From Fibrobacteria bacterium (GTDB lineage Bacteria > Fibrobacterota > Chitinivibrionia > Chitinivibrionales > FEN-1185): a stretch of DNA of 64,000 nt. Below, in pieces: positions 1 through 64,000 of this stretch. The notes beneath the pieces were generated by a model. It ran no database searches, was not told where the DNA came from, and saw nothing but the letters and a program-made list of their open reading frames with translations. The stretch lies in contig JBBIGR010000012.1 of assembly GCA_037447435.1 (NCBI GenBank), positions 40,127 to 104,126 of the forward strand, in the 5' to 3' direction. The position numbers were made by a program, and so were the translations under genes. Position 1 is the stretch's first letter, and every line of letters begins with the position of its first letter.

Positions 1-703
1 CGACCGCGATACGCTTCTTTTCATCGAGAAGTTCGTTCGGATTATTGATGTGATCGATAAAATCCTTTTTGAAAACCAAAAACTGCAGTTTTCCGTCTTT
101 ATCGATAATAGGTAGACATTCTTTTTTATTTTGGCGCAACAGTTTATTCGCATCATGCAACGAGAGTCCGACATCGCCGAACACGACATTTGCTTTTGCG
201 GTCATGCATTGAGAAACGGGAACGTTCAGGTCATCTTCAAATTCCCAGAAATCCTTGTCCGTAAGAATGCCGACAAACGTACCGTTGGGTGAACCGTCAT
301 GAGTGACCGGAATGGTGGAATGTCCGGTTCGTTTGCTGAGAGCAACGGCTTCGGCAAGGGTATTATCGGGTCGCAAGTTCGAATCCGAAAGGACAAAACC
401 TGCTTTATAGTGCTTGACACGCGCAACCATTTCCGCCTGATTTTCTATGGATTGCGAACAAAAAATGAAGGAAAGGCCCCCTTTGCGCGCAAGGCCGATC
501 GACAGGTCGACGCCCGAAACGGCTTGCATGCTTGCCGATACAAAGGGAACATTCAAAGAAAACCGTGACTCCCCGCCTTTTTTAAAACGAGCCATCGGAG
601 TTTTCAAATTCACATTGGAAGGTATATGCTTTGTCGTGGTAAGGCCCGGAATAATAAGAAATTCCGAAAACGTGCGTGAAACTTCTTCAAGAATTTTGGC
701 CAC
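1..703 (-). CDS. guaB: IMP dehydrogenase, N-terminal part (runs off the window edge)
   Basis: Not in the ORF track. Manual translation from GTG at 703 (GAGGTG RBS upstream) gives MAKILEEVSRTFSEFLIIPG...NVPFVSASMQAVSG...LARKGGLSFIFCSQSIENQAEMVARVK, followed by a CBS-like region. This is the typical IMPDH N-terminus. Confidence 0.9.
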   Translation of the reverse strand, partial: MAKILEEVSRTFSEFLIIPGLTTTKHIPSNVNLKTPMARFKKGGESRFSLNVPFVSASMQAVSGVDLSIGLARKGGLSFIFCSQSIENQAEMVARVKHYKAGFVLSDSNLRPDNTLAEAVALSKRTGHSTIPVTHDGSPNGTFVGILTDKDFWEFEDDLNVPVSQCMTAKANVVFGDVGLSLHDANKLLRQNKKECLPIIDKDGKLQFLVFKKDFIDHINNPNELLDEKKRIAV

Positions 704-825
704 AGTCACCTCGCTCGGATCAATTTGTGTTTCATGTAAAAAACGATATTCACACAAAAATATATCCCGATACGCCCAATTACATAAAAACCCATGTTTA
801 ACTTTTTTTAAAATACTGTTAAAAG

Positions 826-841
826 TGTGATGATAATCACA
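826..841. promoter_or_regulatory. CRP-family box TGTGA-N6-TCACA upstream of vgrG
   Basis: Exact TGTGA tgataa TCACA. A TATATT hexamer lies 21 nt downstream (863-868). The box is flanked by a 12-bp inverted repeat (812-823 / 850-861). Confidence 0.65.
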
Positions 842-980
842 ACCTGAAATTTAACAGTATTATATATTTTGTTCATGCCCATTGGAACTACATTGCGGGA
901 AAAAGTTTTTTTCAATGAAGCATACGCACTTTTTTTGCGATAACTACCGATATGGTTAATAAAAATCAAGGAGGCCGTTG

Positions 981-3152
981 ATGCCGCCCAAAAAAGCCAA
1001 TCAGGCGCAGTTTTATTTTTTCTCGGGGACGCTGAGTCATGACACCTTTGAAGTTATGAATTTTTCAGGTACGGATAGAATATCAAGCACCTATAAATTC
1101 AGCCTTATGCTCATATCCCATCGCGCCGATATTTCACCCGATGACGTCGTCAACAAGGCAGGGACTTTGATGATTTTTAGGGACGGCGAATATTATCCCT
1201 ATTCGGGTATAGTTTCGGAATTTAGGTTTCTTGGAAAAAGCCTGGACCGCGCGACCTATTGCCTCACTCTTGTCCCGAAGCTTTGGTTGCTTAATCTGAA
1301 TATACAGACAAGGATTTTCCAGAAAAAAAAGGTTAATCAGATCATAAAGCTCGTGCTCGACGGCGCAAACTTGTCCGATTATTACAGGTTCCAAATTGAC
1401 GAAAGCAAATACGCTGAACAGGAATACGTCGTTCAATATCAGGAATCCGATTTTAACTTCATATCCCGGCTCATGGAAGCAAACGGTATTTGGTACTTTT
1501 TTAACGAAAATCCGATTTTGGCCGAAGAACTCGACGGATCGACCGGCGTGGAACAAATGGTCATATCCGACAAGGCCTCGTCTTTTGAATTTATTGCAAC
1601 GACCTCCGATGTTTTATTCCGCACGGTTTCGGGCATGGCGGAACAAATTGATACCGATGAAAAAGAGTCGATTCATGACATTGAACTGTTCCGTCAGGTT
1701 ATCTCAAAAGAAGTCCTTTTAAAGGATTATAACTACCGCACTCCGGAAATCGATCTGCGTGGTCGTAAACCGGTTAAAACCGGCGATGTCGGTACCGTGT
1801 ACAGCTATGGCGAACATTTCAAAAACACTACGGAGGCCGACCGGCTTGCCGAAGTATCGGCAAACCGAATTTCGACCCAGAAGATATCCATAGACGGAAG
1901 CGGCAATTGCCGCGGTCTTCGTGCCGGGAAACGATTTACCCTTCAGGAACATTTTCTGGATACGATGAACGGCAAATACGTTGTTACTCAAGTGACGCAT
2001 CAAGGCAGTCATACAATGGAAGGCGACAGCATGAACGTCTACACCTATGCCAATAGGTTTAATTGCATTCCTGCCGCGTCTGCCGATTCATACAGACCCT
2101 TACAGCGGACGCCGGTTCCGCGTGTCCACGGAATCATGACTGCTCAAATCGAAGCAAACGGATCGAATTATGCCGCACTCGACGACATGGGCAGGTATAA
2201 GGTTCGTATGCCTTTTGATTTGTCGAATGCGAAAAATTATGAGGCCTCCCGTTATATCCGGCTGGCGCAGCCCTATGCGGGCTCGAATTACGGCATGCAT
2301 TTTCCTTCACATGAAGGCACGGAAATGGTTTGGGCGTGCATAGACGGCAACCCCGACCGCCCGCTCGGTTTGGCAACGGTGCCAAATGCGAATACCATTT
2401 CTCCTGTTGTCAGTGCAAACAAACAGCAAAATCTTATTCGAACCGCGGGAGGAAACGAGCTTTTGCTCGATGATACCGATGCCAAGCAAAAAGCGAGGCT
2501 CACGACAAAATCTAAGCATACGCTCGAAATGGACGATGATCTTAAACGGGTTTTTGTCTCGTCCAAAGACCAGAACAAGCTTTTGCTCGATGATAAAAAC
2601 GAAGTCGTGTCCTGGAACGGCAAAAGCCATTCCATAACCATGACGTATAAGAGCGGCAGCGAAAGTATCGTCATTACGACAAAAGACGGCCATATCGTGA
2701 AAATGGACGACAAAAACAAAAAATTGACAATACAGACAAAGGCCGGCAACATCATCGACATGGACGATTCGGGCAAAAAAATTGCCATGGCCGATTCCGC
2801 GGGCAAAAACAAGGTTACTTTGGACGGCGACGGCAATAAAATCCTTATAGACTCCCAAGGTGAAATACAGATCAGCGCAGCAAAGGATTTAACGATAAAA
2901 GCCGCGAACATCAAAATGACCTCGCAAGGCAAAATCGACATGCAGGCTTCTGGTGATTTCACGGTCAAAGGTATGAAGGTTTCCCAAAAAGCGGACATGG
3001 ATTTCGAGGCTAAAGGCATGAATGTTAAAGTGGAAGCTGATATGAATATGACTATCAAGGGCGGCATGCAGACAAAAGTCGGCGGCATGATGACCGAACT
3101 TTCGGGTGATACAATGGCAAAGGTTAAAGGCGCGATCGTCATGATAAATTGA
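981..3152 (+). CDS. vgrG: Type VI secretion spike protein VgrG/TssI
   Basis: Motifs VQYQESDFNFISRLME.NGIWYFF, DYNYRTP, D.MGRYKV, YGMHFP...GTE......DGNPDRP, IRTAGGNELLLDD and a gp5-like beta-helix C-terminus. AAGGAGG RBS. Confidence 0.95.
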   Translation: MPPKKANQAQFYFFSGTLSHDTFEVMNFSGTDRISSTYKFSLMLISHRADISPDDVVNKAGTLMIFRDGEYYPYSGIVSEFRFLGKSLDRATYCLTLVPKLWLLNLNIQTRIFQKKKVNQIIKLVLDGANLSDYYRFQIDESKYAEQEYVVQYQESDFNFISRLMEANGIWYFFNENPILAEELDGSTGVEQMVISDKASSFEFIATTSDVLFRTVSGMAEQIDTDEKESIHDIELFRQVISKEVLLKDYNYRTPEIDLRGRKPVKTGDVGTVYSYGEHFKNTTEADRLAEVSANRISTQKISIDGSGNCRGLRAGKRFTLQEHFLDTMNGKYVVTQVTHQGSHTMEGDSMNVYTYANRFNCIPAASADSYRPLQRTPVPRVHGIMTAQIEANGSNYAALDDMGRYKVRMPFDLSNAKNYEASRYIRLAQPYAGSNYGMHFPSHEGTEMVWACIDGNPDRPLGLATVPNANTISPVVSANKQQNLIRTAGGNELLLDDTDAKQKARLTTKSKHTLEMDDDLKRVFVSSKDQNKLLLDDKNEVVSWNGKSHSITMTYKSGSESIVITTKDGHIVKMDDKNKKLTIQTKAGNIIDMDDSGKKIAMADSAGKNKVTLDGDGNKILIDSQGEIQISAAKDLTIKAANIKMTSQGKIDMQASGDFTVKGMKVSQKADMDFEAKGMNVKVEADMNMTIKGGMQTKVGGMMTELSGDTMAKVKGAIVMIN

Positions 3153-3305
3153 TCGCTCTTTCCAATCGTCTTTCGCAAAATCCATATTATAGGCATCCTG
3201 CTTTAATCGGCACGATGCCTTTAGTAATTTTATAGGTCATATCTGAGACGTGTAGATATGATCTCAGCTTAATCTATCCGGATCGGCATATTTAAGGAGC
3301 AATCT

Positions 3306-4346
3306 ATGAACCAAAGTCGTTGTTTTTGCACAAAGTCGTTCTTGCTTTTTTCCCTTTCTGCAATTTTATTTTCTTCGAAAGCAACGGTATTCATTGCCAC
3401 CGACACAATTTCCCTCAAAGGTAAACAGGTCATTGTCCGGGCTTCGTCGGAGCTAAAATCCTTAAAAAACGATCCGGTGACGAATAGTTTAAAGAACCTT
3501 TACGACAACGATTCCACGACGCGTTGGATAGAAGGCAGCCAACTCACCGGTGCGGGCGAATGGCTTGATATTAAATACCCTTCTAAAAGTAAATTCAGGG
3601 GAATGATTTTCGGGCTCGGATGCAGGAAAGATTTTATGTGTATGGAGGATTATAGCATACCTTTGACCATCAAGGTAAAAATAGATGACAAACCGACCTT
3701 CGATTATTCCATCGATTGGGACACAAAAGACGACGCTCGTAACAGCATTACGCGCCAGGAAGTTAATATGCGTAAAGCAATGTTCTGGTTCAATACCGAC
3801 ACCGCATTTACAACCGCGTCAATACAAGTAAAATTCGAAACAGTGCAAAACGGGCAGCGATACCAGAAACTTGCAATGTCGGACCTTGAACCGATCGATG
3901 CCGACAACACTCAATTCGATTTGTTAAACATCCTGAAAAACATCACCATTAACCCAAACGACATGGGTACGGTCAATTCGCCCGTAATTATGTTGGGCCA
4001 GGATTCGCCAGCCCGTATCAAGCAATGTCTTGATAGCGTTTATAGCGACCAGGGTTCTTCGTGGAAAAACGATTCAGCCAAAATCGATTTCGGCCTAAAC
4101 GTTGGAATGCATGCTATTACCGATCCGGCAGAACTTACCGCCCTTATCGGTGTTTTAAAGCAGTTATTCTTAAGAGACAATAAACTTATCCGATTCAGGA
4201 CTGTTGGCCGTACAATGACCTATATGATGAAGATCGGCCCAGTATCAATCGGCGACAATACGTGGGACATTTGGCGTTATATCAGCACTACTACGTCATC
4301 AAAGGGCATTGAACTGTCCATAAAATATGTTCCGTTTAAAAATTAG
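3306..4346 (+). CDS. Secreted hypothetical protein with N-terminal discoidin/NADase-type glycan-binding-like domain
   Basis: Signal-like N-terminus. ASS.L...NLYD.D.TT.W.EG...G.GEWL motif. AAGGAG RBS. Confidence 0.6.
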   Translation: MNQSRCFCTKSFLLFSLSAILFSSKATVFIATDTISLKGKQVIVRASSELKSLKNDPVTNSLKNLYDNDSTTRWIEGSQLTGAGEWLDIKYPSKSKFRGMIFGLGCRKDFMCMEDYSIPLTIKVKIDDKPTFDYSIDWDTKDDARNSITRQEVNMRKAMFWFNTDTAFTTASIQVKFETVQNGQRYQKLAMSDLEPIDADNTQFDLLNILKNITINPNDMGTVNSPVIMLGQDSPARIKQCLDSVYSDQGSSWKNDSAKIDFGLNVGMHAITDPAELTALIGVLKQLFLRDNKLIRFRTVGRTMTYMMKIGPVSIGDNTWDIWRYISTTTSSKGIELSIKYVPFKN

Positions 4347-4792
4347 TTTTACCTGACAATATTCGTTCTCGATTTGAATGAATCCTGCGATTTAAGCTTT
4401 TCCGGGGGGCAACGCTTGCCGATTTATCGGTCAGAGCGTTTTTAGCCATTCCAGGATTTTTATTAGCAAGCATACACAATTCGCGCAATGATATCTTGGT
4501 ATCGCAAGGAAAGGTTGCCTTACTAGGAGAAGCTGGAACCCTTCGGGTTCTTGCTGGGAATAAATCATATTTTGTATTTTATTTGACTTCGGTTGAAAAT
4601 TTAAGAATATATAAAATTACAATGTCATAATCTATTTTATTTATAAAACATAACTTAACTAATAAAATCAAAGCATTAAACAGTATAAAAAATTTTATAA
4701 ACATATTTTAGAAAACAATATGACACATTTATAGAAAAAATCGTTATATTTAGGATTATAGTTCTTCAATTTTTTAAAGGAGCAAAATTTCC

Positions 4793-5905
4793 ATGAAAAA
4801 GTATTATTTGCTTTTTGTAGGCATTGTAATATTCACAACTACTTTAAGCGCTCAAACCGCTTCAACATGGCCTCACAATAACGGCAAATATGGGAAAGGA
4901 ACAAGGTTTATTAGTGTTTTTAATGAAATGACAAAAAATATTACTGTTTATTTTAGGTCCACAAGTGATAATCCGACGTTGGTGAAATGCTCTATATTGC
5001 CGTCGAAAGATACAATAGTCCAACTTCCAAATTCCTGGTCTTCTGGCCAAATATATGCAACGTATGATACGTCATACCAGAAACCCTATGTCTCGTTAGG
5101 TGAATGGACTCTCGGAGCCTCTGGCGCCGGTTATGCGGATTTTTACGATGTTTCTTTTGTTGACGCGTTCAGCTTGCCTATGCTTATGGGGCCGGTAGTC
5201 GGAACATATACAAAAAGAAGACCGGCCGCTCCGGATAGTATGTATGACTGCGGAGCAGTTCGATGTACAACAGACTTGATTCCTATTTGTCCGCTCCTAC
5301 AACAAAAGAAAAATGCGGCCGGAGTTTGCATAGCTTGCCTGTCGGGTTGTCAGACTGCGCATCAAAATAACTGGCCACAAGCACGGATAGATTCCTTTTG
5401 TTGTTCCGGCCATGACAGTATTCCGGCAACTTGTCCTGCTTATACCATTTCCAATTGGTTTAAACAACTAAACTCCGACGGCTATAGTTATGCGTATGAT
5501 GATCTGAAAAGCACCTTTGTTTGTGTGCCGCCAACAGCCGACCATTATGGCCCCGATTATTATGTCATATTCGGAACCTCCTATCCGCCATCCGTCCAAG
5601 ACCCTCGGAAAATCGGAACATCCGTTTTATCAAATACCACAACAAATATGAGAATGAAGGGGTTGACCTTTTATGTAGACCGTCATAATATCTTGCAATA
5701 CAACATTGCTTCCGAGCAGTTCTCCCAAATGTCGCTTTCAATTTACTCATGCAACGGCATGCTTGTATCAAAACAATCGTTGAATTGCGCTAAGGGAAAA
5801 ATCTCTATGGCAAGCTTGCCCCCCGGGGCGTATGTCCTCAATATTAATTCCGCTCGGATTTCGGCTTCTCAAAGTGTTTTCGTAACCAAAAACGAAGGCA
5901 ATTAA
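4793..5905 (+). CDS. Secreted thaumatin-family (GH152-like) protein with T9SS-like C-terminal domain
   Basis: Thaumatin signatures SLGEW, DFYDVSFVDAFSLPM, CLSGC, FCC, YSYAYDD..STF.C. Cys-rich, with a signal peptide and C-terminal IYSCNG...LPPGAYVL. Confidence 0.85.
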   Translation: MKKYYLLFVGIVIFTTTLSAQTASTWPHNNGKYGKGTRFISVFNEMTKNITVYFRSTSDNPTLVKCSILPSKDTIVQLPNSWSSGQIYATYDTSYQKPYVSLGEWTLGASGAGYADFYDVSFVDAFSLPMLMGPVVGTYTKRRPAAPDSMYDCGAVRCTTDLIPICPLLQQKKNAAGVCIACLSGCQTAHQNNWPQARIDSFCCSGHDSIPATCPAYTISNWFKQLNSDGYSYAYDDLKSTFVCVPPTADHYGPDYYVIFGTSYPPSVQDPRKIGTSVLSNTTTNMRMKGLTFYVDRHNILQYNIASEQFSQMSLSIYSCNGMLVSKQSLNCAKGKISMASLPPGAYVLNINSARISASQSVFVTKNEGN

Positions 5906-5918
5906 AAATCGTTTGCGA

Positions 5919-5940
5919 GGGGCACAAAATTTTGTGCCCC
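5919..5940. terminator. Palindromic hairpin between convergent genes
   Basis: ggggcacaaaa/ttttgtgcccc perfect palindrome between two converging stop codons. Confidence 0.65.
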
Positions 5941-5946
5941 CCCCCT

Positions 5947-7926
5947 TTACGGCACGGTTGTTGTCGCAAGATACGACATCAATTTGTTGTATTCAAACAT
6001 CAAATGCCCCAGCATATATTTGGTATGTCCATCGTTTGAATTGACCGTCAATGCCTTTTCATATTGTGAAATTGCATTTTCGATTATCGTCTTGCTTGCA
6101 TACAGATTTTGCAAAGTTTCCCCATATGATTTGTCGAAATTCTGCTTCATACGCAGCATATATTCTTCGAATTCCATATTTTGCGCATTCATACTGTATC
6201 CCATCGATTCGAAATCGGTATCTATGGTCTGCTTGACGGCAACGACATTGCCCGAATCCAAATCAAACAATTGGGGAAAAATATTTTTCCGGAACTTTGC
6301 AATTGAGATAAGGCCGACACACGGTTCATTATGCGAATCGATTTTCGAAAACAGTATTTCGGGCTTATCGTCCGTGCTGATCGGCACAGTACCGGCATAT
6401 TCAACAATGCCGTCCTGATCCGTGACAAAGGAATTGAACACATCATATACAGATGTGATATTGACCTGACCAAGGTCCTCTTTGATTTGATTGTCCTGAA
6501 GCAGTTTCTGCGCCTTAGTAAAATCTATGCGCAGAGGCATTTTGCTCCCGAGAAGCACGGTATGTCCGGTATTCTTGCGCCCTCCCGAATAATATACCGC
6601 GGCATACGGAAATGCCTCATGAAACGTTTTAAGCAATACCTTATAATCCCGTTCGACAATTCCATGGAGCGGTATCCATTGACACATAATTCCTTTATCC
6701 GTAAGCTTACTTTTGCACAGTTTGTAAAACTCCTCCGTATAGAGCACCCAACTATCGCCGCTTGTTGGATGCGTGGCATCGGCACTGATTAAATCATATC
6801 GTTTTTTTGTCGTGAAAACAAAATTCCTGCCGTCGTTGACAATGAAGTGTATCTTTGGATTATTAAGAACGTCGTGGTTATCGTAATTGAAATATTTGGC
6901 AGCCTCAAAAGCCTTGTCGCAAATCTCGACGCAATCGACCTGTTCGATTCCGGGCGAAGTCGTTATTGCACCTGCCACGATCCCGCTGCCAAAGGTAACG
7001 ACGAGTGCATTGTGCGCATCGGGCATATAAAGAATAGGCAAAATACCGAGAAAGCGAAAAGCGCGCATGCTGAAATAATCGGTGCTTACTTCGCCTATCC
7101 CGTCTATCAACATATATCTTTGTAAATTTTGCCTTGCATTTTGGAATACCGTGGTTGTTCCATTTATCGCTTCCTTGCAATACAGCATGTCGTTTTCCGG
7201 AGCCGGATATTTGGCGCGATAAATATTTACAAAAGAATTTTGCGGAATTATCCAGAGCACAAAACCGACGGAAAGAAAAGCAACTGTTGATAAAAGGATT
7301 TTTAACCGACGTTCAATTGTCGATCCGATACACACACATACCAAACCGATAATCGCATTCACGAGGGAAATTGCAAAAATGCTGTTCTGGACACCCACAA
7401 ACGGGATAAGAATAAACCCCCCTGCAAAAGATCCGAATGCGCCGCCCAAAGTATTAAACGCAAACACATTTCCTATCGATTTCCCTATTGCGTTGGATTG
7501 TACCGAATAGATCTTGGTGAAAACGGGAAATGCCCCTCCTGCCAATAGCGTGGGTATTAGCATGACTATAGAGAAAACTAAAAACCGTATAAAGATTTCC
7601 TGTCCCCAATTTGTTCCGAGCACCCTATTGAGCTCTATAATCAAATTATTCGATTGAAAAATGAGAGGGATTGAAATCAAACTGAAAATCCCTATGCCGA
7701 TTTCCATGAGGCCCAGAAGAAAGTAGGAATCTTTTTTTGAATCTATGATTCGCGAAAAAAACACGCTGCCGGCTGTAAGACCGAATAAAAACGTGGTGAG
7801 CATAATACCGAAGGAATAAATACTTGTATCGACAAAATATTTCAGAATCCTGAACCATAATACTTCATACGACATTGTGCAAAACCCGGCAAAAGCGGCG
7901 ATTATCAATAAAAAAGAAGCCTTCAT
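5947..7926 (-). CDS. Fused membrane (MFS-like)/spermidine synthase-like SAM-binding protein, C-terminal part
   Basis: About six TM helices, then VTFGSG, VDCVEI, NDGRNF, YDLISAD..HP, LYTEEFY, CQWIP and TDDKP motifs. Confidence 0.85.
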   Translation of the reverse strand: MKASFLLIIAAFAGFCTMSYEVLWFRILKYFVDTSIYSFGIMLTTFLFGLTAGSVFFSRIIDSKKDSYFLLGLMEIGIGIFSLISIPLIFQSNNLIIELNRVLGTNWGQEIFIRFLVFSIVMLIPTLLAGGAFPVFTKIYSVQSNAIGKSIGNVFAFNTLGGAFGSFAGGFILIPFVGVQNSIFAISLVNAIIGLVCVCIGSTIERRLKILLSTVAFLSVGFVLWIIPQNSFVNIYRAKYPAPENDMLYCKEAINGTTTVFQNARQNLQRYMLIDGIGEVSTDYFSMRAFRFLGILPILYMPDAHNALVVTFGSGIVAGAITTSPGIEQVDCVEICDKAFEAAKYFNYDNHDVLNNPKIHFIVNDGRNFVFTTKKRYDLISADATHPTSGDSWVLYTEEFYKLCKSKLTDKGIMCQWIPLHGIVERDYKVLLKTFHEAFPYAAVYYSGGRKNTGHTVLLGSKMPLRIDFTKAQKLLQDNQIKEDLGQVNITSVYDVFNSFVTDQDGIVEYAGTVPISTDDKPEILFSKIDSHNEPCVGLISIAKFRKNIFPQLFDLDSGNVVAVKQTIDTDFESMGYSMNAQNMEFEEYMLRMKQNFDKSYGETLQNLYASKTIIENAISQYEKALTVNSNDGHTKYMLGHLMFEYNKLMSYLATTTVP

Positions 7927-8570
7927 AACCGGGCATCCTCAGGCTTCGAAGCGTTGATATTTACAAAAGCAACAACGCCGATGATCAAATCGATTCCCGC
8001 CGCGCCTATCATCGTGCCTTTCATTCCCGCGAACCTTAAGAAAAAAAAGACGGTCCCCATGCACCCGATAACACTTCCCAAGGTATTTACGGCATAGAGC
8101 ACGCCTATTTCCTTGCCCGCAGTTTCTTTACTCGTAACAGCTATTTTCCCCACAAGAGGGAATGTAGCGCCCATAAGTGTGGTTGGAACTATTAAAAAAA
8201 GCAAGCAGAGGAAAAACAATGCGATCCTGAGTGAATAAAAACCGGGATTCAAAACCGTATTGACTGCATGGTAAAAATCCATGAAACCTGGGAAGGCAAA
8301 TACTAAAATGATGGTCGAAACGGATATTCCTACATGAACGAATGAAAATGTCGGCATTGCGTTTTGAAGTCTATCGGCAACACGGCCGAAAATAATTCCT
8401 CCCAATGCCAATCCGAGCATGAAGGAAACCAACACAGTGCTTATGCTAAAAACCGTTACGCCAAAAACCAGATTAAGCATTCTTGACCACACAATTTCGT
8501 AGATAAGATTGCAGAATCCGGATAAAAAGAACAAGAGGAGAATTGTGTTGATTTTGGGTTTTATTCGCAT
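7923..8570 (-). CDS. Fused MFS/spermidine synthase-like protein, N-terminal membrane part (separate ORF)
   Basis: FFLSGFCNLIYEIVW, PTTLMGATFP and LYAVNTLGS motifs. Start moved to ATG 8570 because the ORF-track upstream extension lies in a terminator hairpin. Confidence 0.8.
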   Translation of the reverse strand: MRIKPKINTILLLFFLSGFCNLIYEIVWSRMLNLVFGVTVFSISTVLVSFMLGLALGGIIFGRVADRLQNAMPTFSFVHVGISVSTIILVFAFPGFMDFYHAVNTVLNPGFYSLRIALFFLCLLFLIVPTTLMGATFPLVGKIAVTSKETAGKEIGVLYAVNTLGSVIGCMGTVFFFLRFAGMKGTMIGAAGIDLIIGVVAFVNINASKPEDARL

Positions 8571-8618
8571 GGCATTTTTGAACTTAAGGAAAAATCGGAA
8601 GCGATTATTGAAACTAAA

Positions 8619-8664
8619 AATACTTTCAGGGTCTTTGCACAATGTCAAAGACCCTGAAAGTATT
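8619..8664 (-). terminator. 19-bp stem-loop downstream of the GH2 gene
   Basis: aatactttcagggtctttg-8nt-caaagaccctgaaagtatt, followed by a U-run on the minus strand. Confidence 0.8.
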
Positions 8665-8680
8665 ACACTGTTCCTGGTTT

Positions 8681-11476
8681 TTATTGAAGCCGGAAAATCC
8701 GTTTAATACTTGTCGAACCGTTTACCGATGCACGTATGAAATAAATGCCGTTTCCTGCTGCATCCCGGCTTAATTGCAGCTGATGCCACCCTTGTTTTTG
8801 AATAGAAGGGACTACTTTATTCAGAACTCTGCCGGCTGCATTGAGAATTTCAAACGACACATTTGCAGTACTGCTGATATAATAATGCACCGTTCCGCTT
8901 TGGGTTTCTATTTTCAATACCGGAATTGCCATTTGCGACATCGTGGGCGCGGAAGGCCATTGCACCGCGGTAGGCGGAAGACCAACAACGGGAAAACTTA
9001 CCGTTCCATCGCCGAGTCCGGGAGACTTAGCGGTAACCGTCACCGTCCCCGAAGTAAATGTTGTGCGGACTGCGACTTTGCACATACCGCCTTCTATGGC
9101 CAGTTCGGGATCAAGGGGTGAATGATAAGTCAATGGTTTTCCAGGTGTGACCAATTGATCGGTGCCGCCCCTGTAATTCCCCGGTCCGGAAACGCTCCAA
9201 GTTATGTTGCCGCCGGCTGTCGGACACCAATTATTGTTTTTGTCAACAATTGTCGCGAGAATGAGGGCCGCATCGGTCCCGTTTGCCTTAAAAGTGAATG
9301 CTTCCCCACCGGGTTTTACAATATGATCATCTACTTTCAATGCGATATGGTCCGGCGCTTGGGCTGTCACTTTTTGGTCGGAACAAACGACGTTGCCGCT
9401 TGCGTCGAGGCCTTCTGCCTTTAATGTACCGGAGGCCCATGTGACGTCCCAGTAGCATTGATAAGGCATATCCGTGGATGTCTGGCTCATTCCATCGGTG
9501 GCCGTGTTCCACACATTCGGAACTTTTTCACTCACCGTTGTTCCATTGATGGAAAGTCGCACTTTGGGGCAATTGCTGAACACATTAACACGAACATTTC
9601 CCGACCTGTTCCAGTGATGGGCAATAGAAACCCTCGGTTTAATTGAAAACGGTGTCCAGGCTGCGCCGTAGATATAATATAAGAATTTTGGAATACGGTT
9701 AAAATCCATCATAGAGCATCCAAAGGACCTGCATAATTCCCCTGCGGTGCCGTCGACCAAATCATGGTTTTCTCCCGGAGTTTCGGCCAAATACCATTGG
9801 GCGATGCCGAAACAATTTGCCTTTTTGGCACTTTTCCATTTCTGGAGGAATTCGCCTGCAAATTGAAGTTCGTAGTCATATGCATATCGCGTAGATGCGC
9901 CGCCCCAATACTCCGCACCCCATGCGGGATTGTTGGGATAGGTGCTCTTAACAAGATTCTCGCAACCGCTCAAAGTACAAGAGAGAATGTCTCCATTCGC
10001 CGGGTTTGGCGTTCTATCCGCTTGGACCCTTGTATGTATAGAGTCCCACTTAGCTGATATCGCTTTTAGCGACTGGGCAAACGGCGTTGCAATTGCCCCA
10101 TTGCTCGCTTCCCAAGAAAGAATGGAAGGATCGTTTCGATCGCGAATGATCATGTCCCTGTGCAATTCACTCTTTAGAATGCCACGCGGATCGGTTGCTA
10201 CCGTGGCGCTAAAAGCACCCTCACCCTCGCCGCTGGGCTGTATAAGCATTATACCGTAATTATCGCACGCATCAACAAATCCCTTGCTGCAGGAGGAGTG
10301 CCCGGGTCTCCATAAATTTCCCCCGATGTCGGCAAGCAGTTTTGCGTCCCGCCATTCCACTTCAGGAGGCAGTGCCGTACCCAATGCCGGATAATCGTAT
10401 CGGGCGGATGCGCCGTATAAATAATGCGGATGTCCATTGAAACTGGGCAAATCCTTGTCCCAGGTTATGGTTCGTATCCCCAAGGGACTCTCAAAAACAT
10501 CCAGGGTGACTCCGCCGACCTTTACAATATGGTATACTTTGTACATGTACGGCTTTCCGAACGTGCTGTTATTCGGATACCACAAGGTGGGGTTGGAAAC
10601 AGTTCCGGTTTGACTGAACACATAACTTTGACCGGCAGCGATAGACTGGGTGTTATCAACACTCGAAACGACGGTGTTACCATTGCGAACGTCGACAATT
10701 TTAGAAGTAAGAGTAACATTCTGGGCCGTTGCGCTTTCATTTTGCACATTCGTTTGTATATTTATCGTGGCAGATGCAGTCGTAGCGCTTACTGTCGCGA
10801 CATAGGTTCCCCAATTATTCACAACAGAATACACGTTGAGCGGAACATGAACTTTGTCGGTGATATGCATCCATACCGGCCGAAACAATCCACCGTCACC
10901 CTGGCCGAACCGGAATACCAGTGAAAAACCGGGATCGGTGAAATAATTCCCATCTCCTTTGATCAGTCGCAATGCAAAAACATTGTCTGCGCCTCCAAAA
11001 CGTACATATGGGGTGATATCAACAACAAATCCAATGAATCCGATGACATGCGTCATTTTCGGGTTAATTGCGCTATTACCTTTTAGCAACGTATCGTTGA
11101 TATATGCCTGGACGCCGACGTGAGCGCCCTCGATTTCGATGAATATTTTCCTTCCGGCATATTGATTGTCAAGAGTGAAATGCTTCCGGTACCAGCATGT
11201 TCCGCCGAACATGGACCCGTCGCCGCCTCCCGCATTTTGGTTGATGAACGTATCGGTATCGTTATACGTATGGGGAATGCCGACGTCTTTCCATGCGGCA
11301 TCGTTAAAGGTGAGGCTTTGGGCATTTGAAGGATCGGACTTTGTAAATTTCCAGGGAGTCTCACCAAGATTGATTTTAATCCGGTTGCTCGCCTCCGGCG
11401 TATACGTTTCCGCCTGTGAGAATCCTATTCCCGTTATCAGGAAGATTGTTGCTGCAACCATGATTTTTTTAAGCAT
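8681..11476 (-). CDS. Secreted GH2 beta-galactosidase-like glycoside hydrolase (DUF4982-type) with T9SS-like C-terminus
   Basis: V.IPHTYN, WYRKHF, GGLFRPVW, GIRTI, RDRNDPSILSWE.SN and HHWN...VFSNC motifs. AAAGGA RBS before MLKK. Confidence 0.88.
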   Translation of the reverse strand: MLKKIMVAATIFLITGIGFSQAETYTPEASNRIKINLGETPWKFTKSDPSNAQSLTFNDAAWKDVGIPHTYNDTDTFINQNAGGGDGSMFGGTCWYRKHFTLDNQYAGRKIFIEIEGAHVGVQAYINDTLLKGNSAINPKMTHVIGFIGFVVDITPYVRFGGADNVFALRLIKGDGNYFTDPGFSLVFRFGQGDGGLFRPVWMHITDKVHVPLNVYSVVNNWGTYVATVSATTASATINIQTNVQNESATAQNVTLTSKIVDVRNGNTVVSSVDNTQSIAAGQSYVFSQTGTVSNPTLWYPNNSTFGKPYMYKVYHIVKVGGVTLDVFESPLGIRTITWDKDLPSFNGHPHYLYGASARYDYPALGTALPPEVEWRDAKLLADIGGNLWRPGHSSCSKGFVDACDNYGIMLIQPSGEGEGAFSATVATDPRGILKSELHRDMIIRDRNDPSILSWEASNGAIATPFAQSLKAISAKWDSIHTRVQADRTPNPANGDILSCTLSGCENLVKSTYPNNPAWGAEYWGGASTRYAYDYELQFAGEFLQKWKSAKKANCFGIAQWYLAETPGENHDLVDGTAGELCRSFGCSMMDFNRIPKFLYYIYGAAWTPFSIKPRVSIAHHWNRSGNVRVNVFSNCPKVRLSINGTTVSEKVPNVWNTATDGMSQTSTDMPYQCYWDVTWASGTLKAEGLDASGNVVCSDQKVTAQAPDHIALKVDDHIVKPGGEAFTFKANGTDAALILATIVDKNNNWCPTAGGNITWSVSGPGNYRGGTDQLVTPGKPLTYHSPLDPELAIEGGMCKVAVRTTFTSGTVTVTAKSPGLGDGTVSFPVVGLPPTAVQWPSAPTMSQMAIPVLKIETQSGTVHYYISSTANVSFEILNAAGRVLNKVVPSIQKQGWHQLQLSRDAAGNGIYFIRASVNGSTSIKRIFRLQ

Positions 11477-11505
11477 ATCAAATCCTTTGTTGTAATAATT
11501 CTGCA

Positions 11506-13146
11506 TTAATGCAAATTCCAAGGGACCTTCTGGGAAACCGCTTGCACCGGAGAATCGTCCTGGTATTGTACCGTGAGCGTATCGTTATCCTGAACGGCAA
11601 TATTATTGGCGCCGGAAACTGCCGTGGAAAAGCCCACCGACCCGCTGAAATACCGTATCGACCCTGCAACCGCTTTCAATGTGTCTTTTATCCCTACGGG
11701 ATTCACTTTACTTTTGACCGTAACGATTGCGGTGCTGTCCGTGATGTCATCATCGATTAATTTTATCGACATTTTACTTGCCACGCCATGATATGCGGTC
11801 GAATCCATGGTTATTGCCGCAAGATATGGCTCCCAGACGCAGGTACTGCCGATAATATCTTTCGCCGGCGTCAGATCGTGGTATTTAATGAGTATATTGT
11901 CATTTGTTGTTCCCATAACCGCAAGAACACTATCGCCTTGCGAGGCTTTTAAGGAAAAACGAATCTGGCCTGTATAGCTGCCGAAAGATCCTACTACCTG
12001 TCGCAACTTGGTGATTATGCCGACGTTGTCTTTGTCGCTTGCGACAGTGACCGTTACAAATGAGTCCGCGACATCGGCATCCCACAAATTAACGGTCATT
12101 TTTTTCAAAACCCCTTTATACGGAGATAATCCGGGCTGAACATTGCCCGGTGTTCCGCTCCAGGATACCTCGGTAGAATCGAGTTGGAGCGGAGTTGCGT
12201 CGGAATAATAAGCCGAAACTACATCTCCATCAAGTACCTTGATGAGGTGCTTGACGGAATCTGATTTGACAATAGACAAAAAGACGGTGTCCGAATATGT
12301 TCCTGCCGATGACGTAACTTTCCGTAGCGGCATCGTAAATCCTTTGCCGTCCGAAGTGCTCTTTACCTTAATCAACACCGTCGCTGCGACAAGATCCGAA
12401 TCGGTAACCGTCACGACAATCGGGTTCTGGCACCCCTGATAAGACCCGTTTTCGAAAGAAATACTTCCCTCACTTCCCGCTTTGGCAGTGAGAAGAAAGT
12501 TATTGGTACCAACATAAGCGGTGATCGCTTTCCTGACGGTTGCGTACCCCAGGGCCGACACCATCAACGTATCGTTGATCGCCACAGCCTTTATCAATCC
12601 GCTTCCAAAACGATTATTCTTCTCGTTTCCAACGAAATCAATTGCGGATTCGGACGCGTTTTTTGCATAGGGGATTCTCAAAGTATATGTTTTTTCGGAA
12701 ATTTGAACCTTGGCAAAATACAGTTGACCTGCAAGCGGTTCCTTAAAGGGATTGACTTGATAAGTTCCTTTTGAAAGTCTGGTATTGACAATAGACGAAA
12801 TGTGTTTTCCGCACAAATCAAAAAGGTCAATTTGCACGGGTTCTTCGCTTTTTGAAATACCGAAGAATATTCTACTTTGGTGTGAATAGGGTGTTTTAAA
12901 CTGAACGGCGTTTATGGATCTCAAAAATTTTACTTGGGACCCACTGAGCGAATAGTTACCATTCGCGTCGGTTTTTGCAGAAATAAGGGGTTCCGCTATA
13001 AGACTCACCGTTGCGTTGGCAATTCCTATTTGTGTAGAATTGTCCTTTACGGTTCCGGTCAGGTTAACCGCTTGAGCGTTTATCGAAAATGCCGATAACC
13101 CCGCGAACAGAATTGTGTTCGCAACAAAGATGCGATATTTTTTCAT
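11506..13146 (-). CDS. Secreted protein: carboxypeptidase-regulatory-like domain, internal T9SS-like segment and three ~105-aa repeats
   Basis: Signal peptide. LTGTVKD...IANATV...TDANGNY. LFDLCGK...GQLYF. Three repeats sharing V.(D)xDx.....V.VKS......G....L......G and QD.D...Y.D. Confidence 0.65.
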   Translation of the reverse strand: MKKYRIFVANTILFAGLSAFSINAQAVNLTGTVKDNSTQIGIANATVSLIAEPLISAKTDANGNYSLSGSQVKFLRSINAVQFKTPYSHQSRIFFGISKSEEPVQIDLFDLCGKHISSIVNTRLSKGTYQVNPFKEPLAGQLYFAKVQISEKTYTLRIPYAKNASESAIDFVGNEKNNRFGSGLIKAVAINDTLMVSALGYATVRKAITAYVGTNNFLLTAKAGSEGSISFENGSYQGCQNPIVVTVTDSDLVAATVLIKVKSTSDGKGFTMPLRKVTSSAGTYSDTVFLSIVKSDSVKHLIKVLDGDVVSAYYSDATPLQLDSTEVSWSGTPGNVQPGLSPYKGVLKKMTVNLWDADVADSFVTVTVASDKDNVGIITKLRQVVGSFGSYTGQIRFSLKASQGDSVLAVMGTTNDNILIKYHDLTPAKDIIGSTCVWEPYLAAITMDSTAYHGVASKMSIKLIDDDITDSTAIVTVKSKVNPVGIKDTLKAVAGSIRYFSGSVGFSTAVSGANNIAVQDNDTLTVQYQDDSPVQAVSQKVPWNLH

Positions 13147-13406
13147 GTTTTGCCTCTGCTAAAAGTATACAACTTTAATCTTTGCTTTTCATCGTCTTTT
13201 TTTAGCAACTAGAAATATAACCGGAAAAAATTTCTTTTGCACGCAATATTTTCTAAAAAAACAATGTATATAGATATATTTAATATAAGATGTTGAATTA
13301 TAATATATAAAATTGATTTAAATATACATTTATTATGTTAATTTAGTTGAGGCGCTTATGGGTATTCCAAATCACAACACATGACTTCTCTGGAAACCTC
13401 TAAATA

Positions 13407-13439
13407 AAAGAGGAGGCACTTTATAGACACCTCCTCTTT
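13407..13439 (-). terminator. Probable intrinsic terminator
   Basis: aaagaggagg...cctcctcttt inverted repeat downstream of the stop at 13475. Confidence 0.6.
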
Positions 13440-13474
13440 GCGATAATGATTAATTGATGCTTGATTACATTGTC

Positions 13475-16400
13475 CTATTGGGGTAATAAGGATTTATACG
13501 CCGTATAGCTGTTTCCCACCATAAAAATAGATGTGCTGTTTACCGCGAGGCCCGATACATATGAACCACTCGGGAGACCGGTATTTACAGCTCCCCAGTT
13601 TTCTCCATTATTTGTGGATAAGTAAACACCATTACCTGAAGTTCCTGCAAAAAGATAGGTTCCGCTCACAGCAAGGCTTGAAATAGCCACGCCGCTAGGC
13701 AAACCAGTGTTAACGGCGCTCCAAGTTCCTGAATTATTATCGAGTTTGACAACACCGCCAGCAGTTCCGGCAAAAAGTGTATTCTGGCAAATTGCAAGAG
13801 CACTAACAGACGTACTGGGAAATCCGGAAACATTATTCCAATAAATGCCGGAAGGAGTCGTATAGGATAAGCCGCTATTTGTTCCTGCATACACATAGCT
13901 TCCGTTCCCAATGAGCGCCTGTACGTTAGAAATACTTCTGCCGTCGGTTGACCAACTTGCACCATTATTAGTTGAAACTAAAACCCCTGCATCTGTACCG
14001 GCATAAAGAGTGGAAGTACCTACAAGAGCAAACGCATGTACATCGGAACCGGGAGTGTTTGTAGTCCAGGTGGATCCATTATTAGTGGAAGAGTAAATGC
14101 TGGGTCCTAAACTCGCTTGTCCAGTACCATACAATGAAACGCCTCCGCATTGCGCAACACAGTAGCCATATTCGGCAAAGCCGGGGCCGGATGACCAAGT
14201 TTTCCCATTATCGGGCGATATTTGCAAACCATTTTTTTGAACTCCTAACAAAATGGTATTACCGTTTGTTGCAACCGAAAAGAAGTGATTTGTTGCACTA
14301 CCGGCATCCAATATTACAGACCATGAACATGCTAAAGCGGCAAAATTAGCAGTCACCGTAGCATTACCTGAAGTCAATGATATGGTGGTTGAGGCACTGG
14401 TACTACTTGCGATTGTTCCTGAACCCGTAGTTACAACCCAATTTACAAATTTATAGCCGCCGGCAGCAGTCGCTGTTATCGTGGTGTTCACACCGTAATT
14501 CACTGGAGTGGAAGAAGAAGGCGACACCGTTCCGCCACCATTCGGACTGACGGCTGTTGAGAGCATATAGGTAATTTGCGAAAATGTCACGCTTATCGAA
14601 TGATTTGCAGTTACATTGTTGAACGTATAGCTCGGTGCAGCAGCCTGCGACACGCCGTCTATTAAAAGATTAGCAACCGCAAACCCGGTATTTGGCGTAA
14701 TGGTATAACTTTGCGATCCATTGTAGGGAACGCTTTTGGAACCTGCAGGCGAAATCGAGCCGTTTGCCCCGGCACTAGCATTAATAGTAAAGAAAATCCC
14801 CGTAAAATTAGCGGTCACCGATGCATTGCCCGTTATCAAGGTCACCGTTGTCGAGGCATTATTGGCATTGGCAATGGTCGCCGTTCCATTGGGTACGGTC
14901 CAATTGACAAAAGTATATCCGGCATTCGGAACGGCATTTATCGTCGTAGCCTGTCCGTAATTGACGGTAGCGGGTGAGACAGACGGCACGGTTATTGTCC
15001 CGCCAGTTTGCGCAGAAACAGTCAGTTGAAACGATTTTAACGAAAAATTTGCCGTGTCATTTTTCGAATTATTCATGACTATTGAAATAGAATCGGAAGT
15101 GCCGGCCGTATCGCCGCTCCACGTTACGAATTGATATCCGGTATTCGGGACAGCCTTAAGCCCAACAACTGTGCCTGAATCATATAGTGCTGCGTTCGGT
15201 GTTTTTGTAACTGTTCCGTTAACGCTCGCCATGTTCAGCATAAATTGTTGTTTGGTGCTGAATTTCCGCGATGCGGACCAATCGCCTTTTCCTGAACTAT
15301 TTCGTGCACTTACCCGCCAGAAATATGTTGTCCCATTCGAAAGACCCGCAAAAGTTTTTGATGTATCATTCAAGGTTGAGTCCTGCAAAACAATCGTTCC
15401 AAAAGTACTGCTGGTTGATACTTGTACGTGATAGGTGTTTGCATACGCAACAGAGTTCCATCGTAGGGTCGTCCCTGGGGACTGGGCCGCAGCCCCATCG
15501 GCCGGCGACAAAAGAGTCGGCGCCGAAGGAACAGGCAAATTGCTGCCCACCAAGACCGTCACTGTTATTAAGACGGAATCTGTTTTGTCTTTTGCTTTCA
15601 GGATAACCTGATACGTCCCCGAATCCCCAACATTCGATGTCCAATTTAGAGAATCGTTTTTCAAAATTGCCGTTGTAGGACGTTTGAGCGTTGTACTGGA
15701 AATGGAAATGACAGGAGTATCCCCGTCAGGGTCACTTGCTTTTACCGGAAATGACAGCACTGCGTTTCCCGAAACATCGTACGTTGCTTTAGGCATGTTT
15801 GCGATGAATGCCGGGGGTCTGTTGACGTTCGTGATATGCAATAAGATTGTTAGCACGCTTGGCGAACCAATCCCGTCTGAAGCCTGGATTTTGATAACCT
15901 TCTCACCCGAATCCGAATAGGTCGCCGTATCTTTCCAAGTAGAAAAAACCAAGGAATTCTTTAGCGGATCACCGGTGACCATTTGATAGGTTATTTTATC
16001 GCCATTCGCATCGGTTATGGAATCGGCAAGATTCAGAGAAATTGAGGAATTTTCCGGAATTTCAATTCGTATAGTATCATGCACCCATTTTGGGGGAACA
16101 TTGATTGTTGTTGACAAGATGCGCAAAGATGACTTCGACACACCTTGAGAATTCGAAGCAACTATATAATAGTAAAAAGCCGTATCATTGATGAGATTCG
16201 AAATTGTCGTATCGGAGATTGTTTTGAAAAGCGAAAAACTTAATGTGTCCCGTCCTCGGTAAATTTTATAGAGATCCGCATTTTTGGATTTATTCCAACT
16301 AAACACAAAAATTCCGTTGTTTCGGGAAATGGCTTTTAATCCCGTAATACTGTCGGGCAAGGGGATCGACGCCGACATGGTAAATTGCACCGTCTGCGTA

Positions 16401-17344
16401 TCTGCCAATTGCGGAGTGCCGTTATCTACAACCGCAAAAACAACGGAATCCGTTCCACTAAAAGCCGCCGCGGGTTTAAACACAAAGATATTGTTGACGA
16501 AGGAATATCCCGCGGGTGCCTTTACGACTGAAACGGTGTCGGATGCGCCAGAATCCGGATCGGTAACTGATACCGAAAGGGTACAGATTTCTCCTATCAC
16601 ATAACTTTTTCTTCCGGTTATCGTGAGCTGTGGCTTTGTATTGATTTTAACTATGGATTTAGGAATAACCGCAAGGTGTGCCGAATTGGAAACGGCAGTA
16701 TCTCCATATTGGTCTGCCGTGCGGCACGAATACAAACCGGAATCAGATGCGGTAAGGCCGGCAATTGTCAAGGTTGGCCCGGTTTTCCCGGGCAAAATTG
16801 TTTGATTGCGAAACCATTGATATGTCAGGTTCGTGTCCCCTTGCACTAAGGCAATAAAGGTAGAGGCATCCCCTTCTTTTTCGGTATCCGTAACCGGCTT
16901 GACGACTGCTGCCAGTGTTTTGCCCACGATGGTAATTATTCCATTGTAATCCCGGGTATTTCCGCCTTGAAAATAGGCACGGGCAATAACGTTATGTATA
17001 CCCTTCGTTTTTATGGAAAATGTTACCCATTGAGTATCTTCATCTGATTTAAAATTATGGCCTTTAAAACTTACGTCCGGATTTCCTGCGTCTTTGGCAA
17101 CCGTTACGGTAATCGAATCCACAAAATTATACAAATACGGGCAAACTCCTATTGTGATAGGTTTCCCAACCGTATCTGTTATTTCATTGGATGAACTGAT
17201 GTGCTGATTGGAATCGATAATTATAAGCGATGCCTTGGCATTTTCAGGTAGAGTAAACGGATTTTCAATATTGGCAGTACATAAAAATAAAAATGGCATC
17301 GCAATACCAAGGAACCACCAAATAAATACTGGTTTTTTATTCAT
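13475..17344 (-). CDS. Large surface protein/lipoprotein with Ig-like, cadherin-like, FN3-like and InlB B-repeat-like domains and a C-terminal BNR/Ycf48-like beta-propeller
   Basis: N-terminal hydrophobic stretch ending in Cys. YQW...DSGLYSC (Ig), D.DGD, TYFWRVSA.N (FN3), repeated P..GY.F..W...ANF, and repeated S.NNG.TW. Confidence 0.75.
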   Translation of the reverse strand: MNKKPVFIWWFLGIAMPFLFLCTANIENPFTLPENAKASLIIIDSNQHISSSNEITDTVGKPITIGVCPYLYNFVDSITVTVAKDAGNPDVSFKGHNFKSDEDTQWVTFSIKTKGIHNVIARAYFQGGNTRDYNGIITIVGKTLAAVVKPVTDTEKEGDASTFIALVQGDTNLTYQWFRNQTILPGKTGPTLTIAGLTASDSGLYSCRTADQYGDTAVSNSAHLAVIPKSIVKINTKPQLTITGRKSYVIGEICTLSVSVTDPDSGASDTVSVVKAPAGYSFVNNIFVFKPAAAFSGTDSVVFAVVDNGTPQLADTQTVQFTMSASIPLPDSITGLKAISRNNGIFVFSWNKSKNADLYKIYRGRDTLSFSLFKTISDTTISNLINDTAFYYYIVASNSQGVSKSSLRILSTTINVPPKWVHDTIRIEIPENSSISLNLADSITDANGDKITYQMVTGDPLKNSLVFSTWKDTATYSDSGEKVIKIQASDGIGSPSVLTILLHITNVNRPPAFIANMPKATYDVSGNAVLSFPVKASDPDGDTPVISISSTTLKRPTTAILKNDSLNWTSNVGDSGTYQVILKAKDKTDSVLITVTVLVGSNLPVPSAPTLLSPADGAAAQSPGTTLRWNSVAYANTYHVQVSTSSTFGTIVLQDSTLNDTSKTFAGLSNGTTYFWRVSARNSSGKGDWSASRKFSTKQQFMLNMASVNGTVTKTPNAALYDSGTVVGLKAVPNTGYQFVTWSGDTAGTSDSISIVMNNSKNDTANFSLKSFQLTVSAQTGGTITVPSVSPATVNYGQATTINAVPNAGYTFVNWTVPNGTATIANANNASTTVTLITGNASVTANFTGIFFTINASAGANGSISPAGSKSVPYNGSQSYTITPNTGFAVANLLIDGVSQAAAPSYTFNNVTANHSISVTFSQITYMLSTAVSPNGGGTVSPSSSTPVNYGVNTTITATAAGGYKFVNWVVTTGSGTIASSTSASTTISLTSGNATVTANFAALACSWSVILDAGSATNHFFSVATNGNTILLGVQKNGLQISPDNGKTWSSGPGFAEYGYCVAQCGGVSLYGTGQASLGPSIYSSTNNGSTWTTNTPGSDVHAFALVGTSTLYAGTDAGVLVSTNNGASWSTDGRSISNVQALIGNGSYVYAGTNSGLSYTTPSGIYWNNVSGFPSTSVSALAICQNTLFAGTAGGVVKLDNNSGTWSAVNTGLPSGVAISSLAVSGTYLFAGTSGNGVYLSTNNGENWGAVNTGLPSGSYVSGLAVNSTSIFMVGNSYTAYKSLLPQ

Positions 17345-17715
17345 ATAATTCCCCTTCGAATAGTATGTTTCGACAATTGATTTTTTTAAATTTGCACGAA
17401 TAACTTGGCATGAAGCCGAAGCAGGTCCTCTTGGCGCAAATTTTAATTATCTGCGGCCAATCGTAATGCTAGAATCTGTTTAATTAGCAACACCTTATAA
17501 AGAACAATATATAATCCGGTATTAATGCGGAAAACATATAGATGGTGAAAAACAAAAAATCAAAAGGAAGGAAAAACGAAAAATGGAAGAAAAAGGATCA
17601 ATGCATTTTCGTCCAACGTATTGATTATGCAAAATCCCAAAGCCGGTAACTTACTGGGACTGTTTTCTAATCCTAAACCTGACTTTAATTCATTGATAGA
17701 TGTAAAATTTAGATG

Positions 17716-17988
17716 TTATATGCCCATATTATTCAGGGTGCTGACGACAGTCCGAATCATGGCTGCCAGCGCGGGATGAGTAGCGTTAAAATGCCGGGCC
17801 GATTCCGCAAGGCGCTCTTTTACTGTTGAATGTTGTTCGGACGGATTCTCGCTTTTATGGGCAAGCAAAAATTGGACATCGCTTTGTATTTTTTCAAGAA
17901 GTATTGTTGATTCCTTGTCAACAGATTCGATTGTTGCAAGTTCCTGATGGAGATTCTTCAGATGTTCTTTTAGGTCGTTGTTGCTCAT
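17716..17988 (-). CDS. DUF4404-like small helical protein
   Basis: L.E.L..LH.EL ... F...HP.L......V..L..MGI pattern. AAGGGA RBS. Confidence 0.75.
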   Translation of the reverse strand: MSNNDLKEHLKNLHQELATIESVDKESTILLEKIQSDVQFLLAHKSENPSEQHSTVKERLAESARHFNATHPALAAMIRTVVSTLNNMGI

Positions 17989-18146
17989 ATAATTCCCTTT
18001 TTGTTATGATACGTATTTTGTTTTAATTAAAGATAAGGCATTCCGTATCATAAGATAATATACCGGTTGTATGATGACTATAATCTTATTTTCCCATCAA
18101 ATAGCGCCTATTGGAATTATTTTGGTTTCGACTTGCGCCTACTAAT

Positions 18147-18178
18147 AAAGATCCCCGCAGCAAGCTGAGGGGATCTTT
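18147..18178. terminator. Hairpin (REP-like CCCC-GCAGCAAGCTG-GGGG), probable terminator
   Basis: aaagatcccc gcagcaagctga ggggatcttt downstream of the stop at 18226. Confidence 0.6.
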
Positions 18179-18225
18179 CAATCCTTGTTTCACCCTAAAA
18201 AAAACTTTTGCCTTTCTGCATACAT

Positions 18226-19920
18226 TTAAAGCAAGGGAATCGTCTTATAGGTAGCAATTTTATTTCCAATTTTAATGCGCATTATGACTGATCCGGAAGA
18301 AATTCCATTGGTCCGCGGTGACCAACGGACGGTACCTGATCCGCCGAAATCGGACCTGTGCAAAACGCCGAGGCATTTTCCGGATATTGAAAACATTGTC
18401 AATTCAATCGGTTCGTTTCCATCTATAGTATTATAATGCAAAGTAATTATAATACATTTATTAACATATGTCCACGTAACCGGATCAACCGCCTCGAAAT
18501 TTCCGATTAATGATTTCCCTGAATTTATAGTATTGACACGATAGACATTATAATTAGGATCGTACAGCCCGGTTGCCGGAATGCTTACCATATCCGACGT
18601 ATCGGCAAACACATCTTCTTCGTTGCAAACCGGCACTCCGGTATTCTCATAAAATGCCGCCAACTGATTCGGCAATACATCATCTTCAAGCGCGAGCAAA
18701 GCAAATGTGGTGTCGACAAAACCAAATGTCGCAGCCAAAGACTTTGGCAGTTTCTGTTCAAGCGATATAATGGTTTGCGATCCGGCAATAAGCTTGGAAG
18801 TTACGGCAGAATTCAATGATGCGGATATATTTGGAACCTCAATTAACTTATAAATCATTTCACCGTTTACATAAGCACTCCATATGACCTTCGGCACAAT
18901 TGGAGTTACGGTATATATATTCAGCGACCTGCCCCAGTCTATATTGGAGCTCAGTTGGGCAACATCGTTGAAACTCATCGAAACTCCGGTACTACAAGCA
19001 GATGTTCCGTTTCCGATTGATGCAAAAATGTTAAGAGTTCCAGCTTTTTTTCCTGCGCCGAGTGTTGCTATATACGCTTTAAGGGAATCAAGGAATTGTG
19101 ATACGGCGAAATTACTCACCTTTACCAATTCTCCCGGCATGAGAACATTATCAATATTGGAAACTTCCATTGTTGTTTTTTTAGAAAGAGAATCTGTTGG
19201 AAATTGCGGTATAATAGTATTGGGTGTTCCGGAAACAGAATAAGAATAGGCTAGGACATTTTTAAATTGGACGGAATCGGTACAGGTTACGGAGGTTCCT
19301 GCGGAATTGGTGATTTTAAAGCCACTCAAACCTTCTCCTTTTTTAACCGTTACAACACCATCACTTGTAAAAGCATACGGAAATCCCGCCTGCATGCTCC
19401 CGTTAGCCAAAGTCATGGGTACAAGATATCGAAACCGTAATCTCCTTGTTCCCTGAAAAATTACCGGAAAAATTGAAATATCGTAATTATCGTTTCCGCG
19501 ATATTCTAAAATGACAGGATCCCGTGGCCGGGGCGGCACAACAGCATTTCTGTCTACAACTTGTTCATATTGCTGACGAGCGATTTCTTTCCGTTTAAGC
19601 TTAGCCTTAAGCATTTTGTCTTTATACCAAAGAATCATGCCAACGACAACAGAACCTTGATTCAAGTTTAGGTTCCCCACAATTTCCAATGAGCTGTCAT
19701 ATTGGGCAGGTTTAACACCATCTGCTTTAAAAATCCATTCCAAATCCACATCAAGGTAATCCCGTTGTACCGTCACTTTCATATCTTCTTTAATTATTGT
19801 TGCAGTCCCGGTCCACGTTGCACCTTGCGTTGCTTGACTGCGAAAAATTCCATGCTGAAAACCGATAGCAAATGTTGCGGATACAAATAACAGCACAAAA
19901 ACAGACGTGGAACGGATCAT
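18226..19920 (-). CDS. Secreted VIT-domain-like protein with T9SS-like C-terminus
   Basis: LE...NL..GSVV.GM.LW...AKL....A.QQYE..V...RDP..LE...Y...IFP (VIT-like). Signal peptide. GGAGG RBS. Confidence 0.65.
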   Translation of the reverse strand: MIRSTSVFVLLFVSATFAIGFQHGIFRSQATQGATWTGTATIIKEDMKVTVQRDYLDVDLEWIFKADGVKPAQYDSSLEIVGNLNLNQGSVVVGMILWYKDKMLKAKLKRKEIARQQYEQVVDRNAVVPPRPRDPVILEYRGNDNYDISIFPVIFQGTRRLRFRYLVPMTLANGSMQAGFPYAFTSDGVVTVKKGEGLSGFKITNSAGTSVTCTDSVQFKNVLAYSYSVSGTPNTIIPQFPTDSLSKKTTMEVSNIDNVLMPGELVKVSNFAVSQFLDSLKAYIATLGAGKKAGTLNIFASIGNGTSACSTGVSMSFNDVAQLSSNIDWGRSLNIYTVTPIVPKVIWSAYVNGEMIYKLIEVPNISASLNSAVTSKLIAGSQTIISLEQKLPKSLAATFGFVDTTFALLALEDDVLPNQLAAFYENTGVPVCNEEDVFADTSDMVSIPATGLYDPNYNVYRVNTINSGKSLIGNFEAVDPVTWTYVNKCIIITLHYNTIDGNEPIELTMFSISGKCLGVLHRSDFGGSGTVRWSPRTNGISSGSVIMRIKIGNKIATYKTIPLL

Positions 19921-20074
19921 ACTTACCTCCTTAAAGAAGTGAAGGGCATCATAGGGCCGATTATAAATTCGCAGGGTTTGTCTTGCTTAAATATAAAGAT
20001 ACGGCAAAGTATTTTGGATTGCCATTATGCGGAAAGAAAGTGTTTTCTGGTGGAAAACGCCGGTGGTTCGGGTG

Positions 20075-20356
20075 CTATGCAGGAAAAACCACTAAAAAAG
20101 CGCTATAGAGACTTAAAAAAATCATCAGCAGTTGGACAATTGAATAGACAAAAGCCCGTTTCAATCCTTTTTCCTTTTTAGAAAGAATTAATAAAATATG
20201 GCACACGATGTTTATTGACATGTGAACAAAAAACCCGACTGCTGTCCCGATGAAACAATAAAATTGCCACATCGCACGGGGAGTTGTCCAAAAAGCATAA
20301 AAAACAATACAGAACATCGCAAGCAGAATAACGTCTATAAGCAGATGTCGGCTCAT
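20075..20356 (-). CDS. Small membrane protein (2-3 TM), candidate immunity protein
   Basis: Hydrophobic 93-aa ORF 14 nt downstream of 20371-21489, on the same strand. Confidence 0.5.
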   Translation of the reverse strand: MSRHLLIDVILLAMFCIVFYAFWTTPRAMWQFYCFIGTAVGFFVHMSINIVCHILLILSKKEKGLKRAFVYSIVQLLMIFLSLYSAFLVVFPA

Positions 20357-20370
20357 TCTTTTCCGGTCGA

Positions 20371-21489
20371 TTAATTTTTAAAAAGCCCGTCAATAGTATC
20401 GAATATTTTGTCAATAACGGAATTATCCGCTTTTGTATGCGCCGGATCAGACGGATTCGGATCCGAGGTTCCGACAATCGTACTACCTTTATGTTTGTGG
20501 TTGTCCAACAATGCCTCGACAAATATCTTGGAGATTTCTGTTGCAATTCCAGGCACATGACGTAATATCGAAAATATTATGTTCGAAGTCAAGGCGTGAT
20601 TATCCTTTAATCGAACAGTGATATACGGCACTGCAAAAATTTCAATTTTCCCGGCAATACTTTTCATAACCGCATCTTTATTCGTTATTGCCCCAGAAGC
20701 GTCGAATGTTGCGCTGTTCATGGATAAAAAATATCCGGCTCTGTTTTTCCAGAGGTCGGAACCGGCATCAAGATACGCTGTCAACGCATCGGCAAGCGAC
20801 GGTTTATTCTTAAAAGCAAGATCGCATGGACCGGTAAAAGGAGGCGTTTCAGATGCGATTAAATATCCGGCCACATCACCTTCGAGATTTACAGAAGCGC
20901 CGTAATCATGTTCATTTGTAAAAAGAGTCTTTGCCCGCATTTTTGGGTTTGAGATTCTTTTGTACGCGAGCATTCCCGCGCCGCCGCCGATATCGCCAAG
21001 CCAAGTAGAAGTTTCAAGGCCTGTCCCCCCGGTTGGCAATGGCACGGATCTTGAGGTGAAGCTAGCACGAGCTTGAAGCCCGATTATCGTATGGCCAACA
21101 TCAAGCGATCTGGAACCATCCTTTACTTCTGCACTGTTTTGTAAAGCTGCGAATAACTCCTGGCCAAGAGCGGGTCTGGGGTCGGCAGGCATCATTGAAG
21201 CGGTGAATATTTGAAATCCGTTATTTCGTGTTGTACTTTTTTCCTTTAAGAAATCCATGCTCCAGGGAGTTCCATAATAAATGCCCCGCAACATCGAGAT
21301 GCGATCGAGGATATCCGTGACACCATGATCAGTCATTTTTTGTTCGGCTACTCTAATCAAGCCAATTAACTCTTTAAAATTGCGGGCTTTTCTATAATGT
21401 GAGACTCGAATGGCGTTACCGGACAATACTTTAAATTTATCGGGTTTGGAAAATTCTATCATTACGGTTTTACGATCGTTACCGCTCAT
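20371..21489 (-). CDS. Hypothetical protein in the T6SS cargo operon, candidate effector
   Basis: 372-aa ORF with AAGGA RBS and no signal peptide. Conserved-looking motifs LRGIYY, LDVGH, TWLGDIG, LEGDVAG. Confidence 0.7.
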   Translation of the reverse strand: MSGNDRKTVMIEFSKPDKFKVLSGNAIRVSHYRKARNFKELIGLIRVAEQKMTDHGVTDILDRISMLRGIYYGTPWSMDFLKEKSTTRNNGFQIFTASMMPADPRPALGQELFAALQNSAEVKDGSRSLDVGHTIIGLQARASFTSRSVPLPTGGTGLETSTWLGDIGGGAGMLAYKRISNPKMRAKTLFTNEHDYGASVNLEGDVAGYLIASETPPFTGPCDLAFKNKPSLADALTAYLDAGSDLWKNRAGYFLSMNSATFDASGAITNKDAVMKSIAGKIEIFAVPYITVRLKDNHALTSNIIFSILRHVPGIATEISKIFVEALLDNHKHKGSTIVGTSDPNPSDPAHTKADNSVIDKIFDTIDGLFKN

Positions 21490-21510
21490 TGAAAGGTCCT
21501 TTATTGTAAA

Positions 21511-23514
21511 TTAAAAAACGGCAACTCCGCTGTTCCGTTTTACCAATGCCAACTTACCCAAATGAATTCTGCGTACTTGATTCCAATTAAAACCGATAAC
21601 GCCGTATTGTTGGCCGGGTATTTGTCTAAATGTCGTTGCCGTTGCCAGAGCGGGATCCGAGGCGGGGTCGGCAGAAGGCTCATCAAAATTGGTTTTCATT
21701 TTTTCGAACAGGTCATTTTCGGAAAGTGTGCCTAAAATGCCATGTCCGATATATTTATCAACCCCTGCCTCTTTGCCGATATAAATGACATTCTCTCCCG
21801 CCCACGCGCCTTTCGGATGCTTTGCTCCGTAACGCTCGTCATTTTTATAATAAAGCCAATCCCCTTTTTTCAATTCCGAAGTATCGGCAACAGTCACTTC
21901 GTCTATCAGCGACTCTAATCGCGGGCAAGCTAAAGATTTTGATAATATCAATCCAGGATTTAAGACGGATTGCCATTTGAAATATTCGGAAAAAACATCT
22001 TTTCCCAATGTTTCAAGAATTCCCTTTAAATACACCGCAAGAAGCGCCATATAGCATTCCAATATGCATGGCGAATGATAAAAAATCGAATATACCGCTT
22101 TCCATGGCAACATACCTTCCCGGAGAACGCAAATCAAAGGATTTATCGTTTTCCAAAAAATCGGATCAACGGTTGTCGTACCTCCAAAATCAATTGATTT
22201 GTTTTTCATTTCCTGAACAATGCTATTTCGTACCATTAAGACATCCAGAATCGACAGCGTTTGCGGGCCAACGCTTCCCTCTTGCAATATCGGCGCCTGC
22301 GCATGATTGTATTTTTTCTGGAAATTTACAACTGCACTTCTGGTTTCTTGACCGAAATCCCTATCGGTTTTGTAAACAGGCAACACAGTAGAATCATCTT
22401 CGAGCAGGGTGTTCTGAACTTTTCCAACACCTTCGCCGGAATCCCCTTCGCGAAGATAATATGACTTATTTCCTTTAAATGCAAATTCGAGGTTTGCGCT
22501 ATGAATCATATCATTTCGCAGCTGACGCCCGTTTTTTTCTCTATCAGTATTACTTTGTTCATATATAGCATCCAAATCGTCGGGCGCATTTACAATTTTA
22601 TAAGCATCCGATACTTCGAGTGCGGGACTTGGATCTTGTTCGACATTAAATGCAAGCTGTACCGGGCCCGGCGGTATGTCTAGTTCCGAAATAACCCCCG
22701 AGGAATCGATTGTTCCCTGACGTTGAGACCCGTCTGCAAATTGCAAAGTGTACGGAATATTAATCTGATCGAAATCATTAAAATTCGTAAGATCGAGATT
22801 CAGATCGTCCTTGAATTTCAAAAAGCCACTCTCTTGTTTTTCTCCGATTCTTACACCGTCTATGATTACGATAAAAAAATATTGCACGGGAACATAGTGT
22901 TTATGATGCTTTTGACGTTCTTCTTCCGTCACAATCGATTCCGCATCACCTGTGTAATCGAATTCCCAATTAACATCTATTTTGTCATTTTGAATTTCTA
23001 CGGGAAACGAACAATACGCTTCATGATGGCCGTCGGGATCGTATTCATACACAACCACTTTTGCTTCAGTTCCGGCAAGCGGATTGACAAATTGAACAGA
23101 AAGCGTAACGACATCACCACGGCGGACCTCATTTTTATCCCAGCACATTTTTGATATCTTGATTGGAGGTCCCACTGGTATTGTAGACAATGAATCCGTT
23201 TTTAAACCATGTTTCGGCAGCTTGGCTTCGAATCCGATTTGAGCGCCCAACTCCACCTTTTCGGGTATCGGTAAACTCCCGATAAATTCATTATTGTAAA
23301 TTTTGCCTTTTATCGTTCCCGGCGCTTTACCCTTGGAGCTGAAACCCTTTATTTCTATGGATGAGCCTTCGGCAACCGCATAGGTAACGACTTTGACTTG
23401 TGCATCCAGGCCGCCGTGCGCGGCTGTTGACAGCCATGAAGCCTCGACAATTTCCGAATCGAGTTTGATTTTCTCTTTTTTATCGGTTGAGACTTGATAT
23501 TCGCCGTCCATCAT
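21511..23514 (-). CDS. Candidate T6SS effector: Ig/transthyretin-like N-terminus, peptidoglycan-binding domain and Tgl-like transglutaminase domain
   Basis: PG_binding_1 pattern LREGDSG..V..VQ..L...DFG.ET..AV..FQ. C-terminal ECYMA...Y..IL..LG...F, GDWLY.KN, W.GENVIY and Y.GHG match Bacillus Tgl motifs. Confidence 0.75.
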   Translation of the reverse strand: MMDGEYQVSTDKKEKIKLDSEIVEASWLSTAAHGGLDAQVKVVTYAVAEGSSIEIKGFSSKGKAPGTIKGKIYNNEFIGSLPIPEKVELGAQIGFEAKLPKHGLKTDSLSTIPVGPPIKISKMCWDKNEVRRGDVVTLSVQFVNPLAGTEAKVVVYEYDPDGHHEAYCSFPVEIQNDKIDVNWEFDYTGDAESIVTEEERQKHHKHYVPVQYFFIVIIDGVRIGEKQESGFLKFKDDLNLDLTNFNDFDQINIPYTLQFADGSQRQGTIDSSGVISELDIPPGPVQLAFNVEQDPSPALEVSDAYKIVNAPDDLDAIYEQSNTDREKNGRQLRNDMIHSANLEFAFKGNKSYYLREGDSGEGVGKVQNTLLEDDSTVLPVYKTDRDFGQETRSAVVNFQKKYNHAQAPILQEGSVGPQTLSILDVLMVRNSIVQEMKNKSIDFGGTTTVDPIFWKTINPLICVLREGMLPWKAVYSIFYHSPCILECYMALLAVYLKGILETLGKDVFSEYFKWQSVLNPGLILSKSLACPRLESLIDEVTVADTSELKKGDWLYYKNDERYGAKHPKGAWAGENVIYIGKEAGVDKYIGHGILGTLSENDLFEKMKTNFDEPSADPASDPALATATTFRQIPGQQYGVIGFNWNQVRRIHLGKLALVKRNSGVAVF

Positions 23515-23537
23515 GTATCCAAACTATTCTTCGTGTT

Positions 23538-23975
23538 TTAGGCTTGGGGCTTTAATAATAAAAAACTTGCGACGATTTTATCAAAGTCGTTCGCTATGGT
23601 TTTTAATGTTTTTTTGGAAAATGTTCCGGTAATCACAAACGCCTTTGCTTCTTTGATAAAATAGAATTGTTTTTGGTATAAAACATAATTTTCCGCAGGA
23701 ACATATTTGTAAACGACTTCCAACGCCTGGGTTCCGTCGGGGAGTTTTTTATCAACCTCGCCGAGCATTTCAAAACCGGGCATAACCTGTTTGGGGCCGC
23801 TCAGTTGCGCTTGCGCGTAATCTTTTAATGTTGTTTCTTTTGAAATAAACGGGTCTATGAGCAGAACCAAATTATGCTGAACGCCGCTATCATGCGGCCC
23901 TTCAAAAGTATAAACCGTCGTTTCTTTCCAACCGTCGGGAAAGGTGAGCTGAAAAAGGTTGTTGTTCATTGGCAT
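23538..23975 (-). CDS. DcrB-related/DUF1795 (Eag-like) T6SS chaperone
   Basis: F....P.GW..TT...F, L.DY...QL......PGF, and Q.Q.......A..IT.T patterns; 145 aa; PAAR context. Confidence 0.75.
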   Translation of the reverse strand: MPMNNNLFQLTFPDGWKETTVYTFEGPHDSGVQHNLVLLIDPFISKETTLKDYAQAQLSGPKQVMPGFEMLGEVDKKLPDGTQALEVVYKYVPAENYVLYQKQFYFIKEAKAFVITGTFSKKTLKTIANDFDKIVASFLLLKPQA

Positions 23976-24025
23976 TTAAATCCTGCTCCAAAATGAGAAA
24001 GCCATTTATCTGCAAAGAATCGGTG

Positions 24026-24820
24026 TTATCTGACAATTTTAATCTTACCATCAACCAAACCGACATAAATTTGGATCTTTGTCCGGCTACCGTTCAAGCC
24101 TTCGGTTCGCCAAAGCGCGAGACCGTCTTTAAGTTTAATTTCCCAGATTCGACCTTCGCACCACTTTTTTACTACAATGTCATCTCGTTTAAATCCTGTA
24201 AAAGGCGTTTGCGGAAAAATTTTATTCTTCATCCAATTTTCAAACCAAAGATGATTATCCGCTTCTTTTTGTTCCGGATATGCGATGTCGTAATCCAAAA
24301 GTTTGGGTTCATATAATGAATACAAGCCTTCGATGTCCCGCCTTTCAAGCAACGATCTAAACGCAATCGCCCAGTCTTTCAACGTTTCTTCATTTTCAAT
24401 CGGTTTAGTTTTTATCAATCGGTTTTCAAATGAAGCAGCATCGTCACTATCGAATTCTGACGATATTTTAAACGGTACAAGATCTGCGATTTTAAGTAGC
24501 TTTACCGGATCTTCTTTTATCTCGGCAATTTTTTGTTCTAAGGTAAATCTTGAAATTATTTCTCCGGATTCGGGTCCAATCATATCGGTAGGTGAATACT
24601 TTTTTATCAACCCTTCCACTTTTATTTTGTCGAGTGTCGTCATATCCAAAGATGCAGGCATAACCTCCACTTCAACTTTATTGGTTTTCCCAATAAGCTC
24701 GGTATTGCAAGGATATTGAACGCTTCCGACTTTTGTCGCGTTCAATTCTTCGATACTTAGTCCATTGATGCTGATTTTGCACGTGCATGTATTGGCGGAA
24801 ATTTCGATATAATAGATCAT
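24026..24820 (-). CDS. Hypothetical protein, candidate immunity/accessory factor
   Basis: 264-aa AT-rich ORF with AGGA RBS inside the PAAR operon. No signal peptide. Confidence 0.65.
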   Translation of the reverse strand: MIYYIEISANTCTCKISINGLSIEELNATKVGSVQYPCNTELIGKTNKVEVEVMPASLDMTTLDKIKVEGLIKKYSPTDMIGPESGEIISRFTLEQKIAEIKEDPVKLLKIADLVPFKISSEFDSDDAASFENRLIKTKPIENEETLKDWAIAFRSLLERRDIEGLYSLYEPKLLDYDIAYPEQKEADNHLWFENWMKNKIFPQTPFTGFKRDDIVVKKWCEGRIWEIKLKDGLALWRTEGLNGSRTKIQIYVGLVDGKIKIVR

Positions 24821-24906
24821 AATTATTCCTATTTAGCAAAAGCCTGAAGCTATTTCATTTTTGGTATGCGAATAGCCAGTTCAGTATCCTTTCGAAATAA
24901 TTTCGG

Positions 24907-25953
24907 TCAAAGTAGGATTCCCAACAAATTAAAATTAGAAAGATTTTTCGCGTCTTCCAAGTCAAATGGATCCAAAGCACACTCCTTGACATTTGAGGGA
25001 TTGTAATACACCTGAACCAAATCTCCCTTTTTCAGCTGCGTCCATCGGTCTCGAAGTTCTTTTCCAGAAATACGACCGCCTATTAGGATTGAATGCCCAA
25101 CGTATTTGGTGCCATTTACAACAAATGTGTACTCCATGAGCTCTCTGGTGAGATCGGATTCTGTAATTTGTCCTTGAACCGAGGGCCATGTTTGTGCCAA
25201 TTTTGCTTTTTCAATCAGCATTTTCCCTTCATTTCTCATAAAGAAACGATAACCGATGGGCAGTAGCATGATTGCAACCAACCCGATTAGGATGGGAATC
25301 CAGCCGAACCTATTTGCCTGTTCCGTATTGACAATGCTTTGCACTGCAGATGTGACTAGAATAACGGAAATTATAAGAGTCACACAAAAAATTAGTCGTA
25401 TGGCAAACGTGCAGATCGGGTCAAGAAGCATATCTTTAGGTAAGATGTCTGAAAGATAGTTGAATCGTGCTAGATTTTCGAAGGGTTCATAGTCTTCGGA
25501 TGGATTTAAGAGACAATTCGATGGGTTCTGTGGATCATAAAAAACCCGAATTTGTTTTCCTGTTGGATATGTTTCAATAATGGCCTTGATCTCGGCCGCA
25601 TCCGGCCTGTCTGATCCGGAGAGGACCGCAGACAATCGATATCCGGTATATCCATTACCTTTTACAGCAAATCTGTACTCAACATCAGGATAGTATATTG
25701 TTTCCGGTTCATTCCGCCGTAGCGACATATTGTAATGAAAGCCGTCGACTCTTTTCACATTTGAGCGGACGATCGTTCCTTCTGCCGAAGGCCACAGGCG
25801 GCTAGCATTTTGTCTTTGCACTAATCCTTGGCCAGTCTTCCTTACCATTTTGGCAAAGAAATAAAATACCAGCAGCAGAACCAAACCAAAGACTATCCCC
25901 CAAATCCAACTTCGCCCGGCAAATAGTTCGGAAATCATTTTAGATAATTCCAT
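24907..25953 (-). CDS. Membrane protein with two DUF3592-like domains
   Basis: Two repeats of WPS..G.I..S ... Y.F.V.G..Y.G ... V.Y.P.N...C.L, each preceded by TM helices. Start codon uncertain. Confidence 0.75.
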   Translation of the reverse strand: MELSKMISELFAGRSWIWGIVFGLVLLLVFYFFAKMVRKTGQGLVQRQNASRLWPSAEGTIVRSNVKRVDGFHYNMSLRRNEPETIYYPDVEYRFAVKGNGYTGYRLSAVLSGSDRPDAAEIKAIIETYPTGKQIRVFYDPQNPSNCLLNPSEDYEPFENLARFNYLSDILPKDMLLDPICTFAIRLIFCVTLIISVILVTSAVQSIVNTEQANRFGWIPILIGLVAIMLLPIGYRFFMRNEGKMLIEKAKLAQTWPSVQGQITESDLTRELMEYTFVVNGTKYVGHSILIGGRISGKELRDRWTQLKKGDLVQVYYNPSNVKECALDPFDLEDAKNLSNFNLLGILL

Positions 25954-26050
25954 TCTGCAAACGTATAAACGGCATATCAATGATTTTTTCGTTCTTGTCA
26001 GACATATTAGCAATTGCGAGCATAGTTACCTTATTTTTTTGGCAAAACGA

Positions 26051-28408
26051 TCACGGATTTCTGCTGATTAGGTCCTTCATTGGATCAATGTACTTGTCCA
26101 ATATGTTTTTTAATTCCCCTCCATCAAGAAACAAAGCGAATCTTTGTTCTTCCATGTGTGCATAATGCATGCCTGGATCTTTCTCATTGTTAAGATTCTC
26201 AAGGCATTTCCTAATATCAAACACCAGCGCTTCCGATGTTTTAGCATCTTTTCGAATATCGTTCCTTGAATGTATTTTTTCTTCTATTTCGTTTGCAACC
26301 TCTTTCATTTCTTTGTATTCATTCAATCCAAGAACTCCCGCCTTGATTCTTACCCTAATATCATCTCCCTCGGTCAATTTTTCCATCATCATTTTATGCA
26401 AATCTTCCCGTGGAATGACCGGAGGATTATATTCAGCTTTTGGATCGGGCCATTGCCATTTGCCAAGATCGTGAGAACCTATAAGCTCGTGTTCATAGGA
26501 TTGATTTGCTTTTTCATCCAATTCCTTGGGAGCATTATGTAAATCTTCCTCTGGTGAATGTTCGTCAACACCCTCTTTTTTTGCAGTTCCTGCGGAAATT
26601 TTTAATTTCCCCGTGATACCAGACCATTTTAGCGCGCATCCAATCGACCAACCTTCTTCGTGAGTAAATTTCAAAGCACCATCTTCAAGCTTAAAACCGG
26701 TTTCCACCGTGCCTTCTAATTTAACAAAACATCCTGCTTGCGCGCGTGCACCTAAAGACCCTATTATTTCGGCACTAAAAGGAAAACTAAAGCCGGATTC
26801 GCCATCCGGAGAAATTTTGCTAAATTTCGCAGAAAGGGTAACTCCGCCGGTTAAGGATCCGAAAATCTGTATTTTATAAGCAAAACCACTAACACCTATT
26901 CCTAACTCCATTTTTAAATCAATAAGCTTAAAATCAAAATTACCGCCAACGTAATAATAAGCACGATGGTCTTTATATTCCTTCCACCCCCATTCTACAA
27001 CAAAAGTCCCTTGGAATAGCTGATTTTCCCATTCAAAATACCAGCCAACCTTTGGAACATTTTTCTGGATGAGTGGAAGAATGTCACTTATTTGTTTCCC
27101 TAATTTGACAACCGCCCCGACTGATTCCATAAATTTTAAATTTACTTGTGCACCATTCCGAACAAATATGATTGGCATTTCCGATGTCAAAGGTTTAGGC
27201 CATTTATTTAAATGCCAACCTTCTTTTTCTTTTTTATATTCCCAGGAAGATGCAGTTGTCGGTCTTTTATTTTTTACTTCATTGACAAATTGCGATGCTT
27301 CGGATTCAACTTTTGTGCCACCCGACCATTTTCTCATTGCTGGAAACTGAATTTGCAATTTGTACAAATCGGGCCTGTAGCATTTTACGGAAAAAGTTTT
27401 AGGCAAGCCTGAGATTGGATATTCCTTTGGTTTTGCCAGACCTTTCCAAAATTCAGGATTCCATATTGATGGCCCCCATTTAAAATCCTGATCGCACTTT
27501 AGTAAAAAGGCATGCATTCCGAATTCGTCTTCTTTTTTCTCCAAACTTGTGCCATTTGAAGAAAGCGACGTTGCGGTACGGGATAGTATCATTACCTCGT
27601 CTTTATAAGCGTCTTTTCCAATACTGTCCGGTACGACCTCAAAAACATTCGTGCTCTTTACAGCTCTTCTCTTCCCTTCGTATTTATGGGAACAATATGC
27701 ATACATTTCAATCATTCGAAAAACATGGACGTTGTTTCCAAAAGCAAGGATAGACCGCTCTTTCGGAACGCTATCGAAAGCTCCAACTGTTTCTTCCGCC
27801 GGAGTAACGCGCGGCGAATTGGGAAACAAAATCCGATGAATACGGGCAGGAATTTTCTTAGCAGTAGCCTTTCCAGAAGAATCGGTTGTAATCTCGGTGT
27901 TTACTCCGTTGGAAAGTTTCAGCGAAATTTTTTCACTTGCAATTGCTGTCCCGTCTTCCTTTTCAACTTTTATAGACAGGTCAGTATAAAAAGGAATTGC
28001 CGTCGAAGTTTTCTTTGCCTTATTAGCTTGTGCCACAAAATAGAGCGACGAATCGGAATACTTAAGAGGATTATTTTTTGGGATAATACTTCCTGGATAT
28101 TTCCAAGGAACTTTTGCTTTGTTACCGCTTATTTTATTGCTCAAAAATCCGAGGCTTGTATCCGGACTGTCGGTTTCTTTCTGATAAAAATAAAAAAATA
28201 TTTCCACACCATCTTTTAAACCCTTGGATTCAACAGACGCTTCAACATCTTCACCGACCTTTAGTTCCGGTTTCGACCATTTTGCGTTAGTTAAGGTACC
28301 TACCTGGATAGTATGGGTTCCCTGCACAACGCTTGTCTGCTTTAGGTTGCTGCTCGCAGTTCGGCTCGCTTTGGTATTTGTCGGTGTTATATGAGTATAG
28401 TTCATCAT
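26051..28408 (-). CDS. Large PAAR-associated candidate effector
   Basis: 785 aa. Overlaps the PAAR stop (TAATG). Transthyretin-like motif TTDSSG.A...IP and a Gly/aromatic-rich beta-strand C-terminal half. Confidence 0.75.
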   Translation of the reverse strand: MMNYTHITPTNTKASRTASSNLKQTSVVQGTHTIQVGTLTNAKWSKPELKVGEDVEASVESKGLKDGVEIFFYFYQKETDSPDTSLGFLSNKISGNKAKVPWKYPGSIIPKNNPLKYSDSSLYFVAQANKAKKTSTAIPFYTDLSIKVEKEDGTAIASEKISLKLSNGVNTEITTDSSGKATAKKIPARIHRILFPNSPRVTPAEETVGAFDSVPKERSILAFGNNVHVFRMIEMYAYCSHKYEGKRRAVKSTNVFEVVPDSIGKDAYKDEVMILSRTATSLSSNGTSLEKKEDEFGMHAFLLKCDQDFKWGPSIWNPEFWKGLAKPKEYPISGLPKTFSVKCYRPDLYKLQIQFPAMRKWSGGTKVESEASQFVNEVKNKRPTTASSWEYKKEKEGWHLNKWPKPLTSEMPIIFVRNGAQVNLKFMESVGAVVKLGKQISDILPLIQKNVPKVGWYFEWENQLFQGTFVVEWGWKEYKDHRAYYYVGGNFDFKLIDLKMELGIGVSGFAYKIQIFGSLTGGVTLSAKFSKISPDGESGFSFPFSAEIIGSLGARAQAGCFVKLEGTVETGFKLEDGALKFTHEEGWSIGCALKWSGITGKLKISAGTAKKEGVDEHSPEEDLHNAPKELDEKANQSYEHELIGSHDLGKWQWPDPKAEYNPPVIPREDLHKMMMEKLTEGDDIRVRIKAGVLGLNEYKEMKEVANEIEEKIHSRNDIRKDAKTSEALVFDIRKCLENLNNEKDPGMHYAHMEEQRFALFLDGGELKNILDKYIDPMKDLISRNP

Positions 28409-28899
28409 TATCCGCCCAAAGGAGTATTACTTTTATCAAGAAACGTCACATCCAAATAATGGTCTTCCGGCTCATTGGTTTGCGGTTCCTGGCCTGCGAT
28501 TGATGCCGACGTCAAGGCCCCGGCCGTTCCTGTTCCGCCGCTGCCTCCTCCTCCGCCACCACCGCCGCCGCCCCCTCCACCACCTCCACCTGCTTCACCG
28601 ATAAGGACGGTCATGCATCCCATGATGATTGAACTGGGCGGACCGACGCAAACTGCCATATCGCCCATACGCGCGGCCGGTTTGCCGCCGATAAGAACGC
28701 CCGTGCTTCCGAGTGTAATTGGACCGCCGACATGCGGTATCGGAGGAGTCCCGGGAGTGACCATAGGGCAAACATGCATATCTCCCATACACGCGGCAGG
28801 CATGCCGCCGATTAGGACCGTAGGGCATCCGGGGCCGGTTATCACGCCGCCGTGTGCTGTTGAATCTCCGAGTCTTGCCGCAGGTTTTCCCATACTCAT
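28408..28899 (-). CDS. PAAR domain protein with poly-Gly linker
   Basis: Three PAAR motifs (PAARLGD, PAACMGD, PAARMGD), H.CP...H metal-binding residues and a G-rich linker. Confidence 0.95.
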   Translation of the reverse strand: MSMGKPAARLGDSTAHGGVITGPGCPTVLIGGMPAACMGDMHVCPMVTPGTPPIPHVGGPITLGSTGVLIGGKPAARMGDMAVCVGPPSSIIMGCMTVLIGEAGGGGGGGGGGGGGGGGSGGTGTAGALTSASIAGQEPQTNEPEDHYLDVTFLDKSNTPLGG

Positions 28900-29042
28900 T
28901 TACTCGATACTAAAGTTTTATTTAGGCCCTATAAATTAACCCCGCGTTTCATTGCGGGATAAGTTGCAGCTGTGATTTTATCTACGCTTTCCACGTAGCT
29001 ATTTTATATAGACTCTAATATACATTTCCCATTTTAAAAGAC

Positions 29043-29062
29043 AATGTGACCGCCGTCACATT
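29043..29062. promoter_or_regulatory. CRP-family box AATGTGAC-cgcc-GTCACATT upstream of the PAAR operon
   Basis: Perfect 8-bp arms containing TGTGA-N6-TCACA (29045-29060). Minus-strand TATATT lies 22 nt downstream (29017-29022). Confidence 0.7.
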
Positions 29063-29092
29063 CTTGCTTTTTTTTTTTAAAATCGGCAAAAA

Positions 29093-29119
29093 AAAAGAGG
29101 CGCAATAAGCGCCTCTTTT
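29093..29119 (-). terminator. Intrinsic terminator
   Basis: aaaagaggcgc-aataa-gcgcctctttt with a long U-run on the minus strand. Confidence 0.8.
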
Positions 29120-29139
29120 CCTTCGGATGAAAATAAAGG

Positions 29140-30999
29140 CTAAGGAAGGACGATATTTTTCTGATAAACTGAATTTCCCGAATTTACCCGAACAACATAT
29201 GTGTTTCCATGACTAACCACGGCTTTGGGCAATATTATACGATTGGTTTGTTCCGTAAAACTTGTTTTGTATAGAAGTTTACCATTTAAACCAAACAATT
29301 TTATTTCTCCGGAATTCACCTTGTTCTTTAAAACTATTTCCCCAAAGGTTGAAACGAAAAGTCCCATTGATCCCGCCGTAACCTTTCTGACCACTATTAC
29401 CGCATTCGTTGCTTTGGTCAATTTGAAATTGGTAGTATCCGTTACTGCTGTTTTGACGGAATCCGTAACGCTTTTTGTCGTATACAGCGAATCTGAAGCT
29501 CTTACCGTATACACGCCGATCGGGATACTGTCAAGGCTGTACTTCCCGTCCACATCGGTCGTACCGGTTTTAATTACCGTTCCACCTTGCCGTACGGTTA
29601 CTGTCGCACCCTTCAACGCAGTGCCCGACGCACTATCGGTAATGGTGCCTAATACTGTACCAAACAGCGTTTTAATCAATGCAAAATCAACTGTTACCGT
29701 AGCCGTGGAGGTAACATTGGCAGTGGCAGTTTTTCCGTTATATACTTTCGAGGTCACACTTACCGAATATGAACCTACCGCAACACTGTCAAATGAATAT
29801 TTTCCGTCGGCTTTTGTCGTGTCAATTCTTACGGGTGAATTATAGTTTGCCCGAATCGTCACAATCGCGTTTGCAACAAAAGTTCCGGTTGTAACACTGT
29901 CTGAAATAGTACCAGAAACGGTACCATACACAATTTTCAACAATTTGACATTGGCAGTGTCTGTTCCGCTTGAAGCAACAGTCGTATTGACCGTCCTGCC
30001 ATTATAATAAGACGCTGAAACTCCCAATGAATAAGTCCCAACCGCAAGGCTATCGAAGGAAAATACGCCGTCGGATTTTGTAGTGTCGCGCCGTCCACTC
30101 GTCGTAACAATCGCACCAGTTATCGGCGTTCCATTCACACTGTCGGCAATTATTCCATAAATGGAACCATACGAAATCTTTACCAATGCGACATTGACAG
30201 AAACCGCAGCCCCATTAACGGTGGTTGATGCGCTGGTACGTGAGTTATATCCGGTTGCAGTGGCACGTACCGTATACGATCCCGTGGCAACGCTGTCGAA
30301 ACTGTATTTCCCATCGGCTTTCGTTGTGTCAACTTTCAATGTGCCATTTGTCGTTCGCAACGATACAACTGCGTTTGCCAATGGCGAACCAGTAGCACTG
30401 TCGCTGATAGTTCCGGAAACCGTTGCATAAGCAATCTTTGCCAACGCAATGTTCGCTTTAACCGTATCCGTTCCGCTTACGGCAACCGTCGCATTCTTTC
30501 CGACATATGATGCCGCTGACGCTGCGACGGTATAAGATCCGGACGCCATTTTTTCAAATGTATACTTTCCATCCGCCTTTGTCGTGTCGCGACGGTTTCC
30601 GCTCGTCGTTACGATCGCGCCGGTTATCGGCGTTCCGCTCGCACTGTCGGTAATGACGCCGGACACCGTTGCGGTATCGATTTTTACAATAGCGAAATTA
30701 AGGGTCATCGTCGCTTGTGCGGTGTCAATTGTTATCGTCGTGCTTTTAGTGGTATATCCGGAAACCGTGGCACGCGCGGTGAAACTACCCGGAGTCTTTG
30801 TTTCCGGCAGAGAATATGCCCCCGCTGCATCGGTCGTATCGCGAATCGTCGTTAAGCCCTGACCGCTGACCGAGATTATTACATTTGTCAATTTTGATCC
30901 GGAAACCGAATCGGTAACCGTCCCCGAAATGACCGTCGCATTTGCCGCATAACAGAAAAAAGAAAGGAATAAAATACCGCGAACCGCAAAACGAGACAT
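29140..30999 (-). CDS. Secreted protein with six carboxypeptidase-regulatory-like (Cna-B-type) repeats and T9SS-like C-terminus
   Basis: Six repeats of G.I.DS..G.....A.V ... TT..DG.Y.F.....G.Y. AGGAGG RBS before MSRF. Confidence 0.85.
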   Translation of the reverse strand: MSRFAVRGILFLSFFCYAANATVISGTVTDSVSGSKLTNVIISVSGQGLTTIRDTTDAAGAYSLPETKTPGSFTARATVSGYTTKSTTITIDTAQATMTLNFAIVKIDTATVSGVITDSASGTPITGAIVTTSGNRRDTTKADGKYTFEKMASGSYTVAASAASYVGKNATVAVSGTDTVKANIALAKIAYATVSGTISDSATGSPLANAVVSLRTTNGTLKVDTTKADGKYSFDSVATGSYTVRATATGYNSRTSASTTVNGAAVSVNVALVKISYGSIYGIIADSVNGTPITGAIVTTSGRRDTTKSDGVFSFDSLAVGTYSLGVSASYYNGRTVNTTVASSGTDTANVKLLKIVYGTVSGTISDSVTTGTFVANAIVTIRANYNSPVRIDTTKADGKYSFDSVAVGSYSVSVTSKVYNGKTATANVTSTATVTVDFALIKTLFGTVLGTITDSASGTALKGATVTVRQGGTVIKTGTTDVDGKYSLDSIPIGVYTVRASDSLYTTKSVTDSVKTAVTDTTNFKLTKATNAVIVVRKVTAGSMGLFVSTFGEIVLKNKVNSGEIKLFGLNGKLLYKTSFTEQTNRIILPKAVVSHGNTYVVRVNSGNSVYQKNIVLP

Positions 31000-31268
31000 G
31001 CAAACCTCCTTGGGGGGGAAAGTCAATTAGGATACAATGGTGATGGAATAGTTGAATAAGATAAGGAGGAATTCAATTTTTAGCAGAAAGAACTACTTTG
31101 CAAGCAAAATTAGTGTAGAACATTTTCTTATTTTGTACTACACGAAAATTAGATTTACCCAACTCGCAACTTTTGCAATCTCTTTTTAAAAATCGTTTTC
31201 ATAGGGAAAAAGCTATTTACTATATCAAATCGAGTACGTTGTTTGCGAAATCTTAAAATACCCAAAAA

Positions 31269-32042
31269 TCAGCCCACTATTTTCTTGCTCTCTTCCCAGT
31301 ATTTGTCCATTTCTTCCAGAGAAGCGTTGTGAATGTCCTGGCCCAATTCCGTATATTTATCTTCAATATAGCGGAATCTCCGGGCGAATTTATTGACCGT
31401 TACCCGCAAAGCGTCCTCGGCGGAAATATGATTATGCCTACCGACATTGACCAATGCAAACAATATGTCGCCGAGTTCTTCTTCGGCGTTTTTATGGTCG
31501 CCTTGTAGAATGGCCTCTCTGAATTCCGCGAATTCCTCTTCCACTTTGTCCAAAACCGGCGTCATATCTTTCCAATCGAACCCGACCTTGGCAACCCTGC
31601 GTTGAATTTTTTCCGCTTTAAAAAGTGCGGGCAAAGCGTCGGGAATATCGTCGACAAGATATTTACGATCTTCTTTTTCGGTTTTCTTGATTCGTTCCCA
31701 ATTATGAAGCACTTCCCGGGACGAATCGACCTTGACTTCTCCGAAAACGTGCGGGTGCCTGCGGACAAGTTTGTCGGCTATGTCTTTTGCGACATCCTCG
31801 AGGTTGAACCGGTTTTCATCCTTTGCTATTTGCGAATGCAACACGATTTGCAGTAACAAATCGCCCAATTCCTCCTGCATTTTATGATTGTTATTCTCGT
31901 CGACAGCCTCAAAAAATTCATACGCTTCGTCGAGCATGCAGGACAGTATGCTTTTATTGGTTTGTTCCTTGTCCCAGGGGCAGCCGTCGGGCGCGCGCAA
32001 CCGTGCAACGATTTCAACGAAGCGATCGAGTTCTTTTCCCAT
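31269..32042 (-). CDS. mazG: Nucleoside triphosphate pyrophosphohydrolase
   Basis: LRAPDGCPWD.EQT, EELGDLLLQ, RRHPHVF and EELGDILF motifs. Confidence 0.95.
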   Translation of the reverse strand: MGKELDRFVEIVARLRAPDGCPWDKEQTNKSILSCMLDEAYEFFEAVDENNNHKMQEELGDLLLQIVLHSQIAKDENRFNLEDVAKDIADKLVRRHPHVFGEVKVDSSREVLHNWERIKKTEKEDRKYLVDDIPDALPALFKAEKIQRRVAKVGFDWKDMTPVLDKVEEEFAEFREAILQGDHKNAEEELGDILFALVNVGRHNHISAEDALRVTVNKFARRFRYIEDKYTELGQDIHNASLEEMDKYWEESKKIVG

Positions 32043-32105
32043 TTGTATTCATTTCACTTTGCTATTTAATTTTGTAGAGATGCAATGCAATTCGCATTAA
32101 CTTTA

Positions 32106-32717
32106 TTAGTCCCACGTTCCTTTTCCTTCACGAATAAGCTCGGGCTCTTTCCCCGTTAAATCGACAATAGTGGACCCTTGCGGATTGTTCAGCGGCCCGA
32201 TATCGAGCATGATGTCAACATCGTGCAGTATGACCGAAGAAAAATTTTCCGGATCACCGCGCAAATCGCCGGCCACGTTTATCGACGCGTTTGCCAAAGG
32301 TTCGCCCAAAAGCTTTACAAGCTCCAAACATACCGCGTTATCCGGAATACGAACACCAACAGTGCGCCTCTTCGGATTTATTTTTTTAGGGACGTAATTT
32401 GTGGCCGGTAAAATAAAAGTGTACGGACCCGGCAAATACCGCTTCATAAGTTTAAAATGCGCATTGTCGATTCGGACGTATTGGCTCATTTGAGAAAAAT
32501 CGGAAAAAACGAAGGAAAACAAACGGTTTTTATCTTTTTCGATAATGGTACAAATCCTATCGAGCGCCTTGGGGTTCGTCGCACATGCCCCCATTCCGTA
32601 AACCGTATCGGTCGGATAAACGCAAATTCCGTTTTGCCGTTTTAAAACATCGACGGCCTTATCGAGAATCCTCACCTGGGGATTGACGGGATGGACAGGA
32701 TAATGTAGCATCGGCAT
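32106..32717 (-). CDS. Sua5/YciO/YrdC family (threonylcarbamoyl-AMP synthase-like)
   Basis: YPTDTVYG, LPGPYTFIL, VGVRIP, STIVD and REGKG motifs. Confidence 0.9.
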   Translation of the reverse strand: MPMLHYPVHPVNPQVRILDKAVDVLKRQNGICVYPTDTVYGMGACATNPKALDRICTIIEKDKNRLFSFVFSDFSQMSQYVRIDNAHFKLMKRYLPGPYTFILPATNYVPKKINPKRRTVGVRIPDNAVCLELVKLLGEPLANASINVAGDLRGDPENFSSVILHDVDIMLDIGPLNNPQGSTIVDLTGKEPELIREGKGTWD

Positions 32718-32722
32718 GATGT

Positions 32723-33811
32723 TTATCCTAATACTTTGGTCATGGCCGTACAAACGGCCTCTTTAGGAATGTCCCGCGACAACATCGACGTTCCCGGAAC
32801 ATTCGGTACGATAAAATTCAATTTTCCGCCGATTGTTTTTTTATCGGTAAACATTCCGGTGTACAATGTTTCCGCGTCGGGTCGCGATACCGATTGCGGA
32901 AATTCCATTGGCGGACAATTTTTAAGAATATCATCATATTCCTTATGACATTCTTCAGGTATCGTGTTCAGTTGCATTCCAAGAATGCATGCGCATTTGA
33001 TCCCAAAAATGACCGCTTCACCGTGAAGAATATGATCGTAGCGGTAGTATCGTTCCAATGTGTGGGCGAACGTATGACCGAAATTGAGCGTTGCACGCAA
33101 GCCGCTTTCCTCGCGTTCGTCGGCTTCAACTACCCTGGCCTTTATTTCAACCGAGCGTCGTATGCCTTCGAGAAGGACATCCTTTTTCCCAGACAGCATC
33201 GCTTCGCCGGATTTATTTACAAAATCGAACATTTCCCTGCCGCCGATAAAAGCATATTTGAAAAGTTCGCCGTATCCGGCAATAAATTCCCGTCGCGGAA
33301 GCGTATCGAGAAATTTCGTGTCCAAATAGACGAACGACGGTTGATGGAACGCACCGACGAGATTTTTTCCCAATGCATGGTTGATGCCCGTTTTCCCGCC
33401 CACGCTTGAATCGACCATTGCAAGCAATGTCGTGGGGATCTGGACAAAAGAAATACCTCGCAACACTGCAGAGGCTGCAAAACCGACGATGTCGCCGACG
33501 ACGCCGCCGCCCAAGGCGCACACGACCGATTTTCTGTCCATGCCATTGCAAATGAGGAAATCGACAACGGTTTCCCAAGTGCCCATCGTTTTGAATTGTT
33601 CGCCGTCTTCGATGACGCATTGGAAGAAGCCCAATTCCTTTTGCCAGGCGGCAATCGTACCCTTGTATAAATCGGCGATGGTCGTATTTGTCACTAATGC
33701 CATCTTGGCATTGCCGAACCGTTGTTTCACTATTTCCGGAAACGACGACAAGGCATCATGAACAAGATAAATGGGATACGAACGTTCGGCTAAATTGACT
33801 TTTATTTCCAT
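32723..33811 (-). CDS. aroB: 3-dehydroquinate synthase
   Basis: GGGVVGD, PTTLLAMVDSSVGGKTG and LNFGHT motifs. Confidence 0.96.
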   Translation of the reverse strand: MEIKVNLAERSYPIYLVHDALSSFPEIVKQRFGNAKMALVTNTTIADLYKGTIAAWQKELGFFQCVIEDGEQFKTMGTWETVVDFLICNGMDRKSVVCALGGGVVGDIVGFAASAVLRGISFVQIPTTLLAMVDSSVGGKTGINHALGKNLVGAFHQPSFVYLDTKFLDTLPRREFIAGYGELFKYAFIGGREMFDFVNKSGEAMLSGKKDVLLEGIRRSVEIKARVVEADEREESGLRATLNFGHTFAHTLERYYRYDHILHGEAVIFGIKCACILGMQLNTIPEECHKEYDDILKNCPPMEFPQSVSRPDAETLYTGMFTDKKTIGGKLNFIVPNVPGTSMLSRDIPKEAVCTAMTKVLG

Positions 33812-33850
33812 AATTGAAACGGATTCTCTCGGTTCGAAATGTTTTTTATT

Positions 33851-35128
33851 TTAATCGACGACTTCGATATTCGCTCCGCATTTTTTAAAATCTTCCATGA
33901 ATGTCGGGTAGGTAACCGCGGCAGCTTCCGCGGTATCTATTATTGTTTCCCCTTCCGCAACCATTCCGGCCAACGCAAGAGCCATGACCACCCGATGATC
34001 ACCATGACCGTTGACCGGAGCACCAACGAGCGCGCTTTTACTAATAATAAGCCCGTCTGGCTGTTCGACAACTTTTGCTCCTAATTTGGACAATTCCTCG
34101 GTCATGACCGAAATGCGATCTGTTTCCTTGATCCTTGCCTGGGCCACATTGACAATATGCGTTTCACCGTCAGCGACGCATGCCAAAACTGACAGCGCCG
34201 GCAAACTGTCGGGCATGGCGTTCAAATCCATAACTTGCCCGTCGATTCTGCCCGTTCCGTTGACAATTGTTTCGGGCGAACCTTTTTGAACTGAGGCACC
34301 CATTGCGGTAACGATATCGAAAACGCCTTTATCTCCCTGGGAATCGCTAAAATCAAGACCTTGCAGCGCAAGGGTCGATCCGGTGAGCGGCGCCGCGACT
34401 GCGGCAAAGGTTGCCGATGAAAAATCGCCCGGAACCGTATAATCGATCGCTTTATAAGTTTGATTGCCGAATACGATAAACCGCGTCATGTCGTCGGATT
34501 TTTTGTACCGGATGCCAAGCATATCGAGCCAACGCAAGGTCATTTCTACATATGGTCTTTCCTGTAAATGAACAACTTCGATTTCGGTATCTTTTGGCGC
34601 GCATGGGCAAGCGAACAACAAACTGGACAAAAACTGGGACGACACACCCTCGACGGTAGTCCTGCCCCCGGAAATCGGACCCGCAATAATAAACGGCAAA
34701 TCGCTTTTGGGGTTTTCGAAAGAATATCCGGCGCCGAGATTTTTTAGTGCGACAAGCAAGGGCTTAAACGGCCTGGTGCGCAACGATGCATCTCCGTCGA
34801 AATGACGGGGGCGTGAACCTAATGCCGCAACGGAGGTGAACAGGTTCGTGCTTGTGCCGGAATTCTCCATGGGAAAATGGTCTGACCCGGCGTTATAATT
34901 TCCTGCGATACCCCGGACTGTCACTTTATTGCCAATTATTTCAACACCGGCGCCCATACTTTTAGCTCCGGCAATAGCCGAGGCCCCATCACCCGTTGTG
35001 AGCACGTTATGCAATTGGGAGGTCCCTTGCGCTAGGGTTGCTGCCAATAGCGCCCGTATGGTATGCGATTTTGACGGAGGAATCGGAATGCTTCCCGAAA
35101 GTTTTGATGCACGAATCTTCCACTTCAT
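33851..35128 (-). CDS. aroA: EPSP synthase
   Basis: PPSKSHTIR, NSGT, SSQF, KETDRI and DHR motifs. Confidence 0.96.
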   Translation of the reverse strand: MKWKIRASKLSGSIPIPPSKSHTIRALLAATLAQGTSQLHNVLTTGDGASAIAGAKSMGAGVEIIGNKVTVRGIAGNYNAGSDHFPMENSGTSTNLFTSVAALGSRPRHFDGDASLRTRPFKPLLVALKNLGAGYSFENPKSDLPFIIAGPISGGRTTVEGVSSQFLSSLLFACPCAPKDTEIEVVHLQERPYVEMTLRWLDMLGIRYKKSDDMTRFIVFGNQTYKAIDYTVPGDFSSATFAAVAAPLTGSTLALQGLDFSDSQGDKGVFDIVTAMGASVQKGSPETIVNGTGRIDGQVMDLNAMPDSLPALSVLACVADGETHIVNVAQARIKETDRISVMTEELSKLGAKVVEQPDGLIISKSALVGAPVNGHGDHRVVMALALAGMVAEGETIIDTAEAAAVTYPTFMEDFKKCGANIEVVD

Positions 35129-35129
35129 T

Positions 35130-36026
35130 CTAAGGATTCTCCTTATTCGAATTTATAGTGACAGCCGATTCGATTTCTTTAAAATCTATAATTTCGTTTG
35201 GAATCGCCGCGCCACTCCAGTACCCAATGGATGCGAGCGCCTGACCGATAAGCATTCGTAAACCGTTTTGATATGCGCAACCTGCGGCCTTTGCCATTTT
35301 AAGGAGCTTGGTTTCTTTGGGATTGTAAATAGTATCGAAAACGGTTAAATTTTTATGTAACACTTCAGATTGCAACGGAGCGTCATCAGTATGGGGATGC
35401 ATGCCGACCGAAGTGCAATTGACGCAGAGGGAACAGCGTGTAAGAGTTGCTTTGAGCGATGCGGAGTAAAGTTCCCCGGCATTGACCGGGAATCCCGTTT
35501 TTAGGGACACTTCTTGAGCCAGCGCCGTCACCTTGTGCGGATCACGGCCGATAAGGGTCAATGATTTAGGCAGTTTTTGCGCAGCAAGCGCGAAGGCGAA
35601 CGTCCGCGCGGTACCGCCGTTACCGAGAATTGCGATGTCGCTTCCTTCCAGCTCAAAACGCATCCATGCCATTGCTTGTACAAACCCTTCGAAATCGGTA
35701 GTTGTCGCATGCAACAGACCGTTTTTCATGTAAATGGTATTTACCGTTCCGGTCAATAAAGAAAGATCCGAAACAATGTCGCAATACGGAAGCACCGATT
35801 GCTTATGCGGAATCGTCACGTTCGCGCCGGCAAAATTGTTCAAGGCACGCAAGCCGTACAATGCGTGATGCAATTCTTGCGGCAAAACGGAACAGGGCAC
35901 ATATACAAACGGTAATTTCAGCGCGGCATAGACATGATTGTGAATGAGCGGCGACAACGAATGGCCGAGCGGGCTTCCCAGAATCGCCACGATTTGGGTC
36001 GTACCGTCGACTCGCTGAAGCATCAT
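35130..36026 (-). CDS. aroE: Shikimate dehydrogenase
   Basis: G.P..HSLSP, NVTIPHK, G.GG.A, NCT.VGM, YNP..T and NGL.ML motifs. Confidence 0.93.
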   Translation of the reverse strand: MMLQRVDGTTQIVAILGSPLGHSLSPLIHNHVYAALKLPFVYVPCSVLPQELHHALYGLRALNNFAGANVTIPHKQSVLPYCDIVSDLSLLTGTVNTIYMKNGLLHATTTDFEGFVQAMAWMRFELEGSDIAILGNGGTARTFAFALAAQKLPKSLTLIGRDPHKVTALAQEVSLKTGFPVNAGELYSASLKATLTRCSLCVNCTSVGMHPHTDDAPLQSEVLHKNLTVFDTIYNPKETKLLKMAKAAGCAYQNGLRMLIGQALASIGYWSGAAIPNEIIDFKEIESAVTINSNKENP

Positions 36027-36955
36027 ATGATTTGGCCCGACGAATTGACAAACGCCTTCACCTGATTTCTCCCGGCGTTTTTAGCCTGGTACAAAGCGGT
36101 ATCGGCTTCCTGAGTCATCGCGATGGTCGAAACGATTTCCGGTCTGTAGGCCGTTATGCCGAGCGACGCAGTCAGGCGCTTGCTCGGGAGTTGCTGTTCA
36201 TTGACAAATCGATAGTCGAATATCGCGCTACGGATGTTTTCGGCGGTTTTAAGCGCCAAATTAAGCGGTTGCGAGGGCAACAAAATCGAAAATTCTTCTC
36301 CGCCATACCGGGCGACCGTGTCGTCCGGACTGCAAACCGCATGCAATATCCTGACCGTTTCGATGAGTGCCAAATCGCCTTGAATGTGTCCGTTGACATC
36401 ATTGTAAATTTTGAAATGGTCCAAATCGAGCATAATGAAGGAAAACACCTCGCCGCTCGATTGTGCGGCGTTAAAGAGCCGTTTGAATTCCTCTTCGAAG
36501 AAATGCCTGTTATATGCTTTTGTCAATTCGTCGGTAAGGGCGCGGCTCGCCGTGTCCACATACTCGTGGGCGTCCACGATTTTAGGATTTATGATTTTGC
36601 GTTTGATATTGGTATAATAGTCGAGCGTGGCGACGTGAATGCCGACGTTTCGGCCGAGCTTTTCGCTTACGAGAAATTTATGCTTGAGTATTTCACGCCA
36701 ATCGCGCTTTGCCTCTTCCTCGGGCAACCGTATTTGGATGAGGGCAAAAATAATGTCCCGATAGTAGGTGCCGGGTTTCTTTCCTAAAACTTCGAGAGCA
36801 TTCTCATTTGTTTTTATATGCGACTCAACATCGCCGCTGGCTTTCTCTATCCACCGGGAAGCCGTGAGTTTTTTTAAATTATCAAGATCCTCTATGTTCA
36901 TGGCATTGCTGATATCGTCGGATTCCTGGGCGTATTCCTCTGCAATGTCGCTCAT
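36023..36955 (-). CDS. GGDEF (GGEEF) diguanylate cyclase
   Basis: TDELT..YNR, DLDHFK.YND..GH..GD, RYGGEEF and AK..GRN motifs. AAAGGAG RBS before MSDI. Confidence 0.92.
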   Translation of the reverse strand: MSDIAEEYAQESDDISNAMNIEDLDNLKKLTASRWIEKASGDVESHIKTNENALEVLGKKPGTYYRDIIFALIQIRLPEEEAKRDWREILKHKFLVSEKLGRNVGIHVATLDYYTNIKRKIINPKIVDAHEYVDTASRALTDELTKAYNRHFFEEEFKRLFNAAQSSGEVFSFIMLDLDHFKIYNDVNGHIQGDLALIETVRILHAVCSPDDTVARYGGEEFSILLPSQPLNLALKTAENIRSAIFDYRFVNEQQLPSKRLTASLGITAYRPEIVSTIAMTQEADTALYQAKNAGRNQVKAFVNSSGQII

Positions 36956-37093
36956 GATATCTCCTTTGAAAAGCGGTTGCGCCATTGTTTCTGACGCATC
37001 ACAATCATTGTAAAAATAATACCAAACCATACACCGTATCACGCTACAATTTTATCCTTGATTTTTTTAAAAGCATGTTTTATAATTACTGTA

Positions 37094-37684
37094 ATGAATG
37101 AAGCATTACTTAAATCGTTACTCCCGAAGATCGGCACGATTTTACGAGTTTTTCGGGAGAAAATCAATAAAAACCAAGGCGAGGTCGCTAAGGTGGCCGG
37201 AATTTCCACGAGCATGCTTTCGCAAATCGAAAGAGGAGCGGTTTCACCGTCGATCGACACGCTCGTTGCGGTTTGCATGGCGCTCGACCTTGATGTTGCC
37301 GACCTTTTCAGGCGAATATCACCTGAAGCCCCGCTTAAAATCTATAGAAGAGGAAAGCGGCTTTTCACATCGAGCAAAGGGGTGCGGTTCGAACAATTAT
37401 GCCAAAGTTCCGACGCATCGCATCCTGCGGAAATGCTCTTATTGGAAATAGGACCCGCAAAGCAGGCCGGCGTATTTGGAAACGGCCACGAGGGAGTGGA
37501 AATGGGGTATGTGCTTGAAGGAAACGCTACGCTTGTCGTTGACGGCACGTCGTATGAGCTTACCGAGGGAGATAGCGTTGCCTATAACTCGCATTTGCCC
37601 CATAAACTAATAAACAACGGAAATAAAAATTTTAAAGCGGTTTGGAACACCTTGCCGCCGAACAAGGATTTTTTGGAAGGATGA
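37094..37684 (+). CDS. XRE-family HTH regulator with cupin domain
   Basis: SMLSQIERG...PSI HTH; HEG.E..YVLEG and GDS....S..PH cupin motifs. Confidence 0.9.
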   Translation: MNEALLKSLLPKIGTILRVFREKINKNQGEVAKVAGISTSMLSQIERGAVSPSIDTLVAVCMALDLDVADLFRRISPEAPLKIYRRGKRLFTSSKGVRFEQLCQSSDASHPAEMLLLEIGPAKQAGVFGNGHEGVEMGYVLEGNATLVVDGTSYELTEGDSVAYNSHLPHKLINNGNKNFKAVWNTLPPNKDFLEG

Positions 37685-37742
37685 AATCGGATTAAAGAAC
37701 GAATTTAACATTTAAGAAAAAAGTTTGGAAAGGAACTTGAAA

Positions 37743-39029
37743 ATGGGAAAAACCATTACGGAAAAAATCTTTGATGCGCATGTCAAAGACGAACCGTTTG
37801 CCGGCACGAAAGTACTCGGCATCGATGTTGTCATGTGCCATGAAATTACGACGCCGATCGCTATTGCCGATCTGGTCAGCAGGGGTAAAGACCGGGTATT
37901 TGACCCGACAAAAATAAAAGCAGTAATAGACCATGTGACTCCGCCGAAAGACAGTAAAAGCGCAACCCAGGCGAAAATGCTGCGCGAATGGGCGGAACGC
38001 AACAATATCCGGGATTTCTTTGACATCGGATCAAACGGTGTTTGCCATGCCTTGTTTCCTGAAAAAGGGTTTATTCGACCCGGATACACGGTCATCATGG
38101 GCGACAGCCACACGTGCACGCACGGTGCGTTCGGCGCATTCGCCGCAGGCGTTGGTACAACCGATTTGGAAGTCGGCATTCTGAAGGGTGTCTGTGCTTT
38201 CCGGTTGCCCAAAACTATTCGCATAGACGTTGTCGGATCAATGCCAAAAGGCGTATATGCAAAAGACGTCATACTTGAAATCATCAGAACCCTGACGGTA
38301 AACGGAGCAACCGACCGCGTTGTCGAATTCCATGGTCCGGTGATTTCGTCAATGGACATGGATCAGCGTATGACCATTTGCAATATGGCAATCGAAGCAG
38401 GCGGAACCAGCGGCGTTTGCATGCCCGACAGTCAAACTGCTGAATATCTGTGGACGTTTATAAAAGAGGACTATAAAAACGATAAAGCCGCCGCGGTGAA
38501 GGATTTCTTAAAATGGCACTCCGATCCAGACGCCGTTTATGAGAAAAAGATCATTGTCGATGTGAGCAAATTGGAACCTGTAACGACCGTCAATTACAAA
38601 CCCGATCAGGTCAAAAAGCTTTCGGAAGTATCTGATGTAAAAATCAATCAGGTTTATATCGGTTCTTGCACCAACGGCCGGCTTTCGGATCTGCGCATTG
38701 CGGCATCAATTATCAAGGGCACAAAGCTTGCCCACGGCGTTCGCGGAATCGTTAGCCCCGCGACACCGCAAATATTTGAACAGGCAATGCAAGAAGGGCT
38801 TATTAAAATTTTCATGGACGCAGGGTATTGCGTTACGAACCCGACCTGCGGCGCATGCCTGGGCATGAGCAACGGCGTTTTAGCCGAAGGTGAGGTTTGT
38901 GCATCGACGACCAACAGAAACTTTTACGGGCGCATGGGAAAAGGCGGCATGGTGCATTTAATGAGCCCCGCAAGTGCCGCTGCCAGCGGAATAACCGGTA
39001 AACTGACGGATCCTAGAAAATATTTATAA
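37743..39029 (+). CDS. leuC: 3-isopropylmalate dehydratase large subunit
   Basis: GDSHTCT.GA, IGSCTNGR, CGACLG and STTNRNF.GRMG motifs. Confidence 0.93.
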   Translation: MGKTITEKIFDAHVKDEPFAGTKVLGIDVVMCHEITTPIAIADLVSRGKDRVFDPTKIKAVIDHVTPPKDSKSATQAKMLREWAERNNIRDFFDIGSNGVCHALFPEKGFIRPGYTVIMGDSHTCTHGAFGAFAAGVGTTDLEVGILKGVCAFRLPKTIRIDVVGSMPKGVYAKDVILEIIRTLTVNGATDRVVEFHGPVISSMDMDQRMTICNMAIEAGGTSGVCMPDSQTAEYLWTFIKEDYKNDKAAAVKDFLKWHSDPDAVYEKKIIVDVSKLEPVTTVNYKPDQVKKLSEVSDVKINQVYIGSCTNGRLSDLRIAASIIKGTKLAHGVRGIVSPATPQIFEQAMQEGLIKIFMDAGYCVTNPTCGACLGMSNGVLAEGEVCASTTNRNFYGRMGKGGMVHLMSPASAAASGITGKLTDPRKYL

Positions 39030-39090
39030 TCGGGCTGTAGGACGCGGTAACCGCCCCCTACTTCAATGACAATCATTTAATGGAGGATAT

Positions 39091-39621
39091 ATGAAAACAT
39101 TTGGAGGTCCGGTCCTGTTTCTTGACAGGTCCGACATCAATACCGATGAAATAATACCGGCTAAATATTTGACCGAAGTCACCAAAGAAGCGCTTGCTCC
39201 TCATTTGCTTGAAGACCTGAAACTTGAAGGATTCGACCCGCAAGGAGCGACCTTGAAAAACAGCAGAGTGGTAGTTTCCAGGGCAAATTTCGGCTGCGGC
39301 TCTTCCCGCGAACATGCGCCTTGGGCATTTGAAGTCAATGGCATTACCGTTGTTGTCGCAGAAAGCTTTGCTCGTATTTTCAGACAAAACATGTTTAATT
39401 GCGGCATGCTTGCCATAGAACTTTCAAAGCAGGAACTCGACACGTTATTTGCGGAATGCGATCCCTCATCGACCATATGCGATGTTGATTTTGCAAATAA
39501 GACTCTGATTTTTTCCTGGGGCAAAGGACAAAGCAAATCCGTTTCATTTACGCTTGCCGAATTCGACAACGCGCTTGTAAACGCAGGCGGGTGGCTTGAA
39601 TTTGCCGATGCGAAATATTGA
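39091..39621 (+). CDS. leuD: 3-isopropylmalate dehydratase small subunit
   Basis: INTDEIIPA, NFGCGSSREHA and SFARIF..N motifs. Confidence 0.93.
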   Translation: MKTFGGPVLFLDRSDINTDEIIPAKYLTEVTKEALAPHLLEDLKLEGFDPQGATLKNSRVVVSRANFGCGSSREHAPWAFEVNGITVVVAESFARIFRQNMFNCGMLAIELSKQELDTLFAECDPSSTICDVDFANKTLIFSWGKGQSKSVSFTLAEFDNALVNAGGWLEFADAKY

Positions 39622-39644
39622 TTTTTTATTTTAGCCGATCGGCC

Positions 39645-39672
39645 AAAGGGAAGCTGGCGACAGCTTCCCTTT
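39645..39672 (+). terminator. Intrinsic terminator after leuD
   Basis: aaagggaagctg-gcga-cagcttcccttt followed by gtttt. Confidence 0.8.
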
Positions 39673-39766
39673 GTTTTAGGGTTTCGTATGGTTTTGCCAT
39701 GTATATTATGGTATAATTTATTTATTGTCCAAATTTAAGAACCTTATTTGTATTGCTGATTAATTT

Positions 39767-41605
39767 ATGGAAAAAAACGAGGACAACGGGTTCGAACGCC
39801 TCAACCTCACCCCGGACAAATCTCCAATAGCGCTTCCAGACGGAAAAAAGCAAATTCCACTTGGATCGGGTGTTATTACAAAGTTGCTTGGAAGCGGCGG
39901 CATGGCCGCGGTATACGAGATTTGGAACCCGGAGCTCGAAATGCATCGCGCCGTGAAACTGATCAACCCGGGATCTGCCGACATCGTTCATCAAAGATTC
40001 CAAACGGAAATAAAAATAAGTGCTAAGCTTAAACATACGAACATAGTTGAGATTCACGGCATTGGCTTATGGCAAGGACTTCCATTCATTGAAATGGAGA
40101 AAGTCGAAGGCATCGGGCTTGATGAAATCATCAGCAACCGCGGTGCCTTAAACGCCGTTGTTGCTACATCGATAGGCATCATGATTTGCAGAGCGCTTGA
40201 ATACGCTCATACGCAGGATTGCACGATTTACGGTAAAAATTATCACGGCGTCATCCATCGTGACCTCAAGCCCGGTAATATCATGGTCGGTAAAAATGGA
40301 ATCGTCAAGCTCATGGATTTCGGTATTGCCCGTCCCGTCGACGTTACTTTTCAAACAATGGACGGCCTGGTCTCCGGCACTTTACCGTATTTGGCGCCGG
40401 AACAAATCGAAAAAAAGAAATTGGATGTGCAAACCGATATTTATGCCCTCGGTGCAACCTTATATGAAATTGTCACCGGGACTGTTGCGTTTCCTCAAAA
40501 CAACTTCGCGCAACTTGTCGCTTGCAAAACAAGGGGCAGGTTCAAACCGATTGAGGAGTTTTCGGTCAGGCTGCCGCTTCGGCTTCGTCGCGTCATTTAC
40601 AAATGCATGCAGCGGGATATCCAGAAACGATTCGATTCCGCGGAAACCCTTCTTGACGAGCTTGAGAAAATACACAACAGCCTGACAAAGAAGACCCCCG
40701 AGGAAATAATGACCCTCACGGTTGCCGATGCCGGAAGCACGAAACTTGTTCTTGCGCAACGCAAACGATTGCCGTGGAAACTTGTTGCCTGCACCGGGCT
40801 GGTTTTAATTGCGGCCGCAATAACGAATCGATATAAGGCCCCTTTGCTATCTAAAATCAATTCTATCCGAAAAGCAAATGCCCCCCAGACATTTAAGGCA
40901 ACATCCTCGGGTTCTTCCATAAATCAAAGCCCACCCCAGGTACCTGCGGATTCCGCATCCAAAGCAATGCCAAGCCGATTGCCTTTTGCGGCAAAGCAAA
41001 AACGCGAATCCAACGACAAGACAATACCGAACCGGCCTCCAAACCAGCCGAACAAAAAAAAACTTATAGAAACCTTGAGCGACAAATATGAAACCAGCGA
41101 CCCTATTGCAATTATGACCAAAGAGCTGGGTTTAAAAAATTATGCCAATGTCATCGCTATTTTCAATTCTTTATCGTTGGACCAAGCAAAATCCAATCAT
41201 GCACTCTTATGTAAAATGCATGCGCTCGAAGGTATCGGTGACCTTTCAATTTTAACGAGCTTTTTTCAAGACAACACGATAAATGACGGCGAATATTTCC
41301 TAGGAAAAGCGAAATTCGCTTATAGACGAAACGATTTAAGCGCATGCCTAAAATCGTTGGATCAAGCCATGAAAAGTCCTCATGTTTTTATTGATTACGA
41401 TTTGCTCAAAAGGGAGGTATATTATTACATGGCGCTTTGTGCAACGGCCCAATTCGATGCAAGCCCGAATGAACAGACGTATAAAAGTGCGCTGGATTCC
41501 TGGTGGCAGGTAAGAACCTCACTTCGTACCGATCCGGGTAACGAATATATGCTGAGGGCAAATCAAGAACTGCAGCGAATGGGCAAGAAAATGCAAAAAG
41601 GATAG
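39767..41605 (+). CDS. Hanks-type Ser/Thr protein kinase with TM helix and helical C-terminal domain
   Basis: GSGGMA.VY, AVK, HRDLKPGN, DFG and YLAPE motifs; TM near aa 340. Confidence 0.92.
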   Translation: MEKNEDNGFERLNLTPDKSPIALPDGKKQIPLGSGVITKLLGSGGMAAVYEIWNPELEMHRAVKLINPGSADIVHQRFQTEIKISAKLKHTNIVEIHGIGLWQGLPFIEMEKVEGIGLDEIISNRGALNAVVATSIGIMICRALEYAHTQDCTIYGKNYHGVIHRDLKPGNIMVGKNGIVKLMDFGIARPVDVTFQTMDGLVSGTLPYLAPEQIEKKKLDVQTDIYALGATLYEIVTGTVAFPQNNFAQLVACKTRGRFKPIEEFSVRLPLRLRRVIYKCMQRDIQKRFDSAETLLDELEKIHNSLTKKTPEEIMTLTVADAGSTKLVLAQRKRLPWKLVACTGLVLIAAAITNRYKAPLLSKINSIRKANAPQTFKATSSGSSINQSPPQVPADSASKAMPSRLPFAAKQKRESNDKTIPNRPPNQPNKKKLIETLSDKYETSDPIAIMTKELGLKNYANVIAIFNSLSLDQAKSNHALLCKMHALEGIGDLSILTSFFQDNTINDGEYFLGKAKFAYRRNDLSACLKSLDQAMKSPHVFIDYDLLKREVYYYMALCATAQFDASPNEQTYKSALDSWWQVRTSLRTDPGNEYMLRANQELQRMGKKMQKG

Positions 41606-41608
41606 TAC

Positions 41609-42538
41609 ATGGCAATGGGATTTCGTTTTCCGTCGATTATTCTACTTTCACTACTTTTTGTTCTCGCTATTCCCGATGCATCCGCATCGGAACCCGATTC
41701 AAACAGCCTACTTCTTCCGGTTGTACCCAAGTCCTTTGAGAATGAGAAAACCATTTCAATCTCCGGCCCGCTTCAAGACACTATAAAAGCAAACCGAACC
41801 CCCTATATGGTTGTAAGCGATATCGAAGTACCTTTGGGAAAAATCGTTGTCATTCAACCGGGAACGGTCTTTTTATTTAAAAACCTTTCCGGACTTCACG
41901 TGCAAGGAAAACTTATCGCTGTCGGAACAAAGCAGCGCCCCATTGTTTTCTCTTCCGAAAACGACAGAACGGCAAATCCTTCGACCTCGCAATATCCGAA
42001 CCCCTATGACTGGAACGGAATTTATGTCCACGCCGACGCGACAGGGAGTGTTTTTTCTTTTTGCGCTGTCAATTATTCGGTTTACGGCATTGTTTCCGAG
42101 ACAAAATTTTTCCGTGCCGATCCGGTTTCGTTTCGACAAAACGGGAAAAGCAATTTAGTGATCGAAGGAAAAAATGTCGCTTCGGGCGACACAACCGTCA
42201 ATTACACAACGTCAATCACCGGCGCCCAGGCGCCGGGTATAGCTTCACTGCCGGAATCGGACCCTTACCAATTCAAACGCGACATCGTGCGGTACTCCGG
42301 CTTTTCTCTTTTACTCGCCGGAATTGCCGGAGGAATTTACTCCGGCATGCAGTGGAAAAAATATCAGGATGAATTAAACTCCATTAGCACGAATGATCCG
42401 AATGCAATACGTTCGATTAACGAAACCGATTGGGTGGCGACCCGGAATACTCGCGACAACAATCGCCTCTACACGGGCTTAGGCGCAGCAGTGTTTTTAC
42501 TGGGCGCGGCCGGATTTTATTGGAGCTTTACTTTTTAA
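41609..42538 (+). CDS. Exported hypothetical protein with beta-helix-like N-domain and C-terminal TM helices
   Basis: Signal peptide. PY.V..D..V..G..I.PGT...L.V.G.L.A.GT...PI.F motif. Two C-terminal hydrophobic segments. Confidence 0.65.
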   Translation: MAMGFRFPSIILLSLLFVLAIPDASASEPDSNSLLLPVVPKSFENEKTISISGPLQDTIKANRTPYMVVSDIEVPLGKIVVIQPGTVFLFKNLSGLHVQGKLIAVGTKQRPIVFSSENDRTANPSTSQYPNPYDWNGIYVHADATGSVFSFCAVNYSVYGIVSETKFFRADPVSFRQNGKSNLVIEGKNVASGDTTVNYTTSITGAQAPGIASLPESDPYQFKRDIVRYSGFSLLLAGIAGGIYSGMQWKKYQDELNSISTNDPNAIRSINETDWVATRNTRDNNRLYTGLGAAVFLLGAAGFYWSFTF

Positions 42539-42568
42539 TTTTCCGGGCTTGTTTGCAAAGGAACAGAC

Positions 42569-44170
42569 ATGAAACGATTCTCTGCCGCATCGAGCGGAAT
42601 ACTTACAATGGCTATTATCGCCTGTATGGTATGTTGTTCAAAGGACTACAACCCCTTTGAAAACATTTCAAACGCGCAAGTCCATATCGCTTTAGAATCA
42701 TGCTCGAAAAGGATACGCAACAACGACACGTTGCTCATATTTTCCACCGAGACGCTTTCTGTATATACGACTGTTCGGGAAAAGATCGATTCAATCAGGT
42801 TCCATGCCGACGGCAACCGGTTGCAAAACGACATGACCTTTCTTCCGCCCTTCACATCCGACAATATCGACTTTCTTTTTTCTTTTGCCGATACCGGCAA
42901 ACATACGGTTTCCGCGGTCGCCTATCGCTCCGATAAATCAACCTCAGCCGCCGGCCCGCTTTCTTTTGTTGTAAAATCCCCCTTAAAACAGGATTCCATA
43001 TTCTCCGTGTTCGGTGGGCCGGTTTCCCTGGCTACCGATTCGGTTGACGATAACGACGTTTTATACTGGTGGTCATTCGGACTCGGTGTCGGCGATACCA
43101 TTTACGGCCCGTTTTGCAAGTTCAAATATCCATCGCCCGACAATATTGTGCCCGGCAAAAAAGCTACGGGATATCTTTGGGTCACGGACTTGAAGGAAAA
43201 GGACGTTTCACCCATTAGTTCCTTTTCATATGAATTTTACCGTGCGGCCGCTCCGGTCATCAAATGTACCAGCCAAGGATACCGAAATAAAGACACGGTC
43301 GCAAGCGGCGATACCCTTGTTTTTTCTATCAAAGTCACTGATTCTTCCGGCGTCGGCCTTAACAAGGTTTTAATTGACGGCGCGGAAGTTTCGGCAATCG
43401 CCGGCGGCGAATATTCTACAATTTATACCGGTATTAAGAAATTTTCGGGCGTGGCCCCTAAAACCGTCACTGTTTTAGCAATTAACAATGTCAATGATAC
43501 AACAAGCCAATCGTTTTATTGTTTTTATGAACCGACCAATATCCTCCCTACTATTGTGAAGCTTGGCCTTATCAATCCGTCATCCTCGATTTCGACAAGG
43601 CTTAATTACGTCACCTTTGTCGTTTCGGTCGCAAAACTTACGAAAGATACCGTCAACGTGCGCGTCCTTCAGAACGGGCAACTCGTTAAAACCCAGGCGG
43701 TAACCGATTCGGTGAAAGTCCTGTTCTGGGACCTTAACCAACTTGTGACCGGCGCCAACGTAATCGAAACGCAAGCCCTGATTCGTAGCCAAAAATATGC
43801 GGACACGTCCATTACCATCACGCAGGTTCCTTCATTTACGGATGTTACGCCACCGCAGATTGTTTCGATTTTTATCAATAAAAAATTATTCACGGGGAAC
43901 CCATTCACTCTGGCGGCAACCGATCAAAATTTCGCCGTGACCGTTATGACATTCGATAATGAAAGCGGTATTGCGTCGGTCAAGCTGCGCAACAAATTGG
44001 CGCTTGGAAATATCGCCATGACGGACAGTCTTGCCTTACATGCATGGGTGAGCGATAAGATTACCATGCCGGCGAACGGCGTTCTGAAACAATCCCAGGT
44101 AAATTTGATCCTCACTGTCACGAACAATGCGAACCTGACCATTACCGACACCATTACGGTTAAAAAGTAA
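42569..44170 (+). CDS. Putative lipoprotein with Ig-like domains
   Basis: Hydrophobic N-terminus with C-S-K...YNPF. DVTPP and D.ESGIASV Ig-like motifs. AAAGGA RBS. Confidence 0.65.
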   Translation: MKRFSAASSGILTMAIIACMVCCSKDYNPFENISNAQVHIALESCSKRIRNNDTLLIFSTETLSVYTTVREKIDSIRFHADGNRLQNDMTFLPPFTSDNIDFLFSFADTGKHTVSAVAYRSDKSTSAAGPLSFVVKSPLKQDSIFSVFGGPVSLATDSVDDNDVLYWWSFGLGVGDTIYGPFCKFKYPSPDNIVPGKKATGYLWVTDLKEKDVSPISSFSYEFYRAAAPVIKCTSQGYRNKDTVASGDTLVFSIKVTDSSGVGLNKVLIDGAEVSAIAGGEYSTIYTGIKKFSGVAPKTVTVLAINNVNDTTSQSFYCFYEPTNILPTIVKLGLINPSSSISTRLNYVTFVVSVAKLTKDTVNVRVLQNGQLVKTQAVTDSVKVLFWDLNQLVTGANVIETQALIRSQKYADTSITITQVPSFTDVTPPQIVSIFINKKLFTGNPFTLAATDQNFAVTVMTFDNESGIASVKLRNKLALGNIAMTDSLALHAWVSDKITMPANGVLKQSQVNLILTVTNNANLTITDTITVKK

Positions 44171-44193
44171 TTCCGACACTGCCGACAAAACAG

Positions 44194-44225
44194 AAAAGGG
44201 GAAGCGACGTGTCGCTTCCCCTTTT
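44194..44225. terminator. Bidirectional terminator between convergent genes
   Basis: aaaaggggaagcgac-gt-gtcgcttcccctttt. Confidence 0.85.
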
Positions 44226-44251
44226 TGCAACCTCGATCTTTTCAGGAACTG

Positions 44252-45535
44252 TCAGAACGTTCCGGTAATAATAATTTCCGGTCTGGTCTTTAGCTGATTA
44301 TTATAAGCATTGGTCGGCGCGTTCTGGTTTAATTCGGTAAAAAATAAACGGACTCGAGGCGTTATCGAAAAGTTCTTATTGATCGCCCAGGCATACTTGA
44401 TATCAAAGAAAGGATACCAGTCGTTTACCGTCGTGTCGCTCAAATTCACATCGTTCGAAAGAAGGAAATCGAAATCCAATTTTCCCGTCGCGAATTTCAA
44501 TGTCGTGCCGATTCCGGTTTCCGTACCGTACCGGTCATAGAATTTATCGTACATTTTTCCACCGGCTGCTGTTTGGTTAAAAGGATCCTTCCAAACGCTA
44601 TCTCCCCATGACATTGCATTGGAATTTCTTGCATACGCATACCCGGCGCGCAGGCTTGCCATATCGTTGAGTTTATATCCGAGATCCATACCCGCACCGT
44701 ACTCAATGTCGCCTTTTTTCTTTGTAACGCTGTATGTTCGGTTCGGCGTAATGAAAACCTGAGGATTTGCACTTAAGCCCGCTATTTTCATCGGCAGGTC
44801 GAGTAAGAATTCCACTGCCGTGGAATTATATTGCATGCCGGTAGTTGCCAATACGACGCTTCGGTGTTCAAATATCGCCGATGTCATATCAATGCCGAGC
44901 GAAAAGGGGCCGTTGAGAATGGGCGCACCCAATTTCAACCCCGTCTGACCGAAATTCGTTACCGTTCCCCATGGAGTATGGGCTGCGGTTTTATAGGTTC
45001 TGTTGTTCAGGATAGACGCACCCACAAGGTCCATCATCATAGATCCCTTTACCGGTACGATACCTGCCAGGATATGCATATATCCGGGATCCCATTGCGC
45101 ATATGCAAGGCTGAACCACGGCGTCAACGATTCTCTTTTCAAATAATAATTGCCGGGAATTCCGGTGGCGGTTTCCGTCCCATACCAGTCGTTACCCAAT
45201 TCCAAATTGATTAATGTTTGGTCATTTGGTTTTGCATTGACGCCTACTTTATAAGCGATCTGATAACTGTATTGGGCGCCTTCCATCGTTAAACCGTTTT
45301 TGAGATAATTCGTGGAAACGTCTTCCCGCAAACGCAGCATGGCCATGCCATACCATGAAACCGACGCCGCCGCTGCCGGTTTTTCTACTTTGGCCGCAGG
45401 TTTTTCGACCTTTAACGGTGCCGATTGCACAGTTTTTTCAGGTGCCGGTGCAGCCGGGACGACGGTTGTCGTATCAGCCGCAAAAACATACCCGCAAAAA
45501 GCAAGTAACGATACTACGGAAAGAATCGCACGCAT
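44252..45535 (-). CDS. Outer-membrane beta-barrel/porin-like protein
   Basis: Signal peptide, alternating amphipathic strands and a C-terminal Phe. AAGGAGG RBS. Confidence 0.65.
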   Translation of the reverse strand: MRAILSVVSLLAFCGYVFAADTTTVVPAAPAPEKTVQSAPLKVEKPAAKVEKPAAAASVSWYGMAMLRLREDVSTNYLKNGLTMEGAQYSYQIAYKVGVNAKPNDQTLINLELGNDWYGTETATGIPGNYYLKRESLTPWFSLAYAQWDPGYMHILAGIVPVKGSMMMDLVGASILNNRTYKTAAHTPWGTVTNFGQTGLKLGAPILNGPFSLGIDMTSAIFEHRSVVLATTGMQYNSTAVEFLLDLPMKIAGLSANPQVFITPNRTYSVTKKKGDIEYGAGMDLGYKLNDMASLRAGYAYARNSNAMSWGDSVWKDPFNQTAAGGKMYDKFYDRYGTETGIGTTLKFATGKLDFDFLLSNDVNLSDTTVNDWYPFFDIKYAWAINKNFSITPRVRLFFTELNQNAPTNAYNNQLKTRPEIIITGTF

Positions 45536-45807
45536 CAAACCTCCTTGAAAAGGGTGATTAAATATAGTATGTTAATTATAACAAATGACAACAATGGCCT
45601 ATGATCACGGTGCGCCATTCGATTTCTTATGAATGTTGCTAAACATTCACAGGAAAATTTATTGTACAATGTCTGTTTTGGAAAATCACTAACAATTTTC
45701 TAACAATCGAGTTCGTCGCCAGCCATTGCAAGATAAAAATTGACGGGATTTCCCGTAGCAGAATAACCGTTGCCCCAATTTTTTGCCCATTATATACTTA
45801 ATACACT

Positions 45808-47736
45808 ATGAAAAGACACGCTATCGCCCTTTGCATTCACCCGATTAAAAATTCCCTCGTTTCAAAAGGGGCTTTTCGCGAGGCGATCAATGCCTTTGCA
45901 CAAACCGTGCTCGATATTGGTTCGAATCATCAAAACATACGCCTGAATCTCATTATGCCCGGTTTTTTCCTTGAAACCATAGACCCCATGCTTTTGCTGC
46001 CGCTTCGTGAAATGCATAAACGCGGCGCCATAGAATGGTTGACAACAGGTTATACGGAGCCGTTTTTAAGTTTTTCTCCCCAATGGCTCATACGGGAAAA
46101 CCTGAAATACGGCGTCAACACATTTTCCGAATACGTCGGAACCAGGCCGTCGGGCTTTGTGCCGTCTTTTTCAAATTGGGAACCGTCGTATATCGATACG
46201 CTGCGGGAAGCGCATTTGCCGTATGCGGTTTTATCGCGCTCGCTCCTTCCCAAACAACACCGTAACCGGCTGGGGTATTGGATAAACGAATTTGCGGGAT
46301 CATCAATCGTCATTTTTCCGGCCTATACGATTTTTTCCCCAAAAAGCCCTGCTGCCCTCGAATCCTGGATAGACCAGCAATTCGACCAGGACCCGTCGCC
46401 GTCGCCGTCCGTAAAACTGCTGTGCATAAAATATTTCTTTCAATTGCTTTCGTCCGACACCGCCGCGATCGCCGATAATTTGCGTGAAACGGTAAAGGTC
46501 CTTGACAAGTTTCTTCTCACATATCAACCAGTCCGCTTTACCGAATTTTTGGCCTCAAATCCGCCGCTCGGTTTGCAATACGTGCCGCAAAGCATTGTTT
46601 TCCATCGCGACGATTCGGAAACCGAACCGAGTTTTCTCAATTCGCTGCACTCATTCGACCAGGTCGGCATCATACAACGGAAAATGATGGACGTCGCCGA
46701 CAATATCGCATCCCGTAAAGAATCAAAACATTTCGAACCGTATAAAAAGACCCTTTTTTTCGTCCAGGACGTCAACCGGTACATTCCCTCGGTCGAATCC
46801 GGATTCATCAAAGTGCAAGACCGTATGTGGTGTTATGAGAAACTCATCGATATAGAACACGAGCTCAGGGAACGGGACAAGATCGCCGGCGGTCAGATAC
46901 GGATATCCGACTTTCTGCGAAACGGCGGCAAAAACATCATTATGACAAACAAGAACGTCGCCGTATATATCGACCATAAAAACGGCGGCCATGTTTTCGA
47001 ATTGGACGTGCGGCGGCGGCGTTGCAACATTTGTGCGGGGTATAATCCGGCGCGTCATTCGTTACCCATGATCATCGAGCCCGGAATTTCTCATACCGCC
47101 TTCATAGACCATATCGTTTCGAACGAAACGACCGCCGAGGATTTCAAGGCAAAGCGGTTTTTGGAAATCGGCGACTTCTTCAGCGGCGCCTTCGAATACA
47201 AAATCAAGAAAACCGAATCGAACATTAAGGCAGTGCTTAACCGCCAGGGTTCAATTGTCCAATCGGAAAAAACATGCCCGCTTTCCATGGAAAAAGTTTT
47301 CGGCCTCGAAAAGGAACACCCTGTCCTGCCGTTCGTATACCAGCTCTCAAATCATTCGCTGACGCCGTATTCTTTCAGGCTGGCGATCGAAATGACGTTT
47401 TCACTCCCCGGCATTGCCGACAATACCGCATTTTTAATGCACAACAAAGACAAAATAGCTGGACTCGGCGGCCAACTCATATGCCTTCCGCAGATTTTGC
47501 AATGGCATATCGCAGACCCCGTCTGCGGCGTGCGGATTCATTGCGTTTTGCAAAAGCCGATGGACCTGTGGTGCTTTCCCGCCGTTGACTTAAAAGAAGA
47601 GGGCGTCCCGCAGGACGGCGTGACGATCGTGCTTTCGAGCCCGGTTTCGCTCTTGGGCAGCGATATGTGGAGTTGCATGGGCAAACTCCATTTCAAACGC
47701 ATGGCACTTTTAGGGAAAAAAACCGATGAGATCTGA
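45808..47736 (+). CDS. GH57 / 4-alpha-glucanotransferase-like protein (DUF1926-type C-terminus), catalytically degenerate
   Basis: IEWLTTGYTEP.L and RP.G segment, plus the C-terminal D...G..E-like, GG.V.E.D and FIDH segments. Canonical HxHQP and WLPE motifs are altered. Confidence 0.7.
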   Translation: MKRHAIALCIHPIKNSLVSKGAFREAINAFAQTVLDIGSNHQNIRLNLIMPGFFLETIDPMLLLPLREMHKRGAIEWLTTGYTEPFLSFSPQWLIRENLKYGVNTFSEYVGTRPSGFVPSFSNWEPSYIDTLREAHLPYAVLSRSLLPKQHRNRLGYWINEFAGSSIVIFPAYTIFSPKSPAALESWIDQQFDQDPSPSPSVKLLCIKYFFQLLSSDTAAIADNLRETVKVLDKFLLTYQPVRFTEFLASNPPLGLQYVPQSIVFHRDDSETEPSFLNSLHSFDQVGIIQRKMMDVADNIASRKESKHFEPYKKTLFFVQDVNRYIPSVESGFIKVQDRMWCYEKLIDIEHELRERDKIAGGQIRISDFLRNGGKNIIMTNKNVAVYIDHKNGGHVFELDVRRRRCNICAGYNPARHSLPMIIEPGISHTAFIDHIVSNETTAEDFKAKRFLEIGDFFSGAFEYKIKKTESNIKAVLNRQGSIVQSEKTCPLSMEKVFGLEKEHPVLPFVYQLSNHSLTPYSFRLAIEMTFSLPGIADNTAFLMHNKDKIAGLGGQLICLPQILQWHIADPVCGVRIHCVLQKPMDLWCFPAVDLKEEGVPQDGVTIVLSSPVSLLGSDMWSCMGKLHFKRMALLGKKTDEI

Positions 47737-48355
47737 AGCGCTCGACATCACCATCGTCTCCCGCAAGGGTGCGATATGGCTCATTTTGTCTGGGCCGTTT
47801 CATGCGGAACAGGTACCGGGAATGCGCGAAAAAATCGCGGGCCTCATAGACGACGGCACCCGTAAAATAATCATAGACCTTGAAAATATCACCGATATCG
47901 ACGAAACCGTACCTTCGATGTTTTTAAATCTGCTCAACGTCGTGCGCGGCAAGGGCGGCGACATGCTCCTTGTTTTCAGAAACGAGGCCCTGACAAAATC
48001 TTTTTTGCCCTATAAAAGTCTTTTTTCAATTTATGCCGACGAAAAAGCAATCCCCACTGGCGGCCTGTTTTCCTTGTGGCGAAAACGGGGAAAACTGTTG
48101 TCGCGCAAGACCGGAATCCGTATTTCGCGACCCATCGCCGTTGTTTTGCTTGTAACGCTTTTCGGCTGGATTCTCACTCTGTTCCTCATTATCAACATGC
48201 AACATCAACGGATCAGGCAACAGGAACTTGAAATCAGAACGACCAACGAATGGAAGCGCAACGCGACCGTCGAATTGCAAACCTTACGCGAACGGTTGAA
48301 ACCGCTGGAACAACTCGGTATTACAAAGGACAATACTCCGAAGCAGGGCCCATGA
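47726..48355 (+). CDS. STAS-domain protein with TM helix and coiled coil
   Basis: L.G......E.I..LI..G..KIIIDL.NI..ID STAS pattern; TM near aa 135-157. Confidence 0.75.
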   Translation: MRSEALDITIVSRKGAIWLILSGPFHAEQVPGMREKIAGLIDDGTRKIIIDLENITDIDETVPSMFLNLLNVVRGKGGDMLLVFRNEALTKSFLPYKSLFSIYADEKAIPTGGLFSLWRKRGKLLSRKTGIRISRPIAVVLLVTLFGWILTLFLIINMQHQRIRQQELEIRTTNEWKRNATVELQTLRERLKPLEQLGITKDNTPKQGP

Positions 48356-49095
48356 CCAAAACGCATGAAGGCGCCTTAATACGAATCGGGCTTCTTATCC
48401 ACGGCAATAAGATCTGGATGTCCGAATTCGTCAGTATTTTCCTCGTCGGCCTGGTCCTCGCCGTTTTGTTCGGACTTACCTTGACTATTGTTATCGACGA
48501 AGCGGTCATCCATCACAACGACGGGAAAATTTCGGCCCTGCAAAACGACAGCATATCGATCGCCAAAAACATTTCCGACTATTCCCAGAAAGCGACAATC
48601 GTCGACGCGCTTACTTCGTTTCGCGGCAGCTGTATTTCCCGCCAAACAAACACGCAGTTGGCGGAACTTGTTTTTGCAAGCTCTTCGACCTACGGATACG
48701 ATCCGTATTTGCTTTTGGCGGTCATTACCGTGGAAAGCAAATTCATCCCGCAAGCCAAAGGCCAGTATCGCTCCGGCGAATTCAGCGGCGCCTTCGGGCT
48801 TATGCAAATTAAATTGGAAACTGCGCAGGAAATCGGGAAAAACCTCGGATTGACCGTCAGGAATGTCGGAGACTTATACAAGCCGGAAGTCAACCTTGCG
48901 GTGGGCGTGGCGTATCTGACGAGGCTCATTGCCCAGTTCCACAGCTTCAAACTCGGCCTGCTCGCCTATAACCAGGGCCCGGGCGTCATCAGGGAATATC
49001 TGAATACGCAGACACCGCTCTCGATCGACTATTACAACAAAGTACTCAAGAATTATTATTTGCTGAAAAAAGCCTCTGCACAAATCAACAAGTAA
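48352..49095 (+). CDS. Lytic transglycosylase (SLT domain)
   Basis: LAVITVES.F, GAFGLMQI and LLAYNQG motifs; N-terminal TM; ATGA overlap with the STAS gene. Confidence 0.9.
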   Translation: MTKTHEGALIRIGLLIHGNKIWMSEFVSIFLVGLVLAVLFGLTLTIVIDEAVIHHNDGKISALQNDSISIAKNISDYSQKATIVDALTSFRGSCISRQTNTQLAELVFASSSTYGYDPYLLLAVITVESKFIPQAKGQYRSGEFSGAFGLMQIKLETAQEIGKNLGLTVRNVGDLYKPEVNLAVGVAYLTRLIAQFHSFKLGLLAYNQGPGVIREYLNTQTPLSIDYYNKVLKNYYLLKKASAQINK

Positions 49096-49104
49096 CAGCG
49101 GCCC

Positions 49105-49878
49105 CTACTTGCGGCGTTTCGCTTTTGAAAAGCCGGACACGACCGAAGCGATTTCCTTCATGATCGCGACGCCGTTTTGGCTTTGCAAAAGGTTCCCGGT
49201 CACGATGATGTCTGCGCCGCTCTCGAGTTTTTTTTGCGCCGTTTGCGCGTCGCGGATCCCGCCGCCCACAATGACGGGGATTTGCACCTGCGCCTTGACA
49301 ATAGATATCATTTCGTCCGGCACCGTCGTTTTTGCGCCGCTTCCCGCTTCCAAATACACCATCTTCATGCCCATATATTGCGCGGCAAGCGCGTGGGCCG
49401 CGGCGATTTTCGGCTTATGCGCCGGAAGCGGCCGCGTATTACTCATGAATTCGACCGACGTCACGGTGCCCGATTCGACAAGCATGTATGCCGTCGCGAT
49501 CGGCTCTATGCCCATATTTTTAATGACCGGAGCGGCCTTGACGTGTTCGCTGATAAGGTTGACCGGGTTACGCCCGGAAATGAGGGACAAAAACAGCACC
49601 GCGTCGGCATGCCGCGACAACTGCGTCGCATCGCCCGGAAACAGGATCACCGGCACGGTCACTGCTTTCTTTACCGATGCTACGAAGGCGTCGAACTCGT
49701 GCGTATTGATAAGGCTTCCGCCGATCAGCAGAGCATCGACTCCCGCATCCTGAGCCTGTTTGGCGATTTTCGCGCCTTGCTTGGGCGTAAAATCGTCCGG
49801 ATCCAACAGTACCCAATACGATGCGATTTTCGCCTTTGCCTTTGCCGTTATTTCATCGAATACGCTTTTGGATTTCAT
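49105..49878 (-). CDS. Geranylgeranylglyceryl/heptaprenylglyceryl phosphate synthase (group II-like)
   Basis: LLDPD, IGGS, ILFPG, SLISGRN, YLEAGSGA, VGGGIR and GAD.IVTG motifs. Confidence 0.92.
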   Translation of the reverse strand: MKSKSVFDEITAKAKAKIASYWVLLDPDDFTPKQGAKIAKQAQDAGVDALLIGGSLINTHEFDAFVASVKKAVTVPVILFPGDATQLSRHADAVLFLSLISGRNPVNLISEHVKAAPVIKNMGIEPIATAYMLVESGTVTSVEFMSNTRPLPAHKPKIAAAHALAAQYMGMKMVYLEAGSGAKTTVPDEMISIVKAQVQIPVIVGGGIRDAQTAQKKLESGADIIVTGNLLQSQNGVAIMKEIASVVSGFSKAKRRK

Positions 49879-49884
49879 GCTTTT

Positions 49885-52563
49885 TTATGCTGCCTTCTGC
49901 TTCAACACTTCGGTGACGGCATCGAGCGCTTCGGAAAGTTTTTGAGGATTTTTCCCGCCGGCTTGTGCCCGGGTCGGGCTTCCGCCGCCGCTGCCGTCTG
50001 TCCGTTGCGCCGCAAGCTTGACCAGTTCGCCGCAATGCACGCTGGCTTCCTTGACCGCCTTTTGTCCCGCAGTGGCAAAAAACATAGCCCTGCCGTCCGA
50101 AACACCGCCTAATACAACGGCAGTATCCAATAGGCTTCTGCTTTTTACGGCATCGGAAACCGCGTTGCAAAGCGCGGCAAACATGTCTTTTTCGCAAACT
50201 CCGCAATCGTGTACCGCATAGGCGATTTTTGCTTTTTGCGACAAGGCCTTTGCCAGTATTCCGTCCGAAAGGCCTTTGACCTGCGCAAGAGAAGCTTTGG
50301 CGATTTTCTGCTCGAGCTCCTTGACATGCGACATCATTCCGTCTACGCGCCCCACCAGCGCGTCTTCCGCGATTTTAAGGCGTTCGCACAGCTCCGCAAT
50401 GACCGTTTCCTTACTTTCGAGATATTCCAGGGAATTCATTCCGGTAATCGCTTCGATGCGCCGGATGCCCGACGCGATGCTTGTTTCCATGGTTATATGA
50501 AACAGGCCGATCGTTCCGGTCGCGCTCACGTGCGTGCCGCCGCACAGTTCTTTGCTGACTTTGCCCATAGATACGACGCGGACGTTGTCCCCGTATTTTT
50601 CGCCGAAAAGAGCCATTGCGCCTTCTTTTTTCGCTTCATCGGTCGCCTTGACAACGGTGGTGACCGGCAAATCGGCGAGTATCCATTCGTTGACCATGCG
50701 TTCCACGGCCTTGATTTCGTCCGGCGTCAGGGCTTTGTGATGTGTAAAGTCGAAACGCAGCGACTGCGGCCCGACCCGCGAACCCGACTGCTGCACATGC
50801 GTTCCCAAAACCGTCCGCAAAGCCGCCTGGAGCAAATGCGTCGCGCTATGGTTTCTGCGCGTATGGTCGCGAAGCGACGGCGTAATGGTTGCGGTCAGCG
50901 GTTTGGAAAATTCCGACGCATCGACGGCGATGTCCGTTTTGACAACGTGCACGGTCATGTCGTTCCATTTGATGGTGTCAGCAACCGTAAGCGTATGGCC
51001 GACATGGGTGGTCAAGGTACCGCCGTCACCGACCTGACCGCCGCTTTCGGCATAGAACGGAGTGGTTTCAAGAATTATGAGGCATTCCTGTATCGCACCG
51101 GCTATGGACGCCGTTATCTTGTACCGGGCAACGTTACACGCAACGCTGTCTTTATCATAGCCAACGAATTGCGTTCCTTGCGTTTGGCGAAGCACGACCC
51201 AGCCTTCGGCCGAAAGTCCGCTTTCGTCGCCTTTTTTGGCCGCATCGCGCGCACGCTCGCGCTGTTTCGCCATTTCTTTATTGAAGCCGGCTTCGTCGAC
51301 CGTCTGGCCTTTCTCTTCCGCCAATAACCGGGTCAAATCCATGGGAAAACCGTACGTGTCGTACAGCGTGAAAACATCGGCGCCCGAAACGATTTTCTGG
51401 CCCGATTTTTCCATGGCCGCAATAATGCCCGAAAACTTGTCAAGCCCTTGTTCAAGGGTCGCGTTAAACCGCTGTTCTTCGGCAGAAATCACGTCGCCCA
51501 CATATTTCACCCGCTGCTTGATTTCAGGAAAAGCGTCTCCCATCATCGCCACCACCGTGGGCACCAGCGATGCCAAAAACGGTTCTTTAAACCCGAGTTC
51601 CCTGCCGAATTTGCTCGCGCGTCGAAGCAGCCGGCGAAGCACATAGCCGCGACCGTCGTTCGACGGTACTGCGCCGTCGGTAATCGCAAATACCAATGCG
51701 CGGATATGATCGGCAATGACCCGAAACGGGGTTCCATTGGCGTCGGTACTATACGGTTTGCCGCTCATTTCCGTGAGTTTTTGAATAATGGGGCTAAAAA
51801 GATCGGTACTGTAATTCGAAGTCGTATTTTGGAGAATAGAGACGAGCCGTTCCAATCCCATACCGGTATCGACATGCTTTGCCGGAAGATCGACCAGTTT
51901 GCCGTCTTTTTCGCGGTTATACTGCATGAAAACCAGGTTCCAGATTTCGCGGAAACGGTCGTTCTGGCCATTGACGCCCTTAACGGGGTCATTAAAAAGG
52001 AGCTTTTGGTTCGCAATGTCGCCGATGTCGTAATGGATTTCGGAGCACGGACCGCAAGGACCGGTGTCGCCCATTTCCCAGAAATTGGATTTCGCGCCGA
52101 AGCGCATGATGCGCCAATGTTCTATGTCGGTTTCGGTTTTCCACAACGATTCCGCTTCGTCATCCGATTCGTAAATCGTGACGAACAGCCGGTCTTTGGG
52201 AAGTTTCCAGACAACGGTAAGGATTTCCCAGGCCCAAACAATCGCTTCTTTTTTGTAATAGTCGCCAAAAGACCAGTTGCCGAGCATTTCGAAAAACGTG
52301 TGATGGTAATGGTCGCGCCCCACTTCCTCGAGGTCGTTGTGCTTTCCGGACACGCGCATGCATTTCTGCGAATTCGCCGCGCGCGTAAGGCCTTCACGGT
52401 TTTCGCCGAGGAAAATCGCCTTGAACTGGTTCATGCCCGCATTAGTAAAAAGCAATGTCGGGTCGTCCTGCGGGACAACCGGGCTGCTGGGGACAAAACG
52501 GTGCTGTTTACTTTTAAAGAATTCTACGAACTGGCTGCGTATTTCGTTTCCCGTTAAACTCAT
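49885..52563 (-). CDS. alaS: Alanine--tRNA ligase
   Basis: [36 protein letters not shown] and ELCGGTH motifs. Confidence 0.98.
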
Positions 52564-53630
52564 GCGACGTCTTCCTTCTCTTTTGCAACGTCATCGTCGG
52601 AACTTTTCTTTGCGCCCGGCTTGAGCTTTTCCTTGATAAGCGATTCGATGGTTGCCATGGTTTCCTTGTTTGTTTCCAAATATTCTTTTGCCTTTTCCCG
52701 ACCCTGACCGATACGCTCTCCCCTAAACGAGAGCCATGTCCCGCTTTTTTCGATGATATTATGGGTAACGGCAAGGTCGATGATGTCGCCGGAAGCGGAA
52801 ATTCCTTTGCCGTACATGATATCGAATTCGGCTTCTTTAAACGGCGGCGCGACTTTGTTTTTGACAACTTTGGCCCGTGTCCGGGAGCCAATGACGTTGT
52901 CGCCGTCTTTGATTGCCGCGGTACGCCGCACGTCGATACGGACCGAGGAATAAAATTTGAGCGCGTTTCCGCCTGTGGTTGTTTCGGGGTTGCCGAACAT
53001 GACGCCGATTTTCATACGGAGCTGATTGATAAATATGAGACATGTTTTTGATTTCGACAATATGCCGGTCAATTTGCGCAACGCCTGAGACATGAGACGG
53101 GCCTGCAATCCCATATGGGAATCGCCCATTTCACCCTCGATTTCAGCCGCAGGCACCAAGGCCGCGACACTGTCGATGACGATGATATCGACTGCGCCGC
53201 TACGGACAAGCGTATCGCAGATTTCAAGCGCCTGTTCGCCGGTATCGGGTTGCGAAACGAGCAGATTATCGATGTCGACGCCGAGGTTTTTCGCATACAA
53301 CGCGTCAAACGCGTATTCCGCATCAATAAGCACCGCAATGCCGCCGAGTTTCTGGGCATTTGCAATCGCATGCAGCGCAAGCGTTGTTTTTCCCGATGAT
53401 TCGGGCCCGTAAATTTCAACGATACGGCCTTTGGGCAATCCGCCCACACCCAAAGCGACATCCAAAGAAACACAGCCGGTCGGGATAACCGGAATATCGG
53501 TTTCCAAAGAAGCGGTTCCGAGCTTCATTATAGAACCTTTTCCGTGCTGCTTTTCGATTTGACCGACGGCATTTTCAACAGCCGCAAGTTTGTTTTTGAT
53601 TTCAGTGTCTATTTCAGGTCTTTTAGCCAT
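52560..53630 (-). CDS. recA: Recombinase A
   Basis: [28 protein letters not shown] and GGNALKF motifs. Confidence 0.99.
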
Positions 53631-53761
53631 GGCTTTTGCTCCTTGATATTCTATTTAAATGTGCCTGCTATTAATGAATAGCGGCTTTTACGATAAGTAT
53701 TCAAAAATACGAAACGGGAAGAGCTAAAGGGGAAAAAGAAATGCCGGCGCACGGGGAAAAT

Positions 53762-54322
53762 TTACGAAAGCCTTTTAGGCATTCTCTCCAAATATTCAAT
53801 CAAATCCGAATATTCCTGCCAATGCGGGGTAAACGCGGCATCATGAGTGAGAGCGATACGCCGAAGTTCCTGCTGCGAAATAAACCGGGCTTCGCCGACT
53901 TCCGACGGTTGCAGGACCAAGTCCGGGATTTTGACGTCTTTTTTAGCAACATAGACGTCGCTGAATTCGTTGTCGACAAATTCGCCGTTATGCTGCACCG
54001 ATCGATTCACCACCGTGTGTAACAGTTCGAGTTCCCGCGCACTTGCGCAAATGCCGATTTCCTCGGCAAGCTCCTTTATCGCCGCCTGCATGCTTGTTTC
54101 ACCCGCAGATATATGGCCCGCGGCGGAAACGTCCCATGCCCCGGGAAAAGACTCCTTGGCCAATGCCCGTTTCTGAAAAAGTATTTCCTGTTTAGGATTT
54201 ATGACCCACACGTGAACGGTCCGATGCCAGTCGCCGTTGCGATGGACCTGCGTGCGGGGTTTGCGAATGCCAAGCGGTTTGCCGTTATCGTCGAGCACAT
54301 CGAGCAGTTCGACATCGCTCAT
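53762..54322 (-). CDS. NUDIX hydrolase (type 1 IPP-isomerase-like family)
   Basis: H..G.WHR.VHVW, QKR...K..FPG.WD and AGH..AGE....A..EL.EE.G motifs. Confidence 0.85.
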   Translation of the reverse strand: MSDVELLDVLDDNGKPLGIRKPRTQVHRNGDWHRTVHVWVINPKQEILFQKRALAKESFPGAWDVSAAGHISAGETSMQAAIKELAEEIGICASARELELLHTVVNRSVQHNGEFVDNEFSDVYVAKKDVKIPDLVLQPSEVGEARFISQQELRRIALTHDAAFTPHWQEYSDLIEYLERMPKRLS

Positions 54323-55038
54323 TTCGGCATTGCTTCACAATAAATAATAAACGCCGGCGGCGTTCCCCCACCGGCAAACGGAAGGTTTATCGCGATTGCG
54401 GGATATGTTTTGTTGTTGATGACCACGGCATTGTCCTTTACTTCCGAAATGGCCGAAATTCCCCCGATGCCGATGATCGTCCCGCCCTGTTTCAAGAGTA
54501 TCTTGTATCCCGCAGGGACTGTAAAGCGCGCCATGAACGCGTCGTCGGCAACGACGCCCCCGTTTGCGAAAAGCACGGTATCGAGAATGGTGAATTTCGC
54601 CTGCGCCTGCAACGTCAACACTTGCTGGCCTTTGACATTATCTAAAATGAAAGCGGCCTTTTCGGCCAAAGACCGGTACTCGGGCGCGGGCCCGCCCACG
54701 CTTGCGGGAAATTGCCCGCACGAAAGCAAGGTGTCGCGATTGTTGATAATAGACAATAACGAAAAGCCCATGGGCTCCATGAATTTATTCGCCACTTCCG
54801 AAACTTCGGAAGCCGAACGTTCCTTCTCAACCAAAAGCTTCATGGAAAAATCCCTGTCGTTGGCAACCACCTTCGCAAACGCCGCGACCTGCGCCGCAAT
54901 GCCGCTTGTTACGTTTGCGAGCTGGACTTCCACCTGATGTTTGATGTTTTGCATATCGGCAATGTCGCCCGGTTTCATTGCTTTGGGGCCGCAGCCACTC
55001 GCCAGTGCAAAGGTTGCGACAAAGAGAATGTTCCGCAT
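54319..55038 (-). CDS. Putative lipoprotein
   Basis: Lipobox LASG-C. Start uncertain (55038 or 55065). Confidence 0.6.
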   Translation of the reverse strand: MRNILFVATFALASGCGPKAMKPGDIADMQNIKHQVEVQLANVTSGIAAQVAAFAKVVANDRDFSMKLLVEKERSASEVSEVANKFMEPMGFSLLSIINNRDTLLSCGQFPASVGGPAPEYRSLAEKAAFILDNVKGQQVLTLQAQAKFTILDTVLFANGGVVADDAFMARFTVPAGYKILLKQGGTIIGIGGISAISEVKDNAVVINNKTYPAIAINLPFAGGGTPPAFIIYCEAMPK

Positions 55039-55176
55039 ATATTTTGCAATACCGTTTGTTTTCATAGGGATTATTTGCTTTTGTGGAAATAGGGGAAATG
55101 TATTATCCGCCCGCATTCCCCCCTGTCTAGAACCCTTTCGGGCAAAGAAAGAGGGGAACTGCTTGTTGGGCTTCAA

Positions 55177-55752
55177 TTAAAACAGTTTTTTAATTCTGTT
55201 GAATACGTCGTCGATGGAACCGAGCCCTTCGATATCTTTTACGATACCGTTTGGCCGATAATACTTGAGGCACGGTTCGCTTTGATTCTTATACGTATCG
55301 ATGCGGTTTTGAATGACCTTTGGGTCTGCATCGTCGGCGCGGCCTTCGATGGTTGCGCGTTTCAAAAGACGGCTGCGAACTTCCTCGTCCGCAACTGCGA
55401 TATTAATGACATAGTCGAGTTTCATGCCGAGCTCTTTTAATATTTTGTCCAGCGATTGCGCCTGCGGCACACTTCTGGGAAAACCGTCGAGCAAAAACCC
55501 TTGTTTCATGTCGGCCTGCGAAAGCCGGTCTTTCACCATTGCAATGGTGACTTCATCAGGCACCAGCTGGCCTTTGTCCGAATAGCTTTTCGCTGTTTTG
55601 CCGAGTTCCGTATTGTTTTTGATGTTATAACGAAACATGTCGCCCGTGGAAACATGCGGTAACGAAAGAAGCTCGACCAATTTTTTTGCCTGTGTTCCCT
55701 TACCGGCTCCCGGTGGCCCAAACAATACGATATTTTTTCCTGAATTTGCCAT
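55177..55752 (-). CDS. adk: Adenylate kinase (short, LID-less type)
   Basis: GPPGAGKGTQ, STGDMFR, LDGFPR and GRADD motifs. Confidence 0.96.
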   Translation of the reverse strand: MANSGKNIVLFGPPGAGKGTQAKKLVELLSLPHVSTGDMFRYNIKNNTELGKTAKSYSDKGQLVPDEVTIAMVKDRLSQADMKQGFLLDGFPRSVPQAQSLDKILKELGMKLDYVINIAVADEEVRSRLLKRATIEGRADDADPKVIQNRIDTYKNQSEPCLKYYRPNGIVKDIEGLGSIDDVFNRIKKLF

Positions 55753-55987
55753 ACCTATATACCCCTTATTATAAAAAGATGTTTATCTACTATTAATATA
55801 AAACATCCCATACCATGGCTCAAATATTAAGATATGTATGGGTCCAATACCTATTTGAATCCTTATCCATCACTTCCGGTTATCGTCTGATTATCTAAAG
55901 GAGCATTACTTATTCCTTGCTGTTTTTATCCATCTTTCATATACTTCTTATTTATATTGTAGACTTCCAACAATTTAGGAGCAATAA

Positions 55988-57439
55988 ATGCAATTGAATC
56001 CCAATACAAAGATCAATGATCTGCTTAATTCGTATGATTTCCTTCTCGACTTTTTCATAGACTTGTCGCCCAAATACAAGCTGCTCAAAAACCCGATTGC
56101 GCGAAACACTGTGGGCAAACTTGCATCCCTTTCGCAAGTCGCTTCAATCGGCGGAATCAGGGTGGCCGATCTTATTCAAAAACTCGCCAATGAAATCAAA
56201 TCTAAAACCGGAAATACGGTCGACACGCAAACCGTGGACAAAAACCCCATGGACCCGATCACCGATCCTGCGGCAAAACACGAAATGCTCAAGTCCATTA
56301 TCCGTCATCTCCACGACGGCGGAGACGTAGATGAAGCCAAACGTCAATTTGCCGAACTCATCAAAGATGTTGACGCTTCGGAAATAGCCGCAATGGAACA
56401 ACGCCTGATATCCGAGGGCATGCCGCAGGAAGAAGTCAAACGGCTCTGCGACGTGCATGTGCGGGTGTTCAAGGAATCCTTAGAAGTAAAAGACGCGCCA
56501 GATGTTTCCAACGGCCACCCGGTGCATACCTTCATGGTCGAAAACAGGGCCCTGGAAAAAATCCTCTTAAGAATCGCGGACGTCGTACGGTCAATCGGCA
56601 CGCCGCCCTCGGCCCAAACATACATACAATACGATGCCAATATTACCAAGCTGCTCGAAAGCCTCGGAAAGGTCAATGTCCACTATCTCCGAAAAGCGAA
56701 CCAGCTTTTCCCGATTCTCGAAAAACATGAAATCACGGGCCCCTCGCAGGTCATGTGGTCGCTCGACGACGATATCAGAGGAATGGTCAAGAAATGCGTC
56801 GCGTCGCACAATGCTCACGATTTACAAAATCTTCTCAAGGCCCTTGATGAAACGTCCAAAGCACTCGCCGATATGATATATAAAGAAGAACATATCCTGT
56901 TTCCCATGGCCATGGAAACCCTTTCCTCTGCCGAGTGGGACCGGGTAAAAAACGGGGAATCGGAAATCGGTTTCGCCTGGATATTGCCGAATTCGGATCA
57001 ACAAGCCGATACGCTTACCGCAACAACCGTGCAACACGAAACCGAAATACCGCTCAGTACCGGCGGTTTAAGCCGCGAACAAATCGATCTCATGCTCACG
57101 CATTTGCCGCTCGATATATCGTTTGTCGACGAACACGACGAAGTCCGTTATTATTCCGCATCAAAAGACAGGATTTTTCCGCGCAGTGCCGGCGTTATCG
57201 GACGTAAAGTCCAAAACTGTCATCCGCCCAAAAGCATGCCCCGTGTCCGTGAAATCCTGAACGACTTTAAGGAGGGAAATCGCGACACGGCGGAATTCTG
57301 GATCACGATGAACGGCAAATTCATCCATATCCGGTATTTCGCGATGCGCGACAAAGAAGCAAACTACTGCGGCTGCCTCGAAGTGACTCAGGACGTCACC
57401 GCCATCCGGAGCTTGTCGGGCGAAAAACGCCTGCTCTGA
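55988..57439 (+). CDS. DUF438/DUF1858 hemerythrin-like + PAS domain protein
   Basis: EI..MEQ.L..EG, LCDVH, GHPV.T...EN, MIYKEE.ILFP and GR.VQNCHPPKS motifs. Confidence 0.88.
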   Translation: MQLNPNTKINDLLNSYDFLLDFFIDLSPKYKLLKNPIARNTVGKLASLSQVASIGGIRVADLIQKLANEIKSKTGNTVDTQTVDKNPMDPITDPAAKHEMLKSIIRHLHDGGDVDEAKRQFAELIKDVDASEIAAMEQRLISEGMPQEEVKRLCDVHVRVFKESLEVKDAPDVSNGHPVHTFMVENRALEKILLRIADVVRSIGTPPSAQTYIQYDANITKLLESLGKVNVHYLRKANQLFPILEKHEITGPSQVMWSLDDDIRGMVKKCVASHNAHDLQNLLKALDETSKALADMIYKEEHILFPMAMETLSSAEWDRVKNGESEIGFAWILPNSDQQADTLTATTVQHETEIPLSTGGLSREQIDLMLTHLPLDISFVDEHDEVRYYSASKDRIFPRSAGVIGRKVQNCHPPKSMPRVREILNDFKEGNRDTAEFWITMNGKFIHIRYFAMRDKEANYCGCLEVTQDVTAIRSLSGEKRLL

Positions 57440-57447
57440 TCAAACCT

Positions 57448-58893
57448 TTACTTTGCGGATAGCCCGGCCTTTAATTCCACGGCAATCAATTGCCCTTGCC
57501 GCGCATAATCTATTGCTTCGCCTAAAACGCGCGCAGCTTCCTGCGGCGCATGAAAGCCCATGGAATTTTCAGCCGCAATGCAGTCCAGGCGCCATTGCGC
57601 CTTGCGCTGCAGTTCAAACGCGGGCTTGAGCTTGTCATCCGATATTCCCGCATTCTTCGCGGCAACGATCGCGTCGATCATATCGACAAGCGCCGCTCCC
57701 CCGCGTTCGAGCAACTGATGGTTGCGCTCCTGAATGGCATCGACGCGCGCGGCGATTTCCTGTTCCGGGAACCGGTGGCACGATTGACAAGCCCTGTTGA
57801 TATTCAACAACGGGCTTCTCACCCAATGGTCCGATATTTTAGAGGCGCCTTCACGCATATACGGCATATGACAATCCGCGCATGCCACGCCGCTGCGGGC
57901 ATGAATTCCCTGGTTCCATAATTCGAATTCGGGATGTTGCGCTTTTAGAACTTCGGCGCCGGTTTCCTTATGCTTAAAATCGAAAAAGCGCGCGGTGTCG
58001 TGGATTTTCGTCGAATTCCAAAACGATTCCATGCTATCCACGGTAAGGCCTTTTGCCCACGGAAACGTGAGCGGCATTGCATTGGAGCAATAATATTCCG
58101 CATGACATTGGCCGCAAACATTGGAACGCATTTCCTGATGAGAACCGTCGACGTTCGGATCGTACGGACTCGTGCGCGGGCCTTTACGCCACTGCACGAT
58201 AGACGGCAACGACGCGGGGACCGGCGCGTCCGACGATGCCAAATCGCGTAATGCCTTGAGAAACGCGGGCCGCGTCACGCGCAAAGAAAGCGTTTTCGGA
58301 TCGTGGCAATCGATGCATGCCACAGCGTGTCCGTGTCCCATATCGTGCAGTTTTTTGTTAAGGTCCTGATAGGAATATTTATACGCCTCGTTCATTCCTG
58401 CTTCGGCGTTGCCGTGTCCGAGTTCCCGGTACAACGGCATAATAGACGAATGGCAATTAAGGCATGAACCGGTTTGCGGTTTGGTAAGGCGTTTGGTGTT
58501 TTCCTGGTCAATAAGCATGTAGGCGTGGCCGCGTCTGTCGCGGTAATCGATGGAAAATGCGTATCCGGCAAACGCACGCTTGAGCCAGGTGTCGCGTTCG
58601 ATTTTTTCCGCAGGCAACGCTTCGCTGCCGCCGTGGCCGCCGAATCGGGTCGAAGTCTTTTGCGCGGTCTGACGATAGGCATCGTATTGACGCGGAAAAT
58701 TTATCCCCCATTTCGCAGGATCGGTGTCCGTTTCGGTCAGCTCGACCAGTTTGACATATTGCGAACGCGCCTCGGTCTTGCGGTCGTTGATATTAAGGAA
58801 AAAAGCGATGAGGCCCGCGGTTACGGCTGCCGACAGTACAATTGTCGCGCCAAGAAACAATAAACGGCTTTTTGGGGTTTTTGTCGAATTCAT
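57448..58893 (-). CDS. nrfA: Ammonia-forming cytochrome c nitrite reductase (pentaheme, CXXCH at heme 1)
   Basis: Five CXXCH motifs; F..DY...[14 protein letters not shown]...SP and [10 protein letters not shown]. Confidence 0.93.
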
Positions 58894-59405
58894 CGGGATT
58901 CCTTCTGTAAATGTTGCGGGCCGCCGATGCCGAACACATCGCCATGGCCGGCGGTTTTGTGGCACAAAACGCATTGGACAATATCCGGGCCAAAACCGGC
59001 GCCCAGATCATGGACCATGGCACCGTGGCAACGAACGCAGTTATCTTGGAGAATTTTGCTGTTTCCGGGTTTTATCATTATGGGTTCATGAAAATCCTGC
59101 AAAGTAAATGCCTTTGAATGGTGATACCCGTTCATGCCTTTGGCGAAATACTTACCTATAATATCGTGGGGCAAATGGCATTCGACGCAGGTAGCAGCGG
59201 CATGATGGCTGGACTTTCGCCACGAATCGTATTGCGGTTGCATGATATGGCAATTGGCGCATACCTCGGGTTTGGAACTCGAATACGAAAACCCTTCGGC
59301 ATAAAAGAAAGTAAAGGTCCCGATGCCCAAAGGAATTCCAATAGCCAAGGCAATCGCATAAGCCAATTTATCGTGAAATATGAATGTAAGAATTTTGTTA
59401 AACAC
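58890..59405 (-). CDS. nrfH: Cytochrome c nitrite reductase small subunit (tetraheme)
   Basis: TM anchor; CANCHIM, CVECH, CVRCH and CVLCH; GTG start. Confidence 0.92.
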
Positions 59406-59452
59406 GCAGTTTTTTCGGGCGACTATTAAGAAAAAATATTTCGATTAAGATA

Positions 59453-59472
59453 CCTTATAATGGATTATAAGG
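59453..59472. promoter_or_regulatory. Palindromic operator-like site upstream of nrfH
   Basis: CCTTATAAT-gg-ATTATAAGG, perfect 9-2-9. Confidence 0.45.
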
Positions 59473-59741
59473 CAATAGCTATCTCTATGTAATATTGCCT
59501 TTTTGTTAGCAAAATTCTAAATCGACCCAAAAAATGCAGCCGAACAAGAAACACTTATTTGATTAAGAATCAGTCGTTTATACCGCAAGGTATTTCTATT
59601 ACATTTCTATTACATTTGCATTTGCATTACATTTTTTCTCCAAAATTTTTAAAAAAGCATTGTATAATCAGATTTCGCCTTTAGGAATTTTATTCCAGAT
59701 GGGTAGTGCGCAATGGTTCTATCAAATAAAGGAGTCGGGAT

Positions 59742-61418
59742 ATGTTTAAGTTATCGGACATGAAGGTCGGTCACCGGATTTTCCTCACAATCACAATTAT
59801 TCTCTTGTTGATGATAACCGTTTCCAGTGTCGCATGGTGGGGCATTGCGGATATCGGTGTAAAAATGGACAAAGGAACACAACAAACCAAAAAAATGGAA
59901 TTGATACATGAAATCAACAATATCATAGATGGAATATCCCTCGATATCTGGGCAATTATCTCGATAAAGGACCCTGTAAAGCAAAAATCATATTCCGAAC
60001 ATATCGGTATCCTTCGCCAGAATTATCGCCAGAAAATGGAAATACTAAAATCCACCGCAATCAAGGCAAAGGGCAAAGAACTGAATGCGAAGCTTGAAGA
60101 AGCAATTGTCAATGCAAGAGACGTCAATAACCGCAGTATAGACCTTGCGCTTCAGGGCGAACAAACAAAAGCATTGGAATTGTTCAGCACCGAAGGCCTT
60201 GCAAAAAACGTATTTGTCGACAAAGCGACCGACGATTTGATCGCCTATCGCCATGATGAAATCAAAGCAAACAGCGACGACGCGTTGAGCACAAAATCAA
60301 AAGTCCAATTGTCGCTCATTATTTTTTCCACTCTGTCATTGTTAATCGCGCTTTTCATGGGCATTTCCCTTGCCCGCGGCATAAGCGAGCCGCTCGGCAA
60401 AGCAGTACTCATCAATCAAGCCATAAGCAACGGCGATCTGACCATGCATGTACGCGATATCACTCTCGAACGAAAAGACGAAATCGGCGACCTCGGACGT
60501 TCTATTAAAAAAATGTCCGATAACCTTAAGGAAAAAATTAAAACCATCTCCGATGGAGCATTGACGCTTTCGTCGTCTTCCGAAGAACTATCTACCGTTG
60601 CATCGCAACTTGCGGCAAATGCGGAAGAAACCACCAATCAGTCGAACACCGTTGCCTCAGCAGCCGAACAGGCTACTGCAAATATCAACAACATATCCGC
60701 GGCAGCCGAGGAAATGTCGACCGGCGTCGGCACCGTGGCGGTTGCAATAGAAGAAATGAGCTCGTCGCTAAACCAGGTTGCAAGAGACTGCCAGAAAGAA
60801 TCCAGGATCGCGGAAAACGCAAGCAACCAGGCAAAGTCCACACACGATCTTATGGAAAAGCTGGGCGCTTCGTCAAAAGAAATCGGCAAGGTAATCGAAG
60901 TCATCAACGACATCGCCGATCAAACAAATCTCCTTGCGCTCAATGCGACTATCGAAGCAGCCTCTGCCGGCGAAGCGGGAAAAGGATTTGCCGTCGTTGC
61001 CAGCGAAGTGAAAGAATTGGCCAAGCAAACCGCGCAAGCCACCGAGGAAATTGCCCGGCAAATCGAAGAAATGCAAAACAACACCGGCGATGCGGTTAAT
61101 GCAATCACCGAAATCACAAAAGTCATAGAAGAGGTGAACCAGATTTCCGGTTCCATTGTCGGCGCCGTGGAAGAGCAAACGGCAACCGTGAACGAAATCG
61201 CCAAGAATGTCGGCGGCGCCAGCCAGGCTGCGACGGAAATCGCCAAAAATGTCGGCGAATCGGCCAAAGGCTTATCCGAAGTGTCAAGTAATATCCAGGG
61301 GGTTAACAAAGCCGCGTCCGATACCGCAAGCGGTGTCGCAAACATCAAGACAAGTTCGATCGACCTTGCCAAAATCGCGGGCAGGCTCAGGAACATCGTG
61401 GGCCAATTCAAAATCTAA
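59742..61418 (+). CDS. Methyl-accepting chemotaxis protein (4HB sensor, HAMP)
   Basis: Two TM helices, HAMP (DEIG.L) and [32 protein letters not shown]. Confidence 0.96.
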
Positions 61419-61515
61419 ATTGTCGTCCAAACCACCCGGGAAAATGCCTCTCCGGCTTGCTTCGCTCACCGTACGGGTGTCGAAGCAAGCCGGAAATCGG
61501 CATCAAAACAATACC

Positions 61516-63186
61516 TTACTTTTGCGCGGAAATCTTTACCAGATATATTCCTGGTTTCATACCGGCCGATCTATCCGATTGCAATTTTCCCTCTTTAATA
61601 TCTCCCCTGCTCGCCAATTGTCCCATGAGATTGTAAACCGCAACATCCCCATAGCTTCCCCGCAATTGCTGCGGCAATGTCACGCTCCCGTTGTCGATTC
61701 GTACCAAATACGAAAGCGATGCGGTCCGTACGGGTTGTTCCCGCAAATTGCTTTGGTCAAGTACGCTTGAGCTGGCATTTGCGGTATCGCGTCCCCATAC
61801 CGATACTTCGGCCAGGCTCAGGCTGCTGGTTCCGCGCAACTGAATGCGAATATACCGGGCCAGAATACCGCCTCTGATCCGGTACTTGCTCGGGGTGGCC
61901 ATAACGCCGTTTTCATACGCGCAACATTCCCAATTCGTACCGTCCATGCTGTACTTGACATTGTAGTTTGTCTGGCTGTTCGCATTGTCGATCCGGTTAT
62001 AGGCGTAAACGCTGTCGACGATGTTAAGCGATCCCAAATCGACCTGCCACCAGGGTTGCGCTGTCGAATTTGTTTGACAAAAGCTATTGGCGGAAGTCGA
62101 CCCGTCGATATTCCCATCCACCGCCCGCGATGCTGCAAAGGCGCCCGACGTGCTGGACTGAGAAGCGGTCTTATTTATTGCGAGATTGGTATTGGCGCCG
62201 CTTTTTCTTCCCACTTCTGAAAAGGCATTGTATAAAAACATATGCATCGCGTCGCCGAAGCCGCCGGCGCAATGCTGAACGCCGGGCGGGGATTGCAAAC
62301 CGGCCAATATACCCAGATGCGCGCATCGCTGGGAAATCGGATCAACGCCAAAAAATTTCCAATACGTCCACATGATGCCGCTGGCGGTGGGAATGTCATA
62401 CGCGTCGGGAAAACTTTGATATGCCATGTAGGCCGCGCTGCCCGCTTCAATCCAACTTGTATCGAGCATTGCGCCGGAATTGGCGGCTACTGCGCAAACG
62501 CGAGAATTGACCCCCGGCGTTCCATCGGTTCCCTCCAAACCGCCGTATTTCATTGTATCGATAATAGAAGGAATCTTTGAATTTTTGTCCATATACGCTA
62601 CATTCAATGCGAGAAAACCGCCCGACGAACATCCGGTGATTGCGATGCGGGAAGTATCGATCCGGTACGTTGACGCATGCGCGCGCAAATACCTGATACA
62701 CGCCCGGGCGTCCTGATCCGTGACTTCGAAACAAACGGGGAAAATGCTCACATCCTGATTTCCCCACATGCGGTAGTCGGGAGCGACCCCGACATATCCG
62801 TAACCGGCAAGCGTATTGGCGTCTTGCCCGCCGCCGGGGCCGGTGCGGTCTCCGCCGGTAAAACCGCCGCCATACATGCACACCACGCAGGGCCGGGCGC
62901 TGCAGGTGTCGCCCGCAGGTTCATATACATCAAAATAAAGATCTTTTTGAGCGTTGTTATTCAACGGATTTAAGGCCGAACCGTATTTAACGCCGTTTGT
63001 CCTGGTGACGTTGTTGAAAACATGATTGACGAACCTTCCGGGCGGGACCGTGCTCATATACGCAAACGACGAATACGAAACGACAGCCACAATCGTCAAA
63101 GCGATACCGAACAGATTCCGCGGTTTCCTCTTTTCCTTTTGCGAAGTTTCAACGAAACAATATCCTTTTCCGCAAGATGCTCCCAT
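61516..63186 (-). CDS. Secreted alpha/beta-hydrolase (esterase) with F5/8 type C (fucolectin-like) domain and T9SS-like C-terminus
   Basis: YGGGF and GCSSGG motifs; NLA..K...QSS...A.RAVDG...WWQVDLG...LAEV.V.G. Confidence 0.85.
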   Translation of the reverse strand: MGASCGKGYCFVETSQKEKRKPRNLFGIALTIVAVVSYSSFAYMSTVPPGRFVNHVFNNVTRTNGVKYGSALNPLNNNAQKDLYFDVYEPAGDTCSARPCVVCMYGGGFTGGDRTGPGGGQDANTLAGYGYVGVAPDYRMWGNQDVSIFPVCFEVTDQDARACIRYLRAHASTYRIDTSRIAITGCSSGGFLALNVAYMDKNSKIPSIIDTMKYGGLEGTDGTPGVNSRVCAVAANSGAMLDTSWIEAGSAAYMAYQSFPDAYDIPTASGIMWTYWKFFGVDPISQRCAHLGILAGLQSPPGVQHCAGGFGDAMHMFLYNAFSEVGRKSGANTNLAINKTASQSSTSGAFAASRAVDGNIDGSTSANSFCQTNSTAQPWWQVDLGSLNIVDSVYAYNRIDNANSQTNYNVKYSMDGTNWECCAYENGVMATPSKYRIRGGILARYIRIQLRGTSSLSLAEVSVWGRDTANASSSVLDQSNLREQPVRTASLSYLVRIDNGSVTLPQQLRGSYGDVAVYNLMGQLASRGDIKEGKLQSDRSAGMKPGIYLVKISAQK

Positions 63187-63566
63187 TATTTCCCCCCTGC
63201 AATTTGATTGAAACGTACCATATGCACATCAAAACCGAAGGTCCTGATGCCTTTTTTCATTCCCACGATACCGTTATTGAGATTCCCACCCTTGGTCTGC
63301 CTGCGGGACAAACCGTTTCACATAAGGTATGTTTTTGTCCAAGGTTCCGCTATTTGAAATAATGAATTAAAATTAAGGATTTATATATTAATGTATCATT
63401 GACATTTGCATCCGGAATCATTCAATCAATTTCGCCCGGCATCCGCGATTTCAAAGGTAGCGGCGCTTTTGCCGGCTTAAACTCCGCATTATAAAACGAT
63501 ATGCTTAAAAAGCAATTGCCTGGCAGGAAAAAGGCGGAACGAGTTTCAACGAGGAAAAACTGAATT

Positions 63567-63595
63567 GCGGGGTTCCTCAAAATAAGGAACCCCGC
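63567..63595 (-). terminator. Hairpin downstream of the 63618 CDS
   Basis: gcggggttcct-7nt-aggaaccccgc. Confidence 0.6.
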
Positions 63596-63617
63596 TTATA
63601 TACAAGTATCTTTGATA

Positions 63618-64000
63618 TTATTGCGCGTGCACCGTTTGCACGGCATTGCCGAACGCCGAAGAAACGCGCACAATATACAGGCCGGTTTTCAAACGAAAAT
63701 TGCCCGTCGAATAGCTGCCGGATCCCGTGTGTCCCCGAGTAATCAATTTGCCCTGCAAATCCCAAATCGAAATGCCAAAATCGTTTACGCCCCGGTACGA
63801 GATCTTCAACCCGTTCGGCTCGGATCTGACTTGCATTTGATGCCCATGCTGCTGCGGAAACATCTCGGCAGAAAAGGCCGATGTGCTGGTAGGGGGTGTT
63901 CCCAGCCATTTCAATGCATTCAGGATGAGTTGAGCGTGGCGTGTATTGGTCCAGGTCTGCGTTAGGGCGGTATTGGTGCCGTAGTTCATATTATTATGCC
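63618..64000 (-). CDS. C-terminal fragment of a secreted protein (ThuA-like domain end plus T9SS-like tail), truncated by the window edge
   Basis: The frame stays open to the window end: ...GHNNMNY...LILNALKWL, then IWDLQGK...GLYIVRV. Confidence 0.6.
   Translation of the reverse strand, partial: HNNMNYGTNTALTQTWTNTRHAQLILNALKWLGTPPTSTSAFSAEMFPQQHGHQMQVRSEPNGLKISYRGVNDFGISIWDLQGKLITRGHTGSGSYSTGNFRLKTGLYIVRVSSAFGNAVQTVHAQ

Follow-up and report, generated by a model that had tools for sequence, protein, structure and literature searches.

What would a domain resembling Tgl, the spore-coat transglutaminase of Bacillus subtilis, do in an operon linked to a T6SS? The gene in question lies in the window (the whole stretch of 64,000 nucleotides from a Fibrobacteria bacterium that was analysed), and its product has three parts:

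21511..23514, (-): whole gene, a 667-aa ORF with carrier, peptidoglycan (PG)-binding domain and Tgl domain (ORF call)
22642..23514, (-): N-terminal carrier module, aa 1-291 (unnamed in Pfam and NCBIfam)
22234..22470, (-): degenerate PG_binding_1-like domain, aa 349-427 (Pfam and custom profile; low model confidence)
21532..22227, (-): Tgl-family (PF20085) transglutaminase-fold domain, about aa 430-661 (Pfam, phmmer and structure alignments)

The first-pass annotation had placed the gene at 21511..22470, which covers only aa 349-667 of this longer protein, and had given the Tgl domain about 190 aa instead of the actual 230 or so. The frame is intact and hydropathy reveals no signal peptide. The region 21511..23514 is present on one contig, free of joints, in 1 public DNA run, which may be the source of the assembly. 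The fusion of carrier, PG-binding domain and Tgl domain was found in this genome only. The host genome, which is 99.6% complete, has no match to Spo0A_C, of the spore master regulator, in a search whose positive control worked.

The proposed Tgl family and fold are well supported. Pfam TGL (PF20085) matches aa 426-630 with an E value of 5e-15 (55.9 bits, gathering cut-off 23.7), phmmer against the PDB returns Tgl structures only (4P8I, E 8.6e-9; 7C9J, E 1.6e-4), and structure alignments agree. By score and fold, the 667-aa protein belongs to PF20085 and is a predicted enzyme. The motifs lie where they had been reported (ECYMA at aa 486-490, GDWLYYKN at 551-558, WAGENVIY at 571-578 and YIGHG at 588-592), and so do C487 (nt 22056-22054), E574 and H591. 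The relevant residues are:

22054..22059, (-): E486-C487, equivalent to E115-C116 of B. subtilis Tgl, nucleophile and alternative acid (alignment to 4P8I)
21793..21795, (-): E574, equivalent to the catalytic E187 of Tgl (alignment to 4P8I)
21817..21819, (-): H566, in a YxxKHPxG loop (conservation in listed relatives)
21742..21744, (-): H591, equivalent to H200 of Tgl (alignment to 4P8I)

In the part of PMC6490927 covered here, the dyad of B. subtilis Tgl is Cys116/Glu187, and Glu115 can replace Glu187; His200 is described as non-essential for catalysis and required for substrate interaction, the activity of H200A being undetectable. Out of 1.84 billion representatives searched, 367 matched at E ≤ 0.001. 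The 150 listed ones were examined (they include one false positive, one protein without a Pfam match and many fragments), and the following residue counts refer to 149 relatives from these 150. Cysteine occupies the position of C487 in 146 of 147 aligned relatives, the position of E486 is E or D in the same proportion (146/147), and that of E574 is E in 119 of 149. The position of H591 is H in just 19 of 149 (F in 105, L in 21). As for H566, its position is H in 129 of 147 aligned relatives and this residue is common in those that are not spore proteins, but it belongs to a loop which is absent from B. subtilis Tgl, and it is missing in 8 of the 22 rows of one sub-clade, where E-C and GE are invariant. 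Both histidines are kept in 15 of the 150 listed sequences, and the query is unusual in carrying both. With H591 rare and H566 patchy, the common core is a Glu-Cys...Glu set and not a Cys/Glu/His triad, and the Cys/Glu/His site initially proposed calls for correction. The fold match suggests that C487, E574 and H591 would cluster.

All mapped catalytic residues are retained. The query resembles Tgl (B. subtilis 4P8I, Geobacillus 7C9J) in family, fold and E-C and GEN positions, and four of the seven residues of the tunnel entrance are identical (Y171, W184, N188 and H200); R185 is replaced by Ala, and F69 is unmappable. It differs from Tgl in several respects: the identity is just 20–23% in structure alignments, the YxxKHPxG loop is extra, W149 of the Gln side has no aromatic counterpart (profile alignment), the domain follows a carrier and a PG-binding domain in one polypeptide, and the host has no Spo0A_C match. 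Its score with the spore Tgl equivalog PRK03187 is 43.8 bits vs a cut-off of 307 (NCBIfam). Judged by this score, the query is not an orthologue of the spore-coat enzyme.

The gene was said to lie in a PAAR operon next to a DcrB chaperone, and indeed PAAR is the first gene of the operon and DcrB is directly upstream of the query gene:

28408..28899, (-): PAAR spike-tip gene; no other was found in the genome (Pfam and genome search)
26051..28408, (-): 785-aa ORF, a conserved member of the operon, with an N-terminus like the carrier's second half (homology)
24907..26013, (-): membrane protein with two DUF3592 domains (Pfam and hydropathy)
24026..24820, (-): conserved 264-aa soluble ORF (38–72% identity in related operons, whatever the effector)
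23538..23975, (-): DcrB/DUF1795 adaptor (E 2.6e-10)
20371..21489, (-): 372-aa soluble ORF, stand-alone copy of another toxin-tip domain (homology)
20075..20356, (-): 93-aa protein with three predicted membrane helices (hydropathy)
978..3152, (+): VgrG; no other was found in the genome, and the operon is 17 kb away (genome search)

In relatives, too, DcrB is conserved immediately upstream of the carrier, and the order PAAR, 785-aa gene, DUF3592, 264-aa gene, DcrB, module recurs, complete or partial; in locus L025 the operon is upstream of Clp ATPase, tssB and tssC. The 785-aa protein (26051-28408) has a Gly-rich C-terminal region and may itself be another effector, with the DUF3592 or the 264-aa gene as its partner.

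Twelve T6SS components are above cut-off in the genome (TssJ was outside the search), with TssA, B, C and Hcp on contig C1, TssE, F and G on C28, and TssK, L and M on C25; the best ClpV match scores 810.6 bits, vs a cut-off of 884.95. A single T6SS is scattered over four loci on C1, C12, C25 and C28, which hold sheath/Hcp, baseplate, membrane complex, and VgrG with the PAAR operon.

The carrier module (aa 1-291) is present in 24 of the 81 genomes of the class (a few of the matches are weak) and in a Zixibacteria MAG, and the named relatives are from Fibrobacteres or Chitinivibrionales MAGs. TssC occurs in 61 of these 81 genomes: 22 of the 24 that bear the carrier and 39 of the 57 others, kin not being independent in this comparison. 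The carrier stands alone in most relatives. Elsewhere it is fused to Hcp (L113, L114), to an amidohydrolase (L013, L110, L112) or to a C39-like peptidase (L117), and PAAR proteins of L025, L116 and L118 carry its second half as a C-terminal extension. Tested as a polymorphic delivery domain, the same carrier is thus found with different C-termini, and with Hcp or PAAR. This module of about 290 aa (22642-23514 (-); loci L013-L055 and L110-L118) is a candidate new T6SS delivery or adaptor domain, usable for effector mining.

In eight of 13 carrier loci the slot, located in the module gene or just behind it, could be read: it holds six amidohydrolases (two with LysM, one below cut-off), one metallophosphoesterase and one unnamed protein. 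Among 13 slot loci drawn from this and a second set, the gene that follows the slot effector has a hydrophobic, signal-like start in 12, according to a crude hydropathy measure and with some loci being close kin. In its domain make-up, this slot of related genomes is like TsxE/TsxI of Myxococcus xanthus (LysM and amidohydrolase 2, followed by an exported protein), of which TsxE is a proven effector (PMC5801462, in the part covered). The query slot differs: its Tgl domain is part of the carrier protein, and no exported partner accompanies it.

The query is linked to PAAR, VgrG and an adaptor and has no signal peptide, as expected for cargo. The 667-aa protein is very probably T6SS cargo, and the part of the "delivered toxin" claim that concerns delivery is supported by the carrier, the operon and the T6SS genes; the periplasmic or wall target is not, the evidence on it being split. 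The PG-binding domain reported ahead of the Tgl domain is real but degenerate: PG_binding_1 (PF01471) reaches 17.3 bits on aa 360-422, vs a cut-off of 23, a custom profile matches aa 349-427 with E 1e-13 in a six-frame genome search (it was built from 7 domains of relatives, including the closest one, P0009), and both DG motifs are changed (to DR and EG).

Given the domains, the fold, the catalytic residues that are kept, the operon and the T6SS genes, the best explanation is that the protein is an injected toxin with Gln-directed acyl-transferase activity, a prediction to which we give about an even chance; if it is cargo, acyl transfer itself is fairly probable. The 291-aa module, helped by DcrB, would load the protein onto the PAAR/VgrG spike and, after injection, the PG-binding domain would anchor it at the wall of the target. 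C487, activated by E574 or E486, would then attack a substrate glutamine and form a cysteine acyl-enzyme, from which proteins of the rival cell would be cross-linked to lysines or amines, or deamidated. The cell may be impaired by such mis-cross-linked or deamidated envelope proteins. The changes of W149 and R185, the degenerate PG-binding domain, the uniqueness of the fusion, the lack of DUF4157 in the nearest nine sequences and the absence of a recognised immunity candidate for this toxin next to the gene count against an acyl-transfer toxin. It is also conceivable, if unlikely, that the Tgl fold serves here as a hydrolase injected by the T6SS, either a Tae-like peptidoglycan amidase or endopeptidase, or a protease. 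The query shares with the papain-fold T6SS amidases Tae/Tse1 an NlpC/P60-like core, delivery by a T6SS and a possible wall target, and the authors of the EAT14 study note that transglutaminase-fold toxins can be proteases (PMC11297309, in the part covered).

Among the 150 matches listed, Pfam (E ≤ 0.01) finds DUF4157 on 42 (41 above cut-off), PG_binding_1 on 8, LysM on 8 (6 above cut-off) and an RHS repeat on 1 (below cut-off). The protein ends at most 130 aa past the GEN motif in 119 of 149 relatives among the matches listed, and the Tgl domain is, from these architectures, a recurring predicted effector tip. The query itself has no match to DUF4157 (PF13699). In a tree of 144 rows (after removal of the false positive and of six rows that were fragmentary, duplicated or unassigned), the nine nearest neighbours, query included, have no DUF4157 match, and four of them, again with the query, have PG-binding domains (support 0.81).

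A metagenome scan with the DUF4157-rich sub-clade gave 46 loci. Four of them adjoin eCIS-type genes, as seen from 28 hand-picked ORFs that were scanned: Pvc16 and an AAA ATPase; DUF6519; a tube protein and an OB-fold spike; an AAA ATPase with DUF4157. In 25 of the 46 loci (several are near-duplicates) the Tgl-type gene is followed by one family of YD-repeat proteins of about 180–240 aa, which is a candidate immunity family for Tgl-type effectors. These partners are directly downstream, for example at L068:2590-3222, L074:9269-10000 and L077:8884-9555, and at 22 other loci.

These features also bear on a role that would not be toxic. The secreted protein could act on material of the cell that makes it, cross-linking the spike, the cargo or the extracellular matrix much as Tgl, whose known role is structural, spot-welds the spore coat (PMC6490927, in the part covered); the absence of a recognised cognate immunity gene and the stand-alone carrier of most relatives, which looks like an adaptor, would agree with this. 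However, PF20085 is present in 3 of 296 genomes of the phylum and in 0 of the 7 other genomes of the family, a sparse occurrence which is expected for a swapped-in tip and argues against a component of the machine. The query also fills a variable slot that holds effector-immunity pairs elsewhere, and its relatives sit at C-terminal tips (119/149, among matches listed) with a conserved partner gene. This structural role is therefore quite improbable.

No cognate immunity gene was recognised next to the query, the following gene being a soluble toxin-tip homologue. The 372-aa ORF shares 41% identity with the C-terminal part of an L060 protein that has a PG-binding domain, and 7 of its 14 longer homologues carry DUF4157; it is therefore likely a second effector rather than an immunity protein, and rescue by the neighbouring ORFs, suggested at first, is doubtful. 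A weak Atlas lead connects this ORF to YkzU (PF27189). The 93-aa membrane protein is a candidate immunity protein for the 372-aa ORF; in L060, too, the gene after the homologue is a small ORF of hydrophobic character. A profile search for the YD-repeat family found none near the query gene, and its sole match in the genome, a 787-aa ORF, has weak domain scores and lies on a different contig. That the locus is a recently recombined cassette, silent or decaying after loss of its immunity gene, would fit the unique fusion, the degenerate PG-binding motifs and the headless second toxin tip that comes next with no immunity gene between, but is very improbable given the intact frame, the retention of all mapped catalytic residues and the closest relative among the matches listed (52% identity), which has the same PG-binding and Tgl order.

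Returning to the acyl-transferase toxin, the evidence on its target compartment is split. The PG-binding domain and the exported partners of other slot effectors point to the envelope, as does the fact that no cognate soluble inhibitor was recognised, since a toxin acting in the cytoplasm would require one. Conversely, 21 of the 25 YD-repeat partners have no signal peptide, which suggests a cytoplasmic target in that sub-clade (the other four have a lipobox, and three close relatives have that leader out of frame). EAT14, a LysM-bearing transglutaminase-like toxin, harms E. coli and yeast cells that express it (PMC11297309, in the part covered), which, despite its LysM, also counts for the cytoplasm. 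On balance, an envelope target is slightly favoured.

EAT14 of Chitinophaga rupis is the closest characterised precedent, so that a transglutaminase-like injected toxin of another family is already known. According to the part of PMC11297309 covered here, it is an eCIS toxin made of DUF4157, LysM and Transglut_prok (PF09017), its toxicity depends on the cysteine and its chemistry is proposed. As in the query, a wall-binding domain precedes a transglutaminase-like tip on an effector of a contractile injection system (for the query, a predicted one), but EAT14 belongs to the Streptomyces-type family, with a Cys/Asp/His triad, and to an eCIS, not a T6SS. The polymorphic toxin domain Tox-TGase (PMC3482391) and the deamidases CNF1 and DNT (PMC11297309), both sources covered in part, share Gln-directed acyl transfer, proposed or shown; they are of other families and the named examples are directed at hosts. 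The term Tgl is absent from the first 300,000 of the 357,715 characters of PMC3482391. No Tgl-family effector was found in a literature search, although the supplement of PMC11297309 could still hide unannotated members among its predicted toxins, and in the portion covered of the sole paper found to cite PF20085, spore-coat cross-linking is the only role mentioned.

A broader proposal, which we regard as possible but tentative, is that non-spore Tgl-fold enzymes are widespread and unrecognised "spot-welding" toxins, common to eCIS and T6SS, which kill by cross-linking proteins of the target cell and are neutralised by a small YD-repeat protein; one would here be grafted onto a Fibrobacterota T6SS carrier, and spore Tgl would be a structural offshoot of a family of conflict enzymes. 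If true, interbacterial attack would gain a further mode, in which proteins of a rival are covalently cross-linked or deamidated, and an enzyme family treated as a spore-coat protein in the literature found would gain a toxin role. The carrier module would mark T6SS effectors in Fibrobacterota, toxin-partner pairs would be available for testing, and diverse small transglutaminases with a changed substrate tunnel would be possible tools for protein ligation.

Other Tgl-like proteins were observed. Two further divergent ones, L057:1-1113 and L058:904-2214, are from another family of the same phylum, and the gene after that of L057 encodes a weakly hydrophobic N-terminus. At L107:5768-6889 and in L106, a Tgl-like protein with a signal-like N-terminus precedes a MORN-repeat protein with a lipoprotein-like leader, as a Sec-route version of the pair. 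Finally, a weak Tgl-like match on a Salipiger plasmid (L063:14476-15759) is directly upstream of an annotated pyruvoyl histidine decarboxylase, an amine-supplying neighbour that would fit amine incorporation.
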